This document shows positions 1 through 64,000 of a stretch of DNA of 64,000 nucleotides, in pieces. Each line of letters opens with the position of its first letter. Position 1 is the stretch's first letter. This DNA comes from TPA_inf: Saccharomyces (taxonomy: Eukaryota): the NCBI GenBank assembly GCA_000146045.2, contig BK006936.2, positions 608,001 to 672,000 on the forward strand, given 5' to 3'. The notes beneath the pieces were generated by a model that saw only the letters and a list, made by a program, of their open reading frames with translations, was not told the origin of the DNA and did no database searches. Position numbers and translations under genes: made by a program.

Positions 1-12871: not shown

Positions 12872-14527
12872 ATGCTGAAAAACTTCAAACTCTCAAAAAG
12901 AGATAGTAATGGGTCGAAGGGCAGAATTACATCCGCAGATATTTCCACACCTTCTCATGATAATGGGAGTGTTATAAAGCATATTAAGACAGTACCAGTG
13001 AGGTACCTTTCTTCATCTTCCACCCCAGTGAAAAGCCAACGGGACTCTTCACCAAAAAACAGACATAATTCTAAAGATATTACTTCTCCAGAGAAAGTTA
13101 TAAAAGCCAAATACAGTTATCAGGCACAAACTTCAAAGGAACTATCTTTCATGGAAGGTGAATTTTTTTATGTATCTGGAGATGAGAAGGATTGGTATAA
13201 AGCTTCAAATCCTTCTACTGGAAAAGAGGGTGTTGTCCCCAAAACCTATTTTGAAGTGTTTGATAGAACTAAACCTTCCTCTGTGAATGGATCCAATAGT
13301 TCAAGTCGGAAGGTTACAAATGATTCATTAAACATGGGATCGTTATACGCCATTGTTTTATATGACTTTAAGGCAGAAAAAGCTGATGAGTTGACAACTT
13401 ATGTGGGAGAGAATTTGTTTATTTGCGCCCACCATAACTGTGAATGGTTCATTGCTAAGCCAATTGGTCGACTTGGAGGGCCCGGCCTTGTTCCTGTTGG
13501 GTTTGTTAGCATCATAGATATTGCCACGGGGTACGCAACAGGTAACGACGTAATAGAAGACATCAAGTCAGTTAACCTACCAACTGTTCAAGAATGGAAA
13601 AGCAACATTGCAAGATACAAAGCTAGTAATATTAGCCTTGGTTCTGTGGAGCAGCAGCAGCAGCAATCCATTACAAAACCTCAGAACAAAAGCGCAAAGC
13701 TGGTTGACGGTGAATTATTAGTGAAAGCATCCGTTGAATCCTTTGGGTTAGAAGATGAGAAGTATTGGTTTTTGGTTTGCTGTGAATTATCTAACGGTAA
13801 GACGAGGCAACTGAAAAGATACTATCAAGATTTCTACGATCTGCAGGTTCAACTTTTGGATGCGTTCCCAGCAGAGGCCGGTAAGTTGAGGGATGCAGGT
13901 GGACAATGGTCCAAACGTATAATGCCCTATATCCCTGGACCCGTTCCATACGTTACCAATAGCATAACAAAAAAAAGAAAGGAGGACTTGAATATATATG
14001 TGGCAGACCTAGTGAATCTTCCCGATTATATATCTCGCTCAGAAATGGTGCATTCCTTATTCGTTGTTTTGAATAATGGTTTCGACAGAGAATTTGAAAG
14101 AGACGAAAATCAAAACAATATTAAAACATTACAAGAAAACGATACAGCAACCTTTGCAACAGCATCTCAAACTTCTAATTTTGCCTCAACTAACCAAGAC
14201 AACACTTTAACTGGCGAAGACTTGAAGTTAAACAAGAAACTCTCAGATTTATCTTTATCGGGCTCCAAGCAGGCTCCAGCCCAATCAACTTCTGGATTGA
14301 AAACTACTAAAATTAAATTTTATTACAAAGACGATATTTTTGCTTTAATGCTGAAGGGTGACACAACCTATAAAGAACTTCGTAGTAAAATCGCTCCAAG
14401 GATTGATACAGATAATTTTAAATTACAAACCAAATTATTTGATGGTAGCGGGGAGGAAATTAAGACTGATTCACAAGTCAGTAACATAATCCAAGCCAAA
14501 CTGAAAATTTCCGTTCACGATATTTGA
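12872..14527 (+). CDS. BEM1: Cell polarity scaffold Bem1 (551 aa): two SH3 domains, PX domain, C-terminal PB1
   Basis: The ORF is 551 aa. The SH3 motifs ([14 protein letters not shown]..., [21 protein letters not shown]), the PX region and the PB1 tail are recognisable. Confidence 0.92.
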
Positions 14528-15575
14528 ATCTAGTGTTAGAAGACGAAGCATTTTTCTTCTTTACTTGGCAGATGCACATAGGTTGAACATTTTAATCAAC
14601 TTTATGATGATTTGCGAGAGTAATAAGATTCTCCCGAACAGTAATAATATTAAGGTATCCAATTCTTCCGAAACAGCGTGATTTGTAATAAAAATAAATA
14701 AGGACATATATGTATATAGAAAGTTGCTTAAACTTTTTAGACCACTTGGAAATATTTTTTATTTATATTTTTCTTCAAATGTAAAGTTGGGTACCTAAGC
14801 TTAAATTCACCTGAAAATGAATTATATGAAAGATTTTACACCACATGTAAAAAAAAACGTACAAAAAGCCAAATATTTCCACTCAATCATAATGCATGAA
14901 TTATAGGTATTTTAAGTTATATTGCTGACGTAAAATTCAGAAGAGACTACAAGAAAAATTCTGAACATATTTATTCTTAAATATGCTTTTGTGCTTCCAT
15001 ATGTGTCAAAGGATAATGTGGCTCCCTTTCGATTTAATGAAGTGGCGTAGATTTCATTGTGGCGCTGTTCTTGTTGGAACACTGAGCTTACGTAACCGCA
15101 GCCCAAAGATACTTTCTCTTTATTTTATTAGCGATAGGACAGGCTAAAATGATAATCACTATTAATCAAGCAGAAAGTAATTGAAATTATTGTAAATCGA
15201 AATACCTGTAATGTAGCAAAACTTTTCGTGGTTGTTACAGCAACTTTTTATACTTAATATAGCAAGAGTATCCGTTTTTATAAGGCCTACACAACGGAAT
15301 CCTCTTGATTTCCTTTTTTCTTTGTAATTTACCGACGCACGAATACGCGCGCTGTCCTTTTTCAACCATCCATATAAACCATAAATGGCCCAAGATAGAT
15401 GTGAGTCCCTAAATTGAAATCAGTTGAAAAACAGAAGGTATAACAAAACAGATAGACACCTAATAAAGAACAAAATATTCCTATAGTTTTGCTGAACATA
15501 GTTTTTATTGAAAGTTTAGAAGAATTACAGCAGAGATTTCGTCACCAACAGAAGAAAAGCTAAAGCCCAAGCAAT

Positions 15576-16211
15576 ATGGATGCTGTAATACTGAATCTCT
15601 TAGGCGACATTCCTTTGGTCACAAGATTATGGACAATTGGCTGTCTTGTACTATCAGGTCTCACAAGTCTCCGGATTGTGGATCCAGGGAAGGTAGTGTA
15701 CAGTTATGATTTAGTATTCAAAAAGGGACAATATGGAAGACTACTTTATTCGATATTCGATTACGGCGCATTTAATTGGATATCCATGATAAACATCTTT
15801 GTCAGCGCTAATCACTTATCAACTTTGGAAAACTCATTCAATCTGAGAAGAAAATTCTGTTGGATAATATTTTTACTGTTGGTGATACTGGTAAAGATGA
15901 CCAGCATTGAACAACCTGCAGCATCACTCGGTGTGTTATTGCATGAGAATCTCGTGTACTACGAACTGAAAAAGAACGGAAACCAAATGAACGTACGATT
16001 CTTCGGTGCCATTGATGTTTCACCATCTATATTCCCAATCTACATGAATGCAGTAATGTATTTTGTATATAAGCGTAGCTGGTTAGAAATTGCCATGAAT
16101 TTCATGCCAGGTCACGTAATTTACTACATGGATGATATAATAGGGAAGATTTATGGCATCGATTTGTGTAAATCTCCGTACGACTGGTTCCGCAACACTG
16201 AAACACCCTAA
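15576..16211 (+). CDS. DER1: Derlin, ER-associated degradation membrane protein (211 aa)
   Basis: This 211-aa multi-TM protein starts MDAVILNLLGDIPLVTRLWTIGCLVLS. Position and length fit YBR201W. Confidence 0.88.
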   Translation: MDAVILNLLGDIPLVTRLWTIGCLVLSGLTSLRIVDPGKVVYSYDLVFKKGQYGRLLYSIFDYGAFNWISMINIFVSANHLSTLENSFNLRRKFCWIIFLLLVILVKMTSIEQPAASLGVLLHENLVYYELKKNGNQMNVRFFGAIDVSPSIFPIYMNAVMYFVYKRSWLEIAMNFMPGHVIYYMDDIIGKIYGIDLCKSPYDWFRNTETP

Positions 16212-16492
16212 AGGAAAGGCCGTTTTTATTTACCAAAAACCAATAACAAAAGTGAACGCTTGATAAACAAACATACTTAGCATAAATAACTACATATAAA
16301 ATAGGCCAAGGATAAATGAAACGTTGACTAGAATGAATGAAAGATGTGAAAACAGTACAGTTAAAACTGCAATCCCACAAACTAAAAATAATATGAAGAA
16401 CCTGTCTCAAATGTATAAATGCAGAATAAATAAGTAGCCGAAAAAGTCTCGGTAATTTTCTCCCTAATGATAACCCATATTTTCGAAAGACT

Positions 16493-16696
16493 CTAAAACC
16501 TGGTGTATGATCGTTGAGAACAAAATTCGTCCTTGTAGTAGTGTGTGTCTTTAGAAGCCATTCGGGCCGGTAGAAGGAAAGGTGTTGTTAGTCCCAGAGT
16601 GATGTAAGCAACATAAAACAACGTCGTCAGCTTTTTACTGGGAGCACTTGCCTTGTATGATTTAGAAACTTGTGAAAATGATTTCATGGCCAGCAT
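16493..16696 (-). CDS. Candidate 67-aa small protein with one predicted TM helix (possibly YBR201C-A)
   Basis: The ORF starts at an ATG and contains the hydrophobic segment LTTLFYVAYITLGLTTPFLLPA. It lies in the DER1-MCM7 intergenic region, and I recall a 67-aa annotated ORF of this name here. No homology check was possible. Confidence 0.3.
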   Translation of the reverse strand: MLAMKSFSQVSKSYKASAPSKKLTTLFYVAYITLGLTTPFLLPARMASKDTHYYKDEFCSQRSYTRF

Positions 16697-17541
16697 TGTT
16701 AGTCCTCGATCTTTTGTGATATTTCCTATATATTACAAAAAAATTCTTGGTTTTCGCCTTGTCACAGGGAATAAATGTGGAATATAAAAGAGAGGAGAGG
16801 AGAGGAAAGAAGAAAAAAAACTTGGTGTCCGTTTGCAGATGGCCTATTATATACCCTGCTTATATAACTCTGAGAATTAGGAATATTTTGCTGTTGCTAT
16901 GGTAATTAACATATTTCCAACAATAATGACCTTCTCGAGCTATTGTCTTCCTTGCAGTGGCGAAGAAACCACCGGAGAGTTGCAACGAACTGCCTTTCTT
17001 AGGAAGTGCGCGGGCTCTCTATTATGATAGGCCGATACGGTACAAAAGCTTAAAGTTGCCTTTGTATTACCTTTTTTAATCGCAGCAAACAATGCGAAGC
17101 ACAGGTGTTCACTTTCCTTAGCTTCCCCTTTTCCGTGCTTTTGTTTATACTTCGTACAAAAATGAGGGGAAGGTACCAGGCAGGATACCTCACTGATTAC
17201 GACGACAAGGAAAAGAGTAAAAATAATTTACTGTAAAACTTCCAAATTTGTCTGAGAGCAACAGAATAGAAGCACAAAGAAATGTACCCTACGAGAGACA
17301 GAGAGGGTAAAAGAGTAAGTAAATTCTAAAGTGGTGTGAATGTCATAACTTAAACTATTACCCACGGGATACCTGCTAGGTCAACGTAGCCGCTACTCGA
17401 ATATAATAAGCGCTTCTTGTATATTTTCTCAATAACAGGTCGAGGCCCCTTCTACCCTTGAATGCTACTTATTACTCACTCATAATACATTGTATAAGCC
17501 TTCGCGTTTTTCACGGCCTCGAAAAAATTTTTCTTAACTAA

Positions 17542-17575
17542 TTTACCCAGAAAGGAAATTTCCTTATAAGGAAAA
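17542..17575 (+). promoter_or_regulatory. Tandem Mcm1-binding early cell cycle boxes (ECB): TTTACCCAGAAAGGAAA and TTTCCTTATAAGGAAA
   Basis: There are two adjacent CC(A/T)6GG cores (17546-17555 and 17562-17571), each flanked by TTT and GGAAA. They lie about 200 bp upstream of the MCM7 ATG. ECBs are known in MCM gene promoters. Confidence 0.55.
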
Positions 17576-17771
17576 TAAATGCAATTCATTAAGTCGGTTT
17601 GCTTCTTTTTTCACGAAAGTGAGATACAAGCAAAGGACCAGAGCGAGATGTACTACAGTAGCAGGCTACATACACGTCTTTACCAATAACTTACATTTAG
17701 AAAGGCAATATAATCACTACCTAGATTAGCTTGAATCTTGCAGGAAGAACTCAATACAGATAGACCAGATT

Positions 17772-20309
17772 ATGAGTGCGGCACTTCCATCAATTCAGCT
17801 TCCTGTCGACTATAATAATCTTTTTAATGAAATCACCGATTTTTTGGTGACTTTCAAGCAGGATACGTTGTCTTCTGATGCAACACGAAATGAGAACGAA
17901 GATGAAAATTTGGATGCTGAGAATATCGAACAACATCTATTGGAAAAGGGGCCCAAGTACATGGCGATGCTACAGAAAGTGGCTAATAGGGAACTGAATT
18001 CCGTGATTATTGATTTAGATGACATTCTACAGTATCAAAACGAAAAGTTTCTCCAGGGCACACAGGCAGACGACCTTGTGTCTGCCATTCAACAAAACGC
18101 TAATCACTTCACTGAATTATTTTGCCGTGCCATTGACAACAACATGCCGCTACCAACAAAAGAAATTGACTACAAGGACGACGTTCTTGATGTTATTTTA
18201 AACCAAAGGAGACTGAGGAATGAGAGAATGCTCTCGGACAGGACCAATGAGATCCGAAGCGAAAACCTCATGGATACCACGATGGATCCACCCTCTTCCA
18301 TGAATGATGCGTTAAGAGAAGTTGTCGAGGATGAAACTGAGTTATTTCCTCCTAATTTAACTAGACGCTATTTCCTTTATTTTAAGCCTCTATCGCAAAA
18401 TTGTGCTCGTCGTTACAGGAAGAAAGCAATTAGTTCTAAACCATTATCTGTTAGGCAGATTAAAGGTGACTTCCTAGGCCAATTGATTACCGTCAGAGGT
18501 ATTATCACCAGAGTTTCTGATGTCAAACCAGCTGTGGAAGTTATCGCATATACCTGCGATCAATGTGGGTACGAAGTTTTCCAAGAGGTCAACTCTCGTA
18601 CTTTTACTCCGTTGTCAGAATGTACTTCCGAAGAATGTTCCCAAAATCAAACAAAGGGTCAATTGTTTATGAGTACACGAGCTTCCAAATTTAGTGCCTT
18701 TCAGGAATGTAAAATTCAGGAGTTATCACAACAAGTGCCAGTGGGTCATATTCCTAGGTCGCTAAATATCCACGTTAACGGGACGCTGGTAAGATCTTTA
18801 TCGCCTGGTGATATCGTCGATGTAACTGGTATATTCTTGCCAGCGCCCTACACCGGTTTCAAAGCTTTGAAAGCTGGCTTACTGACAGAAACTTATTTAG
18901 AGGCACAGTTTGTCCGTCAACACAAGAAGAAATTTGCGTCTTTCAGTCTGACTTCTGATGTAGAAGAGAGAGTTATGGAATTAATCACCTCTGGTGATGT
19001 TTATAATAGGCTGGCAAAATCTATTGCACCGGAAATCTACGGTAACTTGGACGTAAAGAAAGCGTTGCTGCTATTACTTGTCGGAGGTGTTGATAAAAGG
19101 GTAGGTGACGGTATGAAAATCAGAGGTGATATCAATGTTTGTCTGATGGGTGATCCCGGTGTTGCCAAATCTCAACTGCTGAAGGCCATTTGCAAAATAT
19201 CACCTCGAGGAGTGTATACCACTGGTAAGGGTTCCTCAGGCGTTGGTCTGACCGCTGCCGTCATGAAAGATCCTGTCACGGATGAAATGATTCTAGAAGG
19301 TGGTGCCTTAGTACTCGCTGATAACGGTATTTGTTGTATCGATGAATTTGATAAGATGGATGAAAGTGACAGAACGGCAATCCATGAAGTTATGGAACAA
19401 CAAACAATTTCGATATCCAAGGCGGGTATCAATACAACTTTGAACGCCAGAACCTCAATCTTAGCGGCAGCAAATCCGTTGTATGGTAGATATAATCCTA
19501 GATTATCACCTCTGGACAATATAAATCTACCAGCTGCTTTACTATCCAGATTTGATATTCTCTTCTTAATGTTAGATATACCAAGTAGAGATGACGACGA
19601 AAAATTAGCCGAGCACGTTACATATGTGCATATGCATAATAAACAACCGGATTTGGACTTCACTCCAGTAGAACCCTCTAAAATGAGAGAGTACATTGCC
19701 TATGCTAAGACAAAGAGGCCAGTGATGAGTGAAGCTGTAAACGATTATGTGGTGCAAGCTTACATCAGATTAAGACAAGACTCCAAGAGAGAAATGGATT
19801 CCAAATTTTCCTTTGGTCAAGCCACTCCGAGAACTTTACTAGGTATTATAAGATTATCTCAAGCGCTAGCAAAGTTAAGGTTGGCTGATATGGTGGATAT
19901 AGATGATGTGGAGGAAGCCTTGAGGTTGGTCCGAGTCTCCAAGGAATCATTGTATCAAGAAACCAACAAATCTAAAGAAGATGAAAGCCCCACAACGAAA
20001 ATCTTTACGATCATCAAGAAAATGTTACAAGAAACTGGTAAAAACACGCTATCATATGAAAATATTGTGAAAACTGTAAGACTAAGAGGGTTTACCATGC
20101 TACAATTAAGCAACTGTATCCAAGAATATTCTTACTTAAACGTCTGGCATTTAATTAATGAGGGTAACACTTTGAAATTCGTGGATGACGGTACCATGGA
20201 CACAGACCAGGAAGACTCACTAGTGAGCACGCCTAAACTCGCACCACAAACGACCGCTTCCGCTAATGTGAGCGCCCAAGATTCTGATATCGATCTACAA
20301 GACGCTTGA
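17772..20309 (+). CDS. MCM7: MCM2-7 helicase subunit Mcm7/Cdc47 (845 aa)
   Basis: The ORF is 845 aa. It has a C4 zinc finger (CDQCGY...CTSEEC), Walker A GDPGVAKSQ, Walker B CCIDEFDKM, the arginine-finger SRFD and the MCM box. Confidence 0.95.
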   Translation: MSAALPSIQLPVDYNNLFNEITDFLVTFKQDTLSSDATRNENEDENLDAENIEQHLLEKGPKYMAMLQKVANRELNSVIIDLDDILQYQNEKFLQGTQADDLVSAIQQNANHFTELFCRAIDNNMPLPTKEIDYKDDVLDVILNQRRLRNERMLSDRTNEIRSENLMDTTMDPPSSMNDALREVVEDETELFPPNLTRRYFLYFKPLSQNCARRYRKKAISSKPLSVRQIKGDFLGQLITVRGIITRVSDVKPAVEVIAYTCDQCGYEVFQEVNSRTFTPLSECTSEECSQNQTKGQLFMSTRASKFSAFQECKIQELSQQVPVGHIPRSLNIHVNGTLVRSLSPGDIVDVTGIFLPAPYTGFKALKAGLLTETYLEAQFVRQHKKKFASFSLTSDVEERVMELITSGDVYNRLAKSIAPEIYGNLDVKKALLLLLVGGVDKRVGDGMKIRGDINVCLMGDPGVAKSQLLKAICKISPRGVYTTGKGSSGVGLTAAVMKDPVTDEMILEGGALVLADNGICCIDEFDKMDESDRTAIHEVMEQQTISISKAGINTTLNARTSILAAANPLYGRYNPRLSPLDNINLPAALLSRFDILFLMLDIPSRDDDEKLAEHVTYVHMHNKQPDLDFTPVEPSKMREYIAYAKTKRPVMSEAVNDYVVQAYIRLRQDSKREMDSKFSFGQATPRTLLGIIRLSQALAKLRLADMVDIDDVEEALRLVRVSKESLYQETNKSKEDESPTTKIFTIIKKMLQETGKNTLSYENIVKTVRLRGFTMLQLSNCIQEYSYLNVWHLINEGNTLKFVDDGTMDTDQEDSLVSTPKLAPQTTASANVSAQDSDIDLQDA

Positions 20310-20890
20310 AAGTTCTAAAAAAAAAAGCAACAGGGCCTTCATTCTTTATTCTTTTTCCCCCTTTTTTTCATTTCCATATAGCTGCACATTCAAATTTACC
20401 TTCTGTAACTTACTTCCAAGGCCCAGTTTTCAAGATATGTATTCTGTATTATTATAATTTTACTAATATTATTCATCGCTTTTGCCAGCCACAGACCCCA
20501 CACATTTCGGACTTAACATTATGACTGCGCATGTCCGTGCACCGCGGCCCAATTCTTGTTTTTTTTTTTTTGCGGAGAAAGGAAAATTATCTTCAAGCGG
20601 AATAGGGCCAGCTAGTATTGCTCAGATGTGCCTGTGGAGAGCCGTGCTACAGGGTACCGTCAGCCCCTGAGTATACCAGAGAGTACACCGTGCGGAGTTC
20701 TTCCAGAAAATGAAAAGATTGTTCTCAGAATAATTCGTAGCGCTTGATAATAATCCGAATTTGAGATACCTGCCGGCACCCATTCTGTTATCGCCAAGAG
20801 GACTTTTAGGGGACCCGCAGACAGTAAAATTTTTTTCATTCATTAACATGTGAAGGCAACATTCATCGATCTCCATCCCTACTGTCAAAA

Positions 20891-20937
20891 ATATAAGTAT
20901 ATATATATATATATTTATATAGTCTATATATATATAG
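20891..20937. repeat. (TA)n-rich microsatellite in the MCM7-COS111 intergenic region
   Basis: Read directly: atatatatatatatatttatatagtctatatatatatag. Confidence 0.8.
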
Positions 20938-21167
20938 TCCCACTCTCAAACTAATATAACCTTTACAAACCTGTCCGCTCAGTACGGTAGTCCTATTTTA
21001 TTCCGTTTACTAGATTATATTTGAAGATATTTTTTTATTCTTGAAAATCCCGGACGATAGTATTTTTAGCTGAAGAATATTTGCGGGGAGGAACTATATA
21101 GACACTCGAAGCAAGAGGGGAAAAGGAGAAAGAAAAAAAGGTACACTAAACAAGGTCGAGTGTATTG

Positions 21168-23942
21168 ATGTCAAGTGCTTCAAGACTTCAAAACGTCAAT
21201 ATTGTTTCTAACAACTATTCTCGTTACGGAACTTCCGTTTACGATAAGTTGTATCATAGTAACGGCAGTGGTAGCAATAATGCTGGTAAGAATTCTACCA
21301 CAGTTGGTAAACTGTCATCTATCTCACAAAAGTCCAGGAGCAAACAGCGTCATGGCTCAAATTGCTCCAGATCAATGAGTCAATCACCCTTATCGACGTT
21401 CAAATCTCCACTCAGCAATCAAAATCAATCCAGCGCTCCTGATGATTTGGCTTCCATAGGTCAGAGACGCAGTGACGACGTCACATCTTTAGATAATGAA
21501 ACTATCATAACGATGAATTCAAGGAAATCAAGGATTAAAAAAAAGTATAAATCCTTAATCTCCACCTCTTCAAAAAAATTTATGAATAAATTGTACGATC
21601 ATGGTGCTTCATCCGACTCATTTTCTATATTTTCTCTGAAGACTTCCCATTCTGGTAAACATGAAAATTCCAGATTTGAAAAGCTGAGGAAGAGAAAATA
21701 CCATGCTTGGGGCAAATTTGCCGATATCAACGATTTACCAGTTGAAATAATTGCCAAAATACTTTCTGAATTCGAGTTAGGTCGTGATCAAAAGACACTC
21801 GTAAGATGTCTATACGTATCGAAGAAGTTTTATAAGGCGACAAAGATCGTCCTTTATAGGCTACCTTACTTCACTTCCACTTACAGAGTGGCGCAGTTTG
21901 TCACCTCACTAAGATTACATCCGGATAACGGGGCATACGTGAAAGTATTGGACCTATCACACTTGAAGCCGGGAATTATAGGCCAAGACTCGAAGGATTC
22001 TCAAGGCCTAGACGATGATGGCCACTCAAGGCGTCACAGACGCCGTCGCCGCAGATCTACTAACACAAGTTTGAATCTACCTCCAGCTACTCCAACATCT
22101 ACCATTTCTAACGAGGATGATGCCAATAGCGGATTAATCAAAGACGACGCTTCAAATGGCAGTGAAGTTGAAGACTTGGCATTAGCTGGTTGGAGAGACT
22201 GGAGATACAGAAATGAACCCCTTTATAGCTCTCCTCTGTTGAACAGCTTTAAACTGAAAAAAGTGGTTTCTCGTTCTTCTTCTATCACTTCTACATCTTC
22301 TGGAAATTCCACCGGTGTTCACTCTACAAGGAGACAACGTTCCAATAGTTCCGTTGCTTCCATAACGACGAGTATCATGTCATCCATCTATAACACCTCC
22401 CATGTCTCATTGTCTTCAACCACGTCTAATACCAGCAATGGTAACATCTCTTCTGGTAGTAATCTGTCAAGAGTTTCCACTGCTGGATCATTGAAAAAAG
22501 CTTCTGCGAAGTCCACAAGGTCATCTCCTCAGAAAGCAAAACCTATATCTGACATTACGTCATCTTCCTGGTTTAGAATGAGGTTAAGTTCAAGAAATAG
22601 AAAGGCAAGGACAGCTAATACGATTAATTTAAAGAACTCGAAGGATAAGTCTGACGATGACTTTAAAGTTTTAAAGCACGATTCGGGGCATCCATCCAAT
22701 TATCGTTCTTCGACATTAAAATTTAGCATTGAACAACCATTTAGTACGCATCATCCGTATGCCAACAAATTTCTTTTAAAGTACGCTCCTTATAAAGATC
22801 TGCCCCTAGGTTATATTTTACATATGCTGAACCTGTGTCCTAACCTTGTTGAACTAAACCTTTCCAATTTAGTTATTTGTACCGATTTCAAATTAATCAA
22901 CCAAAGATCCGAAAGAAGAAGGATGACATCTTCACTGTTGCCCGCTGTCCAGGAGTCTAGTGTTTCTGCAGGCCCTGAGAAAGATTTAGAAATTGTCTAT
23001 ATGACCGATTCTGGCAAAGGTTATGAATATTATGAGGGGTTAAGCAAGAAACACTCACGTTCTTCAAGCCTAGGTACCAATCCATCTAGTTGGATTGGAG
23101 GTCAGGCGAATTGGACAGATTACCCACCTCCAATCGATGCACAAACGAAAACAAGAGAGGAACACAGACGCAACAATACCTTGAACAATAAGAACGTCGT
23201 ATTAAAGAAGCTAAACCCTTTTGAAATTTTTGAAATGATCTGCAATAGAAATGAAGAAAAAGGTGGCTACTGCTCCTTAACTAAGGTGAAAATGAATGAC
23301 ATTGTGTGGTGCAGGCAATATATGGTAAAGTATTTTGTAATGAGGACGTTTCGCCAGCATTTGGATTATAAATCCATGGAAAACAACTCTTATGAAAGAC
23401 ACTTATTCAGTTTCCGGGACTCTGGCTTGGATAGAAATTTTTCCTGGGCTTGTAATGCCAAATTGCATGAATTTGTCGCATTGATGGTTATGGATCATCT
23501 TTCAAATTTAGATGATTTAGGATTAGAAGAGCTTTTTAATATCAAGTCCGAAAAGCTATATATAAAAAACTATTGTTGCCGAGACCCGGATATTCTCGAA
23601 ATATCAAACTTATTTGATATTAGATATGGGGCCGGATCTGAGGCTGATGCTACTTCTGATTCCAATCTCGAAGCAGAATCTTTACAATTCAGGTTGACAA
23701 TATTAAAAACAGAAAAGCCAACTTCATTTTGGCTCACAAAAGTTTCCAAAGATTATGTTTCTTTAGTGGTTAAATTATGTGTGGATGATGACATTGATAT
23801 GGACAAAATGAAAGTTGGAAAACCAACTTTGAGAATAGACAGTATTACACACAATTTGATTAGTAGGTTAAAGGAGTTGAGGAGAGTTGATCTAAGGAGA
23901 AATGTTGGCGAAAATAACTACTATGCTGAAAGCATCATATAA
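21168..23942 (+). CDS. COS111: Ser-rich protein of 924 aa (YBR203W, ciclopirox olamine sensitivity)
   Basis: The track ORF begins at a TTG at 21165. The first ATG at 21168 gives 924 aa ([10 protein letters not shown]...). It carries an extreme basic tract [10 protein letters not shown] and long S/T-rich regions. Confidence 0.8.
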
Positions 23943-24253
23943 CGACTGCTCTCTTTTAACAGCATACGTTCTGTTAATTTATTTGGCCAAATATTATTGA
24001 TGTTTATTTTTTTCTTTTTTGCATAGCCTTTCTACATTTCATGGCTTTATTTATTTATATTTATTTTTCGTTTCCTATTTTTTTGCATACATAGACACTA
24101 CCTTTGATTTTTGCTTGTAAGATGTACGATATAAAGTATACTATGAAAAATTTGAAAATATTGGTCTTAGTTACTTTTTCTGGTTTGTTTTATCAATTCA
24201 TGTAGCAGTGTGCACGAAAATCTAGTTACGCAATGTGAAATCTAGAAAACCTT

Positions 24254-25381
24254 CTACAATTTGGAATTATCAATCACCTCTCGTTGAAAGTTTTCACACA
24301 CCAATTCTGGACGGTCGAAGCATAAATTATGAGAACAGTCAGGTAAAATAATCACTTTACGAAGACATTCTTTATTTATAGTTTGTTTGTAAAATTCCAA
24401 ATTTTCAATAGGAGCTATAGGATCTTTTTCAGCGCCAAATATTATAATTTTCTGTTTCATATCCGTTTGCGTCAATACACCATTGAATTTAACCCAATCA
24501 ACAGTTTCCCATCCTAGTAAATAACCTATGATGGTTCTACTTTTGTTGCTTATGTTGTTTTTAAATTGCCAGAACTTCCTGTATTTCAACTTGACATCAT
24601 CACCTTGTTGATAAAAATACTGCTTGATGCCGGAACTTTGTAGACCTTTTACCTGATCGAATTTGTTTCTATAAACGTCAAATAGCCATGGCAATTTAAA
24701 CACACCATAGAGAGCCCACTGGATAATATGTTTATCCTTAGAAAGCTGCTCGATATGTGCTTTGGGGGGCGTCAACAAAACTAGCGTTTGTACCGCTTTT
24801 GTATCAGCCATGTGCTGCTCGTAAAGATGACATGCCAGAAAACAACCCATAGAATGCCCTACAAGCACTATCTTATGACCGTTAAATGGATTTACGTTAT
24901 CATTATTCGGCACCGCTGTAGACCATTTTCTTAAGACGTCACATACAAGAACGAAAATAAGTTCCACCACTTTCAGCATGGGGTAGTCGCTCCATTCTGA
25001 ACTATGACCAAAGCCGGGCAGATCTAACGTCAAAAATGCCTTTTGATCAGAGTCCACAAGCTCGAGTAAGGGTTCAAATTGTTCTAAGTTGCCAGCCAAC
25101 CCAGGCACGAAGACGAAAACAGTATCACCCCGTATCCCTTTATCGCTCAAGTTGTGACACGTCCTTATTCTTGAATTTCGATCCGATAGTTGTACATTAA
25201 AAAACTCCTCATGTTCTGCGATAAACTTCAACCTAAAGTCCAAATCTACCTCTGGTTTGCGAATGTAAGCTACCAAATCAGCTGCATTTTCTGCATTTTG
25301 AACAATCTCTTCTAGCGTCTTTCCAGAAAGGGGCTCACAGGACCAACTTTTTGTTGCTTCTGCACGTTCTGCCATATTCAT
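24254..25381 (-). CDS. LDH1: alpha/beta hydrolase (lipid droplet hydrolase) of 375 aa with GHSMG nucleophile elbow and C-terminal SKL
   Basis: The internal ATG at 25379-25381 (MNMAERAE...) gives 375 aa. It has the GXSXG motif VLVGHSMGCFLA, and the C-terminus ...VIDNSKL is a PTS1-type tripeptide. Confidence 0.82.
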   Translation of the reverse strand: MNMAERAEATKSWSCEPLSGKTLEEIVQNAENAADLVAYIRKPEVDLDFRLKFIAEHEEFFNVQLSDRNSRIRTCHNLSDKGIRGDTVFVFVPGLAGNLEQFEPLLELVDSDQKAFLTLDLPGFGHSSEWSDYPMLKVVELIFVLVCDVLRKWSTAVPNNDNVNPFNGHKIVLVGHSMGCFLACHLYEQHMADTKAVQTLVLLTPPKAHIEQLSKDKHIIQWALYGVFKLPWLFDVYRNKFDQVKGLQSSGIKQYFYQQGDDVKLKYRKFWQFKNNISNKSRTIIGYLLGWETVDWVKFNGVLTQTDMKQKIIIFGAEKDPIAPIENLEFYKQTINKECLRKVIILPDCSHNLCFDRPELVCENFQREVIDNSKL

Positions 25382-25621
25382 TACCAAGAGAAAAAGTTCT
25401 CGGTTTAAGGCTTTCTTCTAACGTTGAGTTACGATCCAAATGCGACTGTACCATCTTGGTAGTTCTTTATTAATGAACCCTTTAAAATTGCCGGGTTAAA
25501 AGAATGGCGCGTCCTCTTGAAACTTTTCGAAGAAAACAACGTAACTGATGGTTAAAATTTGCATAAAGAAGGTCAGGCCTCGTCTGCGGACAACAACACT
25601 ATCAATATCCAGCGTGCAATT

Positions 25622-26836
25622 ATGTCTGTGCACCACAAAAAGAAGCTAATGCCCAAATCGGCATTGCTGATTAGAAAATACCAAAAGGGAATCAGATCAT
25701 CATTCATTGGGCTCATCATAGTGTTATCCTTTTTATTTTTCATGAGTGGCTCAAGGTCCCCAGAGGTACCAATAGCTCAGGGCACCAGTGTCAGTCGTGT
25801 AGCCAGTAAGGATTATTTGATGCCGTTTACTGACAAGTCACAAGGAGTAATCCATCCCGTGGACGATGGAAAGAAGGAAAAGGGTGTTATGGTCACATTG
25901 GCCAGGAATTCAGATTTATGGAACTTGGTAAAATCTATTAGACATGTTGAAGACAGGTTCAATAACAGATATCACTACGATTGGGTGTTCTTGAATGACC
26001 AACCATTTAGTGATGAGTTTAAACGTGTTACCAGTGCATTGGTTTCAGGCAAGGCAAAATATGGGACAATCCCAAAGGACCATTGGTCCATTCCATCTTG
26101 GATCGATACTGAAAAATTCGATGAGAAAAGGCTTGCAATGGGAAAATTGGATATTCCATATGGTAGTTCCGTGCCTTACCGTCACATGTGCCGTTTCCAG
26201 TCAGGGTTCATATGGAGACACCCACTACTGGAGGAGTACGAATGGTTTTGGAGAGTGGATACCGATATCACTTTATTCTGTGATATTCAGTATGACATAT
26301 TCAAGTTTTTAAAAGTAAATAACAAGAAATATGGATTCATTCTTTCGGTAAGTGAATATGAGCGCACAATCCCAACCTTGTGGGAAACGACAAAGAAATT
26401 CATCAAGAAAAATCCTAAATTCTTACACAAAAATAACCTCATGAAATTCATTTCGAATGATGATGGTGACACTTATAATATGTGTCATTTCTGGACCAAC
26501 TTCGAAATCGGCTCTTTAGACTTCTTCAGGTCCGATGCATACAGAGAATACTTTGATTACTTAGACAGTTCTGGTGGATTCTTCTACGAAAGATGGGGGG
26601 ATGCGCCAGTGCACTCCATCGCTGCCTCTTTGTTCTTGGACAAGTCAGAAATCCATTTCTTTGACGGTCTTGGATTCCATCATCCAGATTTCACCTCTTG
26701 TCCTATCGAACAGAAGATTAGACTACAAAACAAGTGTATCTGCGAACCTAGCAAGGACGTCACCTGGACTCCTGACTACTTCTGTACTAGAAAGTACTTT
26801 TCAGCAGGAAATTACAAGCTTCCACCAGGAATTTAA
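25622..26836 (+). CDS. KTR3: KRE2/MNT1-family alpha-1,2-mannosyltransferase (404 aa), paralogue of KTR4
   Basis: The track ORF starts at a TTG at 25559. The ATG at 25622 (MSVHHKKKLMPK...) gives 404 aa with a TM anchor (FIGLIIVLSFLFF) and the Ktr catalytic motifs YRHMCRFQS, HFWTNFEIGS and YERWGDAPV. Confidence 0.85.
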   Translation: MSVHHKKKLMPKSALLIRKYQKGIRSSFIGLIIVLSFLFFMSGSRSPEVPIAQGTSVSRVASKDYLMPFTDKSQGVIHPVDDGKKEKGVMVTLARNSDLWNLVKSIRHVEDRFNNRYHYDWVFLNDQPFSDEFKRVTSALVSGKAKYGTIPKDHWSIPSWIDTEKFDEKRLAMGKLDIPYGSSVPYRHMCRFQSGFIWRHPLLEEYEWFWRVDTDITLFCDIQYDIFKFLKVNNKKYGFILSVSEYERTIPTLWETTKKFIKKNPKFLHKNNLMKFISNDDGDTYNMCHFWTNFEIGSLDFFRSDAYREYFDYLDSSGGFFYERWGDAPVHSIAASLFLDKSEIHFFDGLGFHHPDFTSCPIEQKIRLQNKCICEPSKDVTWTPDYFCTRKYFSAGNYKLPPGI

Positions 26837-27145
26837 AAACCAAACTACAAATAGCGCCTGCTCCGTCAAAACAGGTGCTAAAACGTCAACATGTATCTAT
26901 CTATATACACATAATTCAATGTAGTAGCCACCTCACTTTATTCTAGTGCCTTCTTGGGTTCAAAAATGGGTGCGGTGCGGCCGGAGATGAAGAGAGAAAA
27001 GCAAAATTGTATCTAAACCAGCCTACAAAAACACAAACTTGATATTATAAAGAATCAAGCATCTTACTGAACTTTTGTCCTCTACAGAAAAGCGAAAAAA
27101 CTCTAAGAATAGAGAACTAGAGTGGTGTTCATATTTCTAGTCACC

Positions 27146-28543
27146 ATGGCGTTTGAGGATTATTTTTCTTTCCAGATATTCTTCATTTTCTTAAGGGAAT
27201 CCTTAGAAATTGTTGTCATTGTTTCTATCCTGTTGACGATCGTCAAACAAGGTCTGTCTGTTGAGGACGACAGCCCGTTTGAAGGAAGTTCCTCTTCTGC
27301 TGGTCTTCCAAGTCCAAATACGAACACAAACGCAGATTCGACCACTGCCTTCTTACAAGCAGGGCCTTCAGACGGTAATGCTATTGGAACGTCCGCTACG
27401 GCTGCTAATAATAAATCGAGGCCGCTAAATGTGGAGGAAGAAGAAGAAATTTACGAGTACTCTAATGAGCTTAGAGACCAGGACCGCGAGTCCGATGAAC
27501 ATACGGCTGACAACGTTAAGCTATATCAGAAATTAAAAATACAAATTCTAGCGGGCGGCGCATTTGGTTTGTTGCTGTGTATGTTAATCGGGGGTGCGTT
27601 TGTTAGTATCTTTTATCATATTGGAACCGACTTATGGACACTGAGTGAACATTATTATGAAGGTGTCTTAAGTCTTGTCGCGTCCGTTATTATTTCTGTC
27701 ATGGGGTTGTTTTTTTTAAGAATGGGGAAGTTAAGAGAGAAGTTCAGAGTGAAATTAGCTTCTATCATTTATTCAAAGGACAATAATTTGCTGGGAAACA
27801 AAACCCAAAAAGGTGTGAAATTCAGTGAAAAGTACTCCTTCTTCATATTACCATTTATAACGACTTTGAGAGAAGGGTTAGAAGCTGTTGTATTCATTGG
27901 AGGTATCGGTATTGACCAACCACTATCCTCGATTCCCCTCTCTATGGTCCTTGCTACTGCAATCAGTACGGTGTTCGGTATTTTTTTCTTCAGGTACTCA
28001 AGTTCTCTTTCACTTAAGATATGCCTTGTAGTCGCCACCTGCTTCCTCTACTTGATCGCGGCTGGTTTGTTTTCCAAAGGTGTATGGCAACTTGAATTGC
28101 AAGACTACGTCAACAAATGTAACGGTCAAGACATGAGTGAAGTAGGAAATGGACCCGGTTCGTACGACATATCTCGTTCTGTTTGGCATGTTAATTGTTG
28201 CAATGGTGAAAAAGATGGAGGTTGGATGATTTTTACTGCCATTTTTGGTTGGACGAATAGTGCTACCGTCGGCTCTGTAATTAGCTACAACGCCTACTGG
28301 TTGGTATTAATATGCGCTTTGAAACTGCTAATGATAGAAGAAAAATACGGATATATCCCATATCTACCTATTAGCTGGCAAAAGAAACGTATTATGAAAA
28401 GATTAAGCATTGCCAAGGCATCGCTCGATCTCAAACATCATACTTCTGAACTCAACTCTAGCACATCAGAGCCAGACAGTCAAAGACGGTCCAAAGATAG
28501 TTCTGTGCCCCTAATAATTGATAGCAGTGGTTCAGCAAATTGA
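27146..28543 (+). CDS. FTH1: FTR1-family iron permease homologue (vacuolar, partner of Fet5), 465 aa
   Basis: The ATG at 27146 (MAFEDYF...) gives 465 aa. Two REXLE iron-permease motifs (RESLE, REGLE) sit in TM segments. Confidence 0.85.
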   Translation: MAFEDYFSFQIFFIFLRESLEIVVIVSILLTIVKQGLSVEDDSPFEGSSSSAGLPSPNTNTNADSTTAFLQAGPSDGNAIGTSATAANNKSRPLNVEEEEEIYEYSNELRDQDRESDEHTADNVKLYQKLKIQILAGGAFGLLLCMLIGGAFVSIFYHIGTDLWTLSEHYYEGVLSLVASVIISVMGLFFLRMGKLREKFRVKLASIIYSKDNNLLGNKTQKGVKFSEKYSFFILPFITTLREGLEAVVFIGGIGIDQPLSSIPLSMVLATAISTVFGIFFFRYSSSLSLKICLVVATCFLYLIAAGLFSKGVWQLELQDYVNKCNGQDMSEVGNGPGSYDISRSVWHVNCCNGEKDGGWMIFTAIFGWTNSATVGSVISYNAYWLVLICALKLLMIEEKYGYIPYLPISWQKKRIMKRLSIAKASLDLKHHTSELNSSTSEPDSQRRSKDSSVPLIIDSSGSAN

Positions 28544-28702
28544 GAACATAACAAACACACGTAATAATTTTAAGCTTCTTTTCATACATTTTACAGTAAA
28601 TACTATGTACATATATATTCGTCATTAAAAATAGCTAGAAAAAGGCATGCTATAAAGACTAAATGAGTGCTCCTTTGATTTTAGATGCCAACAAAAGGTA
28701 AT

Positions 28703-31700
28703 TCATGCCAATGTCTCTATGACGGCCACTATGTCACCAGAATCAACCATATCACCATTGCCATGGCAAATCTTGATAATCTTACCCGATTTAGGAGCGG
28801 ATATAATCATTTCCGCTTTCATGGCTTCAATAATTAGTAGCCCTTGACCTGCTTCAATAACATCTCCAACAGATGCTATGGATTTCCAAAAACGCCCAGA
28901 ATACTCAGAATATACAATTTCTGCACCTTCTGGGAAGTCTTCTTCCTCGTCAGGTTTGACTGTGACACTTTCTTTTAGTTCAGAGTTTGCATTTTGAATC
29001 AATTTGGCAAATTCCTCTGCTCTTTCACCAAGCTGGCCCTCCTGGAATGCTGTGATGGAATCTTTGTTTGCGTTGATCCATCTCAAGTATTCTTGATGAT
29101 CAAAAACACTCTTTTCGATATTGACTTTATAAACACCATTATCACAATCTTCAGTCATTTTATCCAAATCTTCTTCAGAAACTGGGTAAAATTCGACTTG
29201 GTCAAATGGGTTCATCAACCACGGAACCTCAGAAGATGCGGCCAGACATAGTTTGTCCCAAATTGGTATTGTTCTACCCACTAATTGGTACCCACCAGGA
29301 CTGTTAGCAGCATATATGCACATATACATACCGCCAATACCGACTGCACCTCTTTCTGTATATGTTCTACTTGGGTTGTACTTGCTTCCCAAAAATCTGT
29401 GACGAGGATCTAATGGAACAGCACAAGGCGACCCTAGGAAGACATCACCTAAACCTAAAACCATAAATCTGGCAGAATACAACATATCATAAACTTCATT
29501 CCTTGAAATTCCATTTACATTGGCAATGAAATCAACGTTATTTGGCAACCATGGAGCAGACGAACGAATTGTTTCTTGATACCTTTGAACACATGCCAAA
29601 GTCTTCGAGTCTTCGAAAGCCATCGGTAATCTTATTATATTAGAAGTTATCTTCCAATTTTCATCAAACTGGATTTCTGTTTCATATGCCACCAATACTT
29701 TAAGCAATTCTTTTTGAGTGACTTTGTAACCATCAAATTCTATCAATACAGATCTAACACCTTGGGACATTTCAACAATACCAATAGTCTTATTCTTTTT
29801 CACAAGGGAGATCAGGCATTCAATTCTATAGGAAATATTAAAATTCATTTCATTATCACCGTATTCCACCAAAACATAACGATCACCTGCTTGTCTGTAT
29901 ACAACCTTTGGTGAAAGCTCATTCACTTTTTCCATTTGTGCAAGAATAGGCGTTTCGAATGATGGTAAAATTGAAACAGAGTCTAAGCGCCTTAACTTAG
30001 TACCATCCAATGATTTAATTGCAACATCCTGAGATTCCTTTAAGGATCTCGAGCTTTCGTAAGAAAGTGGCACAAACTGAATGGAATCACCGGGTTTAAC
30101 CTGTCCAACCTTCCACAGTTCTGCTTCTGGGACAACAGCTTGACACACAAAACCACCTAAGGAAGGACCATCGCAAGTAATAATAACTGGCTCATCACCC
30201 GTGAAATTAATTGCACCCAGAGAATAAACGTAATCGTGAGTGTTTGAAGGATGCATACCACCTTCACCACCATTACTTCTTGCCCACTTAGGTTTAGGTC
30301 CAATCAAACGGACACCAAATCTATTGGAGTTGTAATGAACCTTCCACTTCTCACTGAAAAATTCTTCGATGGACTCAGGTTTAAAAAAATCTGGAGACCC
30401 ATGGGGACCACATGTTACACCAATTCTCCATTCCTTAGTTTCGGAAATTTGAGGAATTAATGATTGAGGAATATTCTGTGGAAGGCACTCAACTGATTTA
30501 TTTTCTTCATTGCTTGGTAAGAATAGTACGTCTCCAAGTTTTAGCACCCTTCCATTGTATCCACCGACATTTCCTAGAGTGAAAGTAGAATAAGAGCCCA
30601 AGTATTTAGGCACATCAATGCCACCCCTGATACCTAAGTATGCTCTACAGCCGCTTGTCAACTTGCCAATGGATAAAGTAGATCCCCTCTTAACTTCGAC
30701 CGGTTTGTGTTGGGGAATTTCTTGGCCGTCTAATGTACATAGAGCGGTACCACCAGTAATGGCAATGACAGTTTCACAATGGAAAACGATGGATGGACCA
30801 GTCAACGTTACTTCAATGGCAGGAGTCCTGTAGTCATTACCAACAATTCTGTTCGCCAATCTAAACGAATATGCGTCCATTGGACCAGAGGGCGGAACAC
30901 CAATTCTCCAGTACCCAACTCTACCGGGGTAATCCTGAATACTAGTGTGTGCACCGGGCAAAGTAATTTCGATGGCGGTAGGCTCATATTGATAAGAGTT
31001 CAAAATGTTTGTAGAAACTTTTGCTTTAGCAAAGAAATCACTGGTAATGATAGACTTCAGGTAGTCAATGTTAGTAATACATCCGTAAACTTTTGTTTCT
31101 TCTAACGCTTGATTTAACTTGGAAATTGCATCATCACGGTCTTTCCCATGAACGATAATTTTGGCCAATGTTGGATCATATTCGGGAGAAATATTAGTAC
31201 CTTTCTTAACCCAAGTATCCACTCTTGCCCAATCAGGAAATTTCACATCGACAAGTAAACCTGGAGAAGGTCTGAAATTTTTCAATGGATTTTCAGCATA
31301 TAAACGTGCCTCCATTGAAACCCCATTGACTTCTACCTTTGTAGAATCAAAATCAGGTGCATCATTAGCGGCAATCCTGATCATCCACTCGACCAAGTCT
31401 AACCCTGTAACCATTTCTGTTATTGGATGTTCAACTTGTAATCTTGTATTAACTTCTAAAAAGTAAAACTCGTCCTTTTTCTCATCGTAAATAAATTCAA
31501 CCGTACCAGCACACTTGTAATTCAATAAAGATCCCAAACTTTCAGCTGCCTTTCTTAACGCCAACCTCGTCTTTTCTGGCAAATTTGGTGCAGGAGTTTC
31601 TTCGATAACTTTTTGGTTACGACGCTGTAAAGAACAATCACGTTCGCCCAAAGCAATGGCCTTACCAAAACCATCTCCCATAAGTTGGACTTCAACATGC

Positions 31701-34210
31701 CTGGCATTTTCGATAAACCGTTCCAGAAATACACCAGCGTCACCGAAAAATGTTTCACCTTGATGTTTCACAGTCTCAAAAATATGCTCGATGTCCTCTT
31801 CAGAATCGACTTTCTGCAAACCAATACCACCGCCACCAGCAGTTGACTTCACCATAACTGGGTATTCCAATTCCGCTGCGACTTTCTTAGCCTCTTCAAC
31901 TGATGTGATAAGCAAAGAGCCTGGCACTAGAGGAACGCCAGCCTTCTGTGCAATCTGTCTAGCAGAATGTTTTAACCCTAAACCTCTGATAATATCTCCC
32001 GAAGGACCAACAAAGGTAATGCCAGCACTGGTGCACGCATCAGAAAAATCCGCATTTTCCGACAAGAAACCATAACCAGGAATAATGGCCTGTGCATTAG
32101 TTTGCTTAGCGGCATCTATGATCTTATTCATGTCTAAATAAGTTTGGGCTGCGGTTGTGCCATGAAGGGGTACAGAAACATCTGCATCAGTAACGTGTTG
32201 AGAATATTTATCAGGGTCGGAATAAACTGCAACTGATCTAATACCCAATTTTTTTAATGTCTTGATAATACGAACGGCAATTTCACCTCTATTGGCAATT
32301 AACACGGTATCAAATAACTTCTTCTTTTGGGACTCTTTTTTCTTCAACATTTCAAAATATGCTCTAAATCCACCATACTTTGTGATATCAACTGTACCTT
32401 TGGCTTTGTAACCAGATTCTTCACAAATAAAGGATTTGATCCATTCACCAGATTCTAACTCCACTGAACCTATTCCTAATGGTTCAGGAACCATGGAAAT
32501 AAAAGCACCGAACAGTTCTTTTGGAACACTGTACACTTCTAATTCGATTTGAGAGCCATTGCTATCTTGAACTCTTCTCAAACCAGGTTTTAAAACTGGT
32601 CCATTTTTGGGCAAAGCAAAAAGCTGGTAAGCTTTTGATGTTTTTGTTGTACATAAATATGTTGCATTGACCTTTTCCAATTGCCAATGTAGAGGCAGAC
32701 CCTTAAGATGTGCACCGACAACAGCCAATTTTATGGACGTAGATGGGTCATAGTCTGGTCCCACTAATTGATCGTTTGCTGGCTTTACTGAAGAAGAGGT
32801 AAAAGTACCGTATGTTCTGGAACCGTTGGGGAATATATTTTGGAAATAGCGGTTAGCCAACTCTAATAGTGCGTAATCTGTGAATTTTTTACCGATTAAA
32901 GTAATACCATTTGGCAAACCATCGTCTCGGAACCCTGCGGGAACAGCAAGGGCTGCCAAATCTGCCAAGTTGACAAAATTAGTCCATGTGCCTTGTCTTG
33001 AATTGACTAGGACTGGTTCATCCGCAACTTGTTGCATAGTAGGATTTAAAGGACATGTGGGCACACACAATACATCGACTGATTCGAGAAGTCGTCTCAC
33101 TTTTTGCAAGATGCCTTGTCTTTTGTATTCAAAACTGAAGCAGTCTACTGCACTGTATTTCTTGGCCCCTTCTATAATTGAAATAACAGTAGGGTCCAAA
33201 GATTCCTTTGGTGGTTTACTGTCCAAAAACGATTGAATAGCTTGATAACGCTCGGCCACCCAAGTACCTTCGTATAAACAGCGAGCTAACTCTAAAAGAG
33301 GCTCAAAATCAATTTCTATGACGTTAGCGCCCGTTCTTGATAGATTTTCGACAGCATTGGAAAACAGTACAGGATTCTTGGTTTCACCATACCATGGGAT
33401 ATTTTTAGGAATAGCAATCGTTACATTGCTTGAAAATTTTTTCAAAGGGTTGGAAACATAGGGTCTAGAATATTCATCATTATCAGGATCTGGCTGGCAC
33501 ATGATGCGGAAGCAGCGTTCAGCATCACTTAGGTTTAATGCAAAGATGGAGACGCAGTCTAAAGATTTACAAGCGGGAACTACACCTTGACAGGAAAAGA
33601 CGCCCTTTGTTGGCTTTAGGCCAATCAGGTTGTTCAAGGCGGCTGGGACTCTACCAGAACCTGCTGTATCAGTACCCAATGCAATTGGTACGATACCTCT
33701 GGCGACCACCGATGCTGACCCAGCGGAGGAACCACCAGATACATGCTCTTTGCTAAAAGCGCAAGGTGTTTTCCCATATGGAGACCGTGTGCCGACTAAT
33801 CCTGTGGCAAATTGGTCCAAGTTTGTCTTACCCACGATTATCGCACCTGCATTTCTTAGTAGTTCTACTACTTTAGAGTCTTTGGAAGGCTCATATGCAA
33901 AGGATGGACATGCAGCGGTGGTGGGTAGACCTCTAACGTCGATGTTGTCCTTAACAGCAATAGGGACACCGTAGAGAGGTAGAGTTTCTTTATTTTCTCT
34001 GCTCTTTAAAATTTGGAATTGGTGCAGTAAATTTTCCTTTGAAATTAGCGATATCCACGCATTATCGACTGGCGCAACATTTTGAGAGTCTAGTAGTGAT
34101 TCAAGAAGCCTTAGTGAAGCCTGGGAGCTTGATGACTTGTGGAAATCAATCCAGTCTTGGATTGACCAACCTAACGATATTTCAGCAGTTGTATCGGAAC
34201 TAACTGTCAT
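28703..34210 (-). CDS. DUR1,2: Urea amidolyase (1835 aa): N-terminal allophanate hydrolase (amidase signature) + biotin carboxylase/urea carboxylase + C-terminal biotinyl (EAMKAE) domain
   Basis: This single 1835-aa ORF starts MTVSSDTTAEISLGWS. The amidase-signature Gly/Ser-rich region, the ATP-grasp biotin carboxylase motifs and the biotinylation motif IEAMKAEM near the C-terminus are all visible. Confidence 0.95.
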   Translation of the reverse strand: MTVSSDTTAEISLGWSIQDWIDFHKSSSSQASLRLLESLLDSQNVAPVDNAWISLISKENLLHQFQILKSRENKETLPLYGVPIAVKDNIDVRGLPTTAACPSFAYEPSKDSKVVELLRNAGAIIVGKTNLDQFATGLVGTRSPYGKTPCAFSKEHVSGGSSAGSASVVARGIVPIALGTDTAGSGRVPAALNNLIGLKPTKGVFSCQGVVPACKSLDCVSIFALNLSDAERCFRIMCQPDPDNDEYSRPYVSNPLKKFSSNVTIAIPKNIPWYGETKNPVLFSNAVENLSRTGANVIEIDFEPLLELARCLYEGTWVAERYQAIQSFLDSKPPKESLDPTVISIIEGAKKYSAVDCFSFEYKRQGILQKVRRLLESVDVLCVPTCPLNPTMQQVADEPVLVNSRQGTWTNFVNLADLAALAVPAGFRDDGLPNGITLIGKKFTDYALLELANRYFQNIFPNGSRTYGTFTSSSVKPANDQLVGPDYDPSTSIKLAVVGAHLKGLPLHWQLEKVNATYLCTTKTSKAYQLFALPKNGPVLKPGLRRVQDSNGSQIELEVYSVPKELFGAFISMVPEPLGIGSVELESGEWIKSFICEESGYKAKGTVDITKYGGFRAYFEMLKKKESQKKKLFDTVLIANRGEIAVRIIKTLKKLGIRSVAVYSDPDKYSQHVTDADVSVPLHGTTAAQTYLDMNKIIDAAKQTNAQAIIPGYGFLSENADFSDACTSAGITFVGPSGDIIRGLGLKHSARQIAQKAGVPLVPGSLLITSVEEAKKVAAELEYPVMVKSTAGGGGIGLQKVDSEEDIEHIFETVKHQGETFFGDAGVFLERFIENARHVEVQLMGDGFGKAIALGERDCSLQRRNQKVIEETPAPNLPEKTRLALRKAAESLGSLLNYKCAGTVEFIYDEKKDEFYFLEVNTRLQVEHPITEMVTGLDLVEWMIRIAANDAPDFDSTKVEVNGVSMEARLYAENPLKNFRPSPGLLVDVKFPDWARVDTWVKKGTNISPEYDPTLAKIIVHGKDRDDAISKLNQALEETKVYGCITNIDYLKSIITSDFFAKAKVSTNILNSYQYEPTAIEITLPGAHTSIQDYPGRVGYWRIGVPPSGPMDAYSFRLANRIVGNDYRTPAIEVTLTGPSIVFHCETVIAITGGTALCTLDGQEIPQHKPVEVKRGSTLSIGKLTSGCRAYLGIRGGIDVPKYLGSYSTFTLGNVGGYNGRVLKLGDVLFLPSNEENKSVECLPQNIPQSLIPQISETKEWRIGVTCGPHGSPDFFKPESIEEFFSEKWKVHYNSNRFGVRLIGPKPKWARSNGGEGGMHPSNTHDYVYSLGAINFTGDEPVIITCDGPSLGGFVCQAVVPEAELWKVGQVKPGDSIQFVPLSYESSRSLKESQDVAIKSLDGTKLRRLDSVSILPSFETPILAQMEKVNELSPKVVYRQAGDRYVLVEYGDNEMNFNISYRIECLISLVKKNKTIGIVEMSQGVRSVLIEFDGYKVTQKELLKVLVAYETEIQFDENWKITSNIIRLPMAFEDSKTLACVQRYQETIRSSAPWLPNNVDFIANVNGISRNEVYDMLYSARFMVLGLGDVFLGSPCAVPLDPRHRFLGSKYNPSRTYTERGAVGIGGMYMCIYAANSPGGYQLVGRTIPIWDKLCLAASSEVPWLMNPFDQVEFYPVSEEDLDKMTEDCDNGVYKVNIEKSVFDHQEYLRWINANKDSITAFQEGQLGERAEEFAKLIQNANSELKESVTVKPDEEEDFPEGAEIVYSEYSGRFWKSIASVGDVIEAGQGLLIIEAMKAEMIISAPKSGKIIKICHGNGDMVDSGDIVAVIETLA

Positions 34211-34679
34211 TTTTTAATCAAAACTGAAATTTATTGTGACTATAAAAAAGATATTTCTATTTTTTATCTTTTATATTAATGTAAATTGAAATTTGGTGTA
34301 TATCAGCTGCTCCACTGATATATTAATATAAGCTTATAAAAACTTGAGCCTATATGATCCTAGAAAAAAAAAGCTTAGCTAAGAGAGCCTGATATTCAGA
34401 AGTGAGCGAGTATACAAATCTCACACCTCATCTGCTCTAGTGTTTAAATACAAACATTCAATTTCCAACAACGTCTAACAAAGCTCGATTCAAATTAAGA
34501 AGCAGGAAAAAGCAAAACATCTGCGTGTCTTATCTCAATGGCTTGCGCTAACTGCGAACAGAGTGCCCTATGAAATAGGGGAATGAACGCATATTGGTTT
34601 CATTATAGAGCGTCAATCAAGAAAGAGGCACCAAACTATAAACGCACATTTCTCGGTAGGGCTAGGAACGCTTTCCTGC

Positions 34680-34730
34680 TTATCTTATCTGAAGCTTATT
34701 TATTGTTCGTTTTTTTATCTTATCTGATAA
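34680..34730. promoter_or_regulatory. Cluster of five GATA core motifs (TTATC x4, GATAAG x1), putative UAS-NTR of DUR1,2
   Basis: Read directly: cttatcttatctgaagc...tttttatcttatctgataagggg. Further TTATC copies lie at 34264, 34530 and 34881. DUR1,2 is a classical Gln3/Gat1-regulated gene. Confidence 0.55.
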
Positions 34731-34993
34731 GGGGAAAAAGCCTGGAAAAGCGCGTAAATGATGAGGCGAAATGCAGCCAAAGATGCGTGCCGTTGCAGTT
34801 AGCTAACAACCTGGCGTTCGGCGATCGCCATAAGAGATCTGCCAATTTTAAAAAGGGTATTGCCAATACACATAGTAGCCTTATCTGCAGCAAGCCATAG
34901 GACTAATGTGTTCGACGTCGTTGGGGAAAAAAAGCAAAGAACATGTTGCCTTTGAGGAGACTGCAGCAAGAAAAAAAGTTCAATAAGGATTGC

Positions 34994-35006
34994 AAAAAAA
35001 AAAAGA
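34994..35006 (-). terminator. Pol III terminator (T11 on minus strand) directly 3' of tRNA-Cys
   Basis: The plus strand reads aaaaaaaaaaaga immediately after the tRNA 3' end. Confidence 0.65.
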
Positions 35007-35078
35007 AGCTCGCACTCAGGATCGAACTAAGGACCAACAGATTTGCAATCTGCTGCGCTACCACTGCGCCATACGAGC
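35007..35078 (-). tRNA. tC(GCA): tRNA-Cys (anticodon GCA), 72 nt
   Basis: The reverse complement reads GCTCGTATGGCGCAGTGGTAGCGCAGCAGATTGCAAATCTGTTGGTCCTTAGTTCGATCCTGAGTGCGAGCT. It has a cloverleaf with a GCA anticodon and a B-box GGTTCGATCC-like sequence. Confidence 0.9.
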
Positions 35079-35849
35079 TTTCTATTACATGTGGGAAGAC
35101 TAATATAGATAGTATAGTCAATTATACGAAGTAGTGCCAGCCCCACATATAAGAGAACGGTGGAATATTTGAACTGTATGCAAAGAAGTTTCAGCGGGGA
35201 CCTTTATTTTAGAAAAAGCGAATAAATGTCGCTCATTTGTTTAAACGGTATTTGTTGGACTGAGGGTTGCTTCCATACGGAAATGCTAACGAAGAGGATG
35301 TGCTGAATTTTGCTATGTTTGGAATGGGCTCCTCCATCTGGGAATGATAATCATTTTTATTATTGTGTGTTCAAATACACTTACACATCTGTTTTTTCGT
35401 GGTAAGGAATCCGAGAATCACATGAGGTTTGGGATAGTTGCTGGCAATCAATGAATGACATCAGATAAAACGAAAGGAGAAATAATATGTTGATAATTAG
35501 AGGTTAAAAATTAGTATTAATGAAGAAATAATTACTGATCTTCTTATACTAAATAAGAGAGGTATATAAAACACACGCCGATTGGTCATATTAATCATGA
35601 CCAATATAATAGTGATTCCGGTAGTTACTATACATTGATGTGACGACTCATATTCCTCATATATGTACCTACCATAACATGTTCAACTAATAGGTCTTTA
35701 ACACAGCTTCAGTATTGTCTGAGCTTCTCGTTTAACATTCCTTCTGCAATAGGCGCAATCACACTTAAACGTATACGAGTTGTACATTAATATACGATGT
35801 AAGCATTGAATTGTTACCATAGCAACTCATGTCACTATTAATTACTCTC

Positions 35850-36002
35850 GTTCCAACATAATATTATTATGGAGTAATATCTATTCCCTTTCGTGGATTC
35901 CAAGATTCTCGAGGTATATTTCCAGTATATTTTGTATACCTGATATTATAGCCTTTAGCAACAACGAAATCAACATTTATCTCAAATTTCACCTGTTTCT
36001 CA
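35850..36002 (+). mobile_element. Degenerate Ty1/Ty2 delta LTR fragment (3' portion)
   Basis: ...ctattccctttcgtggattccaagattctcgaggtatatttccagtatattttgtatacctgatattatagcctttagcaacaacgaaatcaacatttatctcaaatttcacctgtttctca aligns by eye to the 3' third of delta (GATTCC...CCTCGAGGAGAACTTCTAGTATAT...TATAGCCTTTATCAACAATGG...TTTCTCA). The 5' TGTTGG end was not found. Confidence 0.5.
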
Positions 36003-36357
36003 TTTTTAAGCGCCTAGCCCATCTAATCATCTTAACTATTCATCAGGGAAAATTAATATACATTGTGCTCTTAATGTTTCGAAAAATAATCAAAATCAAT
36101 AGAAATAGCGTTTTGCTACTAACAAAGCCCTTTGATCCAAAGTTGGCTTCTGAGAACTTAACATTTCAGTAGAACAAGCCTCAAGCTTAAATGAAGAATG
36201 GCAAAGTAAATGAGACCTCTCTCTCCATATTTTGCTCAGAGCCTGTTAAGGAAAACAACACCGCACATTAGTGTGAAAAACTTTCCCCGCAAGCTGTTGG
36301 AAGATGAATCATTTATTATCTTTTGACTGTTAGCTACATTACTAGCTGTTATCAATC

Positions 36358-36602
36358 TCTCAGACGATTATATGAATATTGAGATAGTTGTTGGGATTAA
36401 CTTATTGTTAGAGGCTATAGCATCAGATATACAAAATAAAATAAAAAGTTCTCCTCCAAGATATAGTGTAATCGATATTTCGATGTAATGCCATCATTAT
36501 TTCTTCTATTTTATGTATTCCTATTGTCCTCTAACATTGTATCTGATAATATTCTAGTAATAGGATTACCATCACTAAATGATAGTTAATTCTCATTCCA
36601 AA
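36358..36602 (-). mobile_element. Truncated solo Ty1/Ty2 delta LTR (minus orientation)
   Basis: The plus strand ...tgataatattctagtaataggattaccatcactaaatgatagttaattctcattccaaaa matches the reverse complement of the delta 5' end (TGTTGGAATAGAAATCAACTATCATCTA...). The segment tgaatattgagatagttgttgggatt...gttctcctccaagatatag matches the reverse complement of the delta 3' end. Confidence 0.55.
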
Positions 36603-37166
36603 ACCGACTCCTGTCAATATTGAGGACCCATTTATTCCAACGGTCCAAATCCCCAATATTCCCTGCTCGGCAAGAAGTTAGAAAACATATCTTTCGTGCT
36701 CTTGCAGGCTTGCTGTATTATCATAACCGAAGGATGACCAACTTTGATCACCCCAGGTGGCAAAAACATAATACATGGTGGTGGTGTCGTTGTAAAAATC
36801 ATCTTCTTTGGGTGTGTATAGGATCCCATCCAACACACGTGTTAAAATGACATCAGGTATCAATGCTAATCCGTCGTCACTGACAATAAGCTGAGTTGAC
36901 ATCACCTGATGATGTGAAATAGTAGCAAGAGAACTAGGGTAAGGTTCATGCTGGTTGTTTTCCTATGATGACCAACCTTTGGAATTGGGTAATTCTAGGT
37001 GTAGCCTGCTAGCCATCAAACGAGACCTTTCAAAATCTTCAGTCATTACATTTTCTTCTGTAAATAGGGAAAAAAGCCTTTAGCTAGGATTGTTCGGCAA
37101 TAGAAAGCCCTCCAGTTTAAACTTGACATAGAAAATCTTTAAGGTTAAATCAAACATAAGTTATTA

Positions 37167-37238
37167 TCCGATATAGTGTAACGGCTATCACATCACGCTT
37201 TCACCGTGGAGACCGGGGTTCGACTCCCCGTATCGGAG
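37167..37238 (+). tRNA. tE(UUC): tRNA-Glu (anticodon UUC), 72 nt
   Basis: TCCGATATAGTGTAACGGCTATCACATCACGCTTTCACCGTGGAGACCGGGGTTCGACTCCCCGTATCGGAG is the yeast tRNA-Glu sequence. Confidence 0.92.
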
Positions 37239-37250
37239 TTATTTTTTGTT
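37239..37250 (+). terminator. Pol III terminator T-run after tRNA-Glu
   Basis: The sequence ttattttttgtt follows the acceptor stem immediately. Confidence 0.6.
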
Positions 37251-37549
37251 TCTATACCATTATTTTTCTTGAATGTTGCATTATGATAGTATAGTTTTGC
37301 TATACAAACTTCAATTCTCAAAACACAGTACGTCTAGCTCACTACTACTCTCTCTAATTCAAAATCGTTCACTTCTATCGAAAGCTGTGATAATTTGGAA
37401 ATATTGTCGTGGGCCACGAATGATTTTTCAATTACATTGCTAAATACGAAGACATTAATACCTTTATTCATATAAGCACTTTCATTATCATTTTTTACTA
37501 AAGATAAAACTAACTGCAGGCACCAAGAAGTTCGAAGCCAAGAGTAAAG

Positions 37550-37978
37550 ATGTCAGGAACCGGATTATCGCTATTCGTGACGGGTCTTATACTGAATTGT
37601 TTGAATTCCATTTGCCAGATATACTTTACTATATTATATGGTGATCTTGAAGCAGACTATATCAACTCAATCGAACTGTGTAAGAGGGTGAATAGGTTGA
37701 GTGTACCAGAGGCAATTCTACAAGCTTTCATTTCTGCATTGTTTCTTTTTAACGGGTACTGGTTCGTATTTCTCTTGAATGTCCCTGTTCTAGCATATAA
37801 CGCAAGTAAAGTCTACAAGAAAACACATCTACTGGACGCCACGGATATTTTCAGAAAATTGGGTAGATGCAAAATTGAATGCTTTTTAAAATTGGGATTT
37901 TACCTTCTCATATTCTTTTTCTACTTCTACAGAATGGTCACAGCGTTACTTGAAAATGATGCAAATTTGATAAGCTAA
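37550..37978 (+). CDS. ERV15: Cornichon-family ER cargo receptor (142 aa)
   Basis: This 142-aa, 3-TM protein ([17 protein letters not shown]...[19 protein letters not shown]) has the cornichon signature. Its position after tE(UUC) fits YBR210W. Confidence 0.88.
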
Positions 37979-38082
37979 TAGCGACAACAGGAAAAAAAAA
38001 GAGAGATTTGTGCATATCTATGAAGTATGTCTACCACATAAAAATGACCTTATAACACAACTTCCTTAGTATGGAAGTAATA

Positions 38083-38103
38083 CATATATACATATATACA
38101 TAT

Positions 38104-38140
<37 letters not shown>
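38083..38140. repeat. (TA)n / (CATATATA)n microsatellite in the ERV15-AME1 convergent 3' region
   Basis: Read directly: catatatacatatatacatacatatatatatatatatatatatatatac. Confidence 0.8.
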
Positions 38141-38142
<2 letters not shown>

Positions 38143-38157
38143 TTTTGAACCAATTCC

Positions 38158-39132
38158 CTATAGACTTGGTTGTAATTCGTTAGAAAGATTTTCATTAATT
38201 TTATTTATCTTTTTCAGAAGTCCGTTATATGGATCCATCAAGTCTACGAAATGTGCAATATCCAGAATATTTGAGTCATCCCGTATTGAATCGTCCTCGC
38301 TATCTTGGCTCATAATTTTGCGATCTCCCTCGTATTTGCCTAGCAAAGTAGAAGTCAAATCATTTAGCCTCTTATTTAGCTTCACTTTGTCGTTCAGTTT
38401 GGCTTGTTCATTTTGTAAGTCATGCCAGTCTTTACCGGCTTTCAACTCTTGAATTTCATTTCGTACCGATATTATCTGCTGGTTCAAATCTTCTTTTCGA
38501 GCAAGTACCTGCTTCAGTTGGTAGCAGAGCTCATTATTCGACACGTTGATATCTAATATGTCTTTCAAGTCTCTGGTCATTTGGTCTGATATCGTTTGAA
38601 AGAGTCGCAGATCTAATTTGTACAATAGTTTCCTAAATTGATCATCATCACTTTTATTGAAATCCTTCAAAGCTTGCGGAATCAAATCATTTTCAAATAA
38701 GTTTATGAATAAAGAAGATAAAACATCAATTGTGGTCACAGAAGTGATAGACGATGATAGCTGTCTAATGGGTATATCATCGAAATTGTAACGAGTAGTA
38801 AGGTCTTCATCATTTCTAACATTTTGCGGCGATTCGCTTATAAGACTTTTATTTTCAGAGTCGATCATGGGATAGTCTTCTGCATCCAAGGGCTGATACC
38901 CATGTTCATGACGGTCCTGCGCATTTACGTTATTAGTGGTAATAGGAAACTCGAAAGAATTCGCAAGTTTTGGTGAAGACAAAATGGGTTGAACAGGAGA
39001 TTGAATAGGTGAGTTCTCCTCTCTATAAACAGCATTTGGCGTCTTAAATACAATAACATCATCATCTATATCGTCTGTCCTTCTTGAATGACTGCCCCTC
39101 AGCCTAAAAGCTAATTTAGTGTCTCTATCCAT
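38158..39132 (-). CDS. AME1: COMA kinetochore complex subunit Ame1 (324 aa), coiled-coil
   Basis: The internal ATG at 39130-39132 ([13 protein letters not shown]...) gives 324 aa. The protein is acidic, Ser-rich and coiled-coil. It lies divergent from NGR1, as YBR211C does. Confidence 0.8.
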
Positions 39133-39885
39133 ACTGAGGTTTTTCTTTAAATGAACACGCAAATAGTCAAGACAATACAGAGCAACACAGGACACGTAAA
39201 AAAATGAGAGCAATCGCTTCTTATACTGCAACGATGTTGACCCTTGCCATAATAGCTAATGAAATCAATCATTATCATTTCTACTAGTCCTTTAACAATA
39301 TTTGGATACACCATTAAATTTCTCCGTACAACACGATAAAATATTTTCTACCAGCTTCAAACGGCTGTGAAGGGGCGATAGTGCCGTTCCAAAAAGCGTT
39401 CCCCAAACTTGTATTCAAGACCAAATCTTAGTCAAGCAAGCAGTTTCGCACCTTCATACACTCCATTAAAAGTGAAAATAAGCATATTTGTAATTAAATC
39501 TGGTTATCATACCCTGTTCCCTTTAGAACCAATATACATAGACGCAGTCGACAAAGAAGCAATAAAAGAGATTACCATTCTTATTCACTATTTTTTTTTT
39601 TCTCTGACTCTTCATAGTTGTACGGAAAACCATCTGCGTGTTATATCCTAGTTCCAAATATTCTGATTTCTCGTGATCGAATCTGTTATATTGTCATATA
39701 TTGTAATTCCATTTTTTTCCCGGTTCATTTTTTGATATTCTCTTCCTGTTCCAATATTAATAAAGGAGGCTTTTTTCTTTCCCTTTCGTTCTGATTTATA
39801 TTGTTTTTACTATTATTGGATCTTTTAAATATTACAGCTTTTTCATATCCTTCGCCATCGATTTTTGCCTGAAAAATTTACACAA

Positions 39886-41337
39886 ATGATGTCTAACGTT
39901 GCTAACGCCTCCCAAAGACAGGAAAATCCATATATTATTCCATTGCCTCCTTCATCCACAGTGGAAACTTCTACTGAACCCCCAAGAACGTTATGGATGG
40001 GAGATTTGGATCCGTCCTTCGACGAGGCCACGATTGAGGAGATATGGTCAAAACTGGATAAAAAAGTTATCGTTAAACTAATTAGAGCCAAAAAAAATTT
40101 GTTGATTCCTTGTAGCTCCACCTCAAGTAGTAATAACAACACAAGTGAGGAGAATGCTGAAAACCAGCAATCTGCATCAAACAGCACTGATCAGTTAGAT
40201 AATTCCCAAATGATTAATATTAATGGAATATCCTTCATTGATCCTTCCACTACTCAATTACATCATGCCGGATACTGTTTTGTCGAATTTGAAACTCAAA
40301 AGGACGCTAAATTTGCCCTGTCATTAAATGCTACACCTTTACCTAATTTTTATTCCCCAACAACTAACTCCCAAACTAATCCAACGTTCAAAAGGACTTT
40401 CAGATTGAATTGGGCGTCTGGAGCTACTTTACAAAGTTCTATACCATCTACCCCAGAATTTTCCTTGTTTGTTGGTGATCTTTCTCCCACCGCCACTGAA
40501 GCTGATTTGTTATCTCTTTTCCAAACGAGGTTCAAATCTGTTAAAACCGTCCGCGTGATGACTGACCCTTTAACAGGATCATCTCGTTGTTTTGGATTTG
40601 TCAGATTCGGTGATGAAGATGAGCGCCGCAGGGCACTGATTGAGATGAGTGGGAAATGGTTTCAAGGAAGGGCCTTAAGAGTCGCTTATGCCACGCCAAG
40701 AAATAATATGATGCTGCAGTTACAGGAACAACAACAACAGCAACAACAATTGCAGCAACAGCATCAGCAGCTAGATCAGGAGGATAATAATGGCCCTCTC
40801 TTGATTAAGACTGCAAATAATCTCATTCAAAACAATAGCAACATGCTTCCTCTCAATGCCTTGCATAACGCGCCTCCAATGCATTTGAATGAGGGCGGCA
40901 TTTCAAACATGCGTGTAAATGATTCACTACCTTCAAACACCTATAATACAGACCCCACTAATACTACTGTTTTTGTGGGAGGACTGGTACCAAAAACTAC
41001 CGAATTTCAATTACGTTCACTATTCAAACCCTTTGGACCCATTCTAAATGTCAGGATTCCCAATGGTAAAAACTGTGGGTTTGTTAAATTCGAGAAGAGG
41101 ATTGATGCTGAAGCTTCAATACAAGGCCTGCAAGGCTTTATTGTGGGCGGCAGTCCAATAAGATTATCATGGGGACGCCCATCCAGTTCAAATGCTAAAA
41201 CAAATTCGACCATCATGGGGGCAAGCCAATATATGTCCTCAAATGGCCTGAGAGCGCCATCTGCGGCTTCTTCAGTCGATAACTCCAAACAAATTCTTGA
41301 ACAATATGCGGAAGATAAAAGGCGACTCTTTTTACAT

Positions 41338-41370
<33 letters not shown>

Positions 41371-41904
41371 GATGGTAACTTTTCTATGGAGCAAATGGCG
41401 CACAACAACTATTACAACTACAATAATTACGATTATCACAGGAACAAGAATGGCAGCCATAGCGACCTCGTTAATCTGCAGAGATCTAATGTCCCGTATA
41501 TGCAAGAAGACGGTGCACTGTACCCACACCAATATTCAAGTCCCTCATACTCGCTCCATCCGACGGGCAACCAATTCTCCAATGCTACTAATAACTTACC
41601 TCAATTTGGGAACGCGATGTCAATTTCTATGCAACTGCCCAATGGCAACAGCAATAAAACGGCCTCAAGCATGAACACAAACCCTAACACAAACATGATC
41701 ATGAATTCTAACATGAACATGAACATGAACGTAAATCCAGTACCATACGGAATGGGAAACGGTGCAAATATGTATGACGTGTCCAGGATGATGACTCCTC
41801 CCTTAAATATAGCCCCGAATTCCAATAATTCGAAATCGAGCATCATGAACAAGCATCCTAATAGGAACAATGTTCCGCCAATTCATCCTTCTCTTCTACA
41901 TTGA
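39886..41904 (+). CDS. NGR1: RRM-containing RNA-binding protein (three RRMs) with polyQ tracts and an Asn/Met-rich C-terminal low-complexity domain, 672 aa
   Basis: The track start is a TTG at 39865. The ATG at 39886 (MMSNVANASQ...) gives 672 aa. RNP1 motifs are visible (CFGFVRFGD, CGFVKFEKR) along with Q-runs and an NMNMNMNVNP tail. Confidence 0.85.
41338..41370 (+). repeat. Perfect (CAG)9 followed by CAACAG, encoding the second polyQ tract of NGR1
   Basis: Read directly: cag x9 (41338-41364), then caa cag. An earlier mixed CAA/CAG tract lies at about 40726-40770. Confidence 0.9.
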
Positions 41905-42367
41905 TTACAAAAGACAAAAAAAGAAAATTTTAATCTTGTCCGCAGTTTTATCTGCGTCTCTACGTTCTTACGTTTCTTCTATTAATGCCATTTCAGTTAC
42001 AACCTAGTCAATTGTCGATCCATAATTCTAATCAAATTTGTTTTTCCTCTATACTACCTATCTATTTTTATCTATCTAAGTACATTTATTTACTCAAACA
42101 GTTCCGTTTCAAAGTGTTTTATATTAACTATATATGCGAAAAGCTGGCGTCATAATTTCACGTGTTATAATAGCCATGCTGACGGAAAAAAAATGTGAAA
42201 ATCGCTACAAAGTCCGATGACTACGGGCAGTAGCATGTAAATGATGGACACACACACACACATATATATATATATACATTTACTTCAATAAAAGGCTGTG
42301 CCAGACATTTTTGCCATACATTGTTCATGAAGTGTGCAAAATAAGAGAGTGTATAATAGGATAAAAA

Positions 42368-43192
42368 ATGGTCAAATCGCTACAGCTAGCCCATCAATTA
42401 AAAGACAAGAAAATACTACTAATCGGAGGCGGAGAAGTCGGCTTGACAAGGTTATATAAGCTGATACCTACAGGTTGCAAGCTGACTTTAGTATCTCCTG
42501 ACCTACACAAATCCATTATTCCGAAGTTTGGAAAATTCATCCAGAACGAGGATCAGCCCGACTACAGAGAAGACGCTAAACGCTTTATCAATCCGAACTG
42601 GGACCCCACGAAGAATGAAATTTACGAGTACATCCGCAGTGACTTCAAAGACGAATACCTCGACCTAGAAGACGAGAACGACGCGTGGTACATAATAATG
42701 ACCTGTATACCCGACCACCCTGAAAGCGCAAGAATATATCACCTTTGTAAGGAAAGATTCGGTAAGCAGCAGCTGGTCAATGTGGCGGACAAACCTGATC
42801 TCTGTGACTTTTATTTCGGCGCCAACCTGGAGATAGGAGACCGTCTACAGATTCTGATCTCTACCAACGGCCTTTCTCCGCGCTTTGGCGCTCTAGTAAG
42901 AGATGAGATCCGTAACTTATTCACACAAATGGGGGATCTGGCGCTGGAGGACGCTGTCGTCAAACTAGGTGAGCTGAGAAGAGGAATTAGGCTGCTGGCA
43001 CCAGACGACAAGGATGTCAAGTACCGCATGGATTGGGCCAGACGCTGCACAGACCTCTTCGGCATTCAGCACTGCCACAACATCGACGTAAAACGTCTGC
43101 TGGATCTTTTCAAGGTCATGTTTCAAGAACAGAACTGTTCCTTGCAGTTCCCTCCCAGAGAACGGTTGCTTAGCGAGTACTGCTCGTCTTGA
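42368..43192 (+). CDS. MET8: Bifunctional precorrin-2 dehydrogenase / sirohydrochlorin ferrochelatase (siroheme synthesis), 274 aa
   Basis: The ORF is 274 aa. It has an N-terminal Rossmann motif KILLIGGGEVGLTRL and CysG-N-like organisation. Confidence 0.88.
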   Translation: MVKSLQLAHQLKDKKILLIGGGEVGLTRLYKLIPTGCKLTLVSPDLHKSIIPKFGKFIQNEDQPDYREDAKRFINPNWDPTKNEIYEYIRSDFKDEYLDLEDENDAWYIIMTCIPDHPESARIYHLCKERFGKQQLVNVADKPDLCDFYFGANLEIGDRLQILISTNGLSPRFGALVRDEIRNLFTQMGDLALEDAVVKLGELRRGIRLLAPDDKDVKYRMDWARRCTDLFGIQHCHNIDVKRLLDLFKVMFQEQNCSLQFPPRERLLSEYCSS

Positions 43193-43414
43193 GCGACAGG
43201 GCCTCCTCTTTTAAGGGGCGCGTCCTTTCTATTGTGTAGAGAAAATCTACTGGGATTTTGTATATATTTCGCATATATAGGGGTTGGAGAACGAACAACA
43301 ATGCCTGTTCAGATCAACTTTTCTTCTATCTTATCAGGCAAGATCAGGCACACAACCCAACTATAATAACTATAAACACTTATAGAACAATTACCGTTTC
43401 TTCCTTCACACAAC

Positions 43415-44998
43415 ATGGCTTCTACTTCGAACACGTTCCCTCCAAGCCAAAGCAATTCTTCCAACAACCTTCCAACTTCTAGACATGCATCCATTGTGGA
43501 GATGCTGTCTACTCCGCCATTGCTGCCCCACGTTCAAGTGAACGATACAGACGACAAGGAACAACCAGAAGAGTCCACGCCGCCAACAGCAACAGCGGCA
43601 GCGCCTGGTCCAGGTTGTGCTGCTACACCCGCCCCCTTGCGCGATGAAAAGCCTCAATTCAAACTATCAGCTGTTCCTATGACCCAGACGCCATCGCAGT
43701 GTCTGTCATGTGTGCACGCCCAAAAATGGCAACACATACCGTTGTCGCAATTGATCGAACAGAATAAGCTTATTTTTGTTCCAGGTTCCATATCGGTAGA
43801 GGAGGCATTCAACACTTTGATCAAGTATCATCTAAACTCTATTCCCGTGGAATCTTTCCCCGGCGACATGAACTGTTTTACTTTCGACTACAATGACCTT
43901 AATTCGTACCTTTTGCTGGTTTTGAATAAAATCACCGTCAGCAACAAACAGCTTACTGCAGATTGCCAGAATGGAAAACCCGTACCAGTGGGCGAAATGG
44001 TGAAACTAACTCCTAAGAATCCGTTCTATAAGCTGCCGGAGAATGAGAGTTTGTCCACGGTGATGGGGATTCTCGGTTCGGGTGTCCATCGTGTAGCGAT
44101 AACAAACGAAGAGATGACCAAAGTTAAAGGTATTTTGTCCCAACGTCGTTTGATAAAGTATCTTTGGGACAACGCTAGATCTTTTACAAGCTTAGAACCT
44201 CTATTAAACTCCTCATTACAAGATTTGCACATCGGTGTTCTCAATATTCAATCTAAGCCAACTTCAAGACAATCCCGTGTCATCTCTATTCAAGGCGAGG
44301 AGCCCTTAATCATGGGCCTTTATAAAATGCATGTGGAAAGAATTTCTTCCATTGCAGTCATCGACAAACAAGGTAATTTGCTAGGTAACATATCGGTAAC
44401 GGACGTAAAACATGTCACAAGAACCTCCCAATACCCCTTACTACATAAGACATGTCGCCATTTCATTTCTGTCATTTTAAACTCCAGAGGATTAGAAACG
44501 GGTAAAGATTCTTTCCCCATTTTTCACGTATACCCCAGTAGTTCACTAGCAAGGACTCTTGCCAAGTTAGTTGCTACAAAGTCTCATAGACTATGGATCG
44601 TACAACCGCCGGAGTCGTCAACCTCGGCGTCATCCACAAATTTAACAGCTGCTAATACTGCAGCCAATGCAGTTTCTGCCACCGCTCAATCGTCTGCTAA
44701 TGGTGCGACTCCAATGTCAAAGTCATCCTCTTCAACATCCCTCAACTCCCACTCTCCGTTGATGACAGCAATGGAAGACCCACCATCCCCACGTTCTTCG
44801 GCCATCGCGATCCCACCACCAAGTCCCGCTTCCTCAACAAACACACCAAACCTATTCGAAAAGGAATATAGAACGGGTAAGTTGATCGGTGTGGTCTCAT
44901 TGACAGACATCATCAACTTATTAGCAAGGAAACAAACAGGGAATAAAGAAGTGGATCCGCAATCCGCAAGAAGACAGAGAGGCAGTATCGCCATGTGA
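43415..44998 (+). CDS. SDS24: CBS-domain protein (527 aa), Sds23/Sds24 family
   Basis: The ORF is 527 aa. It has an S/A/P-rich N-terminus and tandem CBS-like segments (IPVES..., HRVAITNEEM..., SIAVIDKQGNLLGNISVTDV). Confidence 0.82.
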   Translation: MASTSNTFPPSQSNSSNNLPTSRHASIVEMLSTPPLLPHVQVNDTDDKEQPEESTPPTATAAAPGPGCAATPAPLRDEKPQFKLSAVPMTQTPSQCLSCVHAQKWQHIPLSQLIEQNKLIFVPGSISVEEAFNTLIKYHLNSIPVESFPGDMNCFTFDYNDLNSYLLLVLNKITVSNKQLTADCQNGKPVPVGEMVKLTPKNPFYKLPENESLSTVMGILGSGVHRVAITNEEMTKVKGILSQRRLIKYLWDNARSFTSLEPLLNSSLQDLHIGVLNIQSKPTSRQSRVISIQGEEPLIMGLYKMHVERISSIAVIDKQGNLLGNISVTDVKHVTRTSQYPLLHKTCRHFISVILNSRGLETGKDSFPIFHVYPSSSLARTLAKLVATKSHRLWIVQPPESSTSASSTNLTAANTAANAVSATAQSSANGATPMSKSSSSTSLNSHSPLMTAMEDPPSPRSSAIAIPPPSPASSTNTPNLFEKEYRTGKLIGVVSLTDIINLLARKQTGNKEVDPQSARRQRGSIAM

Positions 44999-45355
44999 GG
45001 CTTGCAGCGTTGTCTTTTCCCGCTGTTTCCCTCTCCCTCAAAAAAAAAAATCTTTTACAATGACTAAAAGAAAATATTGTTCATTTATATGGTTTTAAGT
45101 ATTTTGTAGACATTTAAGCGTATATACTTGTTCTGAAAACATTTATATATTCTATTTTGTATATTCAACTTATTAAACTCTGACTTTTGCTATTGTCGCG
45201 TATATGTATATCTTTTTTTCTTGTCGTGGAAAATTAAAGCAAAATATGTCAGGCGAATGTACACACAATGCAGAAACTGATGCGGTTAATTTTGCATTCT
45301 GAAACGATTTAAACGAACAGCATTAACCTCCACGACCATATTCAAACGATTGGAA

Positions 45356-47317
45356 ATGGACCAAAAAGGTATGTTCTGGCTTTATTTTCAATTATCCGCC
45401 CTTCGTTAGGGGTGTTTTAGATCATTTTGATTAACAATTCTATTTATGATAGCAATTGTCCTTGATAACTCTAAAAGTGGTAGTAAACAGACAAAATCGA
45501 GTGGCAAAATGCAAACGCAAACAGATACTAATGCTGAAGTTCTAAACACCGATAACAGTATCAAAAAAGAAACAGGAAGTGATTCTGAGGATCTTTTCAA
45601 TAAATTTTCAAACAAAAAAACGAACAGGAAAATACCCAACATCGCTGAAGAATTAGCGAAAAACAGAAACTACGTAAAAGGTGCGTCTCCGTCTCCCATT
45701 ATAATTTCTGGTTCCTCTTCAACTTCTCCATCAGGACCCTCTTCCTCCAGTACAAACCCGATGGGGATACCAACGAATCGATTTAATAAAAATACTGTAG
45801 AACTATATCAGCATTCACCATCCCCCGTGATGACTACTAACAAGACTGATACAGAGGAAAAGAGACAAAACAATAGAAATATGGATAATAAAAACACCCC
45901 AGAAAGAGGATCTTCTTCCTTTGCTGCTAAGCAACTAAAAATATCATCCTTGTTAACTATATCCTCCAATGAAGATAGTAAAACTTTGCATATAAACGAT
46001 ACTAATGGCAACAAAAATAGTAATGCCGCCAGTAATAATATTCCATCGGCTTATGCAGAACTCCATACAGAGGGAAATAGCATTGAATCACTAATAAAAC
46101 CCCCAAGCTCTCCCAGAAATAAATCTCTAACGCCCAAAGTTATCTTGCCAACACAGAATATGGATGGTACAATTGCAAAGGATCCTCATTTAGGTGATAA
46201 TACACCAGGAATACTCATAGCAAAAACTAGTTCTCCCGTAAATTTGGATGTTGAAAGCACTGCACAATCTCTGGGAAAATTTAACAAGTCCACTAATTCT
46301 TTGAAAGCTGCCCTAACAAAAGCTCCTGCAGAAAAGGTCTCTTTAAAACGTAGCATTAGTTCAGTTACAAACAGTGATTCTAATATTAGCTCCAGCAAAA
46401 AGCCTACGTCTGAAAAAGCTAAAAAATCAAGTTCAGCATCAGCAATACTACCAAAGCCAACAACGACCAAGACATCAAAAAAAGCTGCTAGCAATAGTAG
46501 CGATTCTACCAGAAAAAAAAACGCCTCGAACAAGACTACATCAGCCATAAAGAAAGAGTCAAATGCCGGCTCCAAATTGAACACTGTTAAGAAGGAAAAT
46601 AGCTCTTTATCTTCTATCAAAGCCACTGAGAAAGAAAAAGATAAAGGTGGAAATAGCACGGAAGCAAAAAACTCTACCAGCAACGTTAGAAAGGAACCAA
46701 CTGCAAAATCCCCAAAAAGGTTAGTAGCCGCACCGACAGTCAGTCCACCAAAAATTCTACAAACGGCAGAAACCAAAGCAAAGGAACCCTCGATATTGAT
46801 TGACGTTCCATTGTATCAAGCTGATACAAACGACTACCTAGACGAAAACGGTCAGGTTATTTTTAATTTATCAACTTTAATAAAAGAGAAGTATCACCCG
46901 AAAAGTAAAGAACTAGCACAACTTAAAGACTCTAAAAGAAATTTATTAATGCAATTATCCGATCATTCTAACGGCTCACTAGAAAAGGAAAAAGATGAAG
47001 AAGGAGATGTAATAGAACTTGATGATGATGAGGATATGGAAGAAGATGAAGGGGAAATAGATACAGAAACTAATACTGTAACTACCACCATCTCTCCGAA
47101 GAAGAAGTCGCATCCTATGAAAGGTAAAAATTTGATTGGTAAATATGACGTTGAAGATCCGTTCATTGATGATTCGGAGTTATTGTGGGAGGAACAGCGT
47201 GCTGCCACCAAGGACGGTTTTTTTGTTTACTTTGGTCCATTAATCGAAAAAGGTCACTATGCAAGTTTGGAGCGTGCAAATGGTACCATGAAAAGAGGTG
47301 GTGTTAAAAATAAATAA
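45356..47317 (+). CDS. HPC2: HIR histone-regulation complex subunit Hpc2 (625 aa after splicing): join(45356..45368,45453..47317); Ser/Lys-rich, C-terminal HRD/HUN domain
   Basis: The 13-nt exon 1 (ATGGACCAAAAAG) is followed by a GTATGT 5' splice site. Exon 2 starts at 45453, giving MDQK|AIVLDNSKSG.... The C-terminal conserved block is KYDVEDPFIDDSELLWEEQRAATKDGFFVYFGPL. I recall YBR215W as an intron-containing 625-aa gene. Confidence 0.75.
45369..45452 (+). other. Spliceosomal intron of HPC2 (84 nt): 5'SS GTATGT, candidate branch point GATTAAC (branch A at 45434), 3'SS TAG at 45450-45452
   Basis: Read directly. Splicing restores the reading frame from the upstream ATG at 45356 into the long ORF. 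Confidence 0.65.
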
Positions 47318-47575
47318 GCATTGTGTCAGAGATTTTCCAAAATCCCTGAACGACATAAAAAATGAAATAAAGTGTGCCTATATCTGAAAGTATATAGTCA
47401 GTTTATATGAAGATTTTTCCGAGCGAATGCTTTTCTATCCATGTATCTATGTCCGATAATATGGTGAAAGAAAAAATAGATAATTTCACCTTAGAGAATC
47501 TATAAACTTGGCTATAAAACCAGAAACGAGTATGGCATGTTCAATATCTTGGTGGAAATGAAATAGATAAGAACT

Positions 47576-49600
47576 TCATTTTATACCAGTAAAATAGTCA
47601 TTTAGAGATTCGTTTTTATCCACAATTTCCTTATACTTCGGAAGTTTATCAGGTTCGACTGACTTCAAATTAGAATCAATCTTCGAACAAACAATCTTCA
47701 GTAGATCTTCATCCCATGTTTTTTTTAGCACAATGAAAATATTCAAGTAAGTTAGCAGTAATAATATATCACTCTTCTTGGCATCTGCCGTAAATGAATC
47801 TTGGATAGTCTGCAGACAACAGTCATGAACAGCTTTCATTTTGGAAGAATCTAGTTGGATATAATGTCTGATGTTACTTTGCTGAGCTTTGTTACTATCA
47901 TTGACCTTCAGTTTGGATAATTTTTCGACAATCAAATCCGTCTCAGAATCGTTATCCTTGGTGGAGATGCGTCGCCTTGAAAGGTCTTTAAAAACACATA
48001 ATACGGACGTCTTAGCCAATGGAAGGGGAGATGTCTTAAGCACATCTAAGATAAACTCAAATGCAACTTTTTCAGGTATTAAACATAGTAATCTGGTGAG
48101 AAGAGTGAAAGTTATCATTCTTAACTGCTGATTGACCTGAATACAGTTCTTTTGAAGTAGAACATGCAATAATGTTTTTGTAACAAACACTGAAAGATTC
48201 TTCAATTCTTTTTTTACATCCTCCAAGGGCTCGGTTGTAATAGCATACCATAGCCAGTAGCGACTAACTGATTCAACTGCTACATTATAGTAAACTTTAG
48301 AATATAATGATGGAGTTGTAAATCTCAAGTAGAGATAAATGGCATCCGTTATATTCATTTCCTTTACTAAATGTTGATTGGTTTCCAAATAGTGGATACC
48401 AGAAAATAATATTACACCATTATAGTCCAAACCAACATTTTTTTCTTTAGCGGCCTTTTGTACTTCGAATGTATAAGCCAATTTATATACCATTCTTTCC
48501 AAAACCAACTTTGCTTCATCATTAACAGCGGAAATCTCCTGGGGTACAGACTTATAAATAATCCTACATTCTTTTATCACATTCTGAAATTCTCCCTCTA
48601 TATCAACATCAAGCGAGAACGCCATTTGGTAATACCTGCAAAATAGCTCAAGATATTCGGTGTAATATGCAGATAATTCAAACTTCTGTTGATTTAGTGC
48701 ACAATAGTATTTCACGTCGGCATTGGTGGTGACAGTTTTTATGGGTGTCGAAATACCAAAAGTACAAAGCCTACGCAATAGTCTAACCTGTAATTCACTT
48801 TCTTCCTCCACAACTTTATCAAACATCTCTCGAGTAAAATCTTCGTTCAATTGTATATCTTTTGGTGGATCAGGGGGAATATAGTTCCTGCAGAATGTGT
48901 ACACCCTACGAAGAAGGAAAAGGGCATCTTCAAAAGTGTCCGCATGACTATACACAAATTTCTCAATTGTTGACACAGCAGCTCCCAGATATTTCGAAGG
49001 AAACAGAGTAGAAATCCTTTTCAGACTCGCCCCTATGAATTCAAATAAAATGTAGGATTTCAACTTCAAGAAAAATTCATTTGAACTCTTGCTTTCACCG
49101 TAGGATGGAAAATCTTTTCGATTAGAGGAATTTTCGATTACTCCTTCAGGAGGTAACGTATTGGCCTTTTTATCAACAAAGTCTTCCTTATTCTGTTGAT
49201 CACTCTTGGAAAAATCTTTTGAACAAAGGGATGAAAGCAACTCCAACCCAGTAATTAAACATTTTTTGGGCTCGCCTTGGATTGAGATGGCATAGAAACA
49301 CTTCATTACACCTTGGACAATCATATTCGTACCTAGTCTTCCATTTACATCGACATTATCCTTTGACAAGAACTTCAATAATCCCTTAGGCAGATCCCAA
49401 CCGATTTCACCAGTAGTACTCGGATTATCCTCTAACAATGTATTCAAAGTTTCAATGAATCTCGTCTTTTCTTCATAGCTCCCCTCTTGGTTAACTTGCT
49501 CGCCATATATATCAATCAATGTTACCAACTCAAGAAGATCCTCCTTCTGAGTTTTGAACGCATCAGTAACCTCAAAAAGTATGTCATCAATTGGTTCCAT
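47576..49600 (-). CDS. YBP1: Yap1-binding protein required for H2O2-induced Yap1 oxidation (674 aa)
   Basis: The ORF is 674 aa and starts MEPIDDILFEVTDAFKT. Position and length fit YBR216C. Confidence 0.82.
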   Translation of the reverse strand: MEPIDDILFEVTDAFKTQKEDLLELVTLIDIYGEQVNQEGSYEEKTRFIETLNTLLEDNPSTTGEIGWDLPKGLLKFLSKDNVDVNGRLGTNMIVQGVMKCFYAISIQGEPKKCLITGLELLSSLCSKDFSKSDQQNKEDFVDKKANTLPPEGVIENSSNRKDFPSYGESKSSNEFFLKLKSYILFEFIGASLKRISTLFPSKYLGAAVSTIEKFVYSHADTFEDALFLLRRVYTFCRNYIPPDPPKDIQLNEDFTREMFDKVVEEESELQVRLLRRLCTFGISTPIKTVTTNADVKYYCALNQQKFELSAYYTEYLELFCRYYQMAFSLDVDIEGEFQNVIKECRIIYKSVPQEISAVNDEAKLVLERMVYKLAYTFEVQKAAKEKNVGLDYNGVILFSGIHYLETNQHLVKEMNITDAIYLYLRFTTPSLYSKVYYNVAVESVSRYWLWYAITTEPLEDVKKELKNLSVFVTKTLLHVLLQKNCIQVNQQLRMITFTLLTRLLCLIPEKVAFEFILDVLKTSPLPLAKTSVLCVFKDLSRRRISTKDNDSETDLIVEKLSKLKVNDSNKAQQSNIRHYIQLDSSKMKAVHDCCLQTIQDSFTADAKKSDILLLLTYLNIFIVLKKTWDEDLLKIVCSKIDSNLKSVEPDKLPKYKEIVDKNESLNDYFTGIK

Positions 49601-49831
49601 TAGTGTCTGAGTATCGTATTGAATGTCTAGGGTGATTTTCTTTTTCAGTGTTTATTTGTTAATAATGTTCACCGGCAATTAGTCTTTATTTTTTTCCTTT
49701 ACATTGTCAAATTTAAAGAATCGTACTTATGAAGGATGCCCGCTTAGTGTTTGACAGAAAGCTACTTGAGCTGAAGAAATAAACGTACATCCCTAACTGT
49801 ATATTCTACAGTAGAGTGAACCAATGACAGT

Positions 49832-50392
49832 ATGAGTAGGATCCTAGAGAGCGAAAATGAAACAGAAAGTGACGAAAGCTCCATCATATCCACAAATAAT
49901 GGAACGGCAATGGAAAGATCCAGAAATAATCAAGAATTAAGATCATCTCCTCATACCGTTCAAAATAGATTGGAACTTTTTAGCAGGAGATTGTCTCAGC
50001 TTGGTTTGGCGAGTGACATTTCTGTCGACCAGCAAGTTGAAGATTCCTCTAGTGGCACTTATGAACAGGAAGAGACAATCAAAACGAATGCACAAACAAG
50101 CAAACAAAAAAGCCATAAAGACGAAAAAAACATACAAAAGATACAGATAAAATTTCAGCCCATTGGTTCTATTGGGCAGTTAAAACCATCTGTTTGTAAA
50201 ATATCAATGTCACAGTCTTTTGCAATGGTTATTTTATTTCTTAAGAGACGGCTGAAAATGGACCATGTTTATTGTTATATAAATAATTCGTTTGCGCCAA
50301 GTCCGCAGCAAAATATTGGTGAACTTTGGATGCAATTCAAGACTAATGATGAGCTTATTGTAAGTTATTGTGCATCCGTAGCGTTTGGTTAA
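49832..50392 (+). CDS. ATG12: Ubiquitin-like autophagy modifier Atg12 (186 aa) ending in Gly
   Basis: The ORF is 186 aa. It has a C-terminal ubiquitin-like fold ending ...CASVAFG*. The terminal Gly is the conjugation site. Confidence 0.9.
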
Positions 50393-50706
50393 ATACCCGG
50401 GCGCTGGAATGGTCTAAGAAGAAAACCTACAGTCGATCAAAAATCCCGTACGATATTAAATAGAGTAGTTAACGTACTTGAGCGTTATAAACTCACATTT
50501 TCACTCAAGAAGAAAATGGAGAATGGAGACATGGTAAGTGAAAGCATTAAGGAAGAAACACAGTTAGCACGTATTTCATCGAAAGTGTTTGATTACTTTC
50601 TATTTGGCATTTAAATATACATGGGAACATAACTAGATAAAATATACGCCATATATAGTACAGCTAGTATTTTCAGATGTCATAAAATATAATTAACGAG
50701 TAAAAA

Positions 50707-53700
50707 TTACTTTTTTTGGGATGGGGGTAGGGTTTCTTCTTCTAGGACAACCAACAAATCTGATGCGTCAACACTTTCACCATCCTTAATGAAAACGTCT
50801 TTAACTTGACCATCTGCTGGTGAAGAGACAACCATTTCCATTTTCATGGCACTCAAAACAGCAATCGATTCGCCCTTTTTCACCAAAGACCCTTTATGTA
50901 CTTTAACTTCTATGATAACACCAGCCATTGGTGCACCGATTTGGTGAGTATCGTGGACATCAGCCTTTGGTTTAGCAACAGATTGTATGTTTTGTGACTT
51001 GTCTGCAACTCTGATCTTTCTTAATTCACCGTTCAATTCAAAATACACTTCTCTTTGCCCAGTTTTCTTATTTAAGTCACCAACAGCTTGCAATTTGATA
51101 ATCAAAGTCTTACCTTGTTCGATGGTGACTTCGATTTCTTCATCAGGTTCTGCTGGTGCTAGGAAATTTTTGGTTGGTAGAACTGATAAATCACCGTATG
51201 TTTCTCTGATCTTTTGGAAATCTTCATAGACCCTTGGATACATATTGTAAGAAGCAACATCGCATTCATCAATATCACCGAATCTGTTCTGCAAGTCTTC
51301 TCTAATTTTTTCGAGATCAAATGGTTCTAATTCTAAACCTGGACGGCACGTCAACTTTCTTCTCTTGTTTCTCAATACATCAGATCTTAATGGTTCTGGG
51401 AACCCACCGTATGGTTGACCAATTAAACCTTCAAAAAAGTCCATAACAGAGTCAGGAAAGTCCAAAGAATTAGCTAAACGTCTAATATCGTCGGAAGTCA
51501 GTTTGTTAGAAACCATGAATTGAGCTAAATCACCGACAACCTTAGAAGTTGGGGTAACTTTAACAATATCTCCCAGTAGGTAATTGGCTTCTCTGTAAGC
51601 TCTTTTAGTTTCAGCCCATTGTTCACCAAGACCCAGTTGTTGAGCTTGGAATAACAAGTTAGTCAATTGACCACCTGGGATTTCATGTTGGTAAACTTCT
51701 GGATCTGGTCCCTTCAAGTCGGCCTCGAAACAAGAATACAACAGTCTCATTTCGGCCCAGTATGCATCTAATTCACGAACATGCTCAACGTTAATCCCAG
51801 TATCAATGTTACCTTCTAATGAAGCCAACAGTGCATTAATTGATGGTTGGGAAGTTAAGCCCGACATTGAATTGATAGCTACATCGACAACATCAGCACC
51901 TGCTAGGGCACATGCAGTCATAGACGCAACAGCAGTACCTGCGGAGTCATGACTGTGAACATGAATTGGTAAATCCGGATATCTGGTTCTTAGGGAGCCA
52001 ATTAATAATTTGGCAGCGGCCGGTTTCATAGTACCTGCCATATCCTTAATACCCAAGATATGTGTACCCATTTGAACTATTTTTTCAACAACTTCTAGGT
52101 AGTAGTCTAAGTTGTATTTCTTACCTGGCTGAAGCATGTCACCAGAGTAACAAACAGTAGCTTCGACAACACCACCGGCCTTCTTGACAGCATTCACACC
52201 AACTTTTAATTGTTCTAAATCATTCAAGGCATCAAAAACTCTAAATATATCAACACCATTATCCTTGGCTTGCTTGACAAAATGGTCAATAGCATTGTCA
52301 GGTAATGAAGAGTAAGCCACACCGTTGGCACCACGTAATAACATTTGGAATGGAATATTAGGCACCAGAGATCTTAATTTTCTCAGACGTTCCCATGGAT
52401 CCTCATGCAAGAATCTCATTGCAACGTCGAATGTAGCACCACCCCAACATTCTAAAGCGAAAGCACCTGCAAGGGCATGTGCGGTTGTTGGAGCGATTGT
52501 AGCCAAATCGTGGGTTCTGACTCTTGTTGCAAGTAGAGATTGATGAGCGTCTCTCCAGGTGGTGTCCATCAGTAGAGTACCATTGAACTGTCTGACTTGC
52601 TTGGCAAATTCAGATGGTCCCTTTTCCAGTAGCACTTGTCTCCATCCGGATGGTGGTGCAGACTTTGTAACGTTGATGACATTGCCCTGAGCATCGTGCA
52701 AATGGGGGACACTTGGATTTGATTTTAGTTTTGGCAAGCCAATTTGACCCTTAATAGAAGAACCGTTAACTGCCAAGTCTGCCAAATAGTGTAACAGTTT
52801 TTGCGCTCTGTTTTGTGACGATACCATTTGGAACAGTTGTGGGGTGTCGTCAATAAAAGTCGTCCAGTATGTACCCTCAATAAAAACTGGATTGGTCAAA
52901 AGAGTCAATAGGAAGGGAATGTTGGTCTTAACACCTCTGATTCTGAATTCGATCAGGGCACGAATCATCTTCCTACGGACGATTTCATAAGTAGAACCAG
53001 AGCATGAACATTTGACCAGCATTGAGTCGTAGTGAGGCGAGATAGTAGCACCTGCATAAGCGTTACCACCGTCCAATCTCACACCATTACCACCGGCAGA
53101 ACGATAGACCTCCAGGCGACCGGTATCCGGTTGGAAATTCTTAGAGGGATCTTCAGTGGTAATACGACATTGGATGGAAAACCCACGGGTGGTGATTTTA
53201 TCCTGTAATAGACCTAGTTGAGTCAAAGTGGCACCTGCGGCAATCTGGATTTGGGCAGAAACAATGTCAATACCGGTGATTTCTTCAGTGATGGTATGCT
53301 CCACTTGAATTCTTGGATTAATTTCAATGAAATAGTGTCTGTTTTGGTTGTCAACCAAGAATTCGGCGGTACCTGCGTTTCTGTAACCACATACCTTAGC
53401 TAATTTAACAGCATCTGTCAAAATAGCGTCACGAACTTCACGGGGCAAAGTCTTTGCTGGAGCGACTTCGACAACTTTTTGGTGTCTTCTTTGCACAGAA
53501 CAGTCTCTTTCGAAAAGATGAACCACGTTTCCGTGGTTATCAGCCAACAATTGAACTTCAATATGCTTTGGCTTGTCCAAGAATCTTTCCACAAAGCAGG
53601 TACCATTACCGAAGGCAGTACGGGCTTCGGAGGTAGCACGTTGAAAGGCATCTGCCACGTCGTCACCTTCTCTAACGACTCTCATACCTCTACCACCACC

Positions 53701-54249
53701 ACCAAAGGCGGCCTTAATGATCACCGGGTAGCCGTATTCATTAACGAAGTCAAGTGCCTCTTGCACAGTTTCGATAGGTCCTGGAGTACCGGGAACGGTA
53801 GGAACGTTAGCTCTTGCTGCCAAGTGTCTGGCAGAGACTTTGTCACCCACAGAGTCAATAACTTCAGCTGGAGGGCCGATCCAAGTGATACCGGCCTTCA
53901 CTACTTTGTCGGCAAATTCCGAATTTTCAGACAAGAACCCATAACCTGGATGGATGAAATCCACCTTATGCTTCTTTGCAATTTCGATGATCTCGTCCAT
54001 TGCCAAGTAAGCACCCACAGGTGTATACTGGCCCTCCTCCCCGATAACATACGCTTCGTCCGCCTTCAACCTGTGCATTGAAAGACGGTCCTCATGGGAG
54101 TATATGGCGATGGTTCTCATAGACAGCTCATGAGCAGATCTAAAAATTCTAATCGGAATTTCACCTCTATTGGCGACCAAGATCTTATTCTTTTCGCCGA
54201 GCAAACTGAAATTGTCCCTAAGACCGGCCAATTTCTTGCTACTGCTCAT
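50707..54249 (-). CDS. PYC2: Pyruvate carboxylase isoform 2 (1180 aa): biotin carboxylase + carboxyltransferase (TIM barrel) + biotinyl domain (AMKME)
   Basis: The ORF is 1180 aa and starts MSSSKKLAGLRDNFSLLGEKNKILVANRGEIPIRIFRSAHEL. It has the biotin attachment motif SAMKMEMVV. The chrII context distinguishes it from PYC1. Confidence 0.93.
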   Translation of the reverse strand: MSSSKKLAGLRDNFSLLGEKNKILVANRGEIPIRIFRSAHELSMRTIAIYSHEDRLSMHRLKADEAYVIGEEGQYTPVGAYLAMDEIIEIAKKHKVDFIHPGYGFLSENSEFADKVVKAGITWIGPPAEVIDSVGDKVSARHLAARANVPTVPGTPGPIETVQEALDFVNEYGYPVIIKAAFGGGGRGMRVVREGDDVADAFQRATSEARTAFGNGTCFVERFLDKPKHIEVQLLADNHGNVVHLFERDCSVQRRHQKVVEVAPAKTLPREVRDAILTDAVKLAKVCGYRNAGTAEFLVDNQNRHYFIEINPRIQVEHTITEEITGIDIVSAQIQIAAGATLTQLGLLQDKITTRGFSIQCRITTEDPSKNFQPDTGRLEVYRSAGGNGVRLDGGNAYAGATISPHYDSMLVKCSCSGSTYEIVRRKMIRALIEFRIRGVKTNIPFLLTLLTNPVFIEGTYWTTFIDDTPQLFQMVSSQNRAQKLLHYLADLAVNGSSIKGQIGLPKLKSNPSVPHLHDAQGNVINVTKSAPPSGWRQVLLEKGPSEFAKQVRQFNGTLLMDTTWRDAHQSLLATRVRTHDLATIAPTTAHALAGAFALECWGGATFDVAMRFLHEDPWERLRKLRSLVPNIPFQMLLRGANGVAYSSLPDNAIDHFVKQAKDNGVDIFRVFDALNDLEQLKVGVNAVKKAGGVVEATVCYSGDMLQPGKKYNLDYYLEVVEKIVQMGTHILGIKDMAGTMKPAAAKLLIGSLRTRYPDLPIHVHSHDSAGTAVASMTACALAGADVVDVAINSMSGLTSQPSINALLASLEGNIDTGINVEHVRELDAYWAEMRLLYSCFEADLKGPDPEVYQHEIPGGQLTNLLFQAQQLGLGEQWAETKRAYREANYLLGDIVKVTPTSKVVGDLAQFMVSNKLTSDDIRRLANSLDFPDSVMDFFEGLIGQPYGGFPEPLRSDVLRNKRRKLTCRPGLELEPFDLEKIREDLQNRFGDIDECDVASYNMYPRVYEDFQKIRETYGDLSVLPTKNFLAPAEPDEEIEVTIEQGKTLIIKLQAVGDLNKKTGQREVYFELNGELRKIRVADKSQNIQSVAKPKADVHDTHQIGAPMAGVIIEVKVHKGSLVKKGESIAVLSAMKMEMVVSSPADGQVKDVFIKDGESVDASDLLVVLEEETLPPSQKK

Positions 54250-54994
54250 ATTTTATTTTGTTCTCTATGTCCCTTATTTTCTCTCCTAGTAACTGTCCTT
54301 TATTTTGCAATATAGTAATTGGCAAAAAAATCAAACTCAAATGACGGGCCACAGATAGTAAGCTACAAGAGTTTGGAAGAAAAGAGGGGCTTGTTTATGT
54401 ATGTAATCAAGTAAGGATACCGAAAGTAAGAGAAAAGAAAAAAGGACTAAAAATCACAGAAACACAATAGGAAATATCCGATGGGGAGTACTTCTTACTT
54501 AACACTCCCTGCGCCAATTCTGACTCTTATAATAAATAGCTCGAGACGTAACTGCCAAAATTGTAAAAAAAAAATGAAAAACTATTAGAAAATTAATTGC
54601 GAAAAAAAAAAGGTTAGTCATATGTGCCTTTGCGGCGTCTTCCGCAGGAAGGACCCCTCTCTGCCAATCACAGAAGAGCTGGCTGTGCCTGTGCGGTACG
54701 CTATCAGCAGCTGCGTCGGGTAAGGGACACGTCGTTAGTGACAATCGTGGTTAGTTTTCGTACAGAAAGATGACCTTAATTGATAATTAAAGTATAGAAA
54801 TGTCGTATAGTATATTTTTCCCTTGCATGGAAAAAACTGGGATAATGTGATGATTCTCATTAACAGATTTACACTGGTATTGATACTCATTTTGTTTCTG
54901 CTTCCTGTAGTACATAAAAAGATCTTGTAAATATTACGATACTCGTTAAAATTTTCTTGAACGTAATGTCGTACAATTCTTGTTTGAGGGGTCG

Positions 54995-56677
54995 TTACGT
55001 ACATCTCCAGGAACTGATTGGCAGACTTTGTAAATGGAGGATTTTCCTTTTCAAATATCCAAAATATAGGAAAAGTCCGACTACAATACATATGAGATTG
55101 GTGATGTAATAGCCGTCACGCAGGATGGTCACGGTGCCATTCAAAAGCTCGGTGCACGCTTGCATGCTGCCGCCGTGAGTTACGTATACTTTATTTGTGC
55201 CAGGAATAGTGCACTGATACACGGTGAAGTAGTTGATCATGGACATAATGATTAACCGCGGCCATGTCCCACCGAAGTTGCTGAGGGTATTTAACAATGT
55301 CATATATGTGCCACCCAGCACGGGGTCTGCAACTCTTGTATGGAAGGCCGATATTCCAATGAACTGGACAGTATTCATGAAGGAACCTAAGAGGTGCTGG
55401 AATATCACGAGACAAAAATAACCCGTGGATATTTCACCATCCTTGGGGAATTGCTTCACCACGTAACTTCCCAAGACCGCGGCTGCCAGACGGCCCAAAA
55501 AGCCCCACAACCATGGTGTTAAAACGCCGGCATCCCCAACTAAGAACTTGATGACCTTGTTGGTGCCCGTGCTGTTTCTTAATCTTCTATTGTCACGAAT
55601 CATGGGGTCCTTGTCGGAGCTCCATTTAACAACATAGTACCCAAATATGATTTCGAACGGCAGGTCTATGAGTACTGTCACAGCCAAGTCTTCTCTTTTG
55701 AAGCCTTGCTCTAGTAGTTTCAGGTTTGTGGCGGCTTCGTTGCATTGAAAGGCAAATTTCGAAATCATGTGAATGAAGGCTAGGCTTCTTACGGACTTCA
55801 ATTTCAACACTTTTATAAAGCAGCGGTAAATGTACTTTATACTGCTTGTATTCTGAGTTGACACCACATCACCGTCGTCATACTCAATACTTATCGGCTT
55901 TGACCCTCCGTCACTTGTATTTATGGGCTCCACTTTGGGCAAATACTCTACGTAGGGTTTTTCCTTGGTGCAAAAGATGATATATATGGTTATTACAATG
56001 TAAAGCATGCCCGAGAATTTCATGTACCCACCAAGACTAATGAACCCGTGATCCAGTGGGATGTTTCTGAAATACTTATTGGCGAAATCAGAGGAATTCA
56101 ACGACAGGAAAATGGTAAATGACATAAAATAACCAATATTCAAACCTATTGTTTGCGCGGTAGATGCATATGATAGGGATTCTTTGGACAAAATCGTCAA
56201 CGCCCAACCATCAACTGCGATGTCTTGAGTGGCACACAGAAAAACTAACAGGCCAAACCACCACGTCAAATTTTTTATACTGACACTGTGTAAAGTGCCA
56301 TTACCGCGATTATGGAACGCATCGTCGACACCATCGAAGATTATGCCTTGTGATATGCACCACCCTAATGCCCATAGCACAAATCCACTAACAAATTGTA
56401 CTGGAATGATCCATGATCTTCTTCTACCGATGCGCTTGTTGTACAGTGAGTCTACTATTGGTGACCATATGATCTTTAAAGAATATGGATATGTAGCCAT
56501 AGAGAAAATTCCCAGTGATGTAAACGAGGTCTCCTTTGCTAAAGATTTCAGTAGAAACGGTACGGTACCGAAGGCCAATCCTACAGGTATGCCTTGAGCC
56601 AAATATAACATAATTAAAAGATAAAATTGCGGCAAATCATGCTTGGCTAGTGACCCGCTCTTTCGCTTAGGTTCCAT
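54995..56677 (-). CDS. Multi-pass membrane protein of 560 aa, acetyl-CoA transporter (SLC33A1/AT-1)-like MFS family (YBR220C)
   Basis: The ORF is 560 aa with about 11-12 hydrophobic segments and an N-terminal sequence MEPKRKSGSLAKHDLPQFYLLIMLYLAQGIPVGLAFGTVPFLLK. It lies between PYC2 and PDB1. Confidence 0.78.
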   Translation of the reverse strand: MEPKRKSGSLAKHDLPQFYLLIMLYLAQGIPVGLAFGTVPFLLKSLAKETSFTSLGIFSMATYPYSLKIIWSPIVDSLYNKRIGRRRSWIIPVQFVSGFVLWALGWCISQGIIFDGVDDAFHNRGNGTLHSVSIKNLTWWFGLLVFLCATQDIAVDGWALTILSKESLSYASTAQTIGLNIGYFMSFTIFLSLNSSDFANKYFRNIPLDHGFISLGGYMKFSGMLYIVITIYIIFCTKEKPYVEYLPKVEPINTSDGGSKPISIEYDDGDVVSTQNTSSIKYIYRCFIKVLKLKSVRSLAFIHMISKFAFQCNEAATNLKLLEQGFKREDLAVTVLIDLPFEIIFGYYVVKWSSDKDPMIRDNRRLRNSTGTNKVIKFLVGDAGVLTPWLWGFLGRLAAAVLGSYVVKQFPKDGEISTGYFCLVIFQHLLGSFMNTVQFIGISAFHTRVADPVLGGTYMTLLNTLSNFGGTWPRLIIMSMINYFTVYQCTIPGTNKVYVTHGGSMQACTELLNGTVTILRDGYYITNLICIVVGLFLYFGYLKRKILHLQSLPISSWRCT

Positions 56678-57152
56678 GCCTACTTTTGTTTTATCCCCCT
56701 ATAACTATGGTATATTATACTGCCTCACCAAACGTTTAGGTCTTGCTTCTGCTTCCCACAGTAGCTTACGCATTATAGCCGATTTATTTTTCACTTATTT
56801 TCGCATGCCAGAGTATCTTTATTTTCTTTCTTTCATTCAGCCTGTCGTCGAAAAGAAAAAAAAGAAAATAAATATGTGCGTATTCTAACCATGAAACAGG
56901 AACTCATTCAATGTGCACAGTACTTATCTCATTCAATTTTGTAAAAACAAAATATATACATTGTATGTATGTGTGTATTTGCAGTTATATATCTACTAAT
57001 AACCAGTACGCCATACATGTCTTGATTAGCAAAATATTATTTATGTTTTTCTCATTAGTACTATTTCCGCGAAGAGGGTAGAAAGTGTAGGGTACAGGGA
57101 AAAAAGTTCCCTATCTCCTTCTTTCTCTCCTTCCTATTGGATTGAAGTTTAT

Positions 57153-58253
57153 TTATTCAATTGACAAGACTTCTTTGACAGCTTTAACGATGGTTGGAGT
57201 ATCAGGGAAAGCGAAATCTTCTAATTCTTTAGCGTAAGGTGTTGGAACATCGGCACCAGTAACTCTTTGGATTGGAGCATCCAAGTAATCAAAGGCTTCA
57301 GACTCCATAACTTGGGCGACAATTTCAGCACCAACACCAAATGATGGGAAAGTGGATTCAACAGTAATCAAGTGGTTTGTCTTCTTGACAGTTTTGATGA
57401 TAGCTTCAGTATCTAAAGGTCTAATAGAACGCAAGTTGATAACTTCTGCAGAGACACCATATTTCTTTTGTAGAATTTCAGCGGCTTCCAAAGAAAACTG
57501 AACGTTTCTTGTGTACGTAACAATGGAAATATCGGTACCTTCTCTTTCGATCTTAGCCTTGTATGGCAAGGTGAACTCAGGGGATAAAGCTTCTTCTGAG
57601 ATTTCAAAAGATTCACCGTACAACAATTCGTTCTCTAAAAATACAACAGGGTTTGGATCTCTGATGGCGGCCTTTAACAAACCCCTAGCATCTTCAGCAG
57701 AATAAGGGACAAGGACCTTTAACCCTGGAATGGAACCGTACCAAGGAGAAAAGTCCTGTGAATGTTGAGCACCAACACCCACTGCAGCACCATTAGGACC
57801 TCTGAAGACCATTTGACATTTTTGAGTACCACCAGACATGTAGTGAGTCTTTGCAGCGGAATTGACAACATGATCGATAGCTTGCATAGAGAAATTGAAC
57901 GACATAAACTCTACAATTGGCTTCAAACCCTTCAAAGCGGCACCAACGGCCAAACCTGTGAACCCGTATTCGGTAATAGGTGTGTCAACCACACGACGTT
58001 CACCGAACCTGTCCAATAAACCCTTTGACACCTTATAAGCCCCGTTATATTGTGCAACTTCTTCACCAATAAGGAAGACATCATCATCACGGTCCAATTC
58101 TTCCGCCATGGCACTATTCAAGGCCTCTCTGACGGTCATCGTCTTTGTTGATGAGAATCTCAATGCTGCTGCTGCTGCAGAGGGTCTTACAAAAGAAGTT
58201 GGGGCACGACGTGCAACATTTCTGGCCAATGATGTTGGCAGTCTGGAAAACAT
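57153..58253 (-). CDS. PDB1: Pyruvate dehydrogenase E1 beta subunit, mitochondrial (366 aa)
   Basis: The internal ATG at 58251-58253 gives [21 protein letters not shown]..., a mitochondrial presequence. Transketolase-like pyrimidine-binding and C-terminal domains are present. Confidence 0.9.
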
Positions 58254-58719
58254 GTTGAACAAAATTATTGCAAAAGTAAAAGAACTTACTAAACTGCGAT
58301 CGATTATCAATGAACAAACACAGGAACTGTTATGAGGGAGGCGGAATTTAACGTCCGAGTGTGTAAATGATACTAAATTAGTCTAACAAAAGGAAGAAAC
58401 TTGACAGAGATAATATCAAGAGTCGCTGTTGCAATCGTTAACCTGTATATGTAGATACACCTCTTTTTATTGCAAACGTGCAAACGCATGACTTTTAATG
58501 ACGGAGAACTTCTTAGTTGAAGACTCGTCTCTTTTGCATGTTCTCCCACTTCGAAGTCTCGGAAAACAGACCCCGGAAACAGCCGCGACGAAAAAGAATC
58601 AGCTTAGGCATGATAAATACTGTGGTTTCATTAGATAGATAAAATACATAAGTATTGGCGTATATAAACGGGTGCCAGATAGAAGCTTTCAGAGAGCATA
58701 AAATTGTACAGGATACTGC

Positions 58720-60351
58720 CTACAACTTACTCTTATTTCTGCTGCTCTTAGCAAAAGTTTCTGCGATAACTCTTCTCTGGATTTTACCTGTAGCGGTTTT
58801 TGGTAGCTTATCAACAAAGTACACCTTGGTTGGAATTTTGAAAGAGGCTAGGTGCTTCTTTAAGAAGTTCACCAGTTCTTCGTAGGTCATTTTTTCTCCC
58901 TTCTTCAAAACAATGGCGGCTTGAACTACTTGGCCGTACATATCGTCGGGAACACCAAATGCAACGGCTTCATCGATCTTTGGATGCGATAGCATAATGC
59001 CGTCGAGCTCAATGGGTGAAATCTTTTCACCACCCCTGTTGATAAGCTCTTTGATTCTGCCTGTAAGGACCAAAAACCCCTCAGGGTCGAAATAACCTTG
59101 GTCACCGGTTCTGAAATAGTTCTCTCTCTTGGTGAAGTTCTCCTTGTTAGCTTTTGGATTATTAGCATACCCCAAAGTGACGTTTTCGCCTCTGATGGAA
59201 ACTTCGCCGACTTTGCCCGGGGGCAAGACATTGTCATTGTCATCTAGAATGACGACGGTGACTCCTTGTGGCTGGCCCACAGTACCAGGCTTTCTCTTTC
59301 CTGGAGGCAGATTGTTTGAGGTCATTTGATGTGATGCTTCGGTCATCGCATAGGCCTCCAAGACAGGTGCATTGAATTCCTTCTCCAGCTTATGGAACGT
59401 TGCTGGAGCCAAAGCAGAAGAACACGATCTGATGAATCTAATGTGTGGGAAAGGGTTTGGTTTGGGCATGTTCAGCATAATCATGCTTATTGTGGGAACG
59501 CAACTGAACCAATTACAGTTGTACTTAACAAATTGGTCCCAGAATAACTTTGGATGGAATCCATCGGGAACCACAACAGAACCCTGAGTTCTAAAAGTGG
59601 AAAGTAAAACACCAATTAACCCATGGACGTGGAAAAGAGGCATCACGACATAAGATCTGTCCAAGGGCGTTAGCTTGTAAGTGTTAGCAATGTTCAACGT
59701 GCTTCTCACAATGTTCAAATGTAACAAAGGCACCGTTTTTGGAGTGGAGGTGGTACCACTGGTATGCAAAATCAGGGCAACGTCACTGGAACGGGCAAAC
59801 CCAGGGAATTTAACGGGATTTGTGTTGACAAATTTGGCGTTGTTCAAAGACCGGTAAATAACCCTTTTGTAGTTGTCCTCTGGAGAGTATATATCATACT
59901 CTACCCTAAACCTGGTCGCATCGAAGGCCAGCTCTACGATAAAACATCCAAACGTGGAGGCAGATTTTAGAATTTCAGAACTCTGTAACTTTGTGGTACC
60001 CTTTGGGACGCAAATCGCCTTAGATTTCAGGTCATTCAAATAAAAATTGAACTCCTTTTCCTTATAATTGGGATTCAAGGGCGCGCCAATTTTAGCGTCC
60101 ATAGTAGCACCGAGGAAAGCGACGATAAATTCCAGCCCATTACGCATGGATATCGCCACTGTATCTTGTCTGAAAACAGCTCCGTACAATGGAGAATTAG
60201 GATTTGTGAACATGGTCTGGAAGTGACCCACCATGTGGGATAGATCCCTGTAGGTCACCTGAGTGTCCGTTTCAGGAACAATAACGGCGACATTATCGGA
60301 TACGCTAAAAGTATCGTTGAACGAAGCAGTAACAGTAGCGGCACTTGTCAT
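58720..60351 (-). CDS. PCS60: Peroxisomal AMP-binding (acyl-/oxalyl-CoA synthetase-like) protein (543 aa) with C-terminal SKL
   Basis: The internal ATG at 60349-60351 (MTSAATVTAS...) gives 543 aa. It has the AMP-binding signature ILHTSGTTSTPK, and the C-terminus ...NKSKL is a PTS1. Confidence 0.85.
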   Translation of the reverse strand: MTSAATVTASFNDTFSVSDNVAVIVPETDTQVTYRDLSHMVGHFQTMFTNPNSPLYGAVFRQDTVAISMRNGLEFIVAFLGATMDAKIGAPLNPNYKEKEFNFYLNDLKSKAICVPKGTTKLQSSEILKSASTFGCFIVELAFDATRFRVEYDIYSPEDNYKRVIYRSLNNAKFVNTNPVKFPGFARSSDVALILHTSGTTSTPKTVPLLHLNIVRSTLNIANTYKLTPLDRSYVVMPLFHVHGLIGVLLSTFRTQGSVVVPDGFHPKLFWDQFVKYNCNWFSCVPTISMIMLNMPKPNPFPHIRFIRSCSSALAPATFHKLEKEFNAPVLEAYAMTEASHQMTSNNLPPGKRKPGTVGQPQGVTVVILDDNDNVLPPGKVGEVSIRGENVTLGYANNPKANKENFTKRENYFRTGDQGYFDPEGFLVLTGRIKELINRGGEKISPIELDGIMLSHPKIDEAVAFGVPDDMYGQVVQAAIVLKKGEKMTYEELVNFLKKHLASFKIPTKVYFVDKLPKTATGKIQRRVIAETFAKSSRNKSKL

Positions 60352-60662
60352 TGTAGCAAAAATGTGCGTGAAGCGTCTAACCTCTTGCAGCACAGTGGGA
60401 GTAAATTTCAAGAAGGAGCATCTATTAAAAAGAGCTTTTAATCATACCATCTCTATTTATATACAGTTAATCTTGAAAAATAAAAAAAGACCGAATAAAG
60501 GACTCGGAAGCTTTAGCTCGGAATAGTTAAAGACGCTTTCGGCCCGAGAAAAAAATATTCTGAGCACCAAAATCCAATCGCCTGAAGTTTATCAAGTAAA
60601 TTTGCCATTCCTGGCCCCATATAGTGATGCCTAAGTGGACAGCAACATCGCGCTCTTACTTG

Positions 60663-62297
60663 TTAGTCGTTCTCATGACGAGCAAGGCAAAAGCACTCGT
60701 CCTCAGCTAAGTCGTATGGTATGACTGGCAGCGTGAATGGCACGGCCACATGGGTGGGATTACCCGCGCAGCCTCTACGGTCACGTGTAAAAGTACGGCA
60801 CGTGACCTTCCTGGTATTTGCTAACCTGCGACTATGGTAAAGCACTCCTGCTTCATAATTGCGTGGTTTTCTTGAAACGGTGCCCCATGCTGTTTGGCTG
60901 AGGTTTGCCGAAGTATAAAGGCACCATTCTAGTTCTTTAAATACCTGCGATGCATCACAGGGCCCTGCGGAGTTTGTTGCACAATGCATGTAAAACTTAG
61001 AGTGCGCGGGCGTCGTCCCTCGTCTTCTAGTAACCATAGCAGGGTCTTGCTTGTAAAATACTTTGAACTTGTTTCGCAGCATTTCGTAGTAGCTCTTTTT
61101 CTGAAGATATTGAAAATGAAACCACCCGGAACTGGACCACTTTAAGGGACTGGTGACAAACTCTTGTTCGGTGGGGAAAATAATGTACGGCTTGATTTTT
61201 CTCTGCGAATATTCATTAATCAATGAATTCGTTGGCAGTATTTCTGCTTTCTTCCTCCCAGCGGTGTCCTTTGCTGGAGGGGACATGATTCCGGTAAACA
61301 GAGGAATCATTAGATGTGTCCATAAGTTTTCGTCTCGCGCTCTTGATAGAGATGTCCCTATGGATGAAGTTTGACATAGATAATGTTTTGCAGTATCACT
61401 AGCACTTGTGCCAGCAGAAAGTTTTTCTAGTTTATTGTAAAACGACAGTAAACCCGACGACTGAAATTTGGAGGGCGTAGAATATACAAATTCTAATTCG
61501 CTCAAAGGAGCAAAGTTAACTTCCTCTACGCTTTTTGTAATCAATTCGTCAATGTCTTTCAGGTGGTACGAATTGAGGTATTCTATCAAGCTTCTCTTAA
61601 ACGGTACTGGTAGCCCTTCTTTACCTATTTTCAAAAGGGGACTGCACCAACACACCTGTTGAGGCAGGTTAGTCTCCATTGACGTAAAATTGTTAGATGG
61701 CAAGAATATTTTGCATTCGCCATTATCGTAAAAGTTTATGATCAGCTTCGTATGGTGGGAAGCGAATGGGGGCATCGTTATTTCAATAAGTTTGACCTTT
61801 TTTAATATTACTGCCAGTGTCGCGTCCATAGCACGGGCTTCGATAGGCATAATAGTACCCTTTTGGCCGACGATGGTTATGTTCTCTACGTTCTGGTGGA
61901 ATTGTCTCAACAAGAAATCAAGTTCGTATTGGAAACTGAAGAGTATGCTTCTTTTTAGTGTCTCAGTGCCAAAGATATCTTTCAATGTAATCATATCCTC
62001 TACTTCTCCCATAAAATCCTCTCTTTCATAGAAGTCCGATTTCATTAGTTTAAAAACGGCACCTTTTGCCGTATCGTTTGTTTCTATTCTCTCACTCAAA
62101 TCTTGTTCCTGATTAGTCAAATCAATGATTTTCGATTCACTGACTATGACGCAGTCGTCGCTATCATTGTTACTGTTGACCGGAGCCATATTCTCCATTT
62201 CAGCACTATACCTGACGCTCTTCCACCGTTGTGCTACTTTCTCGGCAACATCCGACCTCTTCCTCTTAGTTCCATTGAAATTTGTTTCTCGTGACAT
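60663..62297 (-). CDS. TDP1: Tyrosyl-DNA phosphodiesterase I (544 aa), two HKD motifs
   Basis: The ORF is 544 aa. HKD motifs are visible at ...ASHHTKLIINF... and ...PAHSKFYMHC.... Confidence 0.9.
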   Translation of the reverse strand: MSRETNFNGTKRKRSDVAEKVAQRWKSVRYSAEMENMAPVNSNNDSDDCVIVSESKIIDLTNQEQDLSERIETNDTAKGAVFKLMKSDFYEREDFMGEVEDMITLKDIFGTETLKRSILFSFQYELDFLLRQFHQNVENITIVGQKGTIMPIEARAMDATLAVILKKVKLIEITMPPFASHHTKLIINFYDNGECKIFLPSNNFTSMETNLPQQVCWCSPLLKIGKEGLPVPFKRSLIEYLNSYHLKDIDELITKSVEEVNFAPLSELEFVYSTPSKFQSSGLLSFYNKLEKLSAGTSASDTAKHYLCQTSSIGTSLSRARDENLWTHLMIPLFTGIMSPPAKDTAGRKKAEILPTNSLINEYSQRKIKPYIIFPTEQEFVTSPLKWSSSGWFHFQYLQKKSYYEMLRNKFKVFYKQDPAMVTRRRGTTPAHSKFYMHCATNSAGPCDASQVFKELEWCLYTSANLSQTAWGTVSRKPRNYEAGVLYHSRRLANTRKVTCRTFTRDRRGCAGNPTHVAVPFTLPVIPYDLAEDECFCLARHEND

Positions 62298-62626
62298 TAA
62301 TGATCGGTTGAAAACACATTATCATCATTCTTGTCTGGGCTCACCGTTTCTCTGCATTATTTTCCTCTTTATAAGCCCTTTATTAAATTACCATTTTCGC
62401 AGTTTAGTGCGGCCGCCGAAAATACATCAGAAGGGATCCATACCAACACTTACCAAGAACGCTGAAACACGTTGTTCACATCACCTGAAACAAGCAGCAG
62501 CTACTGGAGAAGTGTGTAAAGTAGTAGTAATTATTAAAGGACACATATTGAAGGATTGTTCAATTTTCTTTTTTATTATTTTTCCCCTCATTTATCCACT
62601 TTTTATAAACTGCTCAAGTAAATACA

Positions 62627-64000
62627 ATGGGCTCCAATAAGGAAGCAAAAAACATTGATAGTAAGAATGATAGGGGGTTAACCAGTATAACCAGTAACAA
62701 AATTTCCAACTTAAAAGCACATGATAACCATACAAGTTCAATGATTACTGAACATAAAAATGCTGACAAAGAAAAGGGGAAACAAGAAAAAGAGAGTAGA
62801 AATGGAACCACGCAATCAAGTAGTTCAGTAGAATCACACTCACCACAAGTAAGCCATCATTCAGATAAGCTCTCGTCCTTTGATTCGCCCTTACATTTGC
62901 CAAACTTTAGACTGGCGGATGACTTGTTCTCAAACTCGTCAAGACGATCATCTGACTCCGCTGCCTCATCCTCAGTATCCAAACTGAAGTCCGCTCAGCT
63001 TTCCAAAATAGGTCTACATCATCATCATACAAGTAATAATAAACATAGTCATAGAAGCGGAACTCCGACTTCCGAAGTGAAAGCTAATTACTCACCAGAC
63101 CCTTCTGCACCGCGATTCATTGTATCCAATATGGTCGGCAATGGCCGGGGAGGTGGTGGTCTACACGGTGCAACTTCGAACGTTGTCAAGAAACTCCATT
63201 CTAGAAAAAAATGGGACTGGAACACTTTACCGGCATCAGATTCTTCTCTTCTAATCAAAACCGTTTCAGGAAATCATAATTTAATCAACATTTGCATAGA
63301 CGGTGAATTCAAACAAATAATGTACGACCCGAATCATAATGAGCTCTTTAATAGAATGGACTTGTTTCTATCTTTTAACATGGACTCCTCGCCAGAAGAC
63401 TCTTTAATATTTGCCAAGAAAAGATTACGGTCGTACATTGATTTCCTAACAAAATATTTGGAATCTAGGAAATATGCATTTGAATGTTATCCATTTAACA
63501 TTGAAAACATCATAAATATAGAGACTGAGGTTAAATGCTTTCCATCGTTTGACCCGTTAAAAGATTATTCTGAAATTGAATCCTTGATTCAATTATGGTT
63601 GGCTCAATCTCAAAAATTTTTACTGCAATCAAATTCATTCTTCTTTTCATCTGAAGTAGTGGAGGAACTAATAAAAAGAAAACCAACCACAAGACAACAT
63701 TCTAATCCAACAATCAGCACCACCAGCAACAAGATCAGTGACCCTACATTATATATTCAGCAGTTAGATATAGAAGCAAACTCTCCAAGGCCAGTAATAT
63801 CGGATCCATTAGACGAAATTGACATCTTATTAATAAGACCGCTGCATAAAACCCTGGGCGGTTGGCAGCTGGCGTATGATGAACCAAGCTTGAACATCGC
63901 AGATTTCGCATTAGATTTATCTCCCTGGATGATTGACAGCAGTGACAATGACGCTCAGAATAAGAATGCTAGTGAAATTGCTCCTGAGTATTTAACAAAC
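62627..64000 (+). CDS. 5' part (458 codons) of a large uncharacterised Ser-rich protein (YBR225W); runs off the window end
   Basis: The frame from the ATG at 62627 (MGSNKEAKNIDSKND...) stays open to position 64000. It is absent from the ORF track only because it lacks a stop in the window. It lies divergent from TDP1. Confidence 0.6.
   Translation, partial: MGSNKEAKNIDSKNDRGLTSITSNKISNLKAHDNHTSSMITEHKNADKEKGKQEKESRNGTTQSSSSVESHSPQVSHHSDKLSSFDSPLHLPNFRLADDLFSNSSRRSSDSAASSSVSKLKSAQLSKIGLHHHHTSNNKHSHRSGTPTSEVKANYSPDPSAPRFIVSNMVGNGRGGGGLHGATSNVVKKLHSRKKWDWNTLPASDSSLLIKTVSGNHNLINICIDGEFKQIMYDPNHNELFNRMDLFLSFNMDSSPEDSLIFAKKRLRSYIDFLTKYLESRKYAFECYPFNIENIINIETEVKCFPSFDPLKDYSEIESLIQLWLAQSQKFLLQSNSFFFSSEVVEELIKRKPTTRQHSNPTISTTSNKISDPTLYIQQLDIEANSPRPVISDPLDEIDILLIRPLHKTLGGWQLAYDEPSLNIADFALDLSPWMIDSSDNDAQNKNASEIAPEYLTN

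What the first reader, a model, noticed from the sequence alone, without database searches (positions are those of the whole stretch)
45356..45460. HPC2 has a 13-nt first exon and an 84-nt intron that the ORF track misses
The long ORF reported by the track starts at an internal ATG (MIAIV...). Ninety bases upstream lies ATGGACCAAAAAG followed immediately by a consensus yeast 5' splice site GTATGT. A TAG acceptor at 45450-45452 restores the frame exactly (MDQK|AIVLD...). Micro-exon 5' ends like this are easy to miss in ab initio annotation. The best branch-point candidate (GATTAAC, 17 nt from the acceptor) deviates from TACTAAC at two positions. If that branch point is used, it would make this a weakly spliced and potentially regulated intron.
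Basis: partly seen in the sequence, partly recalled or inferred. Interest (0 to 1): 0.5.

Follow-up and report, generated by a model that had tools for sequence, protein, structure and literature searches.

The report
Known 5' micro-exon intron of HPC2
The yeast histone-regulator gene HPC2 really does begin with a 13-base first exon followed by an 84-base intron with a weak branch site, but this has been in the reference annotation for years and the intron is already used in the lab as an example of inefficient splicing, so the finding is correct and ordinary.

Summary
The first exon is ATGGACCAAAAAG (45356-45368). The intron runs from 45369 to 45452 (84 nt: GTATGT ... GATTAAC ... TAG). Splicing gives a 625-aa protein, MDQK|AIVLDN... 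The window is S. cerevisiae chrII 608001-672000, and the intron equals the canonical YBR215W intron chrII 653369-653452. The exact 625-aa product is the S288C and UniProt Hpc2p. The 623-aa MIAIV form matches only the 1992 and 1994 entries. Published work lists GATTAAC as the HPC2 branch site (S. paradoxus has TACTAAC). It shows spliced and unspliced RT-PCR products, about 85% or "intermediate" splicing efficiency, and dependence on the Prp40 WW domains and on U2 pseudouridines. My own comparison of 11 orthologous loci finds the phase-1 micro-exon (13 nt in ten loci, 19 nt in A. aceris), a GTATG[T/C] donor and a 72-84 nt intron in 10 of them, from Saccharomyces to Zygosaccharomyces, Naumovozyma and Eremothecium. 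In each of the 10 a branch box lies 11-24 nt before an in-frame acceptor. The eleventh locus is compatible only through a weak branch box. The branch-box C-to-T change and the intronic ATG are S. cerevisiae-specific within the genus. There is no evidence of physiological regulation: no Mer1 enhancer, no unusual fold, no Rfam hit. Verdict: real, correctly interpreted, already known, low interest.

The parts
45356..45368 (+). HPC2 exon 1 (micro-exon): ATGGACCAAAAAG. It encodes M-D-Q-K plus the first base of codon 5, so the intron is in phase 1.
   Evidence: Mean pairwise identity is 0.90, with 10 of 13 columns invariant, across six Saccharomyces genomes, against 0.50 for the 5' flank. A 13-nt exon 1 is also found in L006, L007, Z. 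parabailii, N. dairenensis and L011.
45369..45452 (+). Spliceosomal intron, 84 nt, GT-AG. It equals chrII 653369-653452, the canonical YBR215W intron.
   Evidence: window offset 608000. Orthologous introns are 72-84 nt. Spliced and unspliced RT-PCR products are published.
45369..45374 (+). 5' splice site GTATGT (consensus).
   Evidence: Invariant in six Saccharomyces genomes. It is GTATGT or GTATGC in all 11 other loci.
45429..45435 (+). Branch-site box GATTAAC (inferred branch A at 45434, 18 nt from the 3' G). It deviates from TACTAAC at positions 1 and 3.
   Evidence: Listed as the HPC2 branch point in PMC2839277 and in two preprints. It aligns column for column with TACTAAC, AACTAAC or GACTAAC in the other five Saccharomyces genomes, each at the same 18-nt distance. 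The T at position 3 is unique to S. cerevisiae.
45450..45452 (+). 3' splice site TAG, the first YAG downstream of the branch box.
   Evidence: Invariant in six Saccharomyces genomes.
45453..47317 (+). HPC2 exon 2 including the stop codon. The complete product is 625 aa and carries the HUN/Hpc2-related domain (PF08729).
   Evidence: The exact sequence is named Hpc2p [S. cerevisiae S288C] and Histone promoter control protein 2.
45446..45448 (+). Intronic in-frame ATG, 7 nt before exon 2. It is the start of the mechanical ORF (MIAIV..., 623 aa) and of the superseded 1992 and 1994 protein entries.
   Evidence: AAA34684.1, CAA85179.1. It is absent from the other five Saccharomyces genomes.
45356..45409 (+). 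Reading frame of the unspliced transcript from the true start codon: 17 codons (MDQKGMFWLYFQLSALR), then TAG. A retained intron is therefore non-productive from this ATG.
   Evidence: In 10 of the 11 other loci the frame also hits a stop within the first 60 codons of the unspliced transcript; L006 is the exception and reads through.
45522..45524 (+). Minor alternative 3' splice site CAG (+72 nt, in frame). Using it would delete 24 residues, AIVLDN...QTQT.
   Evidence: PMC4607428 Table 4 and its supplement give chrII 653369-653524, 16 supporting reads. Sequence read. A second site ending at 45539 (+87) has a single read.

Best explanation
This is the annotated spliceosomal intron of HPC2/YBR215W, which encodes a subunit of the HIR histone chaperone complex. 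Transcription starts upstream of 45334. Translation starts at ATG 45356. The 13-nt first exon is joined to 45453 by removal of an 84-nt GT-AG intron. The signals used are a consensus GUAUGU donor, the sub-optimal branch site GAUUAAC (branch A at 45434), and the first downstream YAG.

From established knowledge of branch-site recognition, the two deviations should weaken the site. G at position 1 gives a mismatch and U at position 3 gives a G-U wobble against the U2 GUAGUA box. Recognition by BBP/Msl5 should also be weaker. A measurable fraction of transcripts therefore stays unspliced, and splicing is unusually sensitive to auxiliary factors.

Shown here: the anatomy, the frame, the conservation, and identity with the reference protein. 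Shown in the literature: spliced and unspliced RNAs, splicing efficiency, and factor dependence. Inferred: the exact branch nucleotide, and any biological use of the inefficiency.
For: 1. Exact splice arithmetic and a 625-aa product.

2. The coordinates equal the canonical intron chrII 653369-653452 implied by PMC4607428.

3. The exact spliced product is Hpc2p of S288C and UniProt. The unspliced-ORF product matches only the old entries AAA34684.1 and CAA85179.1.

4. PMC2839277 lists the HPC2 branch point as GATTAAC, with CATTAAC as a variant allele and TACTAAC in S. paradoxus. That study quantified spliced and unspliced RT-PCR products in 8 strains.

5. RT-PCR primers from 10.64898/2026.08.09.743773 map to 45334-45353 and 45635-45654. 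They give pre-mRNA and mRNA bands with 'intermediate' efficiency.

6. 10.1101/2025.10.29.685309 reports HPC2 as about 85% spliced. Splicing and the ChIP signals for BBP and U1 are reduced in prp40-deltaN, and a GAUUAAC ACT1-CUP1 reporter is functional.

7. Conservation among six Saccharomyces genomes, as mean pairwise identity:
- exon 1: 0.90
- 5' splice site: 1.0
- branch box: 0.85
- 3' splice site: 1.0
- intron interior: 0.52
- 5' flank: 0.50

8. Ten of the 11 orthologous loci give an in-frame full-length spliced model with a phase-1 exon 1 of 13 nt (19 nt in A. aceris) and a 72-84 nt intron.

9. Only 1 of 21 long open frames in the window shows the pattern, and about 2% of shuffles do.
Against: - I could not find direct mapping of the branch nucleotide for this intron. 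The Branch-seq paper PMC5029451 does not mention HPC2 in its text, and its supplements are not held.
- The efficiency figures come from preprints and from a figure I could not view.
- The single-genome pattern alone has a chance rate of about 2%.
- Locus L011 lacks a standard branch box. Only AACTGAC is available there, so conservation is not demonstrated in every lineage.
Confidence: 0.97

Rival explanations
1. There is no functional intron. The protein starts at ATG 45446 (MIAIV..., 623 aa), as in the original 1992 and 1994 annotations, and the upstream signals are coincidental.
For: The ORF exists and was once the deposited product (AAA34684.1, CAA85179.1). Shuffled flanks produce an equivalent pattern in about 2% of trials.
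Against: - ATG 45446 is absent from all five other Saccharomyces genomes, while exon 1 and all three splice signals are conserved.
- The same architecture recurs in distant genera.
- Spliced mRNA is the major RT-PCR product in published work.
- Current reference proteins use MDQK.
Confidence: 0.01
2. The gene has two outputs. Besides the spliced mRNA, the roughly 15% of transcripts that retain the intron are translated from the S. cerevisiae-specific intronic ATG 45446. This would happen by reinitiation after the 17-codon upstream frame. The product would be an Hpc2 differing only at the extreme N-terminus (MI instead of MDQK), which would buffer the weakened branch site.
For: - The unspliced frame from ATG 45356 stops at 45407-45409, and ATG 45446 lies 36 nt further on in the exon-2 frame.
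- Within the genus, both the branch-box C-to-T change and this ATG are unique to S. cerevisiae.
- Unspliced RNA is detectable.
Against: - There is no protein-level evidence.
- ATG 45356 has A at position -3, and a second in-frame ATG lies at 45371, so leaky scanning should be poor.
- From general knowledge, yeast pre-mRNAs are largely retained in the nucleus or degraded by NMD, and reinitiation after most yeast upstream ORFs is inefficient.
- The co-occurrence of two lineage-specific substitutions may be chance.
Confidence: 0.05
3. The intron is a physiologically regulated switch, for example meiosis- or stress-specific splicing that sets the dose of the HIR complex, rather than merely an inefficient intron.
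For: - The branch site is sub-optimal.
- Efficiency differs between natural strains.
- Efficiency responds to Prp40 WW deletion and to U2 pseudouridylation pattern.
- The intron has been retained across Saccharomycetaceae.
Against: - No Mer1 enhancer (AYACCCUY) lies in or near the intron; the nearest match is almost 10 kb away.
- The fold of 45356-45470 is no more stable than shuffles, z = 0.04.
- Nothing in 45000-45700 reaches an Rfam gathering score; the only match at E up to 1 is a sub-threshold GcvB hit on the opposite strand, downstream of the intron.
- The intron interior is no better conserved than the 5' flank, 0.52 against 0.50.
- The weak branch box is specific to S. cerevisiae. Relatives have strong boxes, so the weakness is not an ancestral regulatory feature.
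- HPC2 splicing was unaffected by Rat1 loss.
Confidence: 0.07
4. The alternative acceptor CAG at 45522-45524 (+72) yields a biologically meaningful isoform that lacks residues 5-28.
For: 16 split reads are reported, and the event preserves the frame.
Against: - Support is low.
- From general knowledge, the spliceosome uses distal AGs at low frequency as splicing noise.
- The deleted segment includes the conserved hydrophobic-acidic N-terminal motif.
- I did not test whether this CAG is conserved.
Confidence: 0.04

Closest known systems
The annotated intron of S. cerevisiae HPC2/YBR215W (reference annotation and Ares Yeast Intron Database; branch site GAUUAAC)
   Same: It is identical. The coordinates are the same after the 608000 offset. 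The splice signals are the same. The 625-aa product is the same to the residue.
   Different: Nothing. The finding rediscovers this annotation from raw sequence.
Other S. cerevisiae non-ribosomal-protein introns with non-canonical branch sites and reduced efficiency (YPR153W, PTC7 with UGCUAAU, SRB2 with UGCUAAC)
   Same: They share a consensus or near-consensus donor with a deviant branch box, measurable unspliced RNA, and sensitivity to auxiliary factors such as the Prp40 WW domains and U2 pseudouridines.
   Different: HPC2 is intermediate: about 85% spliced, better than PTC7 and worse than SRB2. Its deviation is a recent, species-specific C-to-T change at box position 3, on top of a variable position 1.
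5'-proximal introns that follow very short first exons, as is typical of budding-yeast genes
   Same: The intron sits a few codons after the start codon. Mechanical ORF finders and some annotation pipelines miss the true start.
   Different: The HPC2 intron is short (84 nt), with a short branch-to-acceptor distance (18 nt). It also contains an in-frame ATG, which makes the unspliced ORF look complete.
Mer1-activated meiotic introns (AMA1, MER2, MER3, SPO22)
   Same: They are also sub-optimally spliced introns in non-ribosomal-protein genes.
   Different: No Mer1 enhancer AYACCCUY lies in or near the HPC2 intron, and the donor here is consensus. HPC2 is not a member of this group.

Membership tests
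Budding-yeast U2-type spliceosomal intron | 5' splice site matching GUAUGU | tested here: met
   GTATGT lies at 45369-45374 and is invariant in six Saccharomyces genomes.
Budding-yeast U2-type spliceosomal intron | Branch-site box of UACUAAC type with the branch adenosine at position 6 | tested here: met
   GATTAAC lies at 45429-45435. It keeps positions 2 and 4-7, including the branch A, and deviates at positions 1 and 3. It aligns with TACTAAC, AACTAAC or GACTAAC in orthologues. GAUUAAC supports splicing in ACT1-CUP1 reporters.
Budding-yeast U2-type spliceosomal intron | YAG acceptor, the first one at a suitable distance downstream of the branch point | tested here: met
   TAG lies at 45450-45452, 18 nt from the branch A, and is the first YAG after the box. 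The same 18-nt spacing is seen in five other Saccharomyces genomes.
Budding-yeast U2-type spliceosomal intron | Removal restores one long reading frame, and the unspliced frame is interrupted | tested here: met
   The spliced CDS is 1878 nt (625 aa). The unspliced frame stops after 17 codons.
Budding-yeast U2-type spliceosomal intron | The spliced junction is observed in RNA | not testable with these tools
   No RNA data can be analysed here. Published RT-PCR shows mRNA and pre-mRNA bands, with primers that I mapped to 45334-45353 and 45635-45654. RNA-seq treats 653452 as the canonical 3' end.
Budding-yeast U2-type spliceosomal intron | The branch nucleotide is mapped experimentally | not testable with these tools
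   No lariat data for HPC2 were accessible. The position is inferred from sequence and alignment.
Reference gene model of YBR215W/HPC2 | Same intron coordinates on chromosome II | tested here: met
   The alternative intron 653369-653524 is listed as +72 from the canonical 3' site. The canonical intron is therefore 653369-653452, which is window 45369-45452.
Reference gene model of YBR215W/HPC2 | Identical protein product | tested here: met
   An exact-sequence look-up returns Hpc2p [S. cerevisiae S288C] and UniProt Histone promoter control protein 2.
Mer1-dependent regulated introns | Intronic Mer1 enhancer AYACCCUY near the 5' splice site | tested here: not met
   There are five matches in the window, all on the minus strand and none within 9 kb of the intron. 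Their number is no more than chance gives.
Introns hosting a structured RNA (snoRNA or autoregulatory fold) | A match to a known RNA family, or folding energy beyond shuffles | tested here: not met
   Nothing in 45000-45700 reaches an Rfam gathering score; the only match at E up to 1 is GcvB at 15.9 bits (gathering 42) on the minus strand at 45540-45582, outside the intron. The folding z-score is 0.04.

The most novel reading that the evidence does not exclude
Within the genus, only S. cerevisiae carries both a weakened branch box (C-to-T at position 3) and a new in-frame ATG 7 nt before the acceptor. Together these could let intron-retaining HPC2 transcripts still produce a nearly full-length Hpc2 (MI-AIVLDN...). 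Alternatively, they could make HIR-complex dosage depend on spliceosome availability. Either would be a recently evolved link between splicing capacity and control of histone genes.
Probability: 0.05. Interest if true: 0.35.

Novelty: already known. Interest (0 to 1): 0.07.

Why it matters
It matters little beyond quality control. It shows that a reader working from raw sequence can recover a true micro-exon gene model that a prokaryote-style ORF track gets wrong.

The small added value from this check is comparative.
- The phase-1 micro-exon (13 nt in most lineages, 19 nt in A. aceris) is old, being shared with Zygosaccharomyces, Naumovozyma and Eremothecium.
- The weak branch site is a recent S. 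cerevisiae-specific change.
- Several public orthologue models still start at internal methionines and could be corrected: S. eubayanus SEUBUCD646_0D04220, N. dairenensis NDAI_0F01810 and S. cerevisiae AWRI796 Hpc2p.

Tried and rejected
- My first chance-control script had a faulty frame filter and found nothing, not even HPC2. It was rewritten to test by translation.
- I looked for lariat or branch-point mapping of HPC2 in the Branch-seq paper PMC5029451. The gene is not named in the text and no supplements are held.
- I tested for a hidden regulatory element and found none. No Mer1 enhancer lies in or near the intron, nothing reaches an Rfam gathering score in 45000-45700 (only a sub-threshold GcvB match at 45540-45582, minus strand), and there is no unusual RNA fold.
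- I considered the antisense 78-aa ORF at 45406-45642. I dismissed it without a specific test as a mechanical by-product lying inside the conserved HPC2 coding region.
- I considered TTTTGAT (45425) as an alternative branch box. I rejected it because it lacks the UAAC core and is not the aligned conserved block.
- The bacterial, phage and plasmid collections and the structure tools are irrelevant to this question and were not used.

Full report
**1. Observation**

The sequence is exactly as described.
- ATG 45356 opens a 13-nt exon, ATGGACCAAAAAG.
- GTATGT follows at 45369-45374.
- The only xAYTAAC-type box in the interval is GATTAAC at 45429-45435.
- TAG at 45450-45452 is the first YAG after that box.
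- Joining 45368 to 45453 gives an 1878-nt CDS and a 625-aa protein, MDQK|AIVLDN...

The mechanical ORF list reports 45446-47317, which is 623 aa starting MIAIV. That start is an ATG inside the intron, 7 nt before exon 2 and 90 nt after the true start. Read without splicing, the frame from ATG 45356 ends after 17 codons at TAG 45407.

As a chance control I searched for the full pattern: an upstream ATG, a stop-free exon of at most 60 nt, GTATGT, a branch box, and the first YAG joining in frame. Only 1 of the 21 open frames of at least 300 codons in the window has it, and that one is HPC2. Shuffling the 454 nt upstream of exon 2 produced it in 412 of 20000 trials (about 2%). The single sequence is suggestive but does not settle the matter.

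**2. Identity of the locus**

The gene order is MET8-like, then the CBS-domain gene, then HPC2, then YBP1. The protein matches S. cerevisiae Hpc2p at 99-100% identity.

Schreiber et al. 2015 (PMC4607428) list an alternative HPC2 intron at chrII 653369-653524, which is +72 from the canonical 3' site. This fixes the window as chrII 608001-672000. It also fixes the canonical annotated intron at 653369-653452, which is window 45369-45452 to the base.

An exact-sequence look-up shows two things. The 625-aa spliced product is 'Hpc2p [Saccharomyces cerevisiae S288C]' and UniProt 'Histone promoter control protein 2'. The 623-aa MIAIV product matches only AAA34684.1 and CAA85179.1. From my own knowledge, not from a tool result, those are the original gene and chromosome II submissions.

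**3. RNA-level evidence in the literature**

- *Skelly et al. 2009* (PMC2839277). HPC2 is tabulated with branch point GATTAAC in the reference, CATTAAC as a natural variant, and TACTAAC in S. paradoxus. Spliced and unspliced RT-PCR products were quantified in eight strains. By elimination from the figure legend, YBR215W is among the introns with significant between-strain variation.
- *Prp40 preprint* (10.1101/2025.10.29.685309). HPC2 is treated as a known inefficiently spliced gene (85%) with the non-canonical branch site GAUUAAC. Its splicing falls in prp40-deltaN, and so does co-transcriptional recruitment of BBP and U1. A GAUUAAC ACT1-CUP1 reporter is functional.
- *U2 pseudouridine preprint* (10.64898/2026.08.09.743773). 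It reports 'intermediate' HPC2 splicing efficiency, which varies with the U2 pseudouridylation pattern. Its primers map to 45334-45353 and 45635-45654. The mRNA 5' end is therefore upstream of 45334, and the amplicon spans the intron.
- *Rat1 study* (PMC8191773). HPC2 was used as an intron-containing test gene and showed no Rat1 dependence.

**4. Independent comparative test**

I fetched 11 orthologous loci. All have the YBP1-like gene downstream.

Among six Saccharomyces genomes (alignment A1), conservation is concentrated where a splicing model predicts it.

| Region | Mean pairwise identity |
|---|---|
| Exon 1 | 0.90 |
| 5' splice site | 1.0 |
| Branch box | 0.85 |
| 3' splice site | 1.0 |
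| Intron interior | 0.52 |
| 5' flank | 0.50 |
| Start of exon 2 | 0.70 |

The intron length is 78-84 nt in the six genomes, and the distance from the branch A to the acceptor is 18 nt in all six.

The branch boxes are:
- S. paradoxus: TACTAAC
- L002, S. uvarum, S. eubayanus: AACTAAC
- S. kudriavzevii: GACTAAC
- S. cerevisiae: GATTAAC

The T at position 3 is therefore a derived change specific to S. cerevisiae, while position 1 varies freely. This agrees with the population-genetic estimate that position 1 is weakly constrained. The intronic ATG 45446 is also unique to S. cerevisiae within the genus. The old MIAIV start thus has no evolutionary support.

The architecture persists beyond the genus.

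| Locus | Exon 1 | Donor | Branch box | Spliced N-terminus |
|---|---|---|---|---|
| L006 | ATGCAAGAGGAAG | GTATGT | TACTAAC | MQEEVIEIDG |
| L007 | ATGGAAGAAGAAG | GTATGC | TACTAAC | MEEEVVVIEG |
| Z. parabailii | ATGGAGCAAGAGA | GTATGT | TACTAAT | MEQEIIHQGD |
| N. dairenensis | ATGGATGATGAAA | GTATGC | TACTAAC | MDDEIIIIDD |
| A. aceris | 19 nt | GTATGT | TACTAAC | MIPGREVIVIED |

L011 has the 13-nt exon and GTATGT, but only a weak AACTGAC box, so I leave it unresolved.

Several database proteins show what happens when the micro-exon is missed. P0012 is a read-through of the intron (MQEE-GMY...LLTNE). P0004, P0007, P0020 and P0002 start at internal or intronic methionines.

**5. Mechanism**

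This is an ordinary U2-type yeast intron in phase 1, four codons into the gene. From established knowledge of branch-site recognition (UACUAAC pairing with the U2 GUAGUA box, and binding by BBP/Msl5), G at position 1 and U at position 3 should weaken both interactions. That fits the published efficiency of about 85% and the heightened need for the Prp40-BBP bridge.

Retained-intron transcripts are non-productive from the true ATG, which yields only a 17-codon frame. Whether any are translated from ATG 45446 is unknown and seems unlikely. ATG 45356 has A at -3, a second in-frame ATG lies at 45371, and from general knowledge yeast pre-mRNAs are usually retained or degraded.

I looked for a dedicated regulatory device and found none. 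No Mer1 enhancer lies in or near the intron, nothing reaches an Rfam gathering score, folding is no better than shuffles (z = 0.04), and the intron interior is no more conserved than the 5' flank. The weak branch site is recent, not ancestral. 'Weakly spliced' is therefore supported. 'Regulated' remains speculation.

**6. Verdict**

The feature is already known, both in the reference annotation and as a used model of a non-canonical branch-site intron. Interest is low.

What remains open is minor. The branch nucleotide was not seen mapped directly in the sources available to me. The dual-output idea and the possible N-terminal SUMO-interaction motif are untested.

Noticed in passing
window 45453-45475 (start of exon 2); L003, L004, L005, L006, L007, L009, L010 at the equivalent positions: Exon 2 opens with a conserved run of hydrophobic residues followed by acidic residues or Ser. 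Examples: VIVIEDSKS (S. uvarum, S. eubayanus), PIVIDDSK (S. kudriavzevii), VIVIEDEE (A. aceris), IIIIDDSNDS (N. dairenensis), VIEIDGSE (L006), VVVIEGQDAED (L007), AIVLDNSKS (S. cerevisiae); it is degenerate in S. paradoxus, TTAFNNSKS. It resembles a SUMO-interaction motif. Hpc2 is a verified Siz1/Siz2-dependent SUMO target (PMC3731205). I found no description of such a motif in Hpc2.
   Followed up: partly
L005 (S. eubayanus, exon 1 near 2042), L010 (N. dairenensis, exon 1 near 1351), P0002 (S. cerevisiae AWRI796): Some public protein models of orthologues miss the micro-exon. SEUBUCD646_0D04220 starts at MQPDT, where my model gives MDQKVIVIED (624 aa). NDAI_0F01810 starts at MTAYK, where my model gives MDDEIIIIDDS (555 aa against the deposited 529). 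AWRI796 Hpc2p starts at MIAIV. The Logan and ENA gene calls P0004, P0009 and P0012 are also wrong at the 5' end.
   Followed up: yes
L003 2091-2102 and the equivalent place in L005: S. uvarum and S. eubayanus have two in-frame TAG acceptors 6 nt apart (TTCTTAG|TGATAG|TC). The deposited S. uvarum model (MDQKVIEDSK) uses the distal one. The proximal one sits at the conserved 18-nt distance from the branch A and would give MDQKVIVIEDSK.
   Followed up: partly
window 45522-45524 and 45537-45539: Minor alternative acceptors are reported from RNA-seq. CAG at +72 has 16 reads, is in frame, and would remove residues 5-28. AAG at +87 has 1 read and lies just after a TACTAAT at 45526-45532 inside exon 2.
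   Followed up: partly
L009 (A. aceris), exon 1 at 1501-1519: The Eremothecium orthologue has a 19-nt first exon (MIPGRE) instead of 13 nt, in the same phase. Like S. cerevisiae, it has an in-frame ATG 7 nt before its annotated acceptor.
   Followed up: no
window 45406-45642, minus strand: A 78-aa antisense ORF overlaps the intron and the start of exon 2. I did not test it. It is most likely a mechanical by-product of the ORF listing.
   Followed up: no
window 45031-45051: A C/T-rich stretch followed by an 11-base A run lies immediately after the stop of the upstream CBS-domain gene (ORF 43415-44998), in its presumed 3' untranslated or terminator region.
   Followed up: no
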